IMG/VR virus record: IMGVR_UViG_3300034066_002191
Direction: 5' to 3' (one strand)
From: a virus
DNA: 64,000 nt
A program made the position numbers and the translations under genes. Each line of letters begins with the position of its first letter. Within the stretch, counting starts at the first letter, position 1. Below are positions 1 through 64,000 of the stretch, piece by piece. The notes under the pieces are model-generated. The model was not told the origin of the DNA, made no database searches, and was given only the letters and a program-made list of their open reading frames with translations.

Positions 1-948
1 TCCTTTGTACCTACTAGATGAGCATATGTTCAAATAATCAATAAAAATCACATCAGGTTTAAATGATTTTTTAAGTGCTAGCTCATTTAATAGTGCTTTA
101 AAGTGTCCAGCATGAGCAGATGCAGTCGGATACTCTTTAATAATCAAAGATCCCTGAGTCTTCTTTGAAATGTTATTAATTTTGCTTTCAAATGTAGATT
201 TAGTTAGATCTTTAATATCTTTAATGTTTACATTCATTTGATTTGCATCAATTCGCTCAGCAATTTTTTCCTCTGCCATTTCAAGCGTAATGTATAGTAC
301 ATTCCGTCCTTGGAGCAAGTAGGAGCCAGCCACATGGCACATGAATAAAGATTTGCCGACATTTGTACCAGCAAGTGCGATGTTAAGAGTTTTAGGAGAG
401 AGCCCACCATTCGTAATTTTGTTAAAGTAATCCAGATCAAATTCAAGTTTATTCTCCTTTCTATTATAATACTCATAGCGTTGATCATAATCTTGAAGGT
501 AATCATGACCAACATGATTATCAAAACTTACTGATAATGCATCTGATAAAATTGATGGTATGGAATCTCTGTTTTTATCTTCATTTTTACCGTCAGCAAT
601 TTGAATAGACTCCATAAGTGCAAGATAAATTGCCCTATCTCTGCACCATTTTTCAGTAGTGTCAATCAACCACTGAAGTTCTGCTGGAGAATTATCAAAA
701 GAATCTACAATTGATACTATCTCTTTATAAAAAGTTTCATTTAGATCCGTTCTTTTGTCCACCTCAATTAATAATGCTTCCTTAGTAGCTGGTTTATTGT
801 ATTCATTAATGAAAGAGTATATCTCATCAAAAATAATTTTTAGATTATAATCTTGAAAATAATCCTTCCGTAAAAAAGGAAGTACTTTCCTAATGTAGTC
901 TTCGTTGTAAATTAGATTTCTTAAAATTAAAAGCTCAATTTTTTCCAT
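1..948 (-). CDS. gp41: DnaB-like replicative helicase, 5' part; runs off the window edge and is absent from the ORF track
   Basis: Manual translation from the ATG at 948 (overlaps the uvsX stop as TAATG): MEKIELLILRNLIYNEDYIRKVLPF..., Walker A LAGTNVGKS, YITLEMAEE, LIIKEYPT, IFIDYLNIC. Confidence 0.95.
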   Translation of the reverse strand, partial: MEKIELLILRNLIYNEDYIRKVLPFLRKDYFQDYNLKIIFDEIYSFINEYNKPATKEALLIEVDKRTDLNETFYKEIVSIVDSFDNSPAELQWLIDTTEKWCRDRAIYLALMESIQIADGKNEDKNRDSIPSILSDALSVSFDNHVGHDYLQDYDQRYEYYNRKENKLEFDLDYFNKITNGGLSPKTLNIALAGTNVGKSLFMCHVAGSYLLQGRNVLYITLEMAEEKIAERIDANQMNVNIKDIKDLTKSTFESKINNISKKTQGSLIIKEYPTASAHAGHFKALLNELALKKSFKPDVIFIDYLNICSSSRYKG

Positions 949-1952
949 TAATTACCATAACTAAATTGTGACTTTGCAATTTCATCAAGCTTTTGCATTA
1001 TTTCATCAGTGAAATGTTCTTCTGGATTTGCTAATATTTGCTTACCATATATTTTCTTTCCATTGATTTCATATCGACCAGCTTTATTTTCCCAAAGTCC
1101 GCCAAGTTCTCCAAGTTCAAGAAGCCCATAGTATCGATCTAAACCACGCTCATCATAAAACAAACGAACCTCCACATCTTTGTTTTCTTTACTTAGACGA
1201 GACTTGGCAGTTTTTGCTTTGATAATATTTCCAACAATTTCTGTTCCATCTTTTTCTTTTTTCTTACTGAGATATACGATAGTAGAAGCGGCGTACTTAA
1301 GACCACTACCACCACCCATCTCCTTAGTAGGAACATAAGCACCGATGACATCATAAGTATGATTAGTAACAATCATTGGAATTTTTGCTTGTCCAAGTTT
1401 CAATGTAAGCATACGAAATGCTCCTTTAATTAATTGAGATTTGGTCATGTCCCGAACTTCCTTATCATTCAGTGCATCATTAATCTCCTTACTTGTGGAA
1501 AGCATTCCCAAAGAGTCTAGCACAAACATACAAGGATTGCGTTCACCTTCAGGTTTTTTCATATACATATCTACTGCCTTGAGCGCCGTTCCACGAAACT
1601 CTTCAACAGTAACAACATTGACAACCACAAGACGAGAAGTATCAATTCCACGAGATTCTAGAAGAGATTTAGTGATAGCAGCTTCAGTATCAAAGTAGAG
1701 ACAGTAACCATTGGGATGAGTATCAAGAAAATTCTTAACAACGGCGAGCGAGAAGAAAGTTTTTCCAGTACTAGACTCTCCAGCAATAGCAGTAATCTTG
1801 TTCCCAGATACACCACCAAATATGCTACCTGAAACCAGTGCATTAAAAATGTACGAACCTGTGTCAACATAAGTCTCAGTTTCATCAATATCAGAAGCGA
1901 GTTGCGTATACTCACCACCAATTTCTTTTACGATGTCCTTTAAAAAATCCAT
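948..1952 (-). CDS. uvsX: RecA-like recombinase UvsX
   Basis: AGESSTGKT Walker A, YFDTE, VLDSLGML, MGGGSGLKYAAS; lies between gp43 and gp41. Confidence 0.96.
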   Translation of the reverse strand: MDFLKDIVKEIGGEYTQLASDIDETETYVDTGSYIFNALVSGSIFGGVSGNKITAIAGESSTGKTFFSLAVVKNFLDTHPNGYCLYFDTEAAITKSLLESRGIDTSRLVVVNVVTVEEFRGTALKAVDMYMKKPEGERNPCMFVLDSLGMLSTSKEINDALNDKEVRDMTKSQLIKGAFRMLTLKLGQAKIPMIVTNHTYDVIGAYVPTKEMGGGSGLKYAASTIVYLSKKKEKDGTEIVGNIIKAKTAKSRLSKENKDVEVRLFYDERGLDRYYGLLELGELGGLWENKAGRYEINGKKIYGKQILANPEEHFTDEIMQKLDEIAKSQFSYGN

Positions 1953-1982
1953 AAGTTTCTCCTTAATAATTTCAATATACCA

Positions 1983-4484
1983 CTAAACAAAAAAAGAATC
2001 AAGTGTTGTTTTTTTCTCAATATTCCACCCAATAATATCTAGAATCGCTCTTAATGGTTTGAGAAAGGTTTTTTCAAACTGCATTTCATAATCTACATAT
2101 TTTTTTAGTTCAAACTCTGGAGGCAAAGTTTGAATAAAAGCAATTACATTTTCGTGAATTGGATTTGGTAATTTGAGATAACAAAACTTAATTTTTTCTC
2201 CATTTTTAATCATTGAATATTTTTTCTGTAACTTATATTCTTTGATGTAATGATTATAGAGAATTGATCCTCTAACATGAATTGGCGTAGACTTGACATA
2301 CATTGTCAAATTAGATTTAAATTTTGTCAATTCATTTACTGACTTGGGAAAAGAAACTTCTTCCGGAGTCAATTCGAAAAAATCTCTTCTTGCAGTTGAA
2401 ATGAAATCGATCAATTCATCTTCCGTTGATGTCATAATAAGCTTAATTGCTTTTTTAATCCTATCTCGACAGAAAGCAGGAGTAGAAGATCTAATAGCTT
2501 CGATTCCAGTCATAGCCAGTTCTGGCTCTGAATATCTTACTCCCTCATTGTCCCAAACATTAGCAATGTATCTTTTTTTAGAAATAAAAACTGCTCGATC
2601 AGTTATCTTTTCTCGTTTCATATGCAATTTATGTGCATATGCATTCAGATATTCTGCTAGTTCTTTATAAGAACAATCAACATATTCTTGAATTTTCGTA
2701 GAGAAAATTTGATCCAGAAAATCAATAATTTCCAATTTGGATGGATTTTTGTTTTTATAAATCATGTCCACTAATGGCTTCATGTTCAAAAACGCAGAAT
2801 CAGTGTCGCAATACACAACATAATCAGTATCTTCAGTTTTCAAAATTTTGTTAAGATACTGGTTGAATTTCATTTCAATCCAACGAATTGCTAGCTGTCC
2901 AGTGTAAGTTACTGCCTCTGCGTTTCTCAGATCATAAAACCTAAAATATGGATTCCCAGTTGCACCATAACAAGAATTCAAACAAACTTTAATTGATTGT
3001 TCTTTTACACTATACATCGAAATTTGCTTTTTGAGTTTTGTTTCGTGAGTTTTTTCGTACTCTTTCTTCAACTCTTTCATCTTGTCTTTGTATAGCTTTC
3101 TTTTCTGAAACATCTTATCAAGAAGTTCAGGAAGAAATCCCATTTTATCTTTTTTATACATTGATCCATTTGGACAAACTGAATACTGATAATCTGTTGG
3201 TATCTGTGCAGTTTTATTCAAAATAGAATCAATTGATATATTAGAAAATCGTTTCTCAACTAATGTGTCTGGACTTATATTCAATCCCATCATAATATGA
3301 GGATACAGAGAAGTTAAGTCCATACTTACAACATAATCATAAGAACCAGGAATCGGCTCTTTTACAAATGCACCAACAAATTTGTCTGATTTCTCTTTCC
3401 CCTCGCCTTTGAGTGGAATCACAATATTTTTACGACGAAGGTAATTGTAAATGATTGTGTCCCACATTCTAACTTGATAGAAAACATCTTCAAAATTAGT
3501 TTTAGAGTCGTATGCAAGCATAATTGCCAATTCGACCATATGAAGTTTGTCTTCTAGTTTATTGACCAGTTCGGTATCAATGACATTATACTCTACAAAT
3601 GTGTCCCAATCACTATCATAAAAATCTTTAAAAGTTTCATATTGGCTGTGATCTAATTTATTTTGGCCCAGCTCATTAAATGCAATCGTATCTAGTCTAA
3701 AGTTTTCAGGTTTTTTGAATGAATACTTTTTATATAGATCGAAATAATCTATAATAGACACTCCAAAAATATCATAGATTGTTTGTTTTTCGCCTATTCT
3801 AACTTCAACTTGCTTATCGGAAATCCAATTATAAGGAGACAACTTTCTCGTCTCCTTTTCTCCTATCAATCTATACATCCTACCAATGATGTAAGCAAAG
3901 TCATAGTATAGACAATTCCAACCAGTAACGATCTCTGGTGTATTATTTTGCCAAAAATCAAGAAAAGAATAAATCAAAGCCGTTTCATCTACACAATAAA
4001 AATACTTATGATTTTCTAATTTTTTTCCAAATTTCCTTGTCCCCCAAGTATAGATCTTTTTTGATACATAGTCTTGAATTGTAATCAGTAAAATTTCTTC
4101 GTCGCAAGTTTTTGGGTCAGGAAATCCGTTTTCGGATGAAACCTCAATATCTATTGCCCAAATAGAAATTTTAGAGATATCGTAATCGATTTGTTCTTCT
4201 GAATAATTATCGGAAATATACTGATAAATCGGAGTCTCATTCCCATAAATTTTAAAACCTTCTACATCTTTATACTTATCAATATATTCTCTGGACTCTT
4301 TGATTGTTCCTGGTTGTATTGGCTTTACATATTTCCCATCTAGTGTTGTATATTCTGCTTTTACATTAGATGAGACATAAAAAGTAGGACGATAATCTAT
4401 AGTTTGAGTAAATTTTTCTCCGTCCTCATATCCTCTAACATATATCTTGTTTCCAAGCTGTTTGACATTTGTGTACCAACGCAT
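1983..4484 (-). CDS. gp43: Family B DNA polymerase
   Basis: Exonuclease motifs DIEV, TGWN..YD, YNVID; polymerase motifs DLTSLYP, KxxxNSxYG, YCDTDS, KKRY; C-terminal clamp-binding LDSFF. Confidence 0.97.
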   Translation of the reverse strand: MRWYTNVKQLGNKIYVRGYEDGEKFTQTIDYRPTFYVSSNVKAEYTTLDGKYVKPIQPGTIKESREYIDKYKDVEGFKIYGNETPIYQYISDNYSEEQIDYDISKISIWAIDIEVSSENGFPDPKTCDEEILLITIQDYVSKKIYTWGTRKFGKKLENHKYFYCVDETALIYSFLDFWQNNTPEIVTGWNCLYYDFAYIIGRMYRLIGEKETRKLSPYNWISDKQVEVRIGEKQTIYDIFGVSIIDYFDLYKKYSFKKPENFRLDTIAFNELGQNKLDHSQYETFKDFYDSDWDTFVEYNVIDTELVNKLEDKLHMVELAIMLAYDSKTNFEDVFYQVRMWDTIIYNYLRRKNIVIPLKGEGKEKSDKFVGAFVKEPIPGSYDYVVSMDLTSLYPHIMMGLNISPDTLVEKRFSNISIDSILNKTAQIPTDYQYSVCPNGSMYKKDKMGFLPELLDKMFQKRKLYKDKMKELKKEYEKTHETKLKKQISMYSVKEQSIKVCLNSCYGATGNPYFRFYDLRNAEAVTYTGQLAIRWIEMKFNQYLNKILKTEDTDYVVYCDTDSAFLNMKPLVDMIYKNKNPSKLEIIDFLDQIFSTKIQEYVDCSYKELAEYLNAYAHKLHMKREKITDRAVFISKKRYIANVWDNEGVRYSEPELAMTGIEAIRSSTPAFCRDRIKKAIKLIMTSTEDELIDFISTARRDFFELTPEEVSFPKSVNELTKFKSNLTMYVKSTPIHVRGSILYNHYIKEYKLQKKYSMIKNGEKIKFCYLKLPNPIHENVIAFIQTLPPEFELKKYVDYEMQFEKTFLKPLRAILDIIGWNIEKKTTLDSFFV

Positions 4485-4780
4485 CAGTTTCTAATTAGAG
4501 TTTTGTACTTATCGAGAATTGAAGTTTTAGGATCAATGATTGTAAGTATCTTATCTGAACTCATCAAAAATACTTTTTGTTCTGTTACTTCCATTAACCA
4601 TGGTCTCAGCGTAATTGTTTCCAAAAGTTTATCAGTAACAATTAAATATGGATCAGAAAGTTTACAATTTGGTTCTCCTATGTCTGCTACCACTTCTTCG
4701 ATTTTAGCTATCAATCTTTGTCCATTTTCTAAGACTAATAATTTTATAAATTCACTGGACTCAATAGTTGCCTCTTCCAT
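4484..4780 (-). CDS. Conserved hypothetical protein, probable Sm-like fold
   Basis: 98 aa with SD GGAG; LxxGxxLIAKI...DP...PW pattern; usual position between hsp20 and gp43. Confidence 0.75.
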   Translation of the reverse strand: MEEATIESSEFIKLLVLENGQRLIAKIEEVVADIGEPNCKLSDPYLIVTDKLLETITLRPWLMEVTEQKVFLMSSDKILTIIDPKTSILDKYKTLIRN

Positions 4781-4801
4781 GGTTCTCCCTCAAGAAGCCC
4801 T

Positions 4802-4830
4802 ATTATAGCACAAAAAAATGGGGGAGTCAA
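4802..4830 (-). promoter_or_regulatory. sigma70-type promoter for the gp43 operon
   Basis: TTGACT-N17-TATAAT on the minus strand, embedded in the hsp20 terminator. Confidence 0.75.
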
Positions 4831-4852
4831 CTGGATTTTGCCAGTCCCCCCC
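4812..4852 (-). terminator. Bulged hairpin plus U-tract downstream of hsp20
   Basis: GGGGGGG-ACTGG-caaaat-CCAGT-tga-CTCCCCC-ATTTTTTT. Confidence 0.7.
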
Positions 4853-4879
4853 TTTGCGCCGACGATATTCAATTACTAT

Positions 4880-5311
4880 TTAGAACCAAACTTTTTTCTT
4901 TTGGTGCTCCGGTACTATCTTTACTAATTTAACAGAAAGAAGTCCATCATCAAATGTAACTTCTTTAACTTCAACATCATCAGATATGGTCCAAGATCTG
5001 GCGAATGCTCTTTGTGCCAAGCCATGATGGACATATTCTTTTCCGGAATCTAATTCCTTTTCGCCTTCAATGAATAATTTATTATTCTCTGTATATACCG
5101 TAATTTGATTTTTCTTGAATCCGGCAAGAGCAAGTTCTAACCTAAATTCTGTGTTGCTTTCTTTAATGACATTGTATGGAGGGTAGTTTGATTCTGTCTG
5201 ATGTAATGCGCCAAACCTGTGGAACCATTCGTCCATTCCAATAGAATATTTTTCAACATCATTTAAAAATTTTTCAATATTTCCAGTATTATATTGAACT
5301 AATGCGTTCAT
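4880..5311 (-). CDS. hsp20: Small heat-shock protein Hsp20 (IbpA-like)
   Basis: NYPPYNVI, ELALAGF, YVHHGLAQRAFARSW, DGLL; SD AAGGAG. Confidence 0.95.
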   Translation of the reverse strand: MNALVQYNTGNIEKFLNDVEKYSIGMDEWFHRFGALHQTESNYPPYNVIKESNTEFRLELALAGFKKNQITVYTENNKLFIEGEKELDSGKEYVHHGLAQRAFARSWTISDDVEVKEVTFDDGLLSVKLVKIVPEHQKKKVWF

Positions 5312-5338
5312 TTGTGGTCTCCTTTAAAAGCGAGTGTA

Positions 5339-5365
5339 AATGTCAAACCCGAAGCATTTGACATT
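5339..5365 (-). promoter_or_regulatory. Hairpin in the hsp20 5' leader
   Basis: 9-bp stem AATGTCAAA/TTTGACATT enclosing a cUUCGg loop, just upstream of the SD. Confidence 0.5.
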
Positions 5366-5385
5366 ACTATTTTATAAGAGAACAT

Positions 5386-5411
5386 AAAAAAAGGGAAGTT
5401 CGGAACTCCCC
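5386..5411 (-). terminator. Intrinsic terminator after regA
   Basis: GGGGAGTT-CCG-AACTTCCC followed by T7. Confidence 0.75.
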
Positions 5412-5417
5412 ACAATT

Positions 5418-5855
5418 TTATTCGGTTTCCATTACTTTTTTCTTAGATCCTATCGAGTATTTTGCTTCAAGGATCCAATCATCCTTCTCTTTGTAAGGAA
5501 GGACTTTAATTTGATTTAATGGTGCAATATCAGAAACTTTATCTGGGTTTACTACCGTGACTAATCCCCAGTCAGATAGAAGTTTAATGATGCGATTGCG
5601 ACGCTGAACATCATTAACTGTCAGATTAGCGTGTTTGCCGTCAAGGGCAAAAAGCTCTTTAAAACTCACCAAATAATATTTCCCTTGTTTATGTAAGATA
5701 TGAACAGATTGATATAGCTTTTTTTCTTTTCTTGAAGCAACACCAATTCTAGTTAGAGTTTCTCTTACTTTAAGGAAGTCATCAGGCTCAGATAAAATTA
5801 TCTCAACCATCATGTCAGGTGTCCATTTTACCTGAGGTTCATTAATACTAGTCAT
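5418..5855 (-). CDS. regA: Translational repressor RegA
   Basis: DDFLKVRETLTRIG, LYQSxHILHKQGKYYxVxFKELF, LLxDWGL. Confidence 0.96.
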   Translation of the reverse strand: MTSINEPQVKWTPDMMVEIILSEPDDFLKVRETLTRIGVASRKEKKLYQSVHILHKQGKYYLVSFKELFALDGKHANLTVNDVQRRNRIIKLLSDWGLVTVVNPDKVSDIAPLNQIKVLPYKEKDDWILEAKYSIGSKKKVMETE

Positions 5856-6244
5856 CTCGTTCCACCAATATCAAGTTTAGATTTAATAAAGTTAATTTGA
5901 TCTTCAGACAGAATTTTCAAAATTTGAGAGGCTTTCTCATCATTATATCCATAATATTGTTTTATGTATTCTAAATTCTGTATTTTATCCTTTGTGATCC
6001 AAGAAGAAAATCTCTTCTTTTTTCTTATACTATTTAGATAAAACAAATATTGCATATCTTTATTAAGACTACAATTAATATTCATTTCATTTGCAAACAA
6101 GATAGTATCAATGTGTGCAGAAAGACATCTATTGATAATATATGGTGGATACGATTTGATGTTATCCGAATCACTAAGTATTAGGTTTTCTTTTGTTGAA
6201 TTTATAGAATTCAACCAATCTTTTAATTCGTATTTTATTTCCAT
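5852..6244 (-). CDS. gp62: Clamp loader small subunit
   Basis: YPPYIINRCLS, FANEMN, IKQYYGY; directly downstream of gp44. Confidence 0.92.
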   Translation of the reverse strand: MEIKYELKDWLNSINSTKENLILSDSDNIKSYPPYIINRCLSAHIDTILFANEMNINCSLNKDMQYLFYLNSIRKKKRFSSWITKDKIQNLEYIKQYYGYNDEKASQILKILSEDQINFIKSKLDIGGTR

Positions 6245-7179
6245 TCTACTTCACACATAATTTCAGTAAGACACGCAAGAAGATTTATTTCGTTATCTGC
6301 AACAAAAGCACTTCTATACTGATACTTAGAAATGACCAGAATTGCTGCTGGTATAGTTGATTCTACAGCAGAATCATATAAACAATCATATACTTTTCTA
6401 AGAACAATATTTGGGTCATTATCCATATTTTGGACAACCCATTTACGAACTTCTGTAAAATTCCTATCTTTTAAGAATTTTACCAATCCTGAAATCTTTA
6501 CCTCATATACATTTGCTAGTATACCAGAATCGACTTTTCCTCCAGAAGAATACCTCTGTATCTCGTTAAGAGTTCGCCTGAAATCGGGAAAATATTTATT
6601 AATCAATCCAACAATAGCTGCAGTCTCGTATTCAATTTTTTCTTTGCTGAGAATATCAACAATCCTCTTCATAAAATCTGCTGCTAGTTTTGGCTTTTCT
6701 TTTGGTGGAATAGAAAAATCAATAACGGCAGTCCGAGAATGTAGTGGCGGAATTAATTTATTTTTATAATTACAAGTGAAAATAAAAGTACAATTTGTCT
6801 GCAGTTCTTCTATTGATGCTCGTAATGCCAACTGTGCATCATTTGTTAGATTGTCAGCTTCATCAATTAGTAGTATCTTCTTACCAGTATTGGAAAGAGA
6901 CAAAGTAGAAGCATAATTTTTGACTTTGTTCCGAATAACATCAATAGATCTCTCATCAGATCCATTGATGACCATAAAATCCCTGTCTAATTCATTGGCT
7001 AAAGCTTTAATAGTAGAAGTCTTTCCAATCCCAGGTGGACCAGAAAGAATCATATTTGGAACTTTACCAGAATCTCTGGTCTCAGTAAAAAATTTTTTTA
7101 TTGACTCTGGCAGAATACATTGCTCCACTGTTTGTGGGGCATATTTTTCGACAAAAATAAAATCACGGTTCATAATCAA
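6235..7179 (-). CDS. gp44: Clamp loader large subunit (RFC-like AAA+); start may be 7173
   Basis: VEKYAP, GPPGIGKT, INGSDE, DEAD, FTCN, LHSR, YFPDFRR. Confidence 0.96.
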   Translation of the reverse strand: MIMNRDFIFVEKYAPQTVEQCILPESIKKFFTETRDSGKVPNMILSGPPGIGKTSTIKALANELDRDFMVINGSDERSIDVIRNKVKNYASTLSLSNTGKKILLIDEADNLTNDAQLALRASIEELQTNCTFIFTCNYKNKLIPPLHSRTAVIDFSIPPKEKPKLAADFMKRIVDILSKEKIEYETAAIVGLINKYFPDFRRTLNEIQRYSSGGKVDSGILANVYEVKISGLVKFLKDRNFTEVRKWVVQNMDNDPNIVLRKVYDCLYDSAVESTIPAAILVISKYQYRSAFVADNEINLLACLTEIMCEVEWK

Positions 7180-7195
7180 TCAATTCAAATTTTAG

Positions 7196-7708
7196 TTAAA
7201 TCCAGTCGGGTTTTCGCTCTGGCATACGAAGATAATTGTTCCTCGCCCAAGGTTTGGATGCAATGTACATCTTGTAAGCAGTGAAGGTATCAATGCTATT
7301 GTCGAGTTTATACTCATCTGGCATCGCTCTAGTAAATGATTTCACTTCAGTGATCTTTCCTTTAGGAAAAAGGTAATAAGCATCAACCAATGTTTTATAA
7401 CAAGAGTGGATTTTATTATACCTCAAAGTATATTCATCACATAAGTTAAGTCCATGCTTAATCAACCAATAAGCGTTATGGGTATTTTCCATTGCCCACT
7501 TGGTGCAGGGATGGTTGCGGAAAGCTCCTTTGTCTGTTTTGTAAGGAGTCTCATCCGCTTTAAAAAGATGGCCATATCCATGTCCCCATTTATCCGAAGC
7601 AACAATAGAGAGCATTTGGCAGCATTCCAGAGGCATCTTGACAATGTGTTTATCTGGAAGACAAATAGCACTCTCAGCTGGCCATGGAGATGTCACGAAG
7701 ATGTTCAT
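7196..7708 (-). CDS. Pyrimidine-dimer DNA glycosylase (DenV)-like protein
   Basis: MNIF...DKHIVKMPLECCQMLS, NHPCTKW, AMPDEYK pattern resembles DenV-related phage proteins; function inferred. Confidence 0.6.
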   Translation of the reverse strand: MNIFVTSPWPAESAICLPDKHIVKMPLECCQMLSIVASDKWGHGYGHLFKADETPYKTDKGAFRNHPCTKWAMENTHNAYWLIKHGLNLCDEYTLRYNKIHSCYKTLVDAYYLFPKGKITEVKSFTRAMPDEYKLDNSIDTFTAYKMYIASKPWARNNYLRMPERKPDWI

Positions 7709-7719
7709 AATAAAATCAA

Positions 7720-8388
7720 TTAATCATTAAAAACAGAATCAGGCTCAAGTGCAATATGATACTTAAGTTTCCTCGATTTACTATCAAACCTAGCTAGGAG
7801 TCGCTTAGAAATTGTAACATCATATGATCCTGGAACAATTTTAATGTTTTCTACTTTGAAATTCATAGTGAACTCATTTTCGGTTTCACCAACAATAATA
7901 GAAAATTCATTTGATGTGTCATTTTTTTTATCCCTAACTACCATACTAATAACACCATTTTCGCCAACCGCTGCCAAATCCGGAAGCTGATAGATATTCG
8001 ATGCTTTAAGTAGTTTTTCTAGCTGAGAGTGATCCAATTGAAATTGAACATCATCACTTGGAACTACAATTTCCTTTTCTGGCGGAGAAACAATCACAGA
8101 AGGATCAGCAAAAAAGTATTTTACTTTACGCTTACCTTCACGGATCGTAAGATATGAATCATTAGAAAAATCCAATTCTGGATTGTCATGTAATCCAATG
8201 CCGTTCAGAAATTGATTCAGATCGTAAATAGCGAAGTTTTTTGGGAACTCTTCTTGTACTGTTGCCTCGGCAAGAACATTCTTCATCACCGACATTGTTT
8301 TCAGTACATTTCCTTCTTTAACAAAAATAGATTGGTTAATGGAAGCAAAATTTTTAAGAATAATCAGGGTATCACTGGAAAGATTCAT
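7720..8388 (-). CDS. gp45: Sliding clamp
   Basis: LKNFASINQS, FAIYDLNQFL, IALE; synteny with gp44/62. Confidence 0.95.
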   Translation of the reverse strand: MNLSSDTLIILKNFASINQSIFVKEGNVLKTMSVMKNVLAEATVQEEFPKNFAIYDLNQFLNGIGLHDNPELDFSNDSYLTIREGKRKVKYFFADPSVIVSPPEKEIVVPSDDVQFQLDHSQLEKLLKASNIYQLPDLAAVGENGVISMVVRDKKNDTSNEFSIIVGETENEFTMNFKVENIKIVPGSYDVTISKRLLARFDSKSRKLKYHIALEPDSVFND

Positions 8389-8780
8389 TTGTTTTCAATA
8401 AGATTTAGGTGATTGATCAGGAGAATGGTGTAATGTAGAACTTTGAAAAGATCTGCACGAGGAGTTCCTTTCGTATCATAACGGTCAATGTACTTAGTCA
8501 CATTACCTGCACAAAATCCTTCACGACGATTGTGCTTAATTTTGTCTAGCGTTTGTTCCGTCCCACCACCAGTTCGGTCAACATAATGTTGACTATATGT
8601 GCTAGAAATATATTGCTCTAATTGCTTTAGGATCTTGTCTTCATTGTATTTCCAAAATCCATTGGAATTAGTTTGATCATTCATGAGTAAAATTGTCTTT
8701 TCAAGGTTAATTGTGTCATCAGCATTTACCGAAAATTTATACTGATGTTGTAAATTTCTTTCGTCTTCCGGCCCAAACAT
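8385..8780 (-). CDS. DUF3310-like protein (possible nucleotide kinase-like)
   Basis: STYSQHY...GFCAGNVTKYIDRY..KG....DLFKVLHY signature. Confidence 0.7.
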   Translation of the reverse strand: MFGPEDERNLQHQYKFSVNADDTINLEKTILLMNDQTNSNGFWKYNEDKILKQLEQYISSTYSQHYVDRTGGGTEQTLDKIKHNRREGFCAGNVTKYIDRYDTKGTPRADLFKVLHYTILLINHLNLIENK

Positions 8781-8805
8781 AATAATATATCAAATTACAA
8801 TAATA

Positions 8806-9918
8806 TCATGCTTCTTCTGATTTGTCAATCTGCTGATCTTCATCTTTATTAAATTCTTCATCAATTTTATCATATAGTTCAATGAAAGAAGATTTTGTGT
8901 CATCATCAAATCGTGCAATTGATAGTTTAATGGCTTTTGCTTTGTTTTTGAAAATTGCATATGCCTTTAGTAGATGAATCAAACGACGAGTAGAAATCAA
9001 TTCATCGATGCCGCCATCATAAAATGTCTTGCGGATTGTATCACTCCAACTTACCAGTTTTTTAATGAATTCTTCTTCTCCTTCGAGTCCAATAGATTTT
9101 GCTAACTTAGTAAGAATTTTAATTTCAATAGAATTCGCAGGATAATTTTGCTCAAATGTAACACTAAACCTCTCTAGGAATGCTTCATTAAGTACATTAG
9201 TGCCAATAAATCGCCCATCATCGGATCCTTTTCCTTTTGTATTGGCAGTTGCAATGATGTTAAATCCTGGTTTCGGGTAGATGACTTTACCAATTTTTTT
9301 AAGAAATAGTGATTTCCCTTCTAGAACAGATTGTAAAACCATGATTTTATTCGATGCCAAATCGCATTCATCAAGAAGAAGAATGGCACCTCGCTCCATC
9401 GCCTCTACTACTGGGCCATTATGCCAAACTGTGTCACCATTCTGTAGTCGAAACCCACCGATAAGATCATCGGAGTCAGTTTCTACAGTAACATTAAAAC
9501 GAATCAACTCACGCTTCAATTGTGCACAAGCTTGCTCCACACACATTGTTTTTCCATTACCAGAAAGACCAGTAATGAAAACTGGATAAAAAATTCCAGA
9601 AGAGATAATTTTTTTAACATCAGAAAAACAACCAAAAGAAACAAATCCAGAATCTTTTTCTGGAACTAGATCTTTTTCCGTATCTGGAATCACAGAAGGA
9701 GCATTATACGAATTTTCAATTGCAGCGACTGCTTCTGTTGTCACTTCAAGATTCCACTTACCATGGCCAGTTTTATATCCATCTAAACGACGAGTCACAG
9801 TCGGATAAGAAACATTTTTCATGGCACAATAAGCACGAACATCAGCAGAAGTGATATTGGCACCAAACATGTCCATTAGATCGGAGATGATGTTTTGTTC
9901 TGTCATTTTTTTGTACAT
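8806..9918 (-). CDS. cobS: MoxR/CobS-like AAA+ ATPase; start probably ATG 9918 or 9906, not TTG 9936
   Basis: GLSGNGKT, DLIGG, LLLDE, IATANTKG, AFLERF, ISTRRL; the TTG at 9936 lies at the predicted transcription start. Confidence 0.88.
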   Translation of the reverse strand: MYKKMTEQNIISDLMDMFGANITSADVRAYCAMKNVSYPTVTRRLDGYKTGHGKWNLEVTTEAVAAIENSYNAPSVIPDTEKDLVPEKDSGFVSFGCFSDVKKIISSGIFYPVFITGLSGNGKTMCVEQACAQLKRELIRFNVTVETDSDDLIGGFRLQNGDTVWHNGPVVEAMERGAILLLDECDLASNKIMVLQSVLEGKSLFLKKIGKVIYPKPGFNIIATANTKGKGSDDGRFIGTNVLNEAFLERFSVTFEQNYPANSIEIKILTKLAKSIGLEGEEEFIKKLVSWSDTIRKTFYDGGIDELISTRRLIHLLKAYAIFKNKAKAIKLSIARFDDDTKSSFIELYDKIDEEFNKDEDQQIDKSEEA

Positions 9919-9940
9919 GGTCTGAAGGTTGAACAAATAT

Positions 9941-9996
9941 ATTATAACAGGCCCAAAGACACTATGTGCTCATGATGGGCCAGTTTAAAAATTGGT
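9941..9996 (-). promoter_or_regulatory. Promoter with extended -10 and an upstream imperfect palindrome, no -35
   Basis: ACCAA-N8-CTGGC, 32 nt, then TATAAT (TGTTATAAT). Confidence 0.6.
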
Positions 9997-12108
9997 CTAC
10001 GCAATAAGATCTATAAATTGCGATAGAATCTTCTTATTCATTTTTTTAGATTGTAATGATTTTTTAAACGCATTTCTAATGTCAGTAACAGATGATGATT
10101 CCTCAACATTAAAATCGCTGGAACTATTCAGGGCACCAGAATATATCCCAAAATACGAATCATATCCAGTACATTTAAGCATACATGATTTGTTCTTTTT
10201 CCATTCCTCCATAATTTTATTATAAGAATCAGAATAATTATTATTCTCTAAATGACCACGAACAAAACCTGTTATTTCTCCACCACTAAGAAGTCGAATT
10301 CCAATAAAATTGACATGAGGATATACATCTTTAAGATGTCGTAAAAGCACATCACTGAATCTATGCGTTGCATAATAAGAATATTTTGGAAACCTATATG
10401 TTGTTTTTAGTTTATCGTCCTTCAAGAAACAATTGTCTCCGATTGGTAACACACCTGAATTAGAATGCCTAGGTAATGCACTTGCTTCACCATCTGTTAA
10501 GATGACACATTGGATTTTTTGTACTTTAGTTTTCTTTTGAAATTCTGGGATGATATGATGCAAAGTTACTAATGATTCATTCAATGGGGTACCAGAAAGA
10601 TTCAATTGATTTGGACAAGAGTAAGAACAAATTCTACTTTTGTTATAGTATGCCAAACGATACAAGTTTTTCATGTGAATGTCCAAGGTAGAAGAATTTA
10701 CCTTGCTTGAAATCACATTGAGCAAATTGAAACAACCATCAATAGAAATCGAATTATTGTCTGATTGACTATTTTTCCCATAAGAATATGACCAATTATT
10801 AGTAAATGCATAAACTTCAAATGGAATAGAAACTTTTTTACAGAACCAAACTAGATTGAATAGTTGGCGACATGTATCTAGAATTACTGTATCCATTGAG
10901 CCGGACCAATCTAAAATAAAAATCAGCCCATGATTTTTTCCATCAGCAACTGTAATAATTTTTTTAAAAATATCATCGTTAAATTTATAAGAGTGTAGAG
11001 AACTACAATCTAAGATACCAGTTTTAGACTCTGAAGAACGAGCATATGACTCTGCTGCTTTTTTACATTCAAATTCTTTGACCAAATAGTTTACTTCTTT
11101 TTTAGCAGATGACTTAAATGACGAATAATCAGAATCAACTAAAAAGAAATCTTCTTGACTATTATGCGTATTCCAATAGCGTTTACATAGAGAATGTATA
11201 GATTTAGTGTCAACAATAATTTTGTCCAAATCTAATTTTGGAATACGGACATAATTAATTTGTTCCGTTTTTGACGCTGACAATTTGTTAATTGCCTTTT
11301 CAAACGAGGAAAATGTTTTTACATAATCTGAATTAGATGCCGGATCGTAGTCATCTGCATTTTTCTTTTGTTCATCTAATTTTTGTCCATTATCAGTAGA
11401 ATTTTGTGAATTATTGTCTTCTACATTTTGTTCTTTATCTGATTGTCCATTATTGTTTTTATTGCAATTTTCTTCTGGTTGCTGATTGGTGGCAATTTGT
11501 TGTTCAGAACTAATTCCAGAACCAGATTCAAATGAAATAGAATCAATAGTCTTCTGCTGTTCTACATCTTTGCAATATTCATATAATTTTTCTGCGCAGC
11601 GAACTGCATCTATAAATGTTTCTGCTGCTCCAATCTCATCGAGAATGACTTTTTCCTCATCATTAAAATCAATACTAATAAAGTTACCAATTTTAAAATA
11701 GAGATTAATCCTATCCGCTAAATTATACTTGCCAATATCTTCCCCACTAATGGCAAAAAAATCTTCTTCATGCAATTCTTTATATCCACCAAAAAATGTC
11801 TTTTTAAGTCCAGGGTAACGACGCTTCATCAATTTCTCGATTCTAACATCTTCTGTCACATTTAGAAACTGCATAGGAACACTAGTGAGTTCCGTCCAAT
11901 CTTGATTTGGAGTGTAAATTGCATGTGCTGATTCGTGACTCAAAAGTAACTGATATACGATATCAGATGCCTTCTCCCAAATAGGAAGAGTAAGAGTCCT
12001 AGTTTCTACATTAAAGCAGGCAGTATCAACATTTGAATGTTCAATATTAAGATTTTCAGTTGAAAGAAGGCGAGCCAGATTTCCGTGAATTTCGTGGTTG
12101 TGCCGCAT
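9997..12108 (-). CDS. CobT-like protein: HExxH metallopeptidase-like domain, low-complexity linker, VWA domain
   Basis: HESAH and NVTEDVRIE; MIDAS motif LDWSGS, SGTPLNE, LTDGE; adjacent to the MoxR-type ATPase. Confidence 0.85.
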   Translation of the reverse strand: MRHNHEIHGNLARLLSTENLNIEHSNVDTACFNVETRTLTLPIWEKASDIVYQLLLSHESAHAIYTPNQDWTELTSVPMQFLNVTEDVRIEKLMKRRYPGLKKTFFGGYKELHEEDFFAISGEDIGKYNLADRINLYFKIGNFISIDFNDEEKVILDEIGAAETFIDAVRCAEKLYEYCKDVEQQKTIDSISFESGSGISSEQQIATNQQPEENCNKNNNGQSDKEQNVEDNNSQNSTDNGQKLDEQKKNADDYDPASNSDYVKTFSSFEKAINKLSASKTEQINYVRIPKLDLDKIIVDTKSIHSLCKRYWNTHNSQEDFFLVDSDYSSFKSSAKKEVNYLVKEFECKKAAESYARSSESKTGILDCSSLHSYKFNDDIFKKIITVADGKNHGLIFILDWSGSMDTVILDTCRQLFNLVWFCKKVSIPFEVYAFTNNWSYSYGKNSQSDNNSISIDGCFNLLNVISSKVNSSTLDIHMKNLYRLAYYNKSRICSYSCPNQLNLSGTPLNESLVTLHHIIPEFQKKTKVQKIQCVILTDGEASALPRHSNSGVLPIGDNCFLKDDKLKTTYRFPKYSYYATHRFSDVLLRHLKDVYPHVNFIGIRLLSGGEITGFVRGHLENNNYSDSYNKIMEEWKKNKSCMLKCTGYDSYFGIYSGALNSSSDFNVEESSSVTDIRNAFKKSLQSKKMNKKILSQFIDLIA

Positions 12109-12131
12109 GAGAAAAAATTTGAACTTCTATA

Positions 12132-12186
12132 ATTATACACAAAAAAACCACCTAATGGTGGCCAAGTAGACAGTATTTCATCTGTC
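12132..12186 (-). promoter_or_regulatory. Promoter with upstream palindrome, no -35
   Basis: GACAG-N8-CTGTC, 31 nt, then TATAAT. Confidence 0.6.
12141..12162 (-). terminator. Intrinsic terminator after gp46
   Basis: CCACC-ATTA-GGTGG followed by T7. Confidence 0.75.
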
Positions 12187-13900
12187 ACAATGTTTGCAGA
12201 ATAGAAAAATTTCCTCTCTTTTCAAATTCTATAATACTGTCAAATTTATCTTGAACCCCATCTTTATGGGAGATCACAAATATATTAAAATCCTTCACTA
12301 CATATCTAATAATTTTTAGAAAGTCATCAATACCAGATGAATCCAAAGAAGAATCGAATATTTCATCCAAAATTAGTAAATTAACATTTGTTGAATTTTT
12401 TATTTTAGCCAATTCTCTCCAAGAAAAAAGAAGAGCTAAATTGATTCTTTGTTTTTGTCCCTCCGAGAAACTACCATAACTAAAATCTTCATACACTGGA
12501 GTTTTTATATGTTCATTGAATTCTTCATCTAAATTGAAGTTAATATAAAAATCCATCATTTGGAGATACTTATTCACATTTTGATTAATTAATGGAAGAT
12601 ATTTTTTAATTATTTTTGACTTAACTCCATTATCTTTTAGTAAAGAATGGATACATTCATAGTATTGAATTTTTTCTTTTTTATCTACAAATTGATTTTT
12701 TATATCCAGAAGGCTCACTTCGAGAATTTTTAGTTTATCGTGTTCTATATTTTTATTTTTTATCTTTTCTTGAATTTTTTGTATCTCCAATTCAAGTTCT
12801 TTGATTTGATTTTTGGATTGCTGAACTTTAAGATTATTATTCGATATTTTATGATTAGTATCTAGTAATTCCTTTGATATATTTGCGAATTGAGTTTCTC
12901 GCTCCTCCTCTTCTCTGATCGTATCTTTCAATTTTTCATACGCATCTTCCAATTCTTTTATAGAGGACTCATACTCAGAACATTTTTTAAGTTTCAACTC
13001 GGAATCTATGTGTTGTGTGCATGTAGGACAGATTGAATTATCAAGAAAGAAATCACGATCATCAACAACTGTGGATAACTTTTGAGATAACTTCCCCTTC
13101 AAAGTTCCCAACTTTTTCAGCTTATTTGGACTTTCATTAAGAGAAGTCAAACTAGAATTTAATTCTTCCGTCTTCTTCAATAAAATTCTATTCTCTTCAT
13201 CCGCATCTCTAAAAAATATATTTAATTTTTGTATTTTTTGTCTTCTCTGTTCAATTTGGAGATTACTTTCTTTTTCTATTTCTTCTATGAAATTAGATTG
13301 CATCTTCACTTTGTCAGACAAAGAGTCCTTCTTTATCTCCAATAATTTAACTTCGTCTTTTATAGTTTTTATTTTATCCTTTACGACAATATTCATTGAA
13401 GAAAATATTTTAATGTCCAATAAGTCCTCAATGACCTCTCGTCTACTCGCTGCAGTAAGTTGCATAAACGGAACAAAGTTACTGTTTCCCAATATAACAA
13501 TTTGAGTAAAAGACTTATAATTCATCTTTAAGACTGTCTGCTCAAACCATTTTTGCTGATCAATAGCAGAAGAACTCTGGTCTAATAAACTGTCATTTTT
13601 ATAGATTTCAAATATAGTAGGTTTTTGTCCCCTTCTTACTTTCCAATCAATATTACCAATTGAGAATTCTATTTCTACCAAGCAATCTTTTTCATTTACT
13701 GAATTAATTAATTGCGGCTTATTAATAGGACGATATGACTTATTAAACAAAGCATATGTAATTGCGTCCATGAAGGAACTTTTTCCACTTCCATTTTTTC
13801 CAATAATACAAGTATTGTGATGTGTATCTAAACTTATTTCAGTGAATTTATTTCCAAAAGAAAGAAAGTTCTTAAATCTTACTTTTTTAAAAGTTATCAT
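12185..13900 (-). CDS. gp46: Rad50/SbcC-like recombination ATPase
   Basis: GKNGSGKS, CPTC zinc hook, FSEGQ signature, LILDEIFDSSLD, VISH. Confidence 0.96.
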   Translation of the reverse strand: MITFKKVRFKNFLSFGNKFTEISLDTHHNTCIIGKNGSGKSSFMDAITYALFNKSYRPINKPQLINSVNEKDCLVEIEFSIGNIDWKVRRGQKPTIFEIYKNDSLLDQSSSAIDQQKWFEQTVLKMNYKSFTQIVILGNSNFVPFMQLTAASRREVIEDLLDIKIFSSMNIVVKDKIKTIKDEVKLLEIKKDSLSDKVKMQSNFIEEIEKESNLQIEQRRQKIQKLNIFFRDADEENRILLKKTEELNSSLTSLNESPNKLKKLGTLKGKLSQKLSTVVDDRDFFLDNSICPTCTQHIDSELKLKKCSEYESSIKELEDAYEKLKDTIREEEERETQFANISKELLDTNHKISNNNLKVQQSKNQIKELELEIQKIQEKIKNKNIEHDKLKILEVSLLDIKNQFVDKKEKIQYYECIHSLLKDNGVKSKIIKKYLPLINQNVNKYLQMMDFYINFNLDEEFNEHIKTPVYEDFSYGSFSEGQKQRINLALLFSWRELAKIKNSTNVNLLILDEIFDSSLDSSGIDDFLKIIRYVVKDFNIFVISHKDGVQDKFDSIIEFEKRGNFSILQTL

Positions 13901-14159
13901 AATGTATTTTTGGTGGAACTACGATATCATTAGGGGTTATAACAGTATATAAATTACCAGTAACTTCACATGTTTTTATGAGTATATCATCATCATATTC
14001 AATTACATGAGTTTCTGGCATACCCTGCTCTTCTAGCATTATTGCATATCTGACGGCATCATCTTCCTCCTGAAAAAAGAAAATTACTTTTTTTCCATCT
14101 TGATTTAGTACTGAATATGCACCTTCATCTTCTTTTCCATCAAGAGTTATCAAAAACAT
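13887..14159 (-). CDS. Conserved hypothetical protein (DUF3110-like)
   Basis: FQEEDDAVRYAIML, DIVVPP; usual position between gp47 and gp46. Confidence 0.7.
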   Translation of the reverse strand: MFLITLDGKEDEGAYSVLNQDGKKVIFFFQEEDDAVRYAIMLEEQGMPETHVIEYDDDILIKTCEVTGNLYTVITPNDIVVPPKIHYDNF

Positions 14160-15196
14160 TATACTAACTCACATGCCTCCGAATATGTCTCTTTTAAAAT
14201 ATTTTTTAACATATTTTTATTCAATGTAGAATCACTTTCTTCTACAAATTTTTGAAGTAGAGAAAAAGTATCTTCATTCTCTAACGAAATGTCCAAATCT
14301 TGATCGTCAAAAAACGAATAATTTTCTATAATTTTTAATTCTGCAATATTAGCGTTATATAACTTATCAACGAAATCTTCAAATAATTTAACTTTGGTTT
14401 TTTTTCTAACTACAAGTTTTACTATTTTATTTTCTAATTCGGTCACATTTAATAATTGATTTGGTGTATCATCGTAATAAAGATTGTAGTGCATTTTATA
14501 TGGATTATCAACATAAAAATGCTCTAAACTTTCAGTGTCAAATATTACAAATCCTCTAGTTTCATCTATATCATTAAAGTATATTTCATATGGATTTCCC
14601 ATATAGAATATCGTTCCATTATCAGATCTATTATGGAAATGACCAGAAAATACTTTTTTAAAATTATTGAATATTTTGGGATCTCTACCATCCTCCATAG
14701 TATGTCCTTTATGTGCTTCAAATCCGTTTAATTCTAAATGTCCCATTACAACATTAGAACTTGTTCTTTTCAATAATTTGTAAGTATCATGTTCATTTTC
14801 CTGATTAATCCAAGGAACAAAAACCAAATCAAGACCACCAATATTTACTTCCGTTGGTTCTGAATATACTTGTATATTTGGGTATTCTTGGAGTAACAGA
14901 TCTGGTGAATTTATTCTATTAGTGGATTTAAAATATACATCGTGATTTCCACTTATCAAATGTACTTTATATTTTGAGAGTGGATCTAATACTACTCGTT
15001 TTGTCCATTCTAAACCAAAAAAATCTATAGACTTTCTATTGTCAAATGCATCTCCCAAATGAATGACAGTATCAATTTTTAGTTCTTCTAATTTAGGAAA
15101 GAAAATGTTTTTATAAAAAAGTTCAAAATAATCTTGAAAGAGTTTTGATGACTTTCTTGCGGACCAATGGGTGTCTGTAAGCAATGCAACGAGCAT
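14159..15196 (-). CDS. gp47: Mre11/SbcD-like nuclease
   Basis: DTH, LGDAFD, GNHD, GHLE, SGHFH metallophosphoesterase motifs. Confidence 0.95.
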   Translation of the reverse strand: MLVALLTDTHWSARKSSKLFQDYFELFYKNIFFPKLEELKIDTVIHLGDAFDNRKSIDFFGLEWTKRVVLDPLSKYKVHLISGNHDVYFKSTNRINSPDLLLQEYPNIQVYSEPTEVNIGGLDLVFVPWINQENEHDTYKLLKRTSSNVVMGHLELNGFEAHKGHTMEDGRDPKIFNNFKKVFSGHFHNRSDNGTIFYMGNPYEIYFNDIDETRGFVIFDTESLEHFYVDNPYKMHYNLYYDDTPNQLLNVTELENKIVKLVVRKKTKVKLFEDFVDKLYNANIAELKIIENYSFFDDQDLDISLENEDTFSLLQKFVEESDSTLNKNMLKNILKETYSEACELV

Positions 15197-15200
15197 TATG

Positions 15201-15698
15201 TCAATTCCTTAATTTACTGTGAACTGCATCTTTAATACTATTATAATCGGAATAGTTTCCTCCGTCAAGTGTGTTGTCATCAACAAACACTTCATCAAAC
15301 CCAGATCTTTCCAGTATTTTTCCCTTAATTTCTAATTGCCTTTTTTCTTTGGTTATTCTTCGTATAAAAGCATAGTGAATTACCTGAGTAAAATAAGCAA
15401 AAGGATTTGTTGATTTTTGGGGATCAAAATTTAAAATATATTGAACGCAATTTTCAATTCCGTCAGAAATCATATCTTCTTTGAACATATAATTGACAAA
15501 ATTTGGTTTAAATGACAAATGCGTCGCTATCTTTAAAAAACATTCTCCTATATAATTTGGAATTACTGGCTGCGGTAAATCTTTATCTTTTGCAATTTTA
15601 ACCAAATGCCGATAATCGATCAGGGCAGCCAAGAACTCTTTATTATTGACATAGTGAACACTACGCTTTCTTTTAGTCATGACGGCTGTTGTAATCAT
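15201..15698 (-). CDS. gp55: Late-transcription sigma factor
   Basis: HYVNNKEF, MISDGIENC, NPFAYFTQ. Confidence 0.95.
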   Translation of the reverse strand: MITTAVMTKRKRSVHYVNNKEFLAALIDYRHLVKIAKDKDLPQPVIPNYIGECFLKIATHLSFKPNFVNYMFKEDMISDGIENCVQYILNFDPQKSTNPFAYFTQVIHYAFIRRITKEKRQLEIKGKILERSGFDEVFVDDNTLDGGNYSDYNSIKDAVHSKLRN

Positions 15699-15725
15699 AA
15701 TACCTTACAAATAATATATATTGAT

Positions 15726-15754
15726 ATTATAACACAAAGAAATTGATTTGACAA
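15726..15754 (-). promoter_or_regulatory. sigma70-type promoter for gp55-47-46
   Basis: TTGTCA-N17-TATAAT. Confidence 0.75.
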
Positions 15755-15758
15755 GGGG

Positions 15759-15787
15759 TTGACACGCCTATCGAAAGTGAGTATAAT
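15759..15787 (+). promoter_or_regulatory. Perfect-consensus sigma70 promoter on the non-coding strand
   Basis: TTGACA (15759-64), 17-nt spacer, TATAAT (15782-87). Confidence 0.8.
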
Positions 15788-15869
15788 CAGCTTTGTCAGC
15801 GATGAAACTCATTTTATTACTTAATAATACTAGATACATTAATAAACAATAAAGATAAACATATAGGTA

Positions 15870-15899
15870 ATTTCCGAAGGAAATGTTCCCGAAGGGAAC
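15870..15899. repeat. Two abutting 15-nt inverted repeats with GAA loops
   Basis: ATTTCC-GAA-GGAAAT followed directly by GTTCCC-GAA-GGGAAC. Confidence 0.9.
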
Positions 15900-15910
15900 T
15901 AATAAAGTAC

Positions 15911-16312
15911 TTAATGATCCTTAAATAACTTTTCTAATGATTTTTTTGCTTCTTCTATATTTGAAATATATCCCATTTCTTTAGTAAGTTCAAAATGGTT
16001 CATTCCAAAATTTGAATTGTTCTTTTCTTTTTGTTTGACAAATTTATCATATACTGATATGATTTCTAAATCACTTGTTTCCGTCATCGTCATGATATTT
16101 TTCATATCAATGATAAAAATATCATCTTTTGTTGTTTTCATCCATGGCTCTACTTTATAAGCAAATCCATATCTAGTTTTTACTTCAGTGATAACTATTG
16201 GATCGCAAACCAATAATACCAAATTTCCATGTTCCTCAGAAGAAATAACCTTTGCAAATATCTCTTCTCCACTTATCAATTTTAAACTTGCATAAAAATC
16301 TTCTTCCATCAT
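15911..16312 (-). CDS. Conserved hypothetical protein, probable Sm-like fold
   Basis: LKLISGEEIFAKV...DP...PW; usual position downstream of uvsW. Confidence 0.8.
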   Translation of the reverse strand: MMEEDFYASLKLISGEEIFAKVISSEEHGNLVLLVCDPIVITEVKTRYGFAYKVEPWMKTTKDDIFIIDMKNIMTMTETSDLEIISVYDKFVKQKEKNNSNFGMNHFELTKEMGYISNIEEAKKSLEKLFKDH

Positions 16313-17784
16313 TTGTTTAAATTTACTGGTATAATTTCGTAATTGAATTCCTCTTCATTATACAATTTTATTCTTTCTATAAAGTGATTTAAGGTGTAAT
16401 TTTTTTTATTTTTATAAGTACAGTCATCAGAAATATCGTACAATATTGCTTTATCTTTGTTTTTTCCCTTTCTCAGTACTCTTCCTATGCTTTGTAAATT
16501 TCTGATTTTCGATTTACTTGGAGAAGCAAATATAACATTATGTAAATTTCTGATAGATATTCCAGTACTAAAAACCCCATAACTTGCAACTATAATTGCA
16601 TTTGACTCTCTTTCAGTTATTTCTCGTACTTCTTCCCTTTGGTTAACATCTACTCCTCCGTGAACAAAAAATATTTTTCTGTTCTTTTCGCTGTTACTAT
16701 TTATTAATTCGTATAATGGCTTACCATGTGTATCTACTCTAGAAAATAACACTAAGGTATTTCCTTTTAAATCTAAAGCAAGGTTTTTTATGAAGTTATT
16801 TCTTTTTTCGTTTGATATTAAAAATTGAATTTCATCTTCGTATTTATCGAACTGTTGTGATGTATGTTTCAATATCAAACAATGAATATCTAATTGGGAT
16901 GCTCTTCCCTTTTCGATCATTTCTTTTGTGTTGATTGTTTTGTATGTTGGACCAAAAAGACCTGATATTACCCATTCGTGTGTCTGTGAGTCTTTTCCTC
17001 CATTTGAAAGAGTACCAGTAAAACCAAATCTATACTTTGCATGATGGCATTTTTTCATGATATCAATTAAAGATTTTGATTTTGCTTGATGGCTTTCATC
17101 AACTATCACGCAATCAAATTCTTCAAAAAACGATTTCTCCATTTTAAAAATAGATTGCCAAGTCGAAAGAGTGACTGGAAGATCTGTATTTTTTTCTCTT
17201 CCTGAATATATCATGTGGCAATTATTCTCTGGACTCCACCCATACTCAGAAAAATCTTTATGCATTTGATGAATCAAAGAAGTAGTAGGAAAAATAATCA
17301 GGGTTTTCAGTTTCTTATTTGTGTAATATCTTGCTAGTGCATAAATGATTAAAGATTTTCCAGAAGCAGTTGGAGAAATGATAGTTTTCCTATTGTATCT
17401 AAGGCACTCATAAACTGCATTTATTTGATAGTCATATGGCTCATATGAACATATTGCATTCATATAGCCTTTTACCCCCTCCAGTGAAATCTCTTCGTTT
17501 ATCTCAAAAGGAAGTCCATAATATTTGTTTTCTTTAAATTCGTATGTATAATTATGTGACTTTATTTTTGCTATTACTTTATCTAGAAGTCCAGCATATA
17601 TTTCTCCAGTAGAAACCGACAATAGATGAATCGTCCCATCCCACCCAGTTTTTCTAAACTGAGGCATAAATTTTGCGCTATCTACTTCAAATGTAAAATG
17701 TGGTTGAAGTTCATATAAAATATGGGGTTCGCATTGTAATTTAATAAAAACTTCATTTTTCTTTATAATTGTTATGTCAGCCAT
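16309..17784 (-). CDS. uvsW: SF2 helicase UvsW
   Basis: SPTASGKS, VDESH, GFTGT, FSTGISI, QSIGRVLR. Confidence 0.95.
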   Translation of the reverse strand: MADITIIKKNEVFIKLQCEPHILYELQPHFTFEVDSAKFMPQFRKTGWDGTIHLLSVSTGEIYAGLLDKVIAKIKSHNYTYEFKENKYYGLPFEINEEISLEGVKGYMNAICSYEPYDYQINAVYECLRYNRKTIISPTASGKSLIIYALARYYTNKKLKTLIIFPTTSLIHQMHKDFSEYGWSPENNCHMIYSGREKNTDLPVTLSTWQSIFKMEKSFFEEFDCVIVDESHQAKSKSLIDIMKKCHHAKYRFGFTGTLSNGGKDSQTHEWVISGLFGPTYKTINTKEMIEKGRASQLDIHCLILKHTSQQFDKYEDEIQFLISNEKRNNFIKNLALDLKGNTLVLFSRVDTHGKPLYELINSNSEKNRKIFFVHGGVDVNQREEVREITERESNAIIVASYGVFSTGISIRNLHNVIFASPSKSKIRNLQSIGRVLRKGKNKDKAILYDISDDCTYKNKKNYTLNHFIERIKLYNEEEFNYEIIPVNLNK

Positions 17785-18205
17785 ATCCAGAAATATATTT
17801 TTGGTACTCGATACTATTTTTTACTTGATAAGTTCTACTATGTATCATTTTGAGGATATCGCTCAAATAATTTAACATAGCATCGTAATATTCAATTTTT
17901 AATGATGCATTTGATATGTCTTCATCTGCATTCATGCAATTCTGCAAGTGCTCTTTATCTCTTATTTTTTTCTGATATATTTCTTTGTATTCCTCTGGAT
18001 CTGCTTTTCCAGTATAATATTCGTATTTTTTGAGTCTTATTTTGTTCTTATCTTCTAATGCTTTTTTCTTTAATAATAAAATATTATTAAATATCTCATA
18101 ATATTTTGAATGTAATTGTGGAATTTTTAAGGATTCTAGATGCAAATTGTCAGGATCTATGTAAGAATCCTCTTTCCACATTGATTGCACTTCATTGATA
18201 TTCAT
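17777..18205 (-). CDS. uvsY: Recombination mediator UvsY
   Basis: KIPQLHSKY, YYTGKA, RTYQVKNSIE; directly upstream of uvsW. Confidence 0.88.
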   Translation of the reverse strand: MNINEVQSMWKEDSYIDPDNLHLESLKIPQLHSKYYEIFNNILLLKKKALEDKNKIRLKKYEYYTGKADPEEYKEIYQKKIRDKEHLQNCMNADEDISNASLKIEYYDAMLNYLSDILKMIHSRTYQVKNSIEYQKYISGYG

Positions 18206-18764
18206 ATAGTAAATTTCCCTTATTGTCAGTTATTTCATAGTAAGTATATTTAAACTTTACTTCGGCAGTAAAGTATTCGGCATCATTATCAGTAGCATCA
18301 AATAATAGTGTAGTTAAATCATATGGAAACAAATCGTAAAACTTTACTTGAAAATTTGGTCTTTGACTACTAGTTAAAACTTGTAGAGTCCCATCTGAAT
18401 ATAAATTTAATGTTGAGTTTATTTTTGTATCTATTTTTTGATTTTGTCTCTGTAATGTATATATCTGGTCCAATGATTCTGGATAACCAAGACCTCTAAT
18501 CCAATTTTGAATTTCCATGTAATTTTCTAATCCTTCATCTACTAAAAAGCGTAGATTGAAATCTTCAAATTTTATCTTATCTCCTGGTTGAGCAATATCT
18601 TTTAGATATGTAGGTTGATTTGCTATTCCCAAACTCAAAGAAGGTATATTAGCAGTATTTGAAAAAAATGCTACTTTTGGCGATCTCGTGATAGTAAATC
18701 TAAATTGTGTTGGAGATAGAAAATTTCTATTTTGTATTTGATTACTAAATGCGTTTCCGGCCAT
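18192..18764 (-). CDS. gp3: Tail completion / tube terminator protein
   Basis: NRNFLSP, PGDKIxFEDFNLRFLVDE.LENY, FKYTYY. Confidence 0.85.
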   Translation of the reverse strand: MAGNAFSNQIQNRNFLSPTQFRFTITRSPKVAFFSNTANIPSLSLGIANQPTYLKDIAQPGDKIKFEDFNLRFLVDEGLENYMEIQNWIRGLGYPESLDQIYTLQRQNQKIDTKINSTLNLYSDGTLQVLTSSQRPNFQVKFYDLFPYDLTTLLFDATDNDAEYFTAEVKFKYTYYEITDNKGNLLYEYQ

Positions 18765-18773
18765 TTTTTCTAC

Positions 18774-18781
18774 TATTTATA
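18774..18781 (-). promoter_or_regulatory. T4-type late promoter
   Basis: TATAAATA 9 nt upstream of the gp3 start. Confidence 0.8.
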
Positions 18782-18790
18782 CTTGGTAAT

Positions 18791-18816
18791 AAAAAAGGGA
18801 CCCGAAGGTCCCTTTT
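18791..18816 (-). terminator. UUCG-tetraloop terminator after gp23
   Basis: GGGACC-TTCG-GGTCCC followed by T6. Confidence 0.9.
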
Positions 18817-18835
18817 GGAATTTATACAAGAAGAA

Positions 18836-20260
18836 TCACATTAGGTTCTTAACTTGTACTCTACGATAGTAGCGGTTTGAATTGATTTGTAGACGACCCA
18901 AACCTTGTGCAGTTGCATCACCTTCAGCAAATGGATTCGCTACCATTCCGTAGCGAGTCTTGAATCCAATTTTTGGCTGGAAGGTGTTCTCGCCAACAGC
19001 ACGAACCATTTGGAGAGGAACATAAGGGCAGTAGAATAGACCAGCATCATAGGGGGAAGTACCCTTATAGCCGACAACATAATACTGACCACCATCAGCG
19101 CCAGGATTGGTACCACCAGAATAAGGATCGATATAAACACGATACTTACCCATTAGAACACCAGCAAAAGTATTACCAGTGTCATCTACATTTAGGTTAG
19201 CATTTAGTGCAGGGGTGTAGTCGAGTACGCCTGCCATGGTTAGAGCAGAAGCAACATCAGAGGAGCACATGATCACATTACCCTTTCCTCTACGAGTTCT
19301 GATTGCAATTGCGTTTGCATCACGCTCGATTTGGAAAAGTAGACCCTTGAACTTCTCAACAGACCAACGACCATTGGAGTCGATATCTAGGTCAAATACA
19401 CCTGCGGTAGCAACATTAGTTGCAGCGCCTTGCTCAGCTACCTTGTAGATAGTTCTGATTACTTCGCGGTTGATCTCAGCAAGAATCTCGGTGGAGAGAA
19501 TATTTGCGAGTTCTGCTTCTGCGTTTAGACCATGGATAGCCTTTAGATCTTGTGCAAGCTCTAAGCTATACTCGGCCTTTAGTGCTCTAGACTTTGCTTC
19601 AACTAGGATTTTCTCGATAGAGAAAGCCATTTCGTTGAACTGGCCACCATTAGAAGCGCCGAGAGCCTCAGCATCACCAGTCTTCATTGCCTGGCCAACA
19701 TTATAGCCAAGTGAAGATGCGGTACCAACTGGGTTTAGAATTCCAGGATTGCTTCCAGTTTGTCTTCCACCTGTAGTACCTAGACCAGCAATAGCATCAG
19801 TTGCATTGGTTGCACTGTTGTTTGCATTGGTACCAGAGAATGCAGTATTTACTTCATTATAGAAGGCTTCGGTTCCGCTCTGGTCGTTGTAGCGTGAACG
19901 CATTGCGAAAATGAGTCCAGTAGGACCAGTCATTGGTTGTACGCCAGCTAGGTCATATGCGACCAAGTTAGGCATGGAACGACGAATTAGGCTGATTAGT
20001 ACAGGATCAAAACCAGCTACAGGGCCACCAGCGGTAGCATTACCACCAAAAGCGCCACCAGCGCCAGCAGCATTACCTGAATTAGTTGGTGATTCCATTA
20101 GGACACCATGAGAGAAGGCTTGTTCTTCTCTTAGGAATTTTTCTTGGTTTTCGAGCAAGACAGCGGTTACTGCTTTACGATGAGAATCTCTGATTGGATC
20201 AAGACCATCATAGTTGAGAAGCGGTGCCCACTTTTCTTGCAGATGCTCGGATTGGAACAT
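18836..20260 (-). CDS. gp23: Major capsid protein
   Basis: KWAPLL, DPVLISLIRR, GVQPMTGPTGLIFAMRS, SRALKAEYSLELAQDLKAIHG, FQPKIGFKTRYG. Confidence 0.98.
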   Translation of the reverse strand: MFQSEHLQEKWAPLLNYDGLDPIRDSHRKAVTAVLLENQEKFLREEQAFSHGVLMESPTNSGNAAGAGGAFGGNATAGGPVAGFDPVLISLIRRSMPNLVAYDLAGVQPMTGPTGLIFAMRSRYNDQSGTEAFYNEVNTAFSGTNANNSATNATDAIAGLGTTGGRQTGSNPGILNPVGTASSLGYNVGQAMKTGDAEALGASNGGQFNEMAFSIEKILVEAKSRALKAEYSLELAQDLKAIHGLNAEAELANILSTEILAEINREVIRTIYKVAEQGAATNVATAGVFDLDIDSNGRWSVEKFKGLLFQIERDANAIAIRTRRGKGNVIMCSSDVASALTMAGVLDYTPALNANLNVDDTGNTFAGVLMGKYRVYIDPYSGGTNPGADGGQYYVVGYKGTSPYDAGLFYCPYVPLQMVRAVGENTFQPKIGFKTRYGMVANPFAEGDATAQGLGRLQINSNRYYRRVQVKNLM

Positions 20261-20313
20261 TTGCTTTTACCTCTTAAAAAATGTGTTTGTTTTTGTTTGA
20301 TTTAATGTTAAAA

Positions 20314-21483
20314 TCAGTTGTTAGCCAACATAGAAAGGGCTTTCATGTATGTGCCCATCGATGGGGAATAATCCTCAGCAGATGAGACTACACCTTCTGA
20401 AAGGGTTTCAGGTTGAGCAGTTGGAGATGTAGTTCTAGTTGGGAAATATGATTCCCTTAAAGTCCCCAATTTTTCACGATATTCTTCTTCACTTTCAAAC
20501 TCAACACTTTCGGCAAGTGAAGCGAGCTTTTCTTTCTGAGTGATGGCTAAACCATCAGATACTACATCAAAAATTCTATCAGCAACCGACTCTGAGAGTC
20601 TTCTGTTGAGTTGAATATTTCTCTCAATTTGCTCGTTGAGTTTTGTCTCCATTTCATCAAGTTTTTCTACCATATTCTCAAGTACATCATATTTTTCTTC
20701 AGGGAGTTGTACATAATGTTCTTCAAAAAGATTCTTGAGGTTGCTCAAGAATGATTCACTTAGTTGCTCTTTAATGCCATATTCAATAGCAAGAGTATTT
20801 TCTTGCATCCACTCATCAGCAACATACTCTAGATAAGAATCTACACGCTCTTGTAGTTCTTCTTTCATAGAGCTTACCTCTTCGTATAAGCTTTCTTCAT
20901 ATGCTTGTTGGTACTGTTCATCAAGCACCTCACGAATTTCATTTACTTTACTGCGAAGAGCAGCCTCAAAAATTATTTTTGCTTTATCTTTGAATTCTTC
21001 TGAAAGATCTTCTCCTTGGACGAGAGCTTGAACATCTGCTTCGATGTCAAATTCTTCTTCTAATTCTTCCTCCTCATCATCTTCATCATCTTCTAGATCT
21101 TCGTCGTCTTCTAGATCTTCGTCGTCTTCCTCTACTTCTTGTTCTTCGTTGAGTTCGTCCTCATCAATTTCTTCTTCGTCTTCAGCTTCCTCTTTTACTG
21201 CCATTGTTTTCATGGCTTCGGCAGCTTTTGCCTTTGAATTTACTACATCACTCACACTCTTAAGTGTTGCAGCAGGATCTTTAATTTTTGCTGAGTCGTC
21301 GTCAGACTTGTAATTTTCTGGTGTAGGTCCACCAAGATCTTCCCAACCAGTGGCACTCTGGCCATCAGGAATACCAGTTGTTAGATGTGGCATTGGCTCT
21401 GCTGGTTTTGCACTTGCATTTACAGCAGATTTGGATTGCTTTGTGCCTACTTCCATTTCTTGTAAGTTTTTTCCACGAGACAT
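20314..21483 (-). CDS. gp22: Prohead core scaffold protein
   Basis: Acidic coiled coil, IFEAAL, YLEYVADEW, LRESYF; lies between gp21 and gp23. Confidence 0.93.
   Translation of the reverse strand: MSRGKNLQEMEVGTKQSKSAVNASAKPAEPMPHLTTGIPDGQSATGWEDLGGPTPENYKSDDDSAKIKDPAATLKSVSDVVNSKAKAAEAMKTMAVKEEAEDEEEIDEDELNEEQEVEEDDEDLEDDEDLEDDEDDEEEELEEEFDIEADVQALVQGEDLSEEFKDKAKIIFEAALRSKVNEIREVLDEQYQQAYEESLYEEVSSMKEELQERVDSYLEYVADEWMQENTLAIEYGIKEQLSESFLSNLKNLFEEHYVQLPEEKYDVLENMVEKLDEMETKLNEQIERNIQLNRRLSESVADRIFDVVSDGLAITQKEKLASLAESVEFESEEEYREKLGTLRESYFPTRTTSPTAQPETLSEGVVSSAEDYSPSMGTYMKALSMLANN
21089..21129. repeat. 18-bp tandem repeat encoding EDDEDL in the gp22 acidic tract
   Basis: TCTTCTAGATCTTCGTCG twice plus a partial copy. 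Confidence 0.8.
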
Positions 21484-21521
21484 TTGAACTCTCCGATTTA
21501 GCTATGTATTAAATCTATATT

Positions 21522-21529
21522 TATTTATA
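21522..21529 (-). promoter_or_regulatory. T4-type late promoter for gp22/gp23
   Basis: TATAAATA. Confidence 0.8.
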
Positions 21530-21539
21530 ATTTATGAAA

Positions 21540-22184
21540 TTACAAAGAATTTAAAAATTCATCAAATAATTGAATTTTTCTTTCATCTAGTTGTTTTGTG
21601 TCAACTAGATGATTTATTTTTTTCTTAGCATTTTCTAGTAACCAAGAATTTCTTGATACATCATATATCCATTCAACTCCTTCCATGATCCCATTTACAA
21701 ATGCATCAGGAGCGGAAGGATCTGCAACTATGTCAGCAGCAGTAGCCAACATAAAATCATCAGAGACATAACGAACACCATTTCTTTCTACTAGTGAACC
21801 AATTCCACGAGAAGAAACTCCTAGTTTTACTCCTTCAGAAATCAAAGAAGAAGCTATCTTACCCATTGGTGTATCTAGAATTTTTGCTTTGCCGACAAAG
21901 TTATTTCCATCTTCTCTCAAAGATGTGATCATATGAGAAACTCTATCTAGATTTACTGTTGGTCCATCTGGGTGGCCCAACTCACCTAAAGCTCTTCCTT
22001 TTGAAATGTAATTATCAGTATATCTAGTTACTTCTCTGGCAAGAGTTTCCATCGGGTAACATCTACCATTACGATTTTTTATATCAGCCTGAAGGAAAAT
22101 TCCCTCTATATAAAGAGATTTTTTTCCATTTTTTTCTTCGGTGATAAATTTTACCTTAGAAATTTCTTCTGTGATTAGTTTCAT
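21540..22184 (-). CDS. gp21: Prohead protease
   Basis: NRNGRxY, ALGELGHP, GVSSRGIGS, DIVADPSAPDA. Confidence 0.96.
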   Translation of the reverse strand: MKLITEEISKVKFITEEKNGKKSLYIEGIFLQADIKNRNGRCYPMETLAREVTRYTDNYISKGRALGELGHPDGPTVNLDRVSHMITSLREDGNNFVGKAKILDTPMGKIASSLISEGVKLGVSSRGIGSLVERNGVRYVSDDFMLATAADIVADPSAPDAFVNGIMEGVEWIYDVSRNSWLLENAKKKINHLVDTKQLDERKIQLFDEFLNSL

Positions 22185-22188
22185 TTTA

Positions 22189-22455
22189 CTAGTTGGTAAA
22201 TCCTACTTTCGCTGCTTTAATTGCTGAAGAAGTCCAAATTACATCAGTTGGAAGTTTTTCTAAAAACTCAACTGAATTTCCTGGCATTGAGAAATAATTA
22301 GTTGTTGCTGCCCCAACAATAGTTGAGACTCCAACTGTAACTATTCCAGAAGTATTATTGTGAAGACGAACGCAAGTAGCCTTTGTAATACTACTTGCAC
22401 CACCAGCGGTTATTACCGTGGAAATTTCAGTCTCAATTATTTTGGTTCTTTGCAT
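22189..22455 (-). CDS. Hypothetical late protein
   Basis: 88-aa ORF preceded by the late-promoter-like GATAAATA (22480-87). Confidence 0.75.
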   Translation of the reverse strand: MQRTKIIETEISTVITAGGASSITKATCVRLHNNTSGIVTVGVSTIVGAATTNYFSMPGNSVEFLEKLPTDVIWTSSAIKAAKVGFTN

Positions 22456-22474
22456 TTTTATGATAAAGTTCTTA

Positions 22475-22615
22475 TTAGTTATTTATCAATTTATCTTTGT
22501 TCAATCCACAGTTCAGAATTGCGAGTGCTTTTTTGTTAGTATTAAGACTTGTACAAACAAGAGTATAAGTATCACTGATTGTTCCAATACCACTTATATT
22601 TGTTTGAATTACCAT
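22475..22615 (-). pseudogene. Frameshifted C-terminal relic of a paralog of the upstream 642-aa protein
   Basis: Reads SGIGTISDTYTLVCTSLNTNKKALAILN, then WIEQR* if one TG is removed; aligns with the upstream C-terminus TLVCASNTAGADVFASLDWEEISR*. Confidence 0.6.
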
Positions 22616-22617
22616 AA

Positions 22618-24546
22618 TTATCTACTAATTTCTTCCCAGTCCAGGGAAGCAAAAACATCGGCACCAGCAGTATTAGATGCACATACAAGTGTTAGTTCAT
22701 AAGGAGTTCCAGTCAGTCCATTTCTTTCTAACTGAAACTTAAATAGTGCTTCTTTCAGAATATCTACCGATGTGGAAGATTGATTGGTTGATGAGAAGAA
22801 ACCAGATGCTAATATTCTTCCACCACTCACGGTTCCTCCATCAATCTTATATTCCACTGCACTATCAACACCAGCACTGACCCAAGTGCCTCCACTTGTA
22901 GTTGCTGATGCTCTCACTTGCCAGTTGTATTCTGGTCCATTTCCAATACCCATCAGTGATAGTGCGGTCAAAATTACAATCGCATCTAATCTATTTGGAG
23001 AAGTTTTGAGACGAATAGAAATAACTGGATAATAAGTTCCCGCAGGAGAAGGTAAATCTACTGGTGCTGTAATTGGAGTATTTACTGCCTGTTGCAATCC
23101 ACGCAATTCATAACCACCTTCCGAAATTACGGTAGAGCAAACTTGTTTGAGTGTGCTGCTGCTTGTAGTAATTGCAGTATTAGCAATCTCATATCTCAAA
23201 GGTAATGATGCTGTTGTGATATAAGTTCCTTCAATTACATTTGCGTGATGGAATGAATGGCAGTGAATAAATTGTCCGTTGATTACAAATCCCATTCTTA
23301 CGGTTCCAAGTCCCAACCACTCAATATCCATCCACATAATTTGTGCTTTTGTGGTGTCTAATGTGATACCAGAAGCACCAGTTCCATCTAACCTATCAAT
23401 ATTCCAACTTGATTGTGCGACTCTGGTTGTGGTTGCGGTAGATAAACTTCTTTCTACAAAATATAAAGTATTCCCATCAAGTTCCAGATACATTCCATTA
23501 TCAGCACCAAAATATCCAACTCTTTGTCTTAGATTTGTTTTTGGTGCATTCATTACAAAAGTGTTTAAAACCAATAATGATTTTCCTGGTTGATATGAGA
23601 ATACTTTTGTTGTTTCTCTAATTGCAGAACAACCAGCAGTAGTTCCAATACCAATATTAATCAAACCTTGTGCTGTTACAAATCCAACTGTAGAACCAGT
23701 TCCTACAACTAAACTTTCCCAAAGATTATTGTCTCTATATCTGTGAGAACTATCAAAAAGTGTAAGTGGATTTGATACTCTCAGTCTTGCAAATGCATCA
23801 GTTTGAGTAGGTGGTAGAGTAACTGGCAATACTGCTGTTGTAGAAATTCCAACAGTTCCAGTTACGGGAAATGGATTAGAAGAACTTACTGGTGCATTAT
23901 TAACATTGATTGATATTTGCCCTGTTGTTCCAATTCCTACTGTTCCCTGAACTGTGACTGTTGAACCAATACCTGATACTGCGACTGTTGTGACTGGATT
24001 GGTTACATAGAAGGAAGTATTGGATATTGATACTGTATTTGCAATAGAAACAGTTCCTCCAACAGTTACAGAGGTGACTGGATTTAAGACATAAAAACCA
24101 GTATTTGCAATTGATACTGAACCACCAATTCCAGTTACATAGAATGAAGTATTGGAAATTGAAACCGATGAACCAAAACCAGAAATATAAAAACTTGTAT
24201 TAGATATTGCTACGGTATTCAGTAATGAAGAAATGCCAACTGGAAGATATGTAAGATTTAGATTTACTGTTCCAACACCAACTGGAAGATATGGAACAGT
24301 TAAAATGCTACTTATCCCAACTTCTGTGATGTGAGTATGAACTGGATTTTCTGGAGTGCTTGAAACATCTACAGTTGCTCCAATACTCACATCACCATTA
24401 ATCGTAATATTTGAACTTCCAAGAGATACTGGAAATGGATTTTCAAAAGAAACTGGATTACCATCTTTTGTGGCAATCATCGGTACTTCAAAAAGACTTC
24501 TTTCTTGATTTAGGAAGTCTTGATTAACTTTATTCCACTGTGCCAT
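22618..24546 (-). CDS. Putative virion structural protein with Ser/Thr/Val-rich repeats and a beta-rich C-terminal domain
   Basis: Repeats VSISNTSFY and YLPVG; DAFARLRVSNP, YQPGKS, DIEWLGLG; lies in the head gene cluster. Confidence 0.75.
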   Translation of the reverse strand: MAQWNKVNQDFLNQERSLFEVPMIATKDGNPVSFENPFPVSLGSSNITINGDVSIGATVDVSSTPENPVHTHITEVGISSILTVPYLPVGVGTVNLNLTYLPVGISSLLNTVAISNTSFYISGFGSSVSISNTSFYVTGIGGSVSIANTGFYVLNPVTSVTVGGTVSIANTVSISNTSFYVTNPVTTVAVSGIGSTVTVQGTVGIGTTGQISINVNNAPVSSSNPFPVTGTVGISTTAVLPVTLPPTQTDAFARLRVSNPLTLFDSSHRYRDNNLWESLVVGTGSTVGFVTAQGLINIGIGTTAGCSAIRETTKVFSYQPGKSLLVLNTFVMNAPKTNLRQRVGYFGADNGMYLELDGNTLYFVERSLSTATTTRVAQSSWNIDRLDGTGASGITLDTTKAQIMWMDIEWLGLGTVRMGFVINGQFIHCHSFHHANVIEGTYITTASLPLRYEIANTAITTSSSTLKQVCSTVISEGGYELRGLQQAVNTPITAPVDLPSPAGTYYPVISIRLKTSPNRLDAIVILTALSLMGIGNGPEYNWQVRASATTSGGTWVSAGVDSAVEYKIDGGTVSGGRILASGFFSSTNQSSTSVDILKEALFKFQLERNGLTGTPYELTLVCASNTAGADVFASLDWEEISR

Positions 24547-24549
24547 GAA

Positions 24550-24867
24550 TCAAATCCACTCTAGTTTTGATGGGTGATATCTTTGTGCGTTTTTAATATT
24601 GAAATTCTTTTCCTCTGCAGGATAAATTTGATGAACAATTGCCCCAGGATATTGTCTCTGAAGTTCTTCACCAAGTTCTTGTTTAGATGGTAAACCAGAT
24701 CTAGTTACTAGTTCTAGTCTATACAAACTACCTTGCCACATAACATCTGCAACATAACTCTCGCCAACCTGTTGAGGTTGTTCTGGTTGAGAATTGATAT
24801 AGAGATTTCCAGTAAAATCGCCAGCAATATTAACCGATTCAGATATAAATTGCTTGAATGATTTCAT
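24550..24867 (-). CDS. Putative internal head protein with capsid-targeting sequence; start corrected to 24867
   Basis: Begins MKSFKQFISE, like T4 IPIII MKTYQEFIAE; ATG lies 1 nt after the stop of the upstream small ORF. Confidence 0.7.
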   Translation of the reverse strand: MKSFKQFISESVNIAGDFTGNLYINSQPEQPQQVGESYVADVMWQGSLYRLELVTRSGLPSKQELGEELQRQYPGAIVHQIYPAEEKNFNIKNAQRYHPSKLEWI

Positions 24868-24868
24868 A

Positions 24869-25021
24869 TCAATCTTCTTCATTATCAAATAATGAAGCAG
24901 CAACTGCAGGTCTAAATCCGTTTATTTTATCTGATGACTTTTGATAAAGAATATCCTTGATTTTATCACTAATCTGTGAAGGAGATTCGTCAGAAGCAAT
25001 CATATCCATTAAGTCTTCCAT
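24869..25021 (-). CDS. Small acidic protein (gp67-like position); absent from the ORF track
   Basis: MEDLMDMIASDESPSQISDKIKDILYQKSSDKINGFRPAVAASLFDNEED* (50 aa); CTAAATA at 25047-53 upstream. Confidence 0.75.
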   Translation of the reverse strand: MEDLMDMIASDESPSQISDKIKDILYQKSSDKINGFRPAVAASLFDNEED

Positions 25022-25055
25022 AAAATTAAAAAATGTATGTTTTTATTATTTAGAT

Positions 25056-26738
25056 TTAAATTTCCCCACCTTTTGGCGGTTCTACTATTTTTTCATTTGC
25101 TTGAGGTTCGATTGGTACTTTTCCCAACTCGCCTTGTACATTATCTCCAATTTCTAATGGTATACCAGTATTTGGATCTACTGGTATACTAGGATCTGGT
25201 ATTATTCCTTTTTGTATTTCTTTTTTAATTAATTCGTCTTGTTCTACTATTTCTTGGTCGGTTTGTCTCAATATATTTCTTCTCACATAATCTTGGGAAT
25301 AATATTTTCCAATGTAAGGTTCAGCCATAGAAAGCATATTTAACCTATCAGTCATGAGCTCAGAGTTTTTCAATTCTGCAAAATGGTTATCATAAAGAAA
25401 ATCATATTGTATGTGTTCATTCATTTGATTCCAATCTTCTGGAGTAATGATATTTTTTAGTATCAATTGAGTTTTTAGCATATCACTAAACATATTAGAA
25501 AATCTTTTTCTGAGTCTTCCTACAAATTTGCTGAATTTTAATTCATCACGAAGAATCTCAGAAGATCTACCTAGATTGAACCCACCTTCTCCATCAATTC
25601 TAGAAGATGGTACATTTAAAGATTTGTATAATTTGCTCTGGAAGTAATTGATATCAGTTATTTCTCCTAGATTTTGTCCACCAGGTAAAGTGTCAATTTC
25701 TGTTCCTCTACCACCTTCACGACGAGGGAGCCAAAAATCTTCTAACATGCTCATAAATTTTTTATCATCACGAATTTCTCCAGTGGATGCATCATAAACT
25801 AATTTATTACGATATCGCATCATGACATCACGAAGATATTGTTCTGCCTTTACTTTTGGTAAGTTGCCAACATCAATATAAAAAATTCTACGCTCTGGTG
25901 CACGAGATAAACGATAAATTACCAAAGAATCTTCAATCATTCTTAGTTGATTGAGAGCCTTGATTGCCTTATTCAAATAGGATAATGTAGTTCCTTTATT
26001 TCTATCTACTAATCCAGAAGTACAATAAGTAATTGCATCTTTTGCTATTTTAACTCCTCTGTCTGGAGATGCTGTCCCCATATTTGCAATACCACCACCA
26101 ACAGGATATGAACTTTTTGGATCATATATGAAATATTCTTCTATCTCTGGGAATTTAAAATTCATTGGATTTTGATCACCAACCAATGGATTAGTCATTC
26201 TTGGTGAATTTTCTTCCTTTTTATTTTTTTTCTCTTGTCTCACATAACGCATTTTCATGGAATCTATATATCTCAATTCTTGAATTCCATCATGTGGCCT
26301 TTTCAGATCTATTACTTTATGGTAATATAATCTTCCATCAATGTACCAGTTTCTGTATATTTCGTGAGCTTTTTTGTCAAAATCCAATAGTTCTAGTATG
26401 TACTTAAACTCTTCTCTTATTTTCTGCTTTAGTCCATCACTTGCATTTAAGTTTGATAATTCAATTTGGATGGGAGAATCATTAGTATCTGATACTATTG
26501 CCTCATTTACTATATCTTCAATAGCACTATCAACTTCTGGGTGAAGTGCCATTTCTCTATATCTTTTGATTAAATCAAATTCGGTTCTATATACTCCTTC
26601 AATATCTACATAAGATCCAAAAAAACCGCTAGTCAAATAGTGATCAACCCCATCCTCGTCATTGCGAGGAATGGGGGACAATGTAGATGGGGATATTTTT
26701 TCAGAGTCTTCAATCGAAAAACCAAACAATCTAGCCAT
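25056..26738 (-). CDS. gp20: Portal vertex protein
   Basis: HPEVDSAI, IYRLSRAPERRIFYIDVGNLPK, EDFWLPRREGGRGTEI, EILRDELKF. Confidence 0.97.
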   Translation of the reverse strand: MARLFGFSIEDSEKISPSTLSPIPRNDEDGVDHYLTSGFFGSYVDIEGVYRTEFDLIKRYREMALHPEVDSAIEDIVNEAIVSDTNDSPIQIELSNLNASDGLKQKIREEFKYILELLDFDKKAHEIYRNWYIDGRLYYHKVIDLKRPHDGIQELRYIDSMKMRYVRQEKKNKKEENSPRMTNPLVGDQNPMNFKFPEIEEYFIYDPKSSYPVGGGIANMGTASPDRGVKIAKDAITYCTSGLVDRNKGTTLSYLNKAIKALNQLRMIEDSLVIYRLSRAPERRIFYIDVGNLPKVKAEQYLRDVMMRYRNKLVYDASTGEIRDDKKFMSMLEDFWLPRREGGRGTEIDTLPGGQNLGEITDINYFQSKLYKSLNVPSSRIDGEGGFNLGRSSEILRDELKFSKFVGRLRKRFSNMFSDMLKTQLILKNIITPEDWNQMNEHIQYDFLYDNHFAELKNSELMTDRLNMLSMAEPYIGKYYSQDYVRRNILRQTDQEIVEQDELIKKEIQKGIIPDPSIPVDPNTGIPLEIGDNVQGELGKVPIEPQANEKIVEPPKGGEI

Positions 26739-26768
26739 AATTTATTTTCGTATATTATCTTATATTTA

Positions 26769-27407
26769 TTACTTGATAATATTGGTAGATCCAGCCTGAT
26801 CTGCTGTTGTTTCTCCAGCAGTCCAGTAAAGAATTTGGAATTCTACGGTATAAGTTTCAATATCATCTGCAGTATCATATGAAAGATCGATCTGACTCAC
26901 ATTAGTTGGGAAAATCTGATAAAATTTATATGTTCTAAGTGGTGTTAATGGCCCACCATTTGCATCACTGAAGTTAGATGTAGATTCCTTAGAAGAACCT
27001 CTTCCAAGTTGGTAGACATATGCATCGACCATATATGAATTTGGGTCTGTAGCACCAGTTGCATTTTCCAACTTATTAATGTGATTCATCCACTTCTCAA
27101 ATGCAGTTCTTAGTCTGAAGTTTTCATCATTTATGATAGTAACAGTCCATGGATCGAAAGTTCTATCACCAGCTACTTTCAGTGTACGGCCCCTAAATGG
27201 CACATCTATTGGATTGACATTAGAAGCTGGTAGGGCAGCAGTTTTACATAAAAAACTAAATAACTCAGATTCTTGTCCGGCCCCAGTTCCCCAATTAGAA
27301 GAAATTGCTGAAGGAAATGCAGGAATACTAACTTCGAATAGATTAGGACGAGCACCACCACCAACTAATTTGGATTTAAATTGAGAGATTGTTCTTAATT
27401 GTGACAT
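26769..27407 (-). CDS. gp19: Tail tube protein
   Basis: GGARPNLFEV, VPFRGRTLKVAGDRTF..WTVT, IETYTVEF. Confidence 0.95.
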   Translation of the reverse strand: MSQLRTISQFKSKLVGGGARPNLFEVSIPAFPSAISSNWGTGAGQESELFSFLCKTAALPASNVNPIDVPFRGRTLKVAGDRTFDPWTVTIINDENFRLRTAFEKWMNHINKLENATGATDPNSYMVDAYVYQLGRGSSKESTSNFSDANGGPLTPLRTYKFYQIFPTNVSQIDLSYDTADDIETYTVEFQILYWTAGETTADQAGSTNIIK

Positions 27408-27440
27408 TGTTAAATTCTCCTTTTGTAGTCGATTTTAAAT

Positions 27441-29621
27441 TTAAACTCTTCCTGTCACTTCTTCGAAGCTAACTCCAGTTCGAGTAGCAACGAAAGTTAG
27501 AGTTACATAATTAATTGATTTAGTTGGCTTCAAGAATATGTCAGCTCTAAATTCATTGTTATCAATGACATCGGGTGTATTATTTGTTTCGTCACAAATG
27601 ACTCTAAAATCATACACACCTCGCTTGGCCTGAATATCACGGAGATATGGCTCAACAATGTTTACAAAGTTTGCACGAGTTAGTGGATCATTTAATTCAA
27701 ATAATTGAGCCTGTGCTGTTCTTTCCAACGCTTGTTCTACAGTCAAGAATAATCTACGAACATTAATTCTATCAAATGCGGAAGCATATCCAAGAGCTGT
27801 TTTATCCCCAAAAAGAATTATACCAACACCAGGTTGATTTACTATTGAGTTTATTCTTATTGGATACAAGCGATCTCTTTGTGCTTTTGTTGGATTGTAT
27901 GCAAGCTTAATCGCATTATTTAAAACTCCTCTCTGTTGGCCAGCAGGGGAATACCAGGGATACGAGTTTATACTAGTCCTGACCATTAAACCAGCAATGT
28001 CTGGATTGCATGGAATGTAGCGGAATCTATTGTTAAAACGATCATAAGTGTACTTATATCCACTGTCAAATACAGTATATGAAGAAGAAGACAAAGGACT
28101 GAAAAATTGTACAATTTGATTGGTTTGATCTTCTGTATTTGTTCTATTTACTACATCCGTTCTATGGGTAGAGATTACTGCCATGCAATCTTTTCTAGAA
28201 TTAGCAATAGAAATCAATTCTTGCGCTTTTGCCTGTGATTGCGTTTTTTCTGTTAGTCCAGGACCCATAATGAGATAATCTACTGAAACCTCATCTTTAT
28301 TCGAAAACAGTCTATATGATGTAACCAAATCACCTAATTGCGCTTCCATTCCATTATTATCGCCATAATCTTTTCCTCCGGAAAGGGTATAGGTCACATT
28401 TCCAATCGCACTAAACACCTTATTTTGTGCATCGGTATTCCACAATCCAGCAGCAGTAGTCAATCCAACATAACCGGAAGAGAAGCCAGTTTGGTATATG
28501 GATTCGTTATTTTGGCCATCTGATGGATTGTCTCCAGCATAAACATAATTTGATAATTGTGCCAAATAATCTTTCCACCAAATTTTTTGCGGAGAATTTA
28601 CTGCAGAAATAGAATCAGTTGCTTTTGATAAGAATAAATGCTTCTCTATGAGATTGCCTTGAATTCCAGTTACATTACCAGTGTCATCAATAATTGCAAT
28701 GTGCAACGCATCATTTTTTCCGTTTCTTTCCGCTACATATTGATTTGTAGTTGGCTTTGGTGCCAGGGACTTCCAATATACTGTGCTGTTAACGAGCCCA
28801 AGAGTTTGTTGGTCATACCAATCTAAAACTGAATTTGCCCCAGAAAGAGTAGTTGACCCAATTCCACTTTGAGATTGGCTGCTAATTATTACGGAATTGC
28901 CAACAAAAAACGATTTTAGTTGATTTCTTTCTGCATAAGAGATGCTCTCCTCTACTCCATTAGTTGTTACAGTGGAAATAATTTTTACATCTATAGTTTG
29001 ACTAGTTGTATTGATACCAGTAATTATTGATTTTAAGTGGCCATTAAATAATTGGGTTTCCCCATTTGCAATTATTGTTTGGTCCACCAAATTGGTTGTT
29101 ACCGCATATCCAACTTGAGCAAATGTGATTGCGGAACCTACTGTAAGAGTTTGATCCGCTTTATCGTCAATGACGCAAACCTTCAAATCATTGGACCATG
29201 ACCCTGGAGTTTTTGCGGCAAATACATAATTTGCAGTATCTTCGGAATAAGTTGATTCATATTGATCAAAATTTTTAATCAATAGGGTAGCATTCCCAAC
29301 AGTAGAAACACCAGATACATTTCTGGCAGCATTTGCATTCACTAAATTTGGTCCAGAAGTTCTTACTACTTTAAGAACTCCACCATAAGTTAAAAATGAA
29401 GACGCGCTCATCCAATACTCATATTGAGCATCGTTTGACATTGGTTTCCCAAAAACATTTATTAGTTGCTGTTCTGTGGCAATATCTACTGGTTCATCTA
29501 CAGGTCCGATTGCAAATGGTCCTGCAATTGCCCCAATATTATCCAGTACATTGTCAGCTCTTCCTACAGTTAAATCAACCTCTCTGACAAGTACGCCTGG
29601 AGATAATTGAGGAGTAGCCAT
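27441..29621 (-). CDS. gp18: Tail sheath protein
   Basis: LSPGVLVRE, PWYSPAG, LFGDKT, FDRINVRRLF, CDETNNTPDVID; CATAAATA at 29658-65 upstream. Confidence 0.97.
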   Translation of the reverse strand: MATPQLSPGVLVREVDLTVGRADNVLDNIGAIAGPFAIGPVDEPVDIATEQQLINVFGKPMSNDAQYEYWMSASSFLTYGGVLKVVRTSGPNLVNANAARNVSGVSTVGNATLLIKNFDQYESTYSEDTANYVFAAKTPGSWSNDLKVCVIDDKADQTLTVGSAITFAQVGYAVTTNLVDQTIIANGETQLFNGHLKSIITGINTTSQTIDVKIISTVTTNGVEESISYAERNQLKSFFVGNSVIISSQSQSGIGSTTLSGANSVLDWYDQQTLGLVNSTVYWKSLAPKPTTNQYVAERNGKNDALHIAIIDDTGNVTGIQGNLIEKHLFLSKATDSISAVNSPQKIWWKDYLAQLSNYVYAGDNPSDGQNNESIYQTGFSSGYVGLTTAAGLWNTDAQNKVFSAIGNVTYTLSGGKDYGDNNGMEAQLGDLVTSYRLFSNKDEVSVDYLIMGPGLTEKTQSQAKAQELISIANSRKDCMAVISTHRTDVVNRTNTEDQTNQIVQFFSPLSSSSYTVFDSGYKYTYDRFNNRFRYIPCNPDIAGLMVRTSINSYPWYSPAGQQRGVLNNAIKLAYNPTKAQRDRLYPIRINSIVNQPGVGIILFGDKTALGYASAFDRINVRRLFLTVEQALERTAQAQLFELNDPLTRANFVNIVEPYLRDIQAKRGVYDFRVICDETNNTPDVIDNNEFRADIFLKPTKSINYVTLTFVATRTGVSFEEVTGRV

Positions 29622-29688
29622 GTTTTTCTCCCTAAAATACTCAGTTTCTCTAAAAAATATTTATGTAAAACTTTATTTTCAGAGTAAT

Positions 29689-31338
29689 TTAAAAATTATA
29701 TTGCCAAAGAGATGCCATGTCACCATACTCGTCCACATACCACCTGTCACCTTCCGCATCAACAAAATTGTCAGATTCTCTTCCATCAACTATAAAGCCA
29801 AAAGGAGACATGTCCTGCTCTAGTTGATTTTGCTGTTCTTCATATAATCTTTTTCGGACATCATTATCTGTCATTTCTTTGAAATAATCTTGGACAATGA
29901 GCCAGGCAAAAATTACAAGACACATAACGAGATCATCATTGCATCCTTCTTCCGCTTCAAATGAATTATATTTTTGTACAAATGTTGTTAGTTCTGATAT
30001 GGTTTCATAATCACTAAGTATTAATTTTTCTTCTTCTATAATTGCTTTTAAGTTTATACACCCAATCTTTTTAACATTCTTGGACATTTTCACGCCCATT
30101 TGAGTCTTTTTGCCAGAAAATCCTTGACCAACAATCTGTCCTGCTCTTCCCCTCATTGAACACATTAAAACATTTGGGTATTCTAGATCATAGTGTAATG
30201 CAGCTGCAACTTGATCTCCGACATCATTTACTTCACAAAGTAAATATGCATTATTATATGCTTTCCCTGCATCTTTTATAATATATGGAAACATCATTGG
30301 TTTTATTTCATTATTTCTATATTTTGCAACTACTCTATATGGAAATGTAGTAATATCAAAAACAACAAAAGCAGAATAATCTATCTCTACCCCCCTTGCG
30401 ACATCAACCGTAATTACATATTGATGATCATCTATTGGGTCTTCGTGGACATCAAGACCAGCATTTGATTTTATTGGTCTATCTTGAGTTAGTGTTGCTA
30501 ATTTGGCACCAGAAATTAGTGTATCAACTGAACCCAAAAATTCACACTCAAACTCCTGTCGCCACTGAGATTCGCTAGTGTTGGCAATGGTTGTCTTCTT
30601 AAATTCTTCGTCTCTTCCTGGAACATCAGTCCAAAATACTTCAATTGGAACATACTCATTTTTTGCTTTTTTTGCATCATCCCACAATTTATAGAAATGA
30701 TTTAGTCCCTTTGGTGTCGAGACGACAATTACCTTCGAAGACTTACCGGAAGTAATTGTAGGATATACAGAACTAAAGAATGAATCCGCAACCTGATTCG
30801 GAACGAATGCAAATTCGTCCAGGAAAATGATATTATAAGTGCTACCACGAACAGAAGATGCAGAAGTAGAAGCAGCAAAGATCTTAGATCCATTCTCAAG
30901 TTCTAGTGAGCCTTTATTCCATGAACAAATACCTTGCTGTAACCACTTAGGAAGGTTTTCATAACCAGTTTGAAGACGACCGAGAAGATCGCGTGCAGTT
31001 TGCGCCTTATTCGCTAGAATTGCAATGTTGACATTATCATTGAAAATCGCATAATGGAGTAGATAAGAAACTACGGTTGTCGATTTTCCCGACTGACGCG
31101 GGAGTTTGCAAATGTTAAAACGATTTTCATGAAAGGAATTTAACATCCTTTCTTGAAATGGATACATTTCAAATGGTTGCAAACCATGATCCAAGGTCAC
31201 AATTTGTATATAATTAGTTGCAAAATATACAGGGTCTTGAGCACATTTTATAAATTCGATAACTTGCTCATCTGTAAATTCAATTTGGGTATTTGCTTTT
31301 TTAAGCAGGGGATTACCCAAATAATGTTCTTCAGCCAT
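29689..31338 (-). CDS. gp17: Terminase large subunit (no intein)
   Basis: YLGNPLLK, PRQSGKST, FLDEFAF, VSTPKG, DVARG, DDLVM. Confidence 0.97.
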   Translation of the reverse strand: MAEEHYLGNPLLKKANTQIEFTDEQVIEFIKCAQDPVYFATNYIQIVTLDHGLQPFEMYPFQERMLNSFHENRFNICKLPRQSGKSTTVVSYLLHYAIFNDNVNIAILANKAQTARDLLGRLQTGYENLPKWLQQGICSWNKGSLELENGSKIFAASTSASSVRGSTYNIIFLDEFAFVPNQVADSFFSSVYPTITSGKSSKVIVVSTPKGLNHFYKLWDDAKKAKNEYVPIEVFWTDVPGRDEEFKKTTIANTSESQWRQEFECEFLGSVDTLISGAKLATLTQDRPIKSNAGLDVHEDPIDDHQYVITVDVARGVEIDYSAFVVFDITTFPYRVVAKYRNNEIKPMMFPYIIKDAGKAYNNAYLLCEVNDVGDQVAAALHYDLEYPNVLMCSMRGRAGQIVGQGFSGKKTQMGVKMSKNVKKIGCINLKAIIEEEKLILSDYETISELTTFVQKYNSFEAEEGCNDDLVMCLVIFAWLIVQDYFKEMTDNDVRKRLYEEQQNQLEQDMSPFGFIVDGRESDNFVDAEGDRWYVDEYGDMASLWQYNF

Positions 31339-31355
31339 AATAATTTAAATTTAGT

Positions 31356-32825
31356 TTAACGGCAATTCCAGCGTCTACGAGCTTTGCATATTGGTTTATC
31401 TGGAGTAGAGGTACAATCTATATTATGCATATTTTTCTGTCCCTCAGAACGAGAACAAAAAGCTCCTTGGCGTTTTTTTCTACTCCCAGTTGGATTTGGC
31501 TCGGTTACTGCAGTTTTTAATTTTGAGCCTGGATTTTCTCGACGATAGGTGTCAACTGCTTTTTGGCTCATACCATCAGTTTTATCACTACGATTTACTT
31601 TTTGCCAATCTTCCCCAATAGTCCCATTATTCATGAGATAGTTTTTAGATTTTTTGTCTGGAACTTGAATAATAGGAATATTACTTTGTACAGCACATGG
31701 AGCATAAGTAACTACCTTACAACCTGGATATACTTTATTAGCTTCATCTGCAATTTCTCTACGATTGGGGATTCTTATTTGCGGAAAAAACATTTGGATA
31801 TTGTAGTACTTGGCTCTCCACATAAGAGTCACAGACATATTATGTCCGTTTTTCTGTGGCATAACTGCTTCATCTATTTTAATACAAGAATCTTTTTCAA
31901 AGTCCGCTTTGTTTGGGTCTTTTTTGTATCCATCCCAACATGGATTATTCTTTTTAGATTTTTTTGCTTCTGAGATCAATGGGTCAGCGCCAATAAGATC
32001 GATAAATTCATAAGAAATATTACCAAACATATCTCTTACAATTTTACTTTCTTGTTGTGATTCTACTTTCTTGAGTTTTGTGTAGTAATTTGGGACTTCA
32101 TCTAAATGCTGCAATGCGGTAATTCTTGCGTCAGTTTCATCTGAAGTATGTTCTTTCTCAACTTTCATTCCCATTTTTAATTGAGCTTTAATTGACTCTA
32201 ATGAGACTCCATGCTTTTTTGCTATTTCTTCTGGAGTTTTATATGATTGTACTGGACCTTTTGGATCTTTTTCTTCGTGCATAGACGAACAATCTTTATA
32301 TCCGTGCTCAGGACACTTTTTTCCTTTTTTTGTTTTATTACATCCACATCCCATTTCCGAAAGAATTTGATCTACTAAGGATTTTTCTTCTCTTTGAGTT
32401 GGTATTTTGTATGGAGGTAGATGCTCATATTTTTTGGGAAGTGCAGCTCCGGTCCCTCCCAATTTTTTTGCAATATTACTCGCTGCTTGTTGTTCGCCTT
32501 CTGGTGTTTCTCCCGTTAATTTCTTTGAAACTAAATTTCCTCTTCTTATATTTTTATCTTTTGCGATATCAAAACTAATATCTTTATTTTCATCTAACTC
32601 TTGATCTCCCTGAAGATATTCAGTAGCAGAATCGATGTAATCAGCAGCTCTTGTAATTTTTGATTGTACCCATGCAGGAAGTTGAGTGTCACTGCTCTTA
32701 ATGACCTTTCTTAAATTCTTGATAGATCTTTCAATTGAATCTAATTCGAGTCTTGCCATATATCCCTCATCATCCTTTTTCTTTCCGGATGCAATTTCCT
32801 TGTGGTCTTCTTGAATTTTTTTCAT
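31356..32825 (-). CDS. Multi-module hypothetical protein, candidate internal head polyprotein
   Basis: Short modules (LPAWVQSKI; MGMKVEKEH...HLDE.P.YY, DUF5661-like; NPCWDGY; W..Y..P..YPG; NPGSKL..FCSR..RRWNC) separated by (I/L)xE sites. Confidence 0.7.
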   Translation of the reverse strand: MKKIQEDHKEIASGKKKDDEGYMARLELDSIERSIKNLRKVIKSSDTQLPAWVQSKITRAADYIDSATEYLQGDQELDENKDISFDIAKDKNIRRGNLVSKKLTGETPEGEQQAASNIAKKLGGTGAALPKKYEHLPPYKIPTQREEKSLVDQILSEMGCGCNKTKKGKKCPEHGYKDCSSMHEEKDPKGPVQSYKTPEEIAKKHGVSLESIKAQLKMGMKVEKEHTSDETDARITALQHLDEVPNYYTKLKKVESQQESKIVRDMFGNISYEFIDLIGADPLISEAKKSKKNNPCWDGYKKDPNKADFEKDSCIKIDEAVMPQKNGHNMSVTLMWRAKYYNIQMFFPQIRIPNRREIADEANKVYPGCKVVTYAPCAVQSNIPIIQVPDKKSKNYLMNNGTIGEDWQKVNRSDKTDGMSQKAVDTYRRENPGSKLKTAVTEPNPTGSRKKRQGAFCSRSEGQKNMHNIDCTSTPDKPICKARRRWNCR

Positions 32826-32855
32826 TTTTTATGGTACAATAAAACCTACTTATTT

Positions 32856-33308
32856 TTATTTATCTTCAGAGATATCTTTTAATTGATTTTTCAACATCTT
32901 TGATAATTCTGCCGTAGAGCCCACAAACAAAGCATTTGTCACATTTGTAGGTCCTTTTTGTACTTTTACATCATCTAAATCTTTTATTTTCTTTTGTAAA
33001 TCTATTAACTTATCCGTAGCATCAGAAACATTTTTTATTAGTTGTCCAACTACTTCATATGCTCTAGGAGTGTCAGTTTCTTGAGCTAACTCAAGAACAT
33101 TGTTTATTGCTTCTTGGCCCTTTTCTATGATAGAATATAAATTTCCACGAGTGTATTCGTAGTCTTTTTTAATGTCATCAATTACAGATCTTTTTTCTTT
33201 CTGTATTACTTCTGTAGTTGTCTCTTCCACTTCTGGATGAATAACTTGTTCCGAATCATCAATATTAAATGTCTCATTTAACTTTTTGTATTTTTTAGTC
33301 ATTTTCAT
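32856..33308 (-). CDS. gp16: Terminase small subunit
   Basis: DYEYTRGNLY, PRAYEV, FVGSTAEL. Confidence 0.92.
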   Translation of the reverse strand: MKMTKKYKKLNETFNIDDSEQVIHPEVEETTTEVIQKEKRSVIDDIKKDYEYTRGNLYSIIEKGQEAINNVLELAQETDTPRAYEVVGQLIKNVSDATDKLIDLQKKIKDLDDVKVQKGPTNVTNALFVGSTAELSKMLKNQLKDISEDK

Positions 33309-33320
33309 GGTTTCCTTCCA

Positions 33321-34325
33321 TTAATCTAGTGAGCCAGAAAACCCAAAATCGTCCCCAGGCTCTATTAATAAATCGTCAGATAGAGTAATTAATTTGACCT
33401 CAGATCCAGAAACATGATCTAATATTACCGTAGAATCCTGACCTCTTCTAACAGATAAAATATTACCGGAAATTGACTCAACATATAATTCTTCTTTATT
33501 GATATCAAGATATGATCCAACAGTAATTCCAACTGAACTCACGACCTCAATGATATTATCTGTTTTTTCTGCATCTTTTGATAGTGTTGTGGTTACAGTT
33601 CCAGTATAATTTTGTATTGCACGAGGTTCTACACTGTATGTAACTTCTCTTCTTGCTGACCCTGACGCATCACCAGAAACAAGACCAATAGAAACTTTTT
33701 TGATGATTTCGGAAGAAACGGAATCGGAAGATACTGGACCAAACAGATATGTCTTTGCAGTAAATTTTAAAGTATAAATTAATGCTCTTCTTTCTGTATA
33801 ATCACCTTCATAATTATCTGTCATTGATATATTATCAAGTACTATGGGTATATCTCTTTTTTCTCCTATTTCCTTTACTAAATCAACTGTTAAATTGTAA
33901 TTTGGTTGGAAATATGGTAATATTTGCTCAACTATCTGAAGCATATCATCGTTAAGTTTTGTTATTATACTCAATTCAAAATTTAAATTATAAGGAACAG
34001 GTAAATATGCTTTTCTTATTTGATTATTATTTACATCTTTAGTTAAAAATGTTTGAGTAGTCGTCAGTTTTCTAGTGGTGTCATATGACATTCCTATTAC
34101 TTCAAACGACATTCTAGGCAAATTTACCTGAACTGGTTTATTGAGATTTGGGACTTGTTCCAATCTAGCAAGAAACTTCTGAGTTGGTCCATAAGCCAAT
34201 GGAACTCTAACGGAAGAAACAACATTCCCAGAGTCATCTTTGTGCTTAATAGTTATTCCATTAAATAGTGTTCCAAATGCAACTACTGTCTTTCTTGTTA
34301 TTTCGTGATAAAAATATTCAAACAT
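33321..34325 (-). CDS. gp15: Tail sheath stabiliser / terminator
   Basis: YFYHE, FGTLFN, VPLAYGP, LPRMSFE, QIVEQILPYFQP. Confidence 0.93.
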   Translation of the reverse strand: MFEYFYHEITRKTVVAFGTLFNGITIKHKDDSGNVVSSVRVPLAYGPTQKFLARLEQVPNLNKPVQVNLPRMSFEVIGMSYDTTRKLTTTQTFLTKDVNNNQIRKAYLPVPYNLNFELSIITKLNDDMLQIVEQILPYFQPNYNLTVDLVKEIGEKRDIPIVLDNISMTDNYEGDYTERRALIYTLKFTAKTYLFGPVSSDSVSSEIIKKVSIGLVSGDASGSARREVTYSVEPRAIQNYTGTVTTTLSKDAEKTDNIIEVVSSVGITVGSYLDINKEELYVESISGNILSVRRGQDSTVILDHVSGSEVKLITLSDDLLIEPGDDFGFSGSLD

Positions 34326-34368
34326 GTTAGGAAATCCTTATAATGTTATTTAACCATTTACATATTTA

Positions 34369-35742
34369 TCAAGGAGTTCCAAATGGATTTTTTTCACTAA
34401 AGTCAACTATTGCATTTGCTTCTTCTTGTATTTCTTTATTTTGAGCGAACGGATCGATTAAATTATCGGCTGTAACAATTTTTATTTCATAAGTTGCACT
34501 AGATGCTGATCCTACTAATGTTTCTCCTGGGATAAAATCACCTGTTATATTAGACAATTCTAATTTGTTTGTTGTCGAATTCCAAGCTTTGACTCTTGCG
34601 GTGTAACCAGATTGGGAGCCGATGACAGTCTCATTATATCTGTATGTACCATATCCAACTACATAAGGACTTTGTATTTGGATAATTGGATTTTCCGTAT
34701 ATCCAATTCCAGTAGTTATAATTCCAATTCTTGTAACAACTCCATTTTCTATTATTGCTCTCGCTTGTGCAGGTATTGAAGAAATTCCAATAAATTGTAC
34801 TGTTGGCTCAATTGTGTATCCGGATCCACCATTTGTTATTGAAATATTTCCTACTATCCCATCTCCAATGGAAGCCACTGCTGTTGCTCCCTTTCCCCCA
34901 CCACCATAAAAAGCAATAGTTGGGGGGGAAGTGTACCCATAACCAGCATTTGTAATTTCTACTCCCTGAACTCTAAACAAACTAGAATCAGGTTCGCACA
35001 AATCAACTATTCCTCCAATCATTGTTGCTATTCCAGTTGCTGTCTGTCCAGAAATTGGAATTCCAAACTTTACTTGTGGTGCAGACTTATATCCTTCTCC
35101 TCTATTTGTAATTTTTACGAATGTCACGCCACCATTTACTATAGTGGCAGTTGCTGTCGCGGACACTCCCGCACCAATCATATCAAATGTCTGGATATAG
35201 CCTTGCTTCTCTACATTATCATCTATGAATTCTATTCCAGTATCAACTAGTTCGTCTTGGTATCTGAATAGTTCACATCTCAATGTATAAACATAAGTTT
35301 GTTGAAGTTGATAAAATGGCACTTCGTGCTCAACAAATTTAATTTCAAATAACCTATCACCCAAAGGAAAATATATCAAATCTCCTTCTTTTGGTCTTGT
35401 CGCTAATTCAACATTAGATTGATTTTTTATTAGTGGTGAAATATAATTTTCAAATCTTTCTTTTGAGATAATAAGAGTCAAATCAGTGTAAGGTTGGACT
35501 CCAAATTTTGTAAGTAAAGTTCCAGCACCTTCATATCCATCGTATGTGTCAACATACGCCTCAATAGGATATGCATTATCAAATTCAGATTCTATTACCT
35601 CTTTTATAATTGTTTTTTTAGTTAGATACTTTCTGGGAATGTAATATACATCTATTCCATATATTTTTAATTGTTCATTTATAAGATCTTGAATTAGACC
35701 TTGTTCGGTTTTTGACCCTTGAAGAAAAAATGGATTTAACAT
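34369..35742 (-). CDS. gp14: Neck protein with inserted ITNxGxGY repeats
   Basis: YGIDVYYIPR, RPKEGDLIYFP, FEIKFVEHE.PFYQL, DFSEKNPFG. Confidence 0.93.
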   Translation of the reverse strand: MLNPFFLQGSKTEQGLIQDLINEQLKIYGIDVYYIPRKYLTKKTIIKEVIESEFDNAYPIEAYVDTYDGYEGAGTLLTKFGVQPYTDLTLIISKERFENYISPLIKNQSNVELATRPKEGDLIYFPLGDRLFEIKFVEHEVPFYQLQQTYVYTLRCELFRYQDELVDTGIEFIDDNVEKQGYIQTFDMIGAGVSATATATIVNGGVTFVKITNRGEGYKSAPQVKFGIPISGQTATGIATMIGGIVDLCEPDSSLFRVQGVEITNAGYGYTSPPTIAFYGGGGKGATAVASIGDGIVGNISITNGGSGYTIEPTVQFIGISSIPAQARAIIENGVVTRIGIITTGIGYTENPIIQIQSPYVVGYGTYRYNETVIGSQSGYTARVKAWNSTTNKLELSNITGDFIPGETLVGSASSATYEIKIVTADNLIDPFAQNKEIQEEANAIVDFSEKNPFGTP

Positions 35743-35745
35743 ATA

Positions 35746-36561
35746 TTATCCAATAAGATCTAGTGGAGGAAGCTCATAAGTACTAGACATTCTTTCCATA
35801 ATAATATCTAATTCTCTTTGGGCATCATCATATATTGGTCTACCATCTAATTCAATTCCTCCAGGAAGTTTTACTCCTCTAAATTTAATTAAATTTTGTC
35901 CCCATTGTCTTTTTATGAGTGCAGTCAAGTATTGCTTTAAAAATGAATCATTCCAAACTTTTGTTGATTCGGCTGGGTTTAGTGCCCTATAACAATCAAT
36001 TATAAGAGTTTGTCCTACAGTCACACTAGACCAATCTATATCCAAATACAATCTATCTTCTCTTTTATTGAATCTGACCTGTTTTTGTGTTGTTAACAAC
36101 CAATTAAGGTCTTCCAAGTAAGTTTTCACCATTGAATAAGATAATAATTCAGTCGATCCCCAATAATAAACATCATTCAAGAACAATTGATATTTAATAC
36201 TGAACATTCCACTGGAAATACTATTGGAACCCTCAAATTGAAATATCTTGTTTATTCCAATTACATATGAAGGTATTTGTAAATAATTTGCTGTCTCTTT
36301 ATATTCATAAGTTTTATTTCCAGAAACTGTGGTTATTCCTACTCCTTCTTTTCCTCTCGCTCTATCTAAATCTTGTTGTGTGATTTGGTATCTTAGTAAA
36401 GTTGGTGAGACACCATCAAAATGTCTTTCTTGAAAAAATTGTATGGCATCATCCACCAAATCTTCTATTTGTTCTTGTGCAACATTAATTTCTAAAACTG
36501 GAGCACCTAATTTTCTTAAGCAATAATCAATGAGTTCTTGTCTGGTGGAAGGTTGTGCCAT
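35746..36561 (-). CDS. gp13: Neck protein
   Basis: LRKLGAPVLEINV, QWGQNL.KF.GVKLPGG. Confidence 0.95.
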   Translation of the reverse strand: MAQPSTRQELIDYCLRKLGAPVLEINVAQEQIEDLVDDAIQFFQERHFDGVSPTLLRYQITQQDLDRARGKEGVGITTVSGNKTYEYKETANYLQIPSYVIGINKIFQFEGSNSISSGMFSIKYQLFLNDVYYWGSTELLSYSMVKTYLEDLNWLLTTQKQVRFNKREDRLYLDIDWSSVTVGQTLIIDCYRALNPAESTKVWNDSFLKQYLTALIKRQWGQNLIKFRGVKLPGGIELDGRPIYDDAQRELDIIMERMSSTYELPPLDLIG

Positions 36562-36562
36562 G

Positions 36563-36727
36563 TTACAATTTAGATACTACTTCTTGTTGCTTTAAGTATA
36601 ACTTAATATAAGACTTTGCAAAATTTTTAACAATTTCTATATCATCTATACTATCTATATCTCTAGATAATTTTTCATATTCAAACATTTTATTAAAATC
36701 TTCTAGAATTATTTTATCTGGATTCAT
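36563..36727 (-). CDS. 54-aa helical protein, possibly NblA-like; absent from the ORF track
   Basis: MNPDKIILEDFNKMFEYEKLSRDIDSIDDIEIVKNFAKSYIKLYLKQQEVVSKL*; fills the gap before gp13. The ORF is well supported, the family is tentative. Confidence 0.6.
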   Translation of the reverse strand: MNPDKIILEDFNKMFEYEKLSRDIDSIDDIEIVKNFAKSYIKLYLKQQEVVSKL

Positions 36728-36947
36728 TTTTTATTTCTAGTAGTAATGTTTTTATTAAATTTAAATCATCTTTCATTGTTGAAATTTCTGACTCTATTTT
36801 TTCAAATCTAGCATTTTCCTTTTCTTTTGATAAATTTGATTTATTGTAGTTTTCATACTCAAGATGGTTTACATTTAATATTGCATTTGTATTTTTGTCT
36901 CTAACTAGATTTGAATTTCCTTTTACTTTGTAATACATATCAAGCAA
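36714..36947 (-). CDS. Small coiled-coil hypothetical protein; start may be 36938
   Basis: KVKGNSNLVRD..TNAILN followed by a coiled coil; follows the DUF4815-like gene. Confidence 0.75.
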   Translation of the reverse strand: MLDMYYKVKGNSNLVRDKNTNAILNVNHLEYENYNKSNLSKEKENARFEKIESEISTMKDDLNLIKTLLLEIKNESR

Positions 36948-39405
36948 CTGCTATTATACGAAGATCTTTGATTCTTGGTGGATATGTTTGATTAGTAGAG
37001 GTTCCTATTATTTTTATGCTGAATGTGTTAAATGGACCTATAGATTCTGCTGTATATTCATAATCAATGAAAGGAGTATCGGGAGAACTTTCTGATATCA
37101 GTATGTCCGTCTTAACTATTTTTTTGTCTGGTAATCCATCACTGTTTGCTGGATTTATTGTAATTCCATCATTCAGATTTGCATATCCAGGGAAGGGAAA
37201 ATAATTTAATTTTAAATTATTTTGATTTGATACAGAATATAATAATCTTATGTCACTATAGACATTGACATAAGCTGATAAAATCACTTTTAAACTTTGA
37301 GCTGGATTTTCCAAATATATTGGCTTAGTAGCATAAACAAATGTAGATGGGTCACCATCTAAATTAGAAACTCTATCATCTGTAGAAAAATTGTCTATTT
37401 TTTTATCAATTCTATTTGAAGTAAGGACAACTGAAGTTCTATCTAAAGCAGAAATTACAGGAGACAACCTATTATCAGTAGAACTAAGAGTCATATTTAA
37501 ATTAAATGATTTATTTCCCGGCAAGGAGGATAATTTTTGATTTTCATTTAGAGTAGAGCATATTACTCTTTGCGAACTTAAATAATTTGTTGAATTCAAA
37601 TTTATAGATTCGAATCCTTGATCTACAAATGGAGCTTCAGTTCCATCTATACTTTTCCCACTTACTGTTCTTATTGTAGATGAAATTTCTGTTCTTGGTG
37701 GAGAAAAGCTCTGTATGTTTGGAATTATTATACTATACTGTATATTTTTTGTAGCTGTGACTTGTATTCCGCCAGTGGATTTTGTTTCTTTGATGTAAAG
37801 GGGACTGATTGTAGTTCTATCTTTTCCTTTTGATGCATTAACTGCTAATTTTAAATTATAATAATCTAAACCTATTGGATCTGAAATTGTTGCATCAGAA
37901 AGATTGTGGGTAGTATTGATCCTTCTTAATGATATTCCATTCAATTCGTATTTGTATACCGAAACTCCCAACTCATATGTGCCTCTTTTTGTTGAATCTA
38001 TTCCTCTTGTAATTCCTCTTAGGATATTACCGCTTACTTCATTATAAGATATTATTTCATTTCCAATTAAAATATACCCCAAATTATCTGAACTAACCGG
38101 AAGTCCCTCAAAGGTAGAAAAAATTGATCCATTTGCCAATAATATATCATCAGTTGATGTTTCGGTATAGGCATTTGATAATAAAGTTGTTGGGGTAATG
38201 TCAGAACTAACATTGGATATCTTCACTACATCTGCTCCAGAATGCATACCATGATTGTAATGGTTTACTTTTATGTGTTTTCCGTCACTTATTTCTGTTG
38301 GCGCAAAAGACAATAAAACATTAGATCCATTTCCATTTAAGTCTGTAGTAATTCCAATATTGTTGGTATATCTTATTGTTTTTCCTACGCCGGTCTCAAA
38401 ATTTCCTTGTACCTGATCTAGTATCAATTCGTTATAAGCTGAAATATTTGAAACAGATAGTTTAATATTTCTTCCTAATTTATTAGTTCCTGGTGGATTT
38501 ATCGTAAGTAAATCTCCTATTTTATATCCAACTCCACCAGAAAAAATAGTTGCACCAGAAGAAACGACGGATCCATTTGATATTGTTATATTTACTGTAG
38601 CATTTTGTCCAGTTCCGGTCAAACTTATTAAAGAAATATTTGAGTAATATCCGTTTTCGTATGATTCTCCATCATCAATTATTGTTAAATTACCAAAAGC
38701 CGATCCGCCATATCCAACAAAATTTCCAGTTGCATTAGTTGTCGATTGTGTGACAGTATTTCCAAATGTTAACCCAGAATCTGATACTGTCTTAGATAGT
38801 CCAACTTTAATTTTTTTTGAATTAAATTCCAAAGGATTTTTTAATAATTTTGATATATTTTCTCCTCCATCTAAATCTGAATTGTAAAAATTTACAGTAC
38901 CAGAATCAAAAGTGTTAAAATTGGCTCTTTTTAGTGTATACTTTAAATCATCATATTGGCTGGCAGTCCAAGTCGATCCACTCTGCGACAAAAACAATGA
39001 CCCAGAATCTGGTTGTTTACTTACAAAAACTTGTCTAGAGTTTACATTATTGTAACTTTGTGCATCTAATTCCCCCAATCTGGAAACCCAAACTCTATAA
39101 TCTGGTGAGTTTGAGATTACAACTATAGAGTGATAAGTTCCTCCAGACAAGTATACTGGAGATGGAAATTTAAATGTCGTTGGTATCGTAGAATTTTCTG
39201 AAATTGCGACCTCATTTGAATATAATGTCACTTCACTTTCTGGATACACTATTGTATCTGGAATTCCCAATTTCATGGGCCTAAGTTGGACAGTTACTGA
39301 TTGAGATACATCTTTAGAATAAAAATACAAATCAACAGAAGTTGCAAATATCCCAGTTTCTGGAACAACATAAAATGATTGGGCTAAAGGACTTCTAATT
39401 TCCAT
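36940..39405 (-). CDS. Virion structural protein, C-terminal part of a DUF4815/VrlC-like protein
   Basis: Starts at PLAQSF, has GSLFLSQ..STW...Q..DLKY, ends PPRIKDLRIIAVA; own late-promoter-like AATAAATA at 39424-31. Confidence 0.82.
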   Translation of the reverse strand: MEIRSPLAQSFYVVPETGIFATSVDLYFYSKDVSQSVTVQLRPMKLGIPDTIVYPESEVTLYSNEVAISENSTIPTTFKFPSPVYLSGGTYHSIVVISNSPDYRVWVSRLGELDAQSYNNVNSRQVFVSKQPDSGSLFLSQSGSTWTASQYDDLKYTLKRANFNTFDSGTVNFYNSDLDGGENISKLLKNPLEFNSKKIKVGLSKTVSDSGLTFGNTVTQSTTNATGNFVGYGGSAFGNLTIIDDGESYENGYYSNISLISLTGTGQNATVNITISNGSVVSSGATIFSGGVGYKIGDLLTINPPGTNKLGRNIKLSVSNISAYNELILDQVQGNFETGVGKTIRYTNNIGITTDLNGNGSNVLLSFAPTEISDGKHIKVNHYNHGMHSGADVVKISNVSSDITPTTLLSNAYTETSTDDILLANGSIFSTFEGLPVSSDNLGYILIGNEIISYNEVSGNILRGITRGIDSTKRGTYELGVSVYKYELNGISLRRINTTHNLSDATISDPIGLDYYNLKLAVNASKGKDRTTISPLYIKETKSTGGIQVTATKNIQYSIIIPNIQSFSPPRTEISSTIRTVSGKSIDGTEAPFVDQGFESINLNSTNYLSSQRVICSTLNENQKLSSLPGNKSFNLNMTLSSTDNRLSPVISALDRTSVVLTSNRIDKKIDNFSTDDRVSNLDGDPSTFVYATKPIYLENPAQSLKVILSAYVNVYSDIRLLYSVSNQNNLKLNYFPFPGYANLNDGITINPANSDGLPDKKIVKTDILISESSPDTPFIDYEYTAESIGPFNTFSIKIIGTSTNQTYPPRIKDLRIIAVA

Positions 39406-39446
39406 TTATATGATCTTTTTTTCTATTTATTACTAATGTAGATTTA

Positions 39447-39815
39447 TTAAGTAAAGTATTTGGCATTTTCTTCTCCATAATTTATAAAAATTTCTTCTCC
39501 TTTTTTTATTTTTTTTATGGAATAATGGGTAATAGTTTGTCTATTTTCATCTAATCTGAAATCTGCATTGGGAGAGTAACTATGATTATATAATCCAGAA
39601 CAACCAAAAGGCAAAATACAACTTAAATCAGAAAAATAATAAGTGTACTTATATGTAATTGAGTAACTACTTATTTCGCTACGAGGTACTATTATAAAAG
39701 GTGCTTCTTCTAATATTTCTTTTTCTTCTATATCTTCTGATGCAAAAACACCCCAACCATGTATTTCTGATTTTGTTATGATTAATTTTGTTGATGGAAT
39801 TAATATGTCTACCAT
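39447..39815 (-). CDS. SET-domain protein lysine methyltransferase
   Basis: IHGWGVFA (motif I), LYNHSYSPN (NHS motif), IKKGEEIFINYG (ELxxxY motif); 122 aa single domain. Confidence 0.9.
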   Translation of the reverse strand: MVDILIPSTKLIITKSEIHGWGVFASEDIEEKEILEEAPFIIVPRSEISSYSITYKYTYYFSDLSCILPFGCSGLYNHSYSPNADFRLDENRQTITHYSIKKIKKGEEIFINYGEENAKYFT

Positions 39816-39827
39816 TATATTTTTTTA

Positions 39828-42800
39828 TTATTTTTTGTTTGACATTGCGCCGCCACCGCCACCGCCGCCACCGCCGCCGCCGCCCATGCCGCCACCGCCG
39901 CCACCGCCGCCTGACGAACCGCCGCCGCCACCGCCGCCGCCACCGCCACCCATGCCGCCACCGCCGCCACCGCCTGACGAACCGCCACCGCCACCGCCGC
40001 CTGACGAACCGCCACCGCCACCGCCGCCTGACGAACCGCCACCGCCACCGCCGCCTGACGAACCGCCGCCGCCACCGCCGCCCATGCCGCCACCGCCGCC
40101 TGACGAACCACCGCCGCCACCGCCACCAGAAGACATGGAAGATCCAGGTCCAGGTACAACTGGAGCATCTAATTGTTTTTGTAATTGTCTAATTATTCTA
40201 TCTCCATCATTTTGTGGTATATGACCACTTGGAAGAGTATCTACATTTTTTACGCCTAATCTATTAGCTACTTGCTGTGCTGTAGTTACATTTGAATTTG
40301 GGCGGACATCCAAATATGCTTCAACTATTCTTCTTTGTGCTGCATTTGCATATACTGGCCCACCTTGATTTACAGCTATTATTCTTTGTGGTTGGGGTTC
40401 TTGTGGTTGTTGTGGCGTTGGACCTACGATTGGAATCTCTGGAATCACTGGAGTAATTGATTGTGTAGTCTGGGGAGTCGATTGTGGGAAACTATAATTA
40501 TATACTGTTGGTAACGGTGGAGGAATCTCTGGGGCATAGCTAGGAGGACTCACAGAAAGAATAGCCTCTTCTACATTATTTAAAGTTCCCTGCGAATAAA
40601 ATTTCTCATAAGCATATGTAAACACTACTCCAGGAATAAGTGAATTGGTTGAGCTATTAGTCAACCTAAATGCCTTTTCACCGGAAGTAAATCTATCTCC
40701 AATTTGATTGATATTGTCTGTATTTGGTATTCTAAATGATCCAATTACAGTACCAGAGTCATCAGTAATTAATTTTATATCTTTAACTATTGCAGTGGCA
40801 TTACTGGTTTCTCCTATTAATTTCATTCCAATTTTTATATTTCCATAAAAATTGGATTGACCCTTATAAGAAAGACTAAAAGTATCAATATTTAATGTAC
40901 TTGAAGTAGTGGAATATACAGAAGGTATGATTTGATTTCTATCATAAGGATTTGTATTATATTTTTTAGTTGGATTATTATATGGGCCAATTTTATGATC
41001 TGGCGTACATAATCTAAACTTACCTCCATTTTCCGACTCATAATTTGATGACCTAAAATAATCTAAAATGATATTTACTGCTGCATTGTTTGATGTGGTA
41101 CTAATACCAATATTTGAATTTAAAGTTAAATTTTTTAAATCGGATATTGTTTCTATAGAGATTCCTTGTTGGCTCAATTTTTGCTTTAATATATCTGGAA
41201 CTGTTCCTATACTAGAAACCCAAGAACCAAAAGAATCTTCTATTTTTGCATTAACGGTCTCGCCTACTTGGAAAACTCCACTAGTCATTTGAATTTCAAC
41301 TAATTTTGGAATTATATGTCTATTTACATCTACATTATCAAAAAATGCATATAATCTAGTATAAGGCTTCATTCGTTCTGCTTTAAATTCTATATTCCTT
41401 CTTCTCATATAAGGAATTTGTTCTGTTGATATGAGATCTCTTGTCCACAAACTCCCTCCGTTCCATATTGGAGCAGAAAATCCGGTTTCTTCTGTATCTT
41501 CTGTTATTATAATTTGTTTTTGGGTCTCTGTTATAACTCCGTCTAAATCTATAAGATTAGTTTTTGTTTTTCTTTGGCTTATCCAAGTATCAGATGATGG
41601 ACTTAATGTTATTCCCCCGACATATTCTGATGTAGAGTACGAAGTAACTTCAGTTACTCTCGTAGAAAATGGTTGAGTATTTTCTACTACTTCGGAATAA
41701 TCCAATGTTATGACATTTCCAGTTTTCTTTATATTGCTAGAAATGAAATCATTTGAATAATTTATGTCTATACTTAAATCCTTATTTAATATTATGGAAG
41801 ATTCTCCCAGTATTAAGTCGCAATTAGTAGTATAATGTGTTGGCCTTAGTTCATTATTTGGTCTGTCTATACTATTTTTTACTATTGTATCTTTCTGTTG
41901 ATATAAAGTAGTACTAAAGTTGTCAACAAAAAAACCAGATTTGAATCTAGGATTCCCATTAGTGTCAAATATACCTAAATTTGCAGTTTCCTTTTCTAAC
42001 AAAGACAGAGTAGAGTAATATTCTAAATTTTCTACTCTAGTCTCTAACTTGCCAATATCGGCCATTGTGTATCTTTTGTATTCATTTCTAACTATCGAAA
42101 CATCACTAGCACTAAAAGTATATGCAGGAACATAAATTGTAGCTATTTCGATGGAATCATCTAAAGAATAAGGAAACTGAGTAGTCTCTGATGGTTCCCC
42201 ATATTTCAACTGGAATAGTGCATCTTTTGAGAGGAATATCTTATCTACTCTAGGAAGATAAAATGAATAAGATAAAGTAATGTTTTCATCTGATGCAAGA
42301 ATATATTTGGAAGAATTATTGTATGAGTCAGAAAAATTTCTTGCCAAAAATTCAAATGGTGATCTAGCCCCTTGTACTACTTGATATTCGGTTACTTTCG
42401 GTCTAATATCTATAATATCACTATTTCTTTCTTCGTTGATATTAGGTATTTCCGAATAATTATAATTTTGATATGAATTTACAGTTGTTATGTCTCCAGT
42501 GTCAGACAAAGAATGAGATGATGATTCAAAATAAATTTTTATTTTTCTTGTTGGTTCTTTGTATGATGTTTTTCTGATAATTCTTGAGTAGTCATATATT
42601 GAATTTCTTTGTCCATCATCTAAAATATAATTTGATGTTATATCTTTATCCCCAATAGTAGTTGAATTTACAGTAGCAGTTACTTGGGAAGAATCAAAGG
42701 TTATTGTCTCTCCACGAATAAATGAATTGGAATTTAAATATATGAATCCTATTGTCCCAAGATCAATTTTTTCTGCATAAATTCCAACCGCGTTGCTTAT

Positions 42801-45464
42801 CTCTCCGATAAAAATTTCTCCAAGTGAAATATCATTGGTACTCCCAGAAATACTGTTAATTTCTGCTAAAGTAATTTTTGGAGTTGTTGGATCTAAATTT
42901 AAATTTGTGCTATCTGATTTTTCAAATATCCCATAAATTTTAGTTACATCAGATTTTAACAGACATATTTCATCATCTTCAACTCTAGTTCCATATGGAT
43001 AGTTTCCATAAACTAATCCATTATTGATGGTAGTTTCTCCTATTCCAGATCCAATTAATCTAGATTTGTCTACTACAATTGATTTGATTTTGGATTTATT
43101 TTTTAATTTTGCTTCTACATTAGTTTTAGTTAGGGTGGCAATTAATTTAGCTGAGCCACTACTAGTGGACAATCCATTAAATTTTATTATAGATCCTCCA
43201 GAATTATTATATGTTATAGTATCAAATTTATCATTTGTTAAAACTTCTGTAAATCCATTTTCTGTTGTCAGTACATATCTCTCTTCATCAAACGGGAGGA
43301 ATCTTTCGTTTTGGTCAGCAGATATGTTTGCGGTAGAGTTTGATGTTATGGTCAAATCGAACTGTTTTTTTATAGTTAAACTAGAATTAGTTAAATCTAC
43401 ATTACTAATTACATTCTTTGGTAGTTTTGTGTAAAGATTTTCGTTGTCTGATGAATTTTTCTTCGTTCCAAGTAGTTTTAAATCAGTTACTTGTATATCG
43501 GTAGATGGTAATTGGGCGTCACATACTCCAGTTACAGTTGTCAATCCAGTTAAAGTAAGAGTAGTTGCAGTTATATTTGTTACTTTAGCATATGTGGGAT
43601 ATATTTTTCCTTGGGATGTATATGATACTAAATCATTATTTTTAACTATACCAGAAAATACTGGAATATTAGATTTTATAGTAGAAATACCTGAAGTAGA
43701 GTCTACTTTTGTAATCTCTACATTTGAAAATAATTTTTTCGTGTCTTGTACGGTATCTGCGCAGAAAGTATATGAAGTTCCCACTAATCCATATAAAGAC
43801 TTTACGCTATCTATTGTATAAGGTACTATCAATGTAGAAACTCTAGTATTTTCATTTTCTACATCATTAAAAACTAATTTTTCTCCAGGTATGAAATTGC
43901 CAGAAACATTATACGCAGTCAGTATACCAGAATTCGAAATACCGAATCTCAAAAATCCACTAGCACCACTAGATTTTCCTTTTATGTAAGATGGCGTGTT
44001 TAAGCTTAGATTTTCATTTATTGCTATTTCTGTATAAGTTTGTATATCATATAAAGATATATCCCATTGATTTGCGTTTGGCGTTAAAGAATCATAAGAC
44101 CCAGATTCTAAAGCAAAATCATAAACTCTAGCCATACCAATTTCCTTTCCGGCTGGAGAGGAAGAATTTATTCCTATTCTATCACTTCTTAGACTTAAAG
44201 TATAAGTAGAAAATCCTACAATCGGAGAGCCATATACTCTATTTAAAGTTAAATTCGATCCAGTATTATATACTACGCTTTGATTTTCTAATCTTTTAGT
44301 TGTTCTTGCCTTTTTGAAGTCTAAAAATACAGGAGAGACTACATCAACTTCATATCCTTTAATATATGCTTTTAAAGGAGAAATCTGATATGTACCTAAG
44401 GATTCATCTGGTATATTTTCATTGAATGTTATTTGGTTTTTATTATAGATACCACCATTTCCCAGTAAATTATTTAAGGTTTCTTTTGCTGTTATGGTTG
44501 GAGATTTGACATAATAATTTCCAGACTCATCATAAGTTCTTCTTGCTAATTCTTTTCCTAATTCATTTAAACGAGGATTTTGTTGTATACTTTGTATGAC
44601 TCCATTATTAATTTCTAATAACTTTATGAAATTATTTGGAAACTCTTCGTCAAGCCTTATTTTTGTTAATACAAGTGATATTCCAAGCCTATCTGCGCCA
44701 GGAGCCACATAGTTTGAAAATCCTTTGGCATTGTCATTTAAAAATTGATCTTCTTCTGATGTGATTATATCTTCTAGTACTTCAAATCCAACAATATAAC
44801 TCGGTGAATTGTTATACTGATCTAATATGATAAATTGTGGATCATTTTTTATAAAATATCCCCTTGCAAAATACACTCCAGAGTCAATTGACAACTGAGA
44901 ACCTACAGAATTGCAATTTCTATCTATAGTGGAAGCAAATGCTTCTCCTCTTCTTATTGTTAAAACTGTATCTTGATTTTCTCCTATAGTAAATACTGTG
45001 TCTTCTTCTAAAAGTAAATTTTCGCCATCAGAAAATCCAATATATTCAGAATTTGTGTAATCAGAATCAATGAAATTTACATAGATTGTTGTATTATTTC
45101 TTTCTGATTTCTGTGAGTTTATACAACTTATTACTTTTGCTCTTACTCCACTAGACTGACCAAATATAATTTTTCCTGGAATAGGACCAAAATATTCAAA
45201 TACATCTATGCCGTTAAAAGTATTTTTAAGTTCTACTGCATAATATCTATCATTATATGTAATATTTCCAGATATTACTGGACTTCCTTCTTGGAATGCC
45301 CATTGCCCAAACTGTTCAATTTGATTTTGAAGTATTGATTGTAGAGAGGTCAACTCTCTTGCTTGTATTGGATAACCAGGTTTAAATAATATCTTATGAT
45401 ATATATTATTCGGATTAAAATCGTCAAAATATGGATAAGTATTTAAATTAGTTTTTTGTGGCAT
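39828..45464 (-). CDS. Large virion structural protein, N-terminal part of a DUF4815/VrlC-like protein, ending in a poly-Gly tail
   Basis: YFDDF, PGYPIQARELT.LQS, APGADRL, LARRTYDESGNY, LEYYSTLSLLE, RFKSGFFVDNF. Confidence 0.88.
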   Translation of the reverse strand: MPQKTNLNTYPYFDDFNPNNIYHKILFKPGYPIQARELTSLQSILQNQIEQFGQWAFQEGSPVISGNITYNDRYYAVELKNTFNGIDVFEYFGPIPGKIIFGQSSGVRAKVISCINSQKSERNNTTIYVNFIDSDYTNSEYIGFSDGENLLLEEDTVFTIGENQDTVLTIRRGEAFASTIDRNCNSVGSQLSIDSGVYFARGYFIKNDPQFIILDQYNNSPSYIVGFEVLEDIITSEEDQFLNDNAKGFSNYVAPGADRLGISLVLTKIRLDEEFPNNFIKLLEINNGVIQSIQQNPRLNELGKELARRTYDESGNYYVKSPTITAKETLNNLLGNGGIYNKNQITFNENIPDESLGTYQISPLKAYIKGYEVDVVSPVFLDFKKARTTKRLENQSVVYNTGSNLTLNRVYGSPIVGFSTYTLSLRSDRIGINSSSPAGKEIGMARVYDFALESGSYDSLTPNANQWDISLYDIQTYTEIAINENLSLNTPSYIKGKSSGASGFLRFGISNSGILTAYNVSGNFIPGEKLVFNDVENENTRVSTLIVPYTIDSVKSLYGLVGTSYTFCADTVQDTKKLFSNVEITKVDSTSGISTIKSNIPVFSGIVKNNDLVSYTSQGKIYPTYAKVTNITATTLTLTGLTTVTGVCDAQLPSTDIQVTDLKLLGTKKNSSDNENLYTKLPKNVISNVDLTNSSLTIKKQFDLTITSNSTANISADQNERFLPFDEERYVLTTENGFTEVLTNDKFDTITYNNSGGSIIKFNGLSTSSGSAKLIATLTKTNVEAKLKNKSKIKSIVVDKSRLIGSGIGETTINNGLVYGNYPYGTRVEDDEICLLKSDVTKIYGIFEKSDSTNLNLDPTTPKITLAEINSISGSTNDISLGEIFIGEISNAVGIYAEKIDLGTIGFIYLNSNSFIRGETITFDSSQVTATVNSTTIGDKDITSNYILDDGQRNSIYDYSRIIRKTSYKEPTRKIKIYFESSSHSLSDTGDITTVNSYQNYNYSEIPNINEERNSDIIDIRPKVTEYQVVQGARSPFEFLARNFSDSYNNSSKYILASDENITLSYSFYLPRVDKIFLSKDALFQLKYGEPSETTQFPYSLDDSIEIATIYVPAYTFSASDVSIVRNEYKRYTMADIGKLETRVENLEYYSTLSLLEKETANLGIFDTNGNPRFKSGFFVDNFSTTLYQQKDTIVKNSIDRPNNELRPTHYTTNCDLILGESSIILNKDLSIDINYSNDFISSNIKKTGNVITLDYSEVVENTQPFSTRVTEVTSYSTSEYVGGITLSPSSDTWISQRKTKTNLIDLDGVITETQKQIIITEDTEETGFSAPIWNGGSLWTRDLISTEQIPYMRRRNIEFKAERMKPYTRLYAFFDNVDVNRHIIPKLVEIQMTSGVFQVGETVNAKIEDSFGSWVSSIGTVPDILKQKLSQQGISIETISDLKNLTLNSNIGISTTSNNAAVNIILDYFRSSNYESENGGKFRLCTPDHKIGPYNNPTKKYNTNPYDRNQIIPSVYSTTSSTLNIDTFSLSYKGQSNFYGNIKIGMKLIGETSNATAIVKDIKLITDDSGTVIGSFRIPNTDNINQIGDRFTSGEKAFRLTNSSTNSLIPGVVFTYAYEKFYSQGTLNNVEEAILSVSPPSYAPEIPPPLPTVYNYSFPQSTPQTTQSITPVIPEIPIVGPTPQQPQEPQPQRIIAVNQGGPVYANAAQRRIVEAYLDVRPNSNVTTAQQVANRLGVKNVDTLPSGHIPQNDGDRIIRQLQKQLDAPVVPGPGSSMSSGGGGGGGSSGGGGGMGGGGGGGSSGGGGGGGSSGGGGGGGSSGGGGGGGSSGGGGGGGMGGGGGGGGGGGSSGGGGGGGGMGGGGGGGGGGGGAMSNKK
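39847..40127. repeat. GC-rich (GGC/GGT)n repeat with 27-bp units, encoding Gly runs punctuated by SS or M
   Basis: Repeated CCGCCACCGCCACCGCCGCCTGACGAA on the plus strand within AT-rich flanks. Confidence 0.95.
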
Positions 45465-45479
45465 GATTATCCTAATATA

Positions 45480-47063
45480 TTAAAACTGTAAGATTACTTT
45501 TACATCTTCTTTTTGGTTAGAAGATCTTGTTATTCCTGGTCTGTGGTCCACATAGATAATGTCACCAGAGTTTGGCTTTACTTCTGGAAAAGATACTCCA
45601 GAAGTAAATCTTTGTCCAAGGTTATAATTAACATTATTTATTACTGTTGTTATTCCAGTATATCCATTATCTATTTTTAATGTTAGAGGGAATCCAGTAA
45701 TATCCAATGAACCGCCAGCCAAAATACTACTAGTAAACTGTATTTTTTCATTTCCGTATGTGGAAATATTTTCTGGTTTCCTGTTTCCATTACTATCGTA
45801 TTCTCCACCCAAGTTAAATCCATATAATGATCTATCTTGCCAATATTTCAATACTCCAGTTTTATTATCATAAGATATAACTTTTCCGACAGCTGTGATT
45901 CCAGTTCCAACTGTTTGTGTTATGATAGAATCCGGCTCTATCACTAGTCCTTTGTAATCATCAATTACATTTTTTCCAATTAGCTTTAGTGCATAAGTTG
46001 CACTTGCTCTATCTTTGTCTAAAACTATATTAGAATTATAATCTAATGGATTATTTACTATTCCAATTCTAGATATTTGATTTCCAGTGATAAAATCTGG
46101 ATTTGTTTGATCATTTTCAAATCTGGAATATATTAACAAATTATATGCGCCCAATTCCCTATAAATGTCATACCCATGACCATTTTTTGGTGGAATAATT
46201 ACATCAAATTTTGGTAATGACGCTCCAGTTGGGAAGGCAATGCCACTTACATCTACTGTTCCATATGTATAATTACTTCCGCCATTTGTCACGACTACCG
46301 AAGACACTCTTTCATCATTGCCGACAACAATACTTACTCTTCCACCAGAGCCATCACCCAAAATGGGAATATTAGTGTAAATATTTGGCCCCCCTAAAGT
46401 TTGCCCAAAATTTCTAATTACTACTACTTTTATCTGACCACTTTCTATGGCATTGTTTCTTATCAATTGGTATTTTGTGGATGTTTCCCAATCGGAAGGG
46501 ACAGGAATATAATTAAGTGAATCAAATTTTATTACATCATCTATATTTAATGTGTAAAGATATTTCCAAATGTATCCATCTTCGGTCACTTTTGGCTCAA
46601 GGTCGGTAAAATTTGGCTCAATCAATGATGGGACACCTTCAAAATTATTATCAGATGATGCTCCATTAAACAGACAAATGTATACTTTGTAATCAGTATT
46701 TAATATATAAAAATTCGATTGGTATAAATTTGGCTTCTCTGATGGATTTGATAAATTGTTTCTGCTTATATCATGCCTATACATGTCATAAGTCGATCCA
46801 GAAGACCAAACATTTTTTTTGATGACATGCCTTACATCAGAATCCGGATTTATCCTTTTTAAGGATATCATATTTTCCCAGCAATCATTCTCATCATCAA
46901 ATGAGTCTTTTGGTGGTAATGGACTAGAATCCCAATTTACATCATATTCTGTTTGATTTGGTAACCCAACAAAAGTATATAATTTATTTTCACCGGATTT
47001 TAGTGAATTTACAAAACTTTTTGCGTTTAGTATTCTAATTTGATCCGTTATGATTGCTGACAT
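45480..47063 (-). CDS. gp8: Baseplate wedge subunit
   Basis: YDMYRHD, KVYICL.NG, DGYIWKYLY, SGDIIYVDHR..I.R...QKED; CATAAATA at 47082-89 upstream. Confidence 0.9.
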   Translation of the reverse strand: MSAIITDQIRILNAKSFVNSLKSGENKLYTFVGLPNQTEYDVNWDSSPLPPKDSFDDENDCWENMISLKRINPDSDVRHVIKKNVWSSGSTYDMYRHDISRNNLSNPSEKPNLYQSNFYILNTDYKVYICLFNGASSDNNFEGVPSLIEPNFTDLEPKVTEDGYIWKYLYTLNIDDVIKFDSLNYIPVPSDWETSTKYQLIRNNAIESGQIKVVVIRNFGQTLGGPNIYTNIPILGDGSGGRVSIVVGNDERVSSVVVTNGGSNYTYGTVDVSGIAFPTGASLPKFDVIIPPKNGHGYDIYRELGAYNLLIYSRFENDQTNPDFITGNQISRIGIVNNPLDYNSNIVLDKDRASATYALKLIGKNVIDDYKGLVIEPDSIITQTVGTGITAVGKVISYDNKTGVLKYWQDRSLYGFNLGGEYDSNGNRKPENISTYGNEKIQFTSSILAGGSLDITGFPLTLKIDNGYTGITTVINNVNYNLGQRFTSGVSFPEVKPNSGDIIYVDHRPGITRSSNQKEDVKVILQF

Positions 47064-47084
47064 TTATCTTGTTTTTGATACTAT

Positions 47085-50000
47085 TTATGTTAGATAATTG
47101 AAATACCTTAATGGAGATTTTCTCCTTATAATTGGGGTGTCATTTAGTCCAACTACTCCATAATTTTGAGTTACCGCAAATTCTTTTGGTGATTTTCTAG
47201 AATTTGGCTGGAATTCTATCAATCCCCAGCTGTAATTACCATAAAAATTACTAAATCCAAATCCGGCAAGACCATTATAATCTTGAACACTAACTACAAC
47301 TTTAGCTACATCAGTGAGACCAATTCCATATGCGTGTGTTTGTCCTATGGATACTGATAGTACTTCATATACATTATCTATAGATATAGTTCCAATTCCA
47401 ATTACTATATTATCACTACCTATTGAATTCAATCCATTTCCTATATTACTATTATATACTTCAAAAAAGTAATTTGTTTTTATATTGCTAGTATCTATCA
47501 TTTCATCTACATATTCCAAATCTCTCAAATAAGAATCCGACTCTATTAGTAAATCAAAGATTAGCCCGGTTTGAGCAACACCAGGAATAGATGTAGCTGC
47601 TATTCCTGTAATTATTCCAAAATCGCCACTATAATTTACATTAGATATGGTTTCTCTTTTTATTTCCAATGGGCCATTTGCTGATATTATTTCTATAGAA
47701 TTTCTATCCTCTGTAACATTATTTTCTTTTTTATTATCGAAAATAGTTTTTACATTACTTACATATATTTGAGTTGTCCCAATTCCGACACTTTTTATTA
47801 TATTTGTAGTTGGATAAATTAATGGCTCATATATTGGCCTATCTTTGGTTATTTGTTTTCCTTGGATCACCAAATCTTGCCTTTGTTTGGTCCAATTTAT
47901 TGGTCTCAAAATATCAACATCATCTAATATTCCATTTTTATTATATAAATTTGTTTTTGCTATATCTACAGATGTTATATCTTCTACTAGTCTAAATTCT
48001 TGCCTATAATTATAATCATCACTTTCTAACTTAATATAATCCCCTTGTTTTATTGTTTCTAAAATATCAACATCTTTGACATCTATCCCGTTTGTTCCCC
48101 TGTAGAAAATTATTTTACATTTATCTTTATCTCCATTTGGGTATGATTTTAGTGGTTCAGCAAAAGTGATAGTGCTGCCGCCATTGAAAAAATATCCAAC
48201 TCCAGGCTCTTGTAAAACATCATTTACAAATACCAATAATGTTGCTTCTATGTCAATATTAGATCCCGGCTGTGATACGATAGAGAACCTATTTCCTTGG
48301 TATGATAATGGAAAAATTCTTTTTTTGCCATCAATTAGATCTGAAATGCCATCTAATAATATGATATTTCCTATTGACCACCCAAAAAATGTATCTGAAT
48401 ATGTTTCTACTATAGTCAATTGAAATTCTCTGAATTGTCCTAGTGTAGGTATTCCAACCACACCATCTATTGGTAAAGTTAATATGTCACCAACAGAATA
48501 TGAATACCCATAATTCTTTACAGTAAAATCTATTACACTAGATCCTTGTCCAACTACGATATCAATGGTTGCTTCAGTTCCAACTCCCGCATTGCCACTA
48601 TATTTTAGTGGAATGTCACTATAAGATAATGGGAAATCAAATACAATTTTTGGGGGATTGTATTTTTTGAATTTTACTGATGAATATATTGGTATTGAAG
48701 ATACTGGTGCATCTGAACTCGATATGAATACACTGGATGCTCCTATCCCAACAATAGGAGCATTTTTTATACTGGGTTCAATTGATATAATAGGATATTT
48801 TTCTGGAATAATCGATACATCTTCTACAAATATTTCTGTGGAAGCAGCTGATACTATTTTTGTAGTTTTTGTTTGGCCCACTAACGGATATGAGGTATAT
48901 CCAAATCCAGGATTGGTAATTGCCACTCCAATTATATTTCCATTTGAAACAGTAGCAGTTCCTATAAACTCAATATTTACTGTACTTTCATCTGATGTTT
49001 GTACCCCAACTCTAACTGTTTGTAAATGCCGTCTATATCCAGAACCACTGTTTCCTATGGAAACTCCCTGAATTGTTCCAGATATCGAAACTATTGCTGT
49101 GCCTCCAGCGGATACTAGAGGCTGATAACCAAATCCAGCAGTCGAACCAACCGAAACAATAATTCCTCCTCTTGGTATGCTAGCATTATTTGGATCGTAT
49201 GAAATTGATGTTGCGGATCCGGTGAAATTTATTTTTGTGCTTGATCCGACTTCACTTAAATTGAAATCTTCTGTCGGAATTTGTAATACATTATTAATTA
49301 ATATTATTGACTCATCTTGATAAAAATCCACCAATTGGGTAGATTGCTCTGTTAATTCGAATGTTTTCTGTGATGAATTGAAATCCTCCGATATATCATC
49401 AAAAAGATAATTTTTTTCGTATGATTCTTCGGATAAAGTTGGATCGCCAGACCGCACAAAAACTCTACCCTGAAAAGTTGATTGTGCAGTAGATTCTATT
49501 GGAATTGATTCTGATGTATTATATTCTTCTTCTGGTTCAGTTGGCCCATATGGGGCAGAATCAAAATAAATTGTATTCCCAACTATATTATAATTTCCTT
49601 TTAATTTTTGTACTAAATCTCCTGAGCTGTGTGATGATATCCCAGATCCAAGCCAAGGTCTTTTTACAGCGACATAATTGGTACTTCCTATTCCAACTAC
49701 TTCTATTTTCATTATTTCTTGATTGATTTTTATCAAATCTCCAGAAAAAAATGAAGATATACCAGAGAAAACTAGAACATCACTTACAAAAGGTAAATTT
49801 TGTGTTAGTGATGTCGTAATTGATGTACCAACAATTGGGGATTGTATCAAATTATCAATACAAATCAGAGATTTTACATTTTGCTTTGTGGAGGTTACAT
49901 AATGATTTGCGTCCACTCCCATAGAGGTAAAGTCAAAAAGTATTGGTGGGTCAAAGAATGCATACTCTGGACTAGAACACAATCCAATCCTGGCATTATC

Positions 50001-51344
50001 AAATTTATATACATAACAATTTTGTGGCAATTTATTGGTATTTCCGATTCCTGATACATATGCAGTCGTAATTCCTATGGAATTATTTGTCAGGTCTTCA
50101 TTGAATTCGTCGGATCTATATAATACCTTTTCTCCAGTAACAAAAAAATGATTTGGCAAATAAATTGAATTCTGATTTAAGTTGACAATTGATGAATTAC
50201 TTCCATCAAATGCTCTTTCGAATATTGGAATACCTTTATGAGTTAAATTAAAATTTAATTTATTATTATCATTTCCATATCCAAGTTTAATGGCTGATGT
50301 TACAATGCTAGAATTTTTTAAATCTATTTTTGATGGCGATTTTGGGAGCTGAACAAATCCCAAAGTCTGTTGAAATACTTTTATTTCGACATCTATATTT
50401 GGATTGGGAGTAAAGGTCAACTCAAATATTCCTGAAATATTTGTATCAAAAGTTCCAATGCTGTCATTGGAACTTATTTTACCGTACTCAACAAAAATCG
50501 ATTCTGTCAAATTATTTGAAGTCAATAATTCAGAAAATTGTATTTTATTATTTGTAATGTCATTTATTTGTATTATATAATAAGCCGACAAATATTGTAT
50601 TGGATATGTTGATATTACATGTTGTGTTGGACTAGTTGATGCCGCAATCGAAACAGAATTCGAAGAAAAATTAGAATAAGTTAATTGTCTTTCTCCAGAC
50701 TCTGTATACTCGGTTTTTGCTAAAGAAACCGCAACAACATTAGAAGTATAATTTTCAGATATATCCAAAGGTGAAAAATCTATATTAATGTTGTTCGATC
50801 CATCTCTATAAAAATTAAATGTTCCTATTCCAGATAAGGACTGAGTTCCTAAGTTTAATCTTCCATATTCTACATTAAAAATATCAGTATCTGTACTAGT
50901 TAAATTTAATTCTAAGAACTCATATTTTTTTTTATTTCCTGTTAATTCGACAATCAACTTTGATGAACTAAATTTCTCAGGAATTTTGAAAATAGTTTTA
51001 GTAATACCAGAAGATATCGAAGTATTGGAAGATGCAACACTTACTACATTTCCCAAATCAAAAAAAGAAGACTCTGTAATAAATTGCTTGGTGTCATAAT
51101 AAACAAACCCATAACTGTAATCATTTATCCTGTCATCTAGAGGAAAAAAATCTAAAACTGCTTGATTTGATGCTACAGATAATGAATAACTTCCAATATC
51201 TTCTTTTGTGTGTATCTTTCCATAACTATTTGAAACTACATTATCCCCATCATTTAAAAATGTTAGTATTGATGATTGTACTTTACTGACATTTATTTCA
51301 TTCTTTGTTAATAGAAAGAATTTTGCAGCTCTAGTTTTTGACAT
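47085..51344 (-). CDS. Large baseplate/virion protein, apparent C-terminal part of gp7-like gene
   Basis: HFFVTGE, FQGRVFVRSG, GFGYQPLVSAGG, YSWG; in frame with the upstream ORF. Confidence 0.75.
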   Translation of the reverse strand: MSKTRAAKFFLLTKNEINVSKVQSSILTFLNDGDNVVSNSYGKIHTKEDIGSYSLSVASNQAVLDFFPLDDRINDYSYGFVYYDTKQFITESSFFDLGNVVSVASSNTSISSGITKTIFKIPEKFSSSKLIVELTGNKKKYEFLELNLTSTDTDIFNVEYGRLNLGTQSLSGIGTFNFYRDGSNNINIDFSPLDISENYTSNVVAVSLAKTEYTESGERQLTYSNFSSNSVSIAASTSPTQHVISTYPIQYLSAYYIIQINDITNNKIQFSELLTSNNLTESIFVEYGKISSNDSIGTFDTNISGIFELTFTPNPNIDVEIKVFQQTLGFVQLPKSPSKIDLKNSSIVTSAIKLGYGNDNNKLNFNLTHKGIPIFERAFDGSNSSIVNLNQNSIYLPNHFFVTGEKVLYRSDEFNEDLTNNSIGITTAYVSGIGNTNKLPQNCYVYKFDNARIGLCSSPEYAFFDPPILFDFTSMGVDANHYVTSTKQNVKSLICIDNLIQSPIVGTSITTSLTQNLPFVSDVLVFSGISSFFSGDLIKINQEIMKIEVVGIGSTNYVAVKRPWLGSGISSHSSGDLVQKLKGNYNIVGNTIYFDSAPYGPTEPEEEYNTSESIPIESTAQSTFQGRVFVRSGDPTLSEESYEKNYLFDDISEDFNSSQKTFELTEQSTQLVDFYQDESIILINNVLQIPTEDFNLSEVGSSTKINFTGSATSISYDPNNASIPRGGIIVSVGSTAGFGYQPLVSAGGTAIVSISGTIQGVSIGNSGSGYRRHLQTVRVGVQTSDESTVNIEFIGTATVSNGNIIGVAITNPGFGYTSYPLVGQTKTTKIVSAASTEIFVEDVSIIPEKYPIISIEPSIKNAPIVGIGASSVFISSSDAPVSSIPIYSSVKFKKYNPPKIVFDFPLSYSDIPLKYSGNAGVGTEATIDIVVGQGSSVIDFTVKNYGYSYSVGDILTLPIDGVVGIPTLGQFREFQLTIVETYSDTFFGWSIGNIILLDGISDLIDGKKRIFPLSYQGNRFSIVSQPGSNIDIEATLLVFVNDVLQEPGVGYFFNGGSTITFAEPLKSYPNGDKDKCKIIFYRGTNGIDVKDVDILETIKQGDYIKLESDDYNYRQEFRLVEDITSVDIAKTNLYNKNGILDDVDILRPINWTKQRQDLVIQGKQITKDRPIYEPLIYPTTNIIKSVGIGTTQIYVSNVKTIFDNKKENNVTEDRNSIEIISANGPLEIKRETISNVNYSGDFGIITGIAATSIPGVAQTGLIFDLLIESDSYLRDLEYVDEMIDTSNIKTNYFFEVYNSNIGNGLNSIGSDNIVIGIGTISIDNVYEVLSVSIGQTHAYGIGLTDVAKVVVSVQDYNGLAGFGFSNFYGNYSWGLIEFQPNSRKSPKEFAVTQNYGVVGLNDTPIIRRKSPLRYFNYLT

Positions 51345-51350
51345 TGTAAT

Positions 51351-54300
51351 TTAAATATTGATGGCAGTTACAAGGGTTGATCTTTGAGTCGTATTAAATT
51401 GGTTACTAATATCATCTATTGTTAGAACTCTATTACCAATAGATTGAGAGTGATCTTGCAATTTAGTAGAATTAAATGCGATTTCATCGGATGAAAGTTG
51501 GCCATTCAAATTAAATACATTTGACTCAATTCCAAGATCAAAATCATATTTACACTCTAAGTCTATAACGGTATTTAGATCAGATATTGCATCATAAGAT
51601 CCTTGGTCTTGAGTTGTCGAAATTCCACTAATTCCTATTGCATCGGATTCTACCGATAGGTCTCCAAATTTCTTAAAGCCCACTGTATGGGTAGTAGAAT
51701 CTACAATTTCACTCCATTTTTCAAGCGGTATTCTAGATTTGACGGAATATGAAAAATATTGATAGTAGTCGTTATCTGGTATACGCTGATTATTTTGATT
51801 TAGAAATCCAGTTGTAGTTTGCCAACCTTTATTTCTAATAGAATAATAATCAATGTTATAAGTCGATTCCGTCTGTATCACCTCTGTTATTTTTCCTATG
51901 GCCCCAGATGTTTTTCCTATCAATAAGGAATCAACATTAAAATCACTTATTGTTTGTATTTTTGCGTAACCAGTTTTGTCACTCCAATTATTAACTACTC
52001 CATATGAACTATTTGATTCTACTGTTTCTCCGGCCAAATATGAATTCAGTTTAATTGTAGTCTTAAATTTTGGTATATTCTTTTCTGGAATGATAGATCC
52101 TTTGGAGTTTATAGTATTATATGTCCCTAACTGTTTAGCATCAGATAGAAAGTCAGTCATATCATAATATACATAAGCTTTATTTTCACCAATTGATGTG
52201 GTTATTCCAGTTATGGTGAAATAATTATATTCATATTCACTTGAATTGTAGCCAATATAATTGGAATCCGTTTCTATTATGGATGTATTTTCTACTAATA
52301 CTTTATCATTTATAGAAATAGGAAGTGAATTTGTGTCTGTATATTCTTTTTCTAGATATGCAGTAACTCTTTTTAAAAGGGGATCATAGGATAAAGAATT
52401 TATTCCAACTCCATTTGAATTATTAATGGGTATAATTTTTGGTTCAGTATTACTAAAACCATTTGAATTTTTGATTATTAAGACTGAGCCACTAATATGA
52501 TCAAATTCTAAAATTATGTCATTTACGACTTCATTAGTTACTTGATCTACAACCAATAAGTCCGGAGAATAATTGTAATCTTTTCCAATGTAAGTGCATA
52601 CTATAGAATCTATGGTAGAAAATGGGTCTATTTTCACAACAGTAGGGAAATTTACTGTTGGTCTTATTGTTGGATCAATCGAATAATCATATCCAATATC
52701 ATTTATTTCTGTAGATTTAATTTTTCCAATAGATGAGCTAATGGGAAAAATTATAGAATTTTTTCCATAGTTGCTTGTTATTGTGGTTATTCCAGGTAAT
52801 TTTTTATATTTGCTGCCACCAGATATTAGTTTTATATCGTATATTCCACCAAACGCTGTCTTTGAATTAGTGGAATAGCTCATAGAAGAATTATTTACAT
52901 CATATTTTTCTATTTCTGGTAAATATTGTAATTGATAATTAAATGCTGTGGAGCCAATTCCAGTAATAATGTGAACCCCAGAATATTCACTACCAAAAAT
53001 ATTTACGCTGTTATTTTTTATTATTGTATCCTCAATATAGATTTCATTCTTTATTTCTGGTAGGCTATTATCAATTACTGGAGTTAATCGATAATACAAT
53101 TTTATAGGAGTCAATTCTGTAGTGTTTAATTCCAATCTAGCTCCACTATCAATACCAACATTTCCTATTTTAATTACTTCTAAGATTCCATTTCCATTAT
53201 AATAATATTTTTCATTATAATTTGGATCTTTATACAAATCAAAACTAAATGCCGACTTATTTTGTAGTCCGTCATTGAAAGATAAACTAAAATCAGATAA
53301 ATCAAAAATTATTTTTTGACCTACTATGATATCTAAACTTGAATTTATTTCTTTCAAGTTCCCAAAAGAAGATTCAGTTATATTGATGGGTTTATCAGAA
53401 ATAAAAGCATCGTGATAACTCTTCGATAGCTTTAATCTATCTCCATCTACTACACTTACATAATAAATTGAATCATCATCAAGTTCTGGTGATGGCAAAT
53501 TTGAATTGTAAATTAAGGATTGTCCTGTATAATAACCATGATTTGGTATAGTAAATATGCTATTTGATGTATCAATTCCTGAAAATTGCTTTTCTCCCGA
53601 AATCAATCTTCTATTTCTATCGTTATATTTAATTTTTATTGTGGTCGAAATGCCAGAAATTATATTCAAATTAACTCGATCGCCCAAATTCAATCCATGG
53701 GTTGACGCAGTAGAAACTGTGGAAATATTTTTTTGTATTTTTGCTCTTACTGTATTATTATTTACTCTAAAACTATGATTTCCACCAGTTCCATAACCAA
53801 CAAAATATAAAAATGGATACTTATTTGTTACTGTACTTACATAATTTAATTCAGTTCCTATTGCTACTCTAGTACTAGATACTCCTATAAAATCGTCCGA
53901 GACTTTAATTGCATATAATGATGTCATTTGGTCAAGTTCAAATGTTGTGGATCCATTTGAAACTTGAATTGAATTCCCACCGTTAGTGTAGTAATTTAAA
54001 TTTGTGTTATCTGATAAGTTATGGTTTTTTAAATACAAATTGCCAGGAGAAATTGATATCGATGTCGTCCCTATCCCAGAATAATACACTTCTACCAAAG
54101 AACTGGCAGTTGTACCAAATCCAACTACTTTTTTTGGATCGAAGTATATTTCTCTATTTCTATTTTCTGAAGCATATTCATCTACACAATTAAAATAAAA
54201 TTTTCTTGTCAATTCTGTTAATTTTGTAGTTGCAGTGTGCGCAGCACCAATCGGATCCCTCAAAACAGTAATTTTTAAATCATTTGGATGTATTCTGAGT

Positions 54301-57300
54301 ATCTTTACTGTTTCGTCCTCTATTTTATAATAATCATTTTCAATAATAGATGACTCGTCTAGAATTCCAATAACTGCAAAGTCTGTAATAATTCCAGTCT
54401 GAGACGCATCTCCTATTCCAGAAGATAGAATTAAAGAATTGGAGCTAACGCCTATTTGAGAATACTGATTTATTTTATTTGATATGGAAAGATCGTTATT
54501 TCCAACTATTGATACGAAATCAAAATCTTCCAACAGATGTGGAGCAGTAGACAAACCAAGAACGAAAGGAGAATTTTTTATTCTAACTAATTCTACATCA
54601 GAAATTGAATAATTGTCATTTTTTATTTCTAATATTTTTTTACCCTCTACTGATCCGACTATTGCACTAGCATCATTTCCTTCTGTTCCAAAGTTATCAA
54701 AATTTATGGAATCCCCTACAGAATAATTTTCTCCAGAGGTCAAAATACCAATAGAATCTAGTGATGAGTATTCGACCGAAACAATTTTTGAATTTTGACT
54801 TATTTCTTTATTGGGATTGGATAGAAAATCGTAACTAGAATTTTTGGAGTCAACAAAATAAAAATGAGTATTTCTTAATAATCTAGTCGAAAAATAATCA
54901 AAAGTGTTTTGTGAAATATTTGGTTGGAAGTTGTGATCTATTTTTTTTGATTTATAGTAATTTCCTATGAAATATGGGAACTCCGGAACAAAATCATCAT
55001 CTGCAGATAGAGTCGAAAAGTAAGCATAAGTTCCATTTGGGTATTCTGGTGTAATGCAATACCTTCCATTAAATTCATCCAAATCTTCATTTCCAATATA
55101 TTCATAATCCTCAATAAAAAATCCATTAGGAAAAATAAATTTATCATTTATTTTTTCTGGGGGCCTAATATCAAGATCTAATGTCGGATTTAACTTATAT
55201 CCAGATTTCATTTTTCTCACTTTTCCAACGATATTTGGATCATCATAACCATATGGACCATATATTGGATTCCCATCATATGCCCATCCAATAATGGGAG
55301 AATGGTATTTTATAGTAGAAATAGAATTTTCGTAGTCTGGTCTTACGATTGTATTTCCTCTTTCGTCTAAGAATTTTGAATATATTTTCTGACGCAACTT
55401 ATTTGGACAATAAACATGACAATATTTTATGACATCATACTCATTAAAGTATAAAACGCCATCGTCCGGTGAATTTAAATTATTTGAATTTATTATTCTA
55501 GAAGCATAATTTATTTGCCACGATTTGATCTTTGCTTCAAAGGTAGCATTTTTTCCATATGTTACTATTTCTATGCTAGTATTTTTTTGTTCATAGCCAT
55601 ATCCACCACTTACAACTATCACTCCTTTTATTTTCCCATCTTCTAGCACTGGACTCAATATGCATCCTGTACCAGTTCCAGATACAATTAAATCTGGAAT
55701 TGAGTAATAATCTGATCCTTCATTGAGCACATAAACTTCTTTTACTACCCCATTTAAAATATTTGCTTGTAATTGAGCATTTTTTCCAATTTTTATATTG
55801 AAATTTGGTTGCTTTTTATAATTTATTATGTCGGAAGAACCATAGCCAATTCCACCATTCTCAACATAAACATTTGTAATATTTCCCCTAAAAACAGGAA
55901 TAATTTTTGCTTGATGTAATTCTTTAGAATAAGATGATATTCCAGTTAACCCATCTATTTCAACTGAGATTGGCTCATGTCTAAAAATGTGAGTTCCTAT
56001 TCCGGAATCTATAAGATTTAAAAATTGATTTGTTTTAAAGTATGCATCTTTCGCTGTCGATCCGACACCAACTGGATATATTTGGAATTCATTTTCATCC
56101 ACTCTATTCACATAATATGTCGAAGAGCTAAATCCTATTGGATTTATTCCAGTACAGACATAACTTACAACATCGCCAGTCAAATATCCATGATTATTTG
56201 CTACGATGACATTTCTATATGTGTTTATTCCAGAAGAAGGAACGGAAACATAGTTATTTCTGTAATTTTTTCCTTGGTTGATGATAGAAATTGAACCAAT
56301 TTTTGATTTTTTCTGTTTTGCTATTATTTTTTGGGTTCCCGTTCCATATGAAGTGAGATTTATTTCGAGCCCAGACAAGGCATTTATTTTTGTTTCGTAT
56401 AACTTTATTGTATAATCGTCTTCTACTGTTGCAAAATATGTGGAAGATGTAACCAGTCCTACAATAGCAGAATTTCCATTTGTTTCATATATTACTTCCT
56501 CATAGTCTCTAAATTTGTGATAAGTAGAAAATGATATAGTATTAGTACTTAAGTTGACAAAATTAATAGAAGGGATAAATTCTACTTCATGAGTAAATGT
56601 AATTAGATTTGCTTTAGCTTGAGCCCCCGACCCATTTCCACCTAATACTTTTATTTTTGGCTCTTCGATATAGTCAAAACCACCATCTAACAAATCAATT
56701 TTTTCCAATATGCCATTGACTTCTGGATATACTTTTGCGACATTTGCTGTTGATAATCCAGGAGAAACTTCTATTGTAGGTAAATTTATTATGTCATAAT
56801 CTTCACCATTGGAAACTATATCAACTTTTTCTATGTTTCCATAATATAGAAAATCATTTGTTTTATAATTTAATATTTCTACTCCATTCATCAAAATACC
56901 AGTTGTTCCTGGAGTCGTCTCTTCTAGTATATCGACTTGTTCTGGTAATGATATTTTTTTTATCAAATCAATATTTTTTATTTCCTTTAATTCCTTTGAT
57001 TCTGTTAAGTAAGTTTTTGGATATAATCCCCCAGAAATTTGAGAGTTGATTTTTTCCCATGCATTTTCTTTGTAAATATAATACCAAACTTCTATATTTT
57101 TTGCGTCATCGAATATTATGACAAATTCATTTTTTTGGAAAAAATAATTACTAGCTAATAACTCTATTTTATCCAAATCAGAATATAATATTTCTTTTAA
57201 ATTTCTAGAAGAATATATTCTATTAAATGTAATGGGACTATATCTTGAAAAATATATGTCTGATCTATTTTTAAACAGTCGTAGTTCGTCGTCATCTACA

Positions 57301-59225
57301 TTTTCTGTATAATATACCTCGTTTTGATTTAACCCAGAAAAAATATTCAGATTAATTGTATCGCCATTTTGTAGCTCATAAGTATCTGGATTTTGTACAT
57401 AGACAACAGAATCTCCATTCTTAAAATCGTGATTTTGTTCTAATTTTATTGGTAAATTAGAATTATTCAATATTGTAGAGATTCCAACTTTAGAGTTCTC
57501 TATTGGCTGTAATGTGCCAAAAATATCAATAGAAAAATTTCTTTTTTCTATATTTGCATCAATGTAGTCTGGTATTCCTTGTGCCGTAACATAAACATTA
57601 TCTTGTACATCGCCATAGACATTTTGTACATTATTAATAATTTCATTATATAATCTTAGTGCTTTTCTTACATAATATATTTTTGTAATACTATATTGAT
57701 TTGTAACATAAAATGATTTTTTATCCTGTGATATTTGAATTACTGAAAATATATCTTCTTTTATTTTTTGATCATTGCCGTCAAAAAATTGAATGTATAC
57801 CTCATCTAATGGATTTATGAAAGTGACATCATAAGTAAAAACTAGAAGTTGGTCTAATCCAAATTTTTCAAATTTACTCACCAAATGCTTATTTGGAATA
57901 TCTAATATCCAATCATTATATCTAAAATTATTATATGCTTTACCTAAAGTTTTGTAATTTATTATTTCTCCCTTTTCATGGTATTTACTCCCAGAAAAAC
58001 CTTCTAAGTCTCTGATTACACCGAGAAGTCTAACTCTTACTTCTTGGTCATTTATGAGAGAGTAAGCATAAACATTTAGATGTACATCTTCTGATATATC
58101 AATGTCCTCTTCAATATTACAATCAAGAAATTGATTATTGTTTTTGGAATTATATGAGATGATTAAGTCATTTCCTTGCGAACTTCTTACTACAAGCTCT
58201 CCACTATGGGGAAATCCTATAGTGGAATCTACTGTTAATGTATTGGATTGAATTTTTGTATGATTTAATGTTTTTGTTTTTGCATGTATAGCAAAATCGC
58301 CAAAGATACTGCCCCTAACGCTCACATCTTTATCATAATCATAATCTAGACTCAAAATATAATACTTTTTTTGGTCTCTTATGATCTCTTCTACATTTGT
58401 AACTGTAGCAAAAGCTTCAGACAATCCCTGAGATTGTTTTTGGAATAATGTGCGATTATATAATTCTATAGGATTACCTACTATTGACTCTACAACTATG
58501 TCTTTTGTTATCTTATAGTTGGCATCTGATGGTCTAATAAGAAAATCTCTGGGTTTTATTACTTTAGCTAAATCTCCATATATTGCCTTAAACAGGATCT
58601 CAAAAGAACTATCAGTTCCTTTTGTGGAATAAAAATCCTTTGAATGTACAATAAAATTCTTTTCGTTTACTTTTTTATTGTCATCTTTATATAACTCTCT
58701 ATTCTCAAATCCCGGTATAAATTGTTTTTTTAATTTTGCAAAAAATTCTTTTAGAAATAATACACTTAGATTTTCTACTGTAGTATCTTTTTGGTGCTCA
58801 CTGCTAGATGATTCGGAAAAGACCAACTCTTCTGGATTGTTGGAATTTTTATATGAAGTTACCCCACTGAATCCTCTAATGCACTCAAGAAATGTAGTTG
58901 GATTTTTTGATTTATAATAGATAATCTCTTCGTTTATTTTTATAATTCCATTATTTTCTGGAAATCCCTCTGTCGAAGATACTAGTATTTCATTTGATAT
59001 TATATCTAAATTCGAAGTAAGAGTAGTTGATTCAATTAAATTTGTTATATGATCCAATTTTACATATTGGTCTATATTCTGTAAAATATCGTATGTTGAT
59101 CCACTATTATCCAGTGATTTATAATATTCAGATATAAATTCGGATATTAAAGGATACTCTTCTCTAACATATAGAGGAAATTGAGTATCTACAATTGATG
59201 ATATTTTGACTCTTTTAATTGACAT
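51351..59225 (-). CDS. gp7: Baseplate wedge initiator-like protein, N-terminal part
   Basis: DFYSTKGT..SF.ILF, HSPIIGWAYDGNPIYGPYG, LDEFNGR...TPEYPNGTYAYF, DNDYYQYFSY; lies between gp6 and gp8. Confidence 0.8.
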   Translation of the reverse strand: MSIKRVKISSIVDTQFPLYVREEYPLISEFISEYYKSLDNSGSTYDILQNIDQYVKLDHITNLIESTTLTSNLDIISNEILVSSTEGFPENNGIIKINEEIIYYKSKNPTTFLECIRGFSGVTSYKNSNNPEELVFSESSSSEHQKDTTVENLSVLFLKEFFAKLKKQFIPGFENRELYKDDNKKVNEKNFIVHSKDFYSTKGTDSSFEILFKAIYGDLAKVIKPRDFLIRPSDANYKITKDIVVESIVGNPIELYNRTLFQKQSQGLSEAFATVTNVEEIIRDQKKYYILSLDYDYDKDVSVRGSIFGDFAIHAKTKTLNHTKIQSNTLTVDSTIGFPHSGELVVRSSQGNDLIISYNSKNNNQFLDCNIEEDIDISEDVHLNVYAYSLINDQEVRVRLLGVIRDLEGFSGSKYHEKGEIINYKTLGKAYNNFRYNDWILDIPNKHLVSKFEKFGLDQLLVFTYDVTFINPLDEVYIQFFDGNDQKIKEDIFSVIQISQDKKSFYVTNQYSITKIYYVRKALRLYNEIINNVQNVYGDVQDNVYVTAQGIPDYIDANIEKRNFSIDIFGTLQPIENSKVGISTILNNSNLPIKLEQNHDFKNGDSVVYVQNPDTYELQNGDTINLNIFSGLNQNEVYYTENVDDDELRLFKNRSDIYFSRYSPITFNRIYSSRNLKEILYSDLDKIELLASNYFFQKNEFVIIFDDAKNIEVWYYIYKENAWEKINSQISGGLYPKTYLTESKELKEIKNIDLIKKISLPEQVDILEETTPGTTGILMNGVEILNYKTNDFLYYGNIEKVDIVSNGEDYDIINLPTIEVSPGLSTANVAKVYPEVNGILEKIDLLDGGFDYIEEPKIKVLGGNGSGAQAKANLITFTHEVEFIPSINFVNLSTNTISFSTYHKFRDYEEVIYETNGNSAIVGLVTSSTYFATVEDDYTIKLYETKINALSGLEINLTSYGTGTQKIIAKQKKSKIGSISIINQGKNYRNNYVSVPSSGINTYRNVIVANNHGYLTGDVVSYVCTGINPIGFSSSTYYVNRVDENEFQIYPVGVGSTAKDAYFKTNQFLNLIDSGIGTHIFRHEPISVEIDGLTGISSYSKELHQAKIIPVFRGNITNVYVENGGIGYGSSDIINYKKQPNFNIKIGKNAQLQANILNGVVKEVYVLNEGSDYYSIPDLIVSGTGTGCILSPVLEDGKIKGVIVVSGGYGYEQKNTSIEIVTYGKNATFEAKIKSWQINYASRIINSNNLNSPDDGVLYFNEYDVIKYCHVYCPNKLRQKIYSKFLDERGNTIVRPDYENSISTIKYHSPIIGWAYDGNPIYGPYGYDDPNIVGKVRKMKSGYKLNPTLDLDIRPPEKINDKFIFPNGFFIEDYEYIGNEDLDEFNGRYCITPEYPNGTYAYFSTLSADDDFVPEFPYFIGNYYKSKKIDHNFQPNISQNTFDYFSTRLLRNTHFYFVDSKNSSYDFLSNPNKEISQNSKIVSVEYSSLDSIGILTSGENYSVGDSINFDNFGTEGNDASAIVGSVEGKKILEIKNDNYSISDVELVRIKNSPFVLGLSTAPHLLEDFDFVSIVGNNDLSISNKINQYSQIGVSSNSLILSSGIGDASQTGIITDFAVIGILDESSIIENDYYKIEDETVKILRIHPNDLKITVLRDPIGAAHTATTKLTELTRKFYFNCVDEYASENRNREIYFDPKKVVGFGTTASSLVEVYYSGIGTTSISISPGNLYLKNHNLSDNTNLNYYTNGGNSIQVSNGSTTFELDQMTSLYAIKVSDDFIGVSSTRVAIGTELNYVSTVTNKYPFLYFVGYGTGGNHSFRVNNNTVRAKIQKNISTVSTASTHGLNLGDRVNLNIISGISTTIKIKYNDRNRRLISGEKQFSGIDTSNSIFTIPNHGYYTGQSLIYNSNLPSPELDDDSIYYVSVVDGDRLKLSKSYHDAFISDKPINITESSFGNLKEINSSLDIIVGQKIIFDLSDFSLSFNDGLQNKSAFSFDLYKDPNYNEKYYYNGNGILEVIKIGNVGIDSGARLELNTTELTPIKLYYRLTPVIDNSLPEIKNEIYIEDTIIKNNSVNIFGSEYSGVHIITGIGSTAFNYQLQYLPEIEKYDVNNSSMSYSTNSKTAFGGIYDIKLISGGSKYKKLPGITTITSNYGKNSIIFPISSSIGKIKSTEINDIGYDYSIDPTIRPTVNFPTVVKIDPFSTIDSIVCTYIGKDYNYSPDLLVVDQVTNEVVNDIILEFDHISGSVLIIKNSNGFSNTEPKIIPINNSNGVGINSLSYDPLLKRVTAYLEKEYTDTNSLPISINDKVLVENTSIIETDSNYIGYNSSEYEYNYFTITGITTSIGENKAYVYYDMTDFLSDAKQLGTYNTINSKGSIIPEKNIPKFKTTIKLNSYLAGETVESNSSYGVVNNWSDKTGYAKIQTISDFNVDSLLIGKTSGAIGKITEVIQTESTYNIDYYSIRNKGWQTTTGFLNQNNQRIPDNDYYQYFSYSVKSRIPLEKWSEIVDSTTHTVGFKKFGDLSVESDAIGISGISTTQDQGSYDAISDLNTVIDLECKYDFDLGIESNVFNLNGQLSSDEIAFNSTKLQDHSQSIGNRVLTIDDISNQFNTTQRSTLVTAINI

Positions 59226-61141
59226 TACTTTCTTACTAGATTATTTTCAGTGTAACTTAAGGATGAAATGTAGCGAGACCCAGATATGTCTTCACCAGAT
59301 GTAATCTGATCTGCAACCATGTTTATGGTTGTATTATTAATATCTAGTTGCAAATATAAATCCTGTAATCCAATTACATCATTTGATCTTGGGATTGCAG
59401 AAAGTTCTATAATTGGATTCCCACCAAAATTTTTACTAGTGGACACTATTTCTAAGGGAGATGTAATTATTTCTCCTTTAATGTAATCTATTGTTCCAAT
59501 ATTTCGCCTTAATATTTGTGGTTCTTGTGGTCCAATCAATTTAAATAAGACCAACTCTCCAAAGTCTTTATTTGTTTGGCCTGGAACATCAGAAATGTAT
59601 ACGGTATCAGAAAAATCTCTAATTCTAAATCCAGATGTTTGGATGTTATATCCATCACAATTTCTCACGAAGAAAGAATTACCAAAACATATCTCATATA
59701 TTGTTGGTTGATATAATAATACAGAGAGATCTCTCCTGATCCTGATTCTTGTGATATTTGATGTTATTGCTAAATTACTTTCGTCAATTAGCTTTTGGTA
59801 CTTACTATACTTAAATCTAGATCCATACTGATTGAGATCATTTGATTTGGAATATAATGTGATATTTTCTGTAATCTGTGTTAATATGTCATTCACATTT
59901 GAAGTCAAATTTTTATTATAATATACATCAGAATCGGTTTCTATGTACAAATACTTCAAATCTATGATTTCTGGTAATATTCCGGCAACGCTGTATTTCT
60001 TTAGTTCATTTTTTATATTATCTTTTATCGTATTTGACAAAAAAGTTCCATTAAATTTTGGTTTTATTGCGATAAATACTTTTCCATATTGTGGGGGATC
60101 CAATTCTTCTCCGCCATATGCACATACTGATTCTGCTTCTGGATATATTTTACCTATAATAGATTCATAGTCAGATGAAGTGACGGCTCTATTGTATGCG
60201 GAATAAAGTCTTGGGGCATATTTTTTTATTGAACTAATAGACTCCTTTTCTAAACCGCCATCAGAAATAACATTCGTTGTCACCAATGAAACTTCTCCAT
60301 TTAGAACAGAATTCGTATCATCTGTAATTTTTCCTATAAAATTAAACGAAGAGATTCTATTTGCTGCTTCACCGCTTGAAATTAGATAGGATGCTTCTAT
60401 TAAATTTCCAGATTCTAATTTCTGTCCAAATATGCCATCACCAAAAATTAATTCATATCTTTCGTCTTCTACTTCTTGAAGGAAATATATTTTAGAATTT
60501 TGATTTATTCCAATGATATTTTCAGACAATACGAATGGTCTTCTTACCGAACTTTGTTGGGAGTCTTTTACTGTTATACTAATCGTTGATGCATCAATAT
60601 TTGCATTATTTAAAATAAATTTCTGATTTACATTCAATGAATCGACCAAAAAATTAGAAACCATATAGGTTCCTTCATAAATGGTGACATCTTCGAAAAG
60701 TGCAACATTATCCGTTACAGGAACAGTTATATCATCTAATATACAAAAAGTATAACTCTCCGAATATATGTTTACTGGGGATGTGCAAACTACGCCCTTT
60801 TTTAAAGTTAAGTATCTTGGGATTTTTGTGCTAGTAGACAGATCCACGAAAAAGCTTATATTCGCCTTTGATGAAGTTCTCGATTTTGGTAAGTATCCTA
60901 TATTTTTTACTAAAGATACTACATTCTCTCTGAGTGTTGCCGAATCAATGAAAACTTCATTACTAACCATATTTGCATTATAGGAAGCAATATAAGTGTT
61001 ATACGCAAGAACATCTATAATGGTAGAAAGGTTAGAGCCTTCAAAATCGTAGTCAGTAAAATTAGAGTTTGCCCTTAGGTGATCTCTAATTGAGACTTTA
61101 ATCTGATCAAAATCTAAATTTGTGAAATTTACTAAAGACAT
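59225..61141 (-). CDS. gp6: Baseplate wedge subunit
   Basis: LDFDQIK, FTDYDFEGS, LAYNT, FIDSATLRENVVS, RAVT..DY, GKVFIAIKP. Confidence 0.95.
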   Translation of the reverse strand: MSLVNFTNLDFDQIKVSIRDHLRANSNFTDYDFEGSNLSTIIDVLAYNTYIASYNANMVSNEVFIDSATLRENVVSLVKNIGYLPKSRTSSKANISFFVDLSTSTKIPRYLTLKKGVVCTSPVNIYSESYTFCILDDITVPVTDNVALFEDVTIYEGTYMVSNFLVDSLNVNQKFILNNANIDASTISITVKDSQQSSVRRPFVLSENIIGINQNSKIYFLQEVEDERYELIFGDGIFGQKLESGNLIEASYLISSGEAANRISSFNFIGKITDDTNSVLNGEVSLVTTNVISDGGLEKESISSIKKYAPRLYSAYNRAVTSSDYESIIGKIYPEAESVCAYGGEELDPPQYGKVFIAIKPKFNGTFLSNTIKDNIKNELKKYSVAGILPEIIDLKYLYIETDSDVYYNKNLTSNVNDILTQITENITLYSKSNDLNQYGSRFKYSKYQKLIDESNLAITSNITRIRIRRDLSVLLYQPTIYEICFGNSFFVRNCDGYNIQTSGFRIRDFSDTVYISDVPGQTNKDFGELVLFKLIGPQEPQILRRNIGTIDYIKGEIITSPLEIVSTSKNFGGNPIIELSAIPRSNDVIGLQDLYLQLDINNTTINMVADQITSGEDISGSRYISSLSYTENNLVRK

Positions 61142-61543
61142 TTATCTTGTTGGTAATAGTGCGAATGATAACTGTTGTGGTAAGGCATCAATACCTATGA
61201 TGTCATATGTAATAGTAACATCAAATTGATTCTGATCGTAGTCTGGATTGACCTCTACGGACCTCAAATTCACTCTGGGCTCATAATTATTGATTGTAGT
61301 TCTTATTTCATCTTGAATACTTGCTGCAGTTAGATCATCCATATTTTCAAAGAGTAACTTATTCACATTAGAGCCAAGATTTTGGTCAAAAAACCTTTCG
61401 CCTCGGATAGTCAGTACCAAATTTCTAACTGATCTTGCTATTGCAGTTTCATTTTTAATGCCAATAAGGTCATAAGTAAGAGGATTTACTTGGAAAGACA
61501 TGCTAATGTCTTTAAATTCTTTACTTATTCGTTCTATTGGCAT
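61142..61543 (-). CDS. gp25: Baseplate wedge subunit / sheath initiator
   Basis: AIARSVRNLVLT..GERFF...GS, NYEPRV; AATAAATA at 61565-72 upstream. Confidence 0.93.
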   Translation of the reverse strand: MPIERISKEFKDISMSFQVNPLTYDLIGIKNETAIARSVRNLVLTIRGERFFDQNLGSNVNKLLFENMDDLTAASIQDEIRTTINNYEPRVNLRSVEVNPDYDQNQFDVTITYDIIGIDALPQQLSFALLPTR

Positions 61544-61567
61544 TTATTTTATGTTTTTCTATCTTAT

Positions 61568-61825
61568 TTATTCATATTTTTTGAATTCATATAGTGGTTC
61601 TGTTCCATATTCCCAATCATCGTAGTCATCATCATTACGAATATTAGAATGCAATTCATTTTGTGAGATAAAATCGTGTTTTTTGGGAGTCAACTCGTCA
61701 TTTGAGATCTCACGGAGCATTTTTTGTCTTTCGAGTTTGCTTTCCCACCCATAATCACTTGATAAGTATTCAGTTCCCCACATATTCATCATGTATTCTC
61801 TATCTTTGTCTACTTTTTTGGTCAT
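61568..61825 (-). CDS. Conserved hypothetical protein
   Basis: 85 aa, acidic DDYDDWEYGTEP. Confidence 0.75.
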   Translation of the reverse strand: MTKKVDKDREYMMNMWGTEYLSSDYGWESKLERQKMLREISNDELTPKKHDFISQNELHSNIRNDDDYDDWEYGTEPLYEFKKYE

Positions 61826-61868
61826 TTTTGCTCTTGATTAGTGAAAATCAGAACTTTTTATGGGGTTG

Positions 61869-62321
61869 CTATCCCATGTCAATCAAATCGTAGTCATCTT
61901 CCAATATTTCTTTTAAATATTCGGTATCCCAAAGAGAATAGTACTCTGTTTTTGCTAATTTTTCTCTAAATTTTCTTAATTTCTCATTCGGTTGAGCTAA
62001 AATTAAGTTATATTTTCCATTATTTGTTTTGATTCCGTTAATATAAGTGTCATATGTTGCACAATCCTCAAAAAATTTCCAAGATTCATACTTTTTATTG
62101 TAAAATTTCACCCAATTTTGAACCTGATCCAGATTTAGATCATCTTCAACAATAAAAATAACTACATCATACCCCTCAACGGGTGCTATATTCTTTACAT
62201 CAGTATCTATAATCTCATAAAGGGCCGATCGGGCATAAGGGCACACAGCAAATCCACTCAATTCCGGACGAATCTTAGATATTTCTTTAATCCAGTTTAA
62301 AATATAATCTTTTTTGGACAT
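61869..62321 (-). CDS. Hypothetical protein (DUF1415-like CPYA motif)
   Basis: W....S....LSGFAVCPYA, L....REKL.KT.YY..W. Confidence 0.65.
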   Translation of the reverse strand: MSKKDYILNWIKEISKIRPELSGFAVCPYARSALYEIIDTDVKNIAPVEGYDVVIFIVEDDLNLDQVQNWVKFYNKKYESWKFFEDCATYDTYINGIKTNNGKYNLILAQPNEKLRKFREKLAKTEYYSLWDTEYLKEILEDDYDLIDMG

Positions 62322-62344
62322 AAAAAAGGAGCCATAAGACTCCT
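62322..62344 (-). terminator. Hairpin plus U-tract abutting the next ATG
   Basis: AGGAGTC-TTAT-GGCTCCT-TTTTT-ATG. Confidence 0.65.
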
Positions 62345-62360
62345 AATAACTTTATTCTAT

Positions 62361-62504
62361 TTAAGTCCCTTGCCCTCGGCTAGGCTTTCGAGCTTTGTTC
62401 CTGCTCGTTGCAGCAAATTTTGTATGTTTTCCATTTCCCTGTCGGGATTTTTTGGGTTTGGACTCAATGCGTTCTGCACCACTCAGAGTTTTAATTTTTG
62501 CCAT
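62361..62504 (-). CDS. Small, very basic protein; absent from the ORF track
   Basis: MAKIKTLSGAERIESKPKKSRQGNGKHTKFAATSRNKARKPSRGQGT* (47 aa); SD GGAGG; TAATG overlap with the upstream ORF. Confidence 0.8.
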   Translation of the reverse strand: MAKIKTLSGAERIESKPKKSRQGNGKHTKFAATSRNKARKPSRGQGT

Positions 62505-62644
62505 TAGACTTCCTCCAATTCAATTTCATTTGCATCAATTTCGCCATTATAAGACTTTTCGGCGAGTTCGAAAAGAATTTCTGTAGATTCTTCTTCTGTG
62601 AGATTCGTATAAATTTTTCTTCCTTTATAAAGAATGTTGATCAT
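62504..62644 (-). CDS. Small acidic protein; absent from the ORF track
   Basis: MINILYKGRKIYTNLTEEESTEILFELAEKSYNGEIDANEIELEEV* (46 aa); ATGA overlap with the glycosyltransferase stop. Confidence 0.78.
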   Translation of the reverse strand: MINILYKGRKIYTNLTEEESTEILFELAEKSYNGEIDANEIELEEV

Positions 62645-63411
62645 ATCACACGAATTTTTTCATGTCCTACACGAATACGAGGATCGCACCAAATTTCAAA
62701 TCCAGCTTCTTTTGCATCGAGACAGAATGAAACATCTTCTCCACACATGTCTTGAACTGCACCAGATTCAAAAACTTGCATCTTTGGTGCAAACCAAGGA
62801 TATTCAAGATTTTCAAATACACCTTTCTTGATCAGAACCCAACCAAAGCCAGTGTAATCAACTGTGAATGGCTTACGACGCTTACTGATGCTTTCTACTG
62901 TCTCGTGATTCATAACTCCACCATTTTGGCGGAATTCTTCTTCTTCGAGCCAATGAGCAACTGATGTAGTACGACCATCTTCTGTTGCATACCAACCGGC
63001 AACAACTTCTTTCTCTTCTCCTTCTTCGCCTAGAGCAAGATCGCAGAGCTGCCAAAATTTTTCACTATTGAAAACGATATCACTATCAATCCATAATTGA
63101 TAATCATATTCTAGTTTTCCGTCCCAGGGCTCTTGCTTTGGTCCACGGAGGACATTTGCTCCTAGACATTTACAACGAGCAAAGTTTACCATGGATGAGT
63201 AGTCTTGTGAGATTTGAATACTCATTCCATTTTGTACAATATCAAAGCATAATTGTACAAATGACTTTAAGAAAGTAAAAGAACATCCTCGTCCTGGTAG
63301 ACAAAAGACAATACTTTTACCTCTCATTCGTTCTTTAATTTTTTCATAATCCCATTCTTCTGTTTTTTCTTTAATGGGAGAATTTGCCTTTACTGTAAAA
63401 CCTTTTGCCAT
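62641..63411 (-). CDS. GT-A fold (GT2-like) glycosyltransferase
   Basis: LWIDSD (DxD), TGFGWVLIKKGVFE, GEDVSFC, VGH. Confidence 0.8.
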   Translation of the reverse strand: MAKGFTVKANSPIKEKTEEWDYEKIKERMRGKSIVFCLPGRGCSFTFLKSFVQLCFDIVQNGMSIQISQDYSSMVNFARCKCLGANVLRGPKQEPWDGKLEYDYQLWIDSDIVFNSEKFWQLCDLALGEEGEEKEVVAGWYATEDGRTTSVAHWLEEEEFRQNGGVMNHETVESISKRRKPFTVDYTGFGWVLIKKGVFENLEYPWFAPKMQVFESGAVQDMCGEDVSFCLDAKEAGFEIWCDPRIRVGHEKIRVI

Positions 63412-63434
63412 GGATTAAAATAAACTCCAACTCA

Positions 63435-63463
63435 ATTGTAGCGTCCTATTTAGCTTTTGTCAA
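63435..63463 (-). promoter_or_regulatory. sigma70 promoter with a nested late-promoter-like motif
   Basis: TTGACA-N17-TACAAT with CTAAATA inside the spacer. Confidence 0.7.
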
Positions 63464-63645
63464 TAAGAGGAATTCAGAACCAATTCCTTGTTTGTCATCA
63501 CTTCTTCATATTGTATGTCGTTCTCTTCGATCTCAGTAAGCCAAGTCAGCTTTTGCACGAAATCCCATAATTTGTCAAAGTCTTCCTCAGGTATCGAATG
63601 ATATAAGCATATATTCTTTACATATATGTGATAAATTTTGTTCAT
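63460..63645 (-). CDS. Small acidic hypothetical protein, similar to 62504-62644
   Basis: 61 aa; YHIYVK...LY.SI.EE...EIEENDIQYEEV. Confidence 0.75.
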   Translation of the reverse strand: MNKIYHIYVKNICLYHSIPEEDFDKLWDFVQKLTWLTEIEENDIQYEEVMTNKELVLNSSY

Positions 63646-63653
63646 TAGGTATT

Positions 63654-63845
63654 TTATCTTGTCGCATTATATATCATCACTAAAAGAAATCCGATTGGCA
63701 GACCAATCAATTTCATGCAAGTTTTCGGATAACGAATTAACCAACCAGCAAACACAACCTTCCAAAAGTTCCAATAAGGTTTTGGGCGATTTTTTTGGCG
63801 GCGGATTTTTTTGAGGGAGATTGTTTTTGTGTTTGTTTTTAGCAT
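63654..63845 (-). CDS. Small putative membrane protein
   Basis: Basic N-terminus, YWNFWKVVFAGWLIRYP, C-terminal hydrophobic segment. Confidence 0.65.
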   Translation of the reverse strand: MLKTNTKTISLKKIRRQKNRPKPYWNFWKVVFAGWLIRYPKTCMKLIGLPIGFLLVMIYNATR

Positions 63846-63852
63846 GAGGTCT

Positions 63853-63970
63853 GGGGATTTTTTATGGGGGGGGGGATTTTTTATGGGGGGGGGGATTTTT
63901 TTATGGGGGGGGGATTTTTTTATGGGGGGGGATTTTTTTATGGGGGGGGATTTTTTTTTGATTTTTTTAT
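63853..63970. repeat. Tandem array of G(n)-A-T(m)-AT units
   Basis: G-runs of 4, 10, 10, 9, 8 and 8 separated by A-T(6-7)-AT linkers. Confidence 0.9.
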
Positions 63971-64000
63971 TCGTTTTATACTTATGAGTCGAGTGTATAT

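Follow-up and report, generated by a model that had tools for sequence, protein, structure and literature searches.

In bacteriophage T4, read-through of early transcription units gives rise to "anti-late" RNA, and in the switches of temperate phages divergent promoters overlap, so that occupancy of one by polymerase prevents use of the other, a form of transcriptional interference. T4-type phages RB49 and phi1 carry a different arrangement, the promoter-early stem-loop (PeSL) cassettes, of which ~50 occur per genome in hyperplastic regions, facing a downstream ORFan, with a stem-loop that overlaps or abuts the promoter and is proposed to stop upstream transcription (Arbiol 2010, PMC2839356). 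The T4 replication origins oriF and oriG, for their part, combine a prereplicative promoter with an A+T-rich unwinding element, the site of a persistent R-loop which is then removed by UvsW, a protein made late (PMC3016281).

Here, we analyzed a 64,000-nucleotide stretch of viral DNA (hereafter "the window") and in particular the 212-bp gap between the genes for an Sm-like protein and for the late sigma factor gp55. With moderate confidence, we read this gap as a regulatory junction organized around a conserved divergent promoter pair, in which one promoter, P1, would drive transcription antisense to a late unit and compete with the promoter of gp55. New in this work are the quantification of P1 conservation across the family, the recognition of an AT-rich tract and two hairpins downstream of P1 as a lineage-specific insert, the coordinates of P1 in Syn9 and other isolates, and a clade-specific internal promoter, P2. 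Our literature search, whose coverage did not extend to the Syn9 start-site study (Doron 2016), found no published antisense promoter at gp55.

Genomic context of the gp55 junction

Blastn and Pfam searches assigned the window region to a T4-like cyanomyovirus (Kyanoviridae), and one contig in IMG/VR is 99% identical to it. The minus strand carries 48 ORFs of at least 80 aa, which cover ~61 of the 64 kb, and the plus-strand ORFs, which are short, overlap with these; an earlier note, made from the sequence alone, had likewise placed all genes on the minus strand. Their order on this strand is gp23, a gp3-like gene (18192-18764; 40% identity to the Syn9 gp3-like protein, E=5e-43), uvsY (17777-18205), uvsW (16309-17784), the Sm-like gene (15911-16312), the gap (15699-15910), gp55 (15201-15698; Sigma70_r2 domain, homologues annotated as gp55), gp47, a DUF3110 gene, and gp46. 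The gene that immediately precedes the gap had been taken for uvsW, but it encodes a 133-aa protein with an Sm_like domain (PF16243, E=2.6e-9, with synteny in agreement), which GenBank relatives label "methylamine utilization". This Sm-like protein is a possible RNA-binding partner of RNAs encoded nearby, and its gene is the last of a gp3-uvsY-uvsW-Sm unit. The unit begins behind the gp23 terminator (18793-18816, minus strand), a symmetric structure with U-tracts and a UUCG tetraloop on the coding strand, where a late-promoter motif, TATAAATA (18774-18781, minus strand), stands 9 nt before the gp3-like ATG.

Other promoters were seen on the minus strand as well. A near-consensus one at 15240-15268 (TTGACG-17-TATAAT, 11/12) falls in the 3'-terminal part of gp55 and is probably where transcription restarts for gp47, the DUF3110 gene, and gp46. 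Promoter regions at 9919-9996 and 12109-12184 have a TATAAT and an upstream palindrome without a -35 box, and may belong to a promoter class other than that of P1.

A conserved antisense promoter back to back with the gp55 promoter

On the plus strand, the gap contains a sigma70-type promoter, P1 (15759-15787), composed of TTGACA (15759-15764), a 17-nt spacer, and TATAAT (15782-15787), with a predicted start near G15795. The gp55 promoter faces the other way on the minus strand (15726-15754), with TTGTCA (15754-15749), 17 nt, and a TG-extended TATAAT (15731-15726); its -35 is weak, and 27 nt separate the end of the promoter from the gp55 ATG. In the window, 4 bp separate the -35 box of P1 from that of the gp55 promoter, exactly as had been described before. 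P1 is the sole perfect TTGACA-N17-TATAAT on either strand of the 64 kb, and shuffled windows contained a mean of 0.07 perfect matches, with at least one in 7 of 100 shuffles. By itself, this perfect match is only marginally beyond chance, and its significance comes from conservation.

No gene that P1 could serve lies past it on the plus strand, and the gaps of relatives contained no conserved plus-strand ORF downstream of P1. A candidate small ORF after P1 was rejected, its start codon being unconserved and its peptides 3-16 aa long. Rfam gave no match in the window at the gathering score and, at permissive thresholds, only chance-level matches in 15650-16000 (E>4), and a tRNA/tmRNA scan found nothing.

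To survey relatives, 80 IMG/VR loci were retrieved via the Sm-like protein and the gap between the Sm-like gene and gp55 was extracted from each, yielding 52 distinct gaps. All 52 contained an antisense promoter matching at least 10 of the 12 consensus positions, at flanking protein identities down to 44%. The back-to-back pair reported in the earlier note is real, and its plus-strand member is conserved well beyond chance expectation. TTGACA was exact in 50/52, the spacer measured 16-18 nt, and the -10 read TAnAnT, varying at positions 3 and 5 only, whereas the spacer sequence, which provides an internal control, was unconserved in an alignment of 49 distinct sequences. P1 was also found in seven cultured isolates, namely Syn9, S-PM2, P-SSM2, S-SM2, Bellamy, P-TIM68, and SynMITS9220M01; in Syn9 (NC_008296, minus strand), its -35 occupies 123734-123729. 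The window itself displays every family feature: TTGACA, a spacer within 16-18 nt, TAnAnT, a conserved start-site box (see below), and a position back to back with the gp55 promoter.

Across the 52 gaps, P1 is closer to consensus (scores of 12, 11, and 10 in 15, 27, and 10 gaps, respectively) than the gp55 promoter (12, 11, 10, and 9 in 1, 24, 18, and 9 gaps). The latter has TATAAT in 44/52 gaps and a TG extension in 46/52, and with a -10 of this extended type it should be less dependent on its -35. In short gaps (~100 bp) where the gp55 -35 is TTGTCA, the two -35 hexamers share 5/6 positions; certain other lineages have a weak sense -35 that is separate from that of P1, and the base completing the sense TTGTCA varies among relatives. 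This pattern of conservation fits the antisense TTGACA and not the sense -35 of the gp55 promoter, and indicates that P1 is under selection. Because it is kept in every relative examined, P1 is probably an antisense control element.

A start-site box and second copies of the promoter module

The alignment of the 49 distinct sequences also delineated a box of ~22 nt spanning the predicted start (15788-15810, plus strand; the discriminator plus approximately the first 16-20 transcribed nt), which has high information content family-wide. S-PM2 and S-SM2 each carry a second copy of promoter plus box 50-80 nt upstream of annotated genes in the same orientation; the similarity in S-PM2 spans -35 to ~+22, and in a 149-kb relative a further copy of the module is similar in its spacer too. 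The complete genomes of S-PM2, P-SSM2, S-SM2, and P-TIM68 each have 1-2 copies of the module, and the 64-kb window has one. Since the additional copies stand before genes in sense orientation, P1 plus box appears to be a working promoter module, an argument that the copy next to gp55 is functional too. Sharing of the box with these copies also points to a promoter/leader module and not to a unique RNA.

Three further observations concern the module. One contig (G005, that of L073) has copies at 34132-34168 (minus strand) and 106268-106304 (plus strand), 72 kb apart, which share even their spacer sequence; this points to a recent event of duplication or gene conversion. A 3-bp covarying stem at the start site (ACC/GGT and variants) was rejected as an RNA structure, its register being inconsistent and partly upstream of the predicted start. 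Finally, a scan of 185,579 prokaryote genomes with the promoter-plus-box pattern was too unspecific, the matches listed being mostly Firmicutes consensus promoters together with one Synechococcus MAG match unrelated to gp55.

A lineage-specific AT-rich tract and twin hairpins

Past the start of P1, the window contains an AT-rich tract (15805-15869) with up to 85% AT over 60 nt, which is within the top 0.3% of such segments, with 21 further regions of the window as AT-rich (22 in all); TRF detected neither tandem repeats nor iterons in it. Two abutting hairpins follow, B (15870-15884) and A (15885-15899), each with a perfect 6-bp stem and a 3-nt loop. The loop sequence is C-GAA-G on the plus strand, corresponding to C-UUC-G on the coding strand. 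Hairpin A has four GC pairs and starts 12 nt past the Sm-like stop on the coding strand. This succession of ~60 nt of AT-rich DNA and twin hairpins had been described correctly in the earlier note, as had the contrast with the UUCG terminator after gp23: neither strand has a U-tract after the hairpins, and these do not qualify as intrinsic terminators, whereas all five clear terminators elsewhere in the window have one. They are also weaker (~-11.7 kcal/mol for the pair vs -15.7 for the gp23 terminator), and the weak fold and missing U-tract make termination of a P1 RNA uncertain. Twin hairpins arose in 0/200 shuffles folded as DNA and in 5-7/200 folded as RNA, and the coding-strand fold of the whole gap (z=-2.4) is explained by the hairpins together with an AT-rich long stem.

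Both elements are restricted to long gaps (13/52) and absent from the 39/52 short ones. The seven cultured isolates, with gaps of ~100 bp, have neither and keep P1, which points straight into the 3' end of their Sm-like gene. Similarly, AT content over the 60 nt after the P1 start has a mean percentile of 0.51 in the 39 short gaps and 0.80 in the long ones. 

Eight lineages have the twin abutting hairpins, always 1-12 nt past the Sm-like stop and at a variable distance from P1. The stems differ among lineages and are always perfectly paired, all changes being fully compensated, and the coding-strand loop is C-TTC-G (plus-strand C-GAA-G) in 13/19 hairpins. Because the stems differ yet always pair, and the loop is mostly kept, selection acts on both pairing and loop; all pairs are Watson-Crick, which is compatible with either strand and with RNA as well as DNA. 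One lineage has an additional hairpin pair with reversed loop orientation.

The insert itself looks expandable. The first 95 nt past the Sm-like stop in L011 and L014 contain four hairpins, a GAA-loop pair and then a TTC-loop pair (coding strand), and the adjoining AT-rich tract is longer in these loci, with repeated TTAAGG-type words. In the window, the stretch just past the box (15812-15835) resembles, as in long gaps generally, the complement of the last Sm-like codons and stop of short-gap phages, and may be a footprint of how the insert arose.

Proposed antisense transcription and promoter competition

We propose that a host sigma70-type holoenzyme would recognize P1, which serves no gene, and that a non-coding transcript would start near 15795 and run against the gp3-uvsY-uvsW-Sm unit. 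Going by geometry alone, P1 is an opposite-strand promoter whose transcript overlaps a gene, i.e., cis-antisense, and in the 39 short-gap relatives its start lies 15-37 nt from the Sm-like stop. As the -35 boxes either overlap by 5/6 (short gaps with TTGTCA) or are one helical turn apart (window), the consensus P1 would compete with the weaker gp55 promoter. Such competition for polymerase at P1 could tune gp55 expression, while antisense transcription would collide or pair with late-unit transcripts and in this way damp premature uvsW and uvsY expression, along with read-through into gp55, for as long as host-type transcription dominates. We infer the firing of P1 and P2, its timing, the RNA ends, and the effects of the RNA from geometry and conservation. 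Among the possibilities raised in the earlier note, a ~105-nt RNA or a longer antisense RNA against the uvsY-uvsW transcript is the one that best fits the evidence.

In the lineage of the window, an insert made up of the AT-rich tract and the two stem-loops lies between P1 and the Sm-like stop. The most likely role of the stem-loops is at the RNA level, where they would attenuate both converging transcripts or stabilize their 3' ends, giving a P1 RNA of ~105 nt. A second antisense promoter, P2 (16035-16063, plus strand; TTGACA-17-TATGAT with TG), is found just beyond the hairpins, inside the Sm-like coding sequence and 124 nt from its stop, from where it would restore antisense transcription into the unit. 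P2 is conserved in the insert-bearing clade of the window (Sm identity of at least 71%) and nowhere else, with a 12/12 match in five relatives. Variable columns amount to 2/12 in its hexamers and 10/17 in its spacer, compared with 46% gene-wide, which is modest support (binomial P=0.037), and the amino-acid sequence at P2 is conserved as well. The P2 -35 relies on a rare GTC Val codon that is selectively retained: all clade members have it, and other lineages never use it at this valine. The placement of P2 beyond the hairpins would fit a scenario in which antisense transcription into the unit is the selected feature, although it is suggestive only: the hairpin-bearing lineages L015, L017, and L078 are without P2, and the argument that P2 compensates for the hairpins is thus incomplete.

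At the far end of the unit, the gp23 terminator (gap region 18774-18835) is flanked by A- and U-tracts and is probably bidirectional. Plus-strand RNA from P1 or P2 could extend ~3 kb, up to this terminator.

T4-like cyanophages, which rank among the most abundant ocean viruses, have in the gp55 protein the master switch for their late genes. An orphan consensus promoter set against, or overlapping, the gp55 -35 in all phages examined points to an undescribed timing layer of the early-to-late switch, possibly involving UvsW, and this promoter is directed into a unit for recombination and repair. If this interpretation is correct, start-site data for Syn9 should include a primary 5' end close to position 123699 (NC_008296, minus strand), and those for S-PM2 one slightly downstream of 74896 (LN828717, minus strand).

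Alternative interpretations of the junction

P1 might instead yield a discrete, trans-acting small RNA of ~105 nt (15795-15900), possibly working with the Sm-like protein and built from a conserved box at its 5' end, a body rich in A, and two hairpins at its 3' end. The promoter, the conserved 5' end, and the 3' hairpins are all present, the adjacent gene encodes an Sm-like and possibly RNA-binding protein, and S-PM2 has one proven antisense RNA, CfrI (PMC2984593). However, the predicted 105-nt RNA is no more structured than shuffles (z=-0.83) and has no U-tail, its body is conserved no better than neighboring coding DNA and is missing in most relatives, its 5' box is common to mRNA leaders, and in short-gap phages the P1 transcript simply enters the Sm-like gene. 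Overall, we consider such an RNA unlikely.

The same features can also be read entirely from the sense strand or as DNA elements. The hairpins and AT-rich tract would then form a PeSL-like attenuator and the AT-rich upstream region of the gp55 promoter, and "P1" would be an upstream or shared -35 element, or a recombination linker, without any functional antisense RNA. Followed in the sense direction, the succession of stop codon, stem-loops, AT-rich region, -35, -10, SD, and ATG is indeed the PeSL layout of RB49 and phi1 (PMC2839356), and one or two copies of the module per genome could mediate recombination. Yet the -10, the spacing, and the start-site box of P1 are all conserved in the antisense register, and they recur together in sense orientation ahead of genes elsewhere; if P1 were just an upstream element of the gp55 promoter, none of this would be needed. 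The 64-kb window also has a single copy of the module. This reading seems unlikely to us.

A further alternative is a replication origin of the oriF/oriG type, the other function proposed in the earlier note. Here, the P1 transcript would hybridize in the AT-rich tract and prime leading-strand synthesis, and the displaced plus strand would form the two C-GAA-G hairpins, holding the loop open or loading a primosome, until late UvsW removes the loop. DNA hairpins of the d(GCGAAGC) type are unusually stable, and the plus-strand C-GAA-G loop is kept in the 13/19 hairpins mentioned above despite stem changes. Both sequence features of the T4 origins lie within ~140 bp, a promoter that by its sequence would qualify as prereplicative (its timing being presumed) and, directly downstream, an element of 85% AT; moreover, uvsY and uvsW adjoin the locus, and the hairpins are not canonical terminators. 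Against this, the AT-rich tract and hairpins are missing in 39/52 relatives and in 7/7 cultured isolates, all of which retain P1, and AT content past the P1 start is average in the short gaps. Within the window, the tract is one of 22 comparably AT-rich regions and has no iterons. The hairpins track the Sm-like stop codon and not P1, and the module elsewhere is an ordinary gene promoter. GC skew, which the earlier note had put forward as a check, shows no turning point at the site, with values of -0.13 to -0.14 on both sides and a cumulative curve that runs straight through it, in a monotonic fall over 12-18 kb. A T4-style, transcription-primed R-loop origin as a conserved function is thus not supported by these comparisons, and we rate this reading as improbable; the origin-like look of the window stems from the lineage-specific insert and not from a conserved element.

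A narrower version, in which P1 was turned into an R-loop origin in the uncultured clade of the window alone, with C-GAA-G hairpins that lock the loop or recruit a helicase loader, strikes us as improbable, and its extension to the whole family as more so. If true, this clade origin would be the first to be mapped in a marine cyanomyovirus. Our literature search found no mapped cyanomyovirus origin, and only the prediction of a single theta origin for Syn9, with no position given.

Comparison with known systems

Like oriF(uvsY) and oriG(34) of T4, the locus combines a pre-late promoter with an A+T-rich stretch within ~100 bp (Kreuzer and Brister 2010, PMC3016281), and it lies next to uvsY and uvsW, with UvsW under a late-type promoter motif. 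Unlike in T4, most P1-bearing relatives are without the AT-rich element, and P1 is of host type, not MotA-dependent, and directed against genes. T4 origins have no hairpins whereas the window has two.

Like a PeSL cassette, the junction occupies an intergenic gap of a T4-type phage and brings together a consensus sigma70 promoter, an AT-rich region, and stem-loops. It differs in that P1 faces no ORF that it could serve with an adjacent stem-loop, the stem-loops lying ~80 nt beyond the P1 -10 (15788-15869 between), and in that the many dispersed copies of a PeSL are replaced by one or two per genome, at a fixed site in the core genome.

The T4 anti-late RNA and CfrI are parallels to our preferred reading, a P1 transcript antisense to the late unit, being antisense RNAs made by the host-type apparatus and proposed to modulate the genes they overlap, a property which for P1 is predicted from the sequence. 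The anti-late RNA has no dedicated conserved promoter, whereas P1 is one, and CfrI of S-PM2 (PMC2984593) is located at psbA and not at gp55. Finally, the phage studied here is lytic and no repressor or operator was identified, unlike in the switches of temperate phages, and the competition between P1 and the gp55 promoter is deduced from geometry only; as in those switches, however, the promoters are very close, and converging transcription would oppose the neighboring unit.
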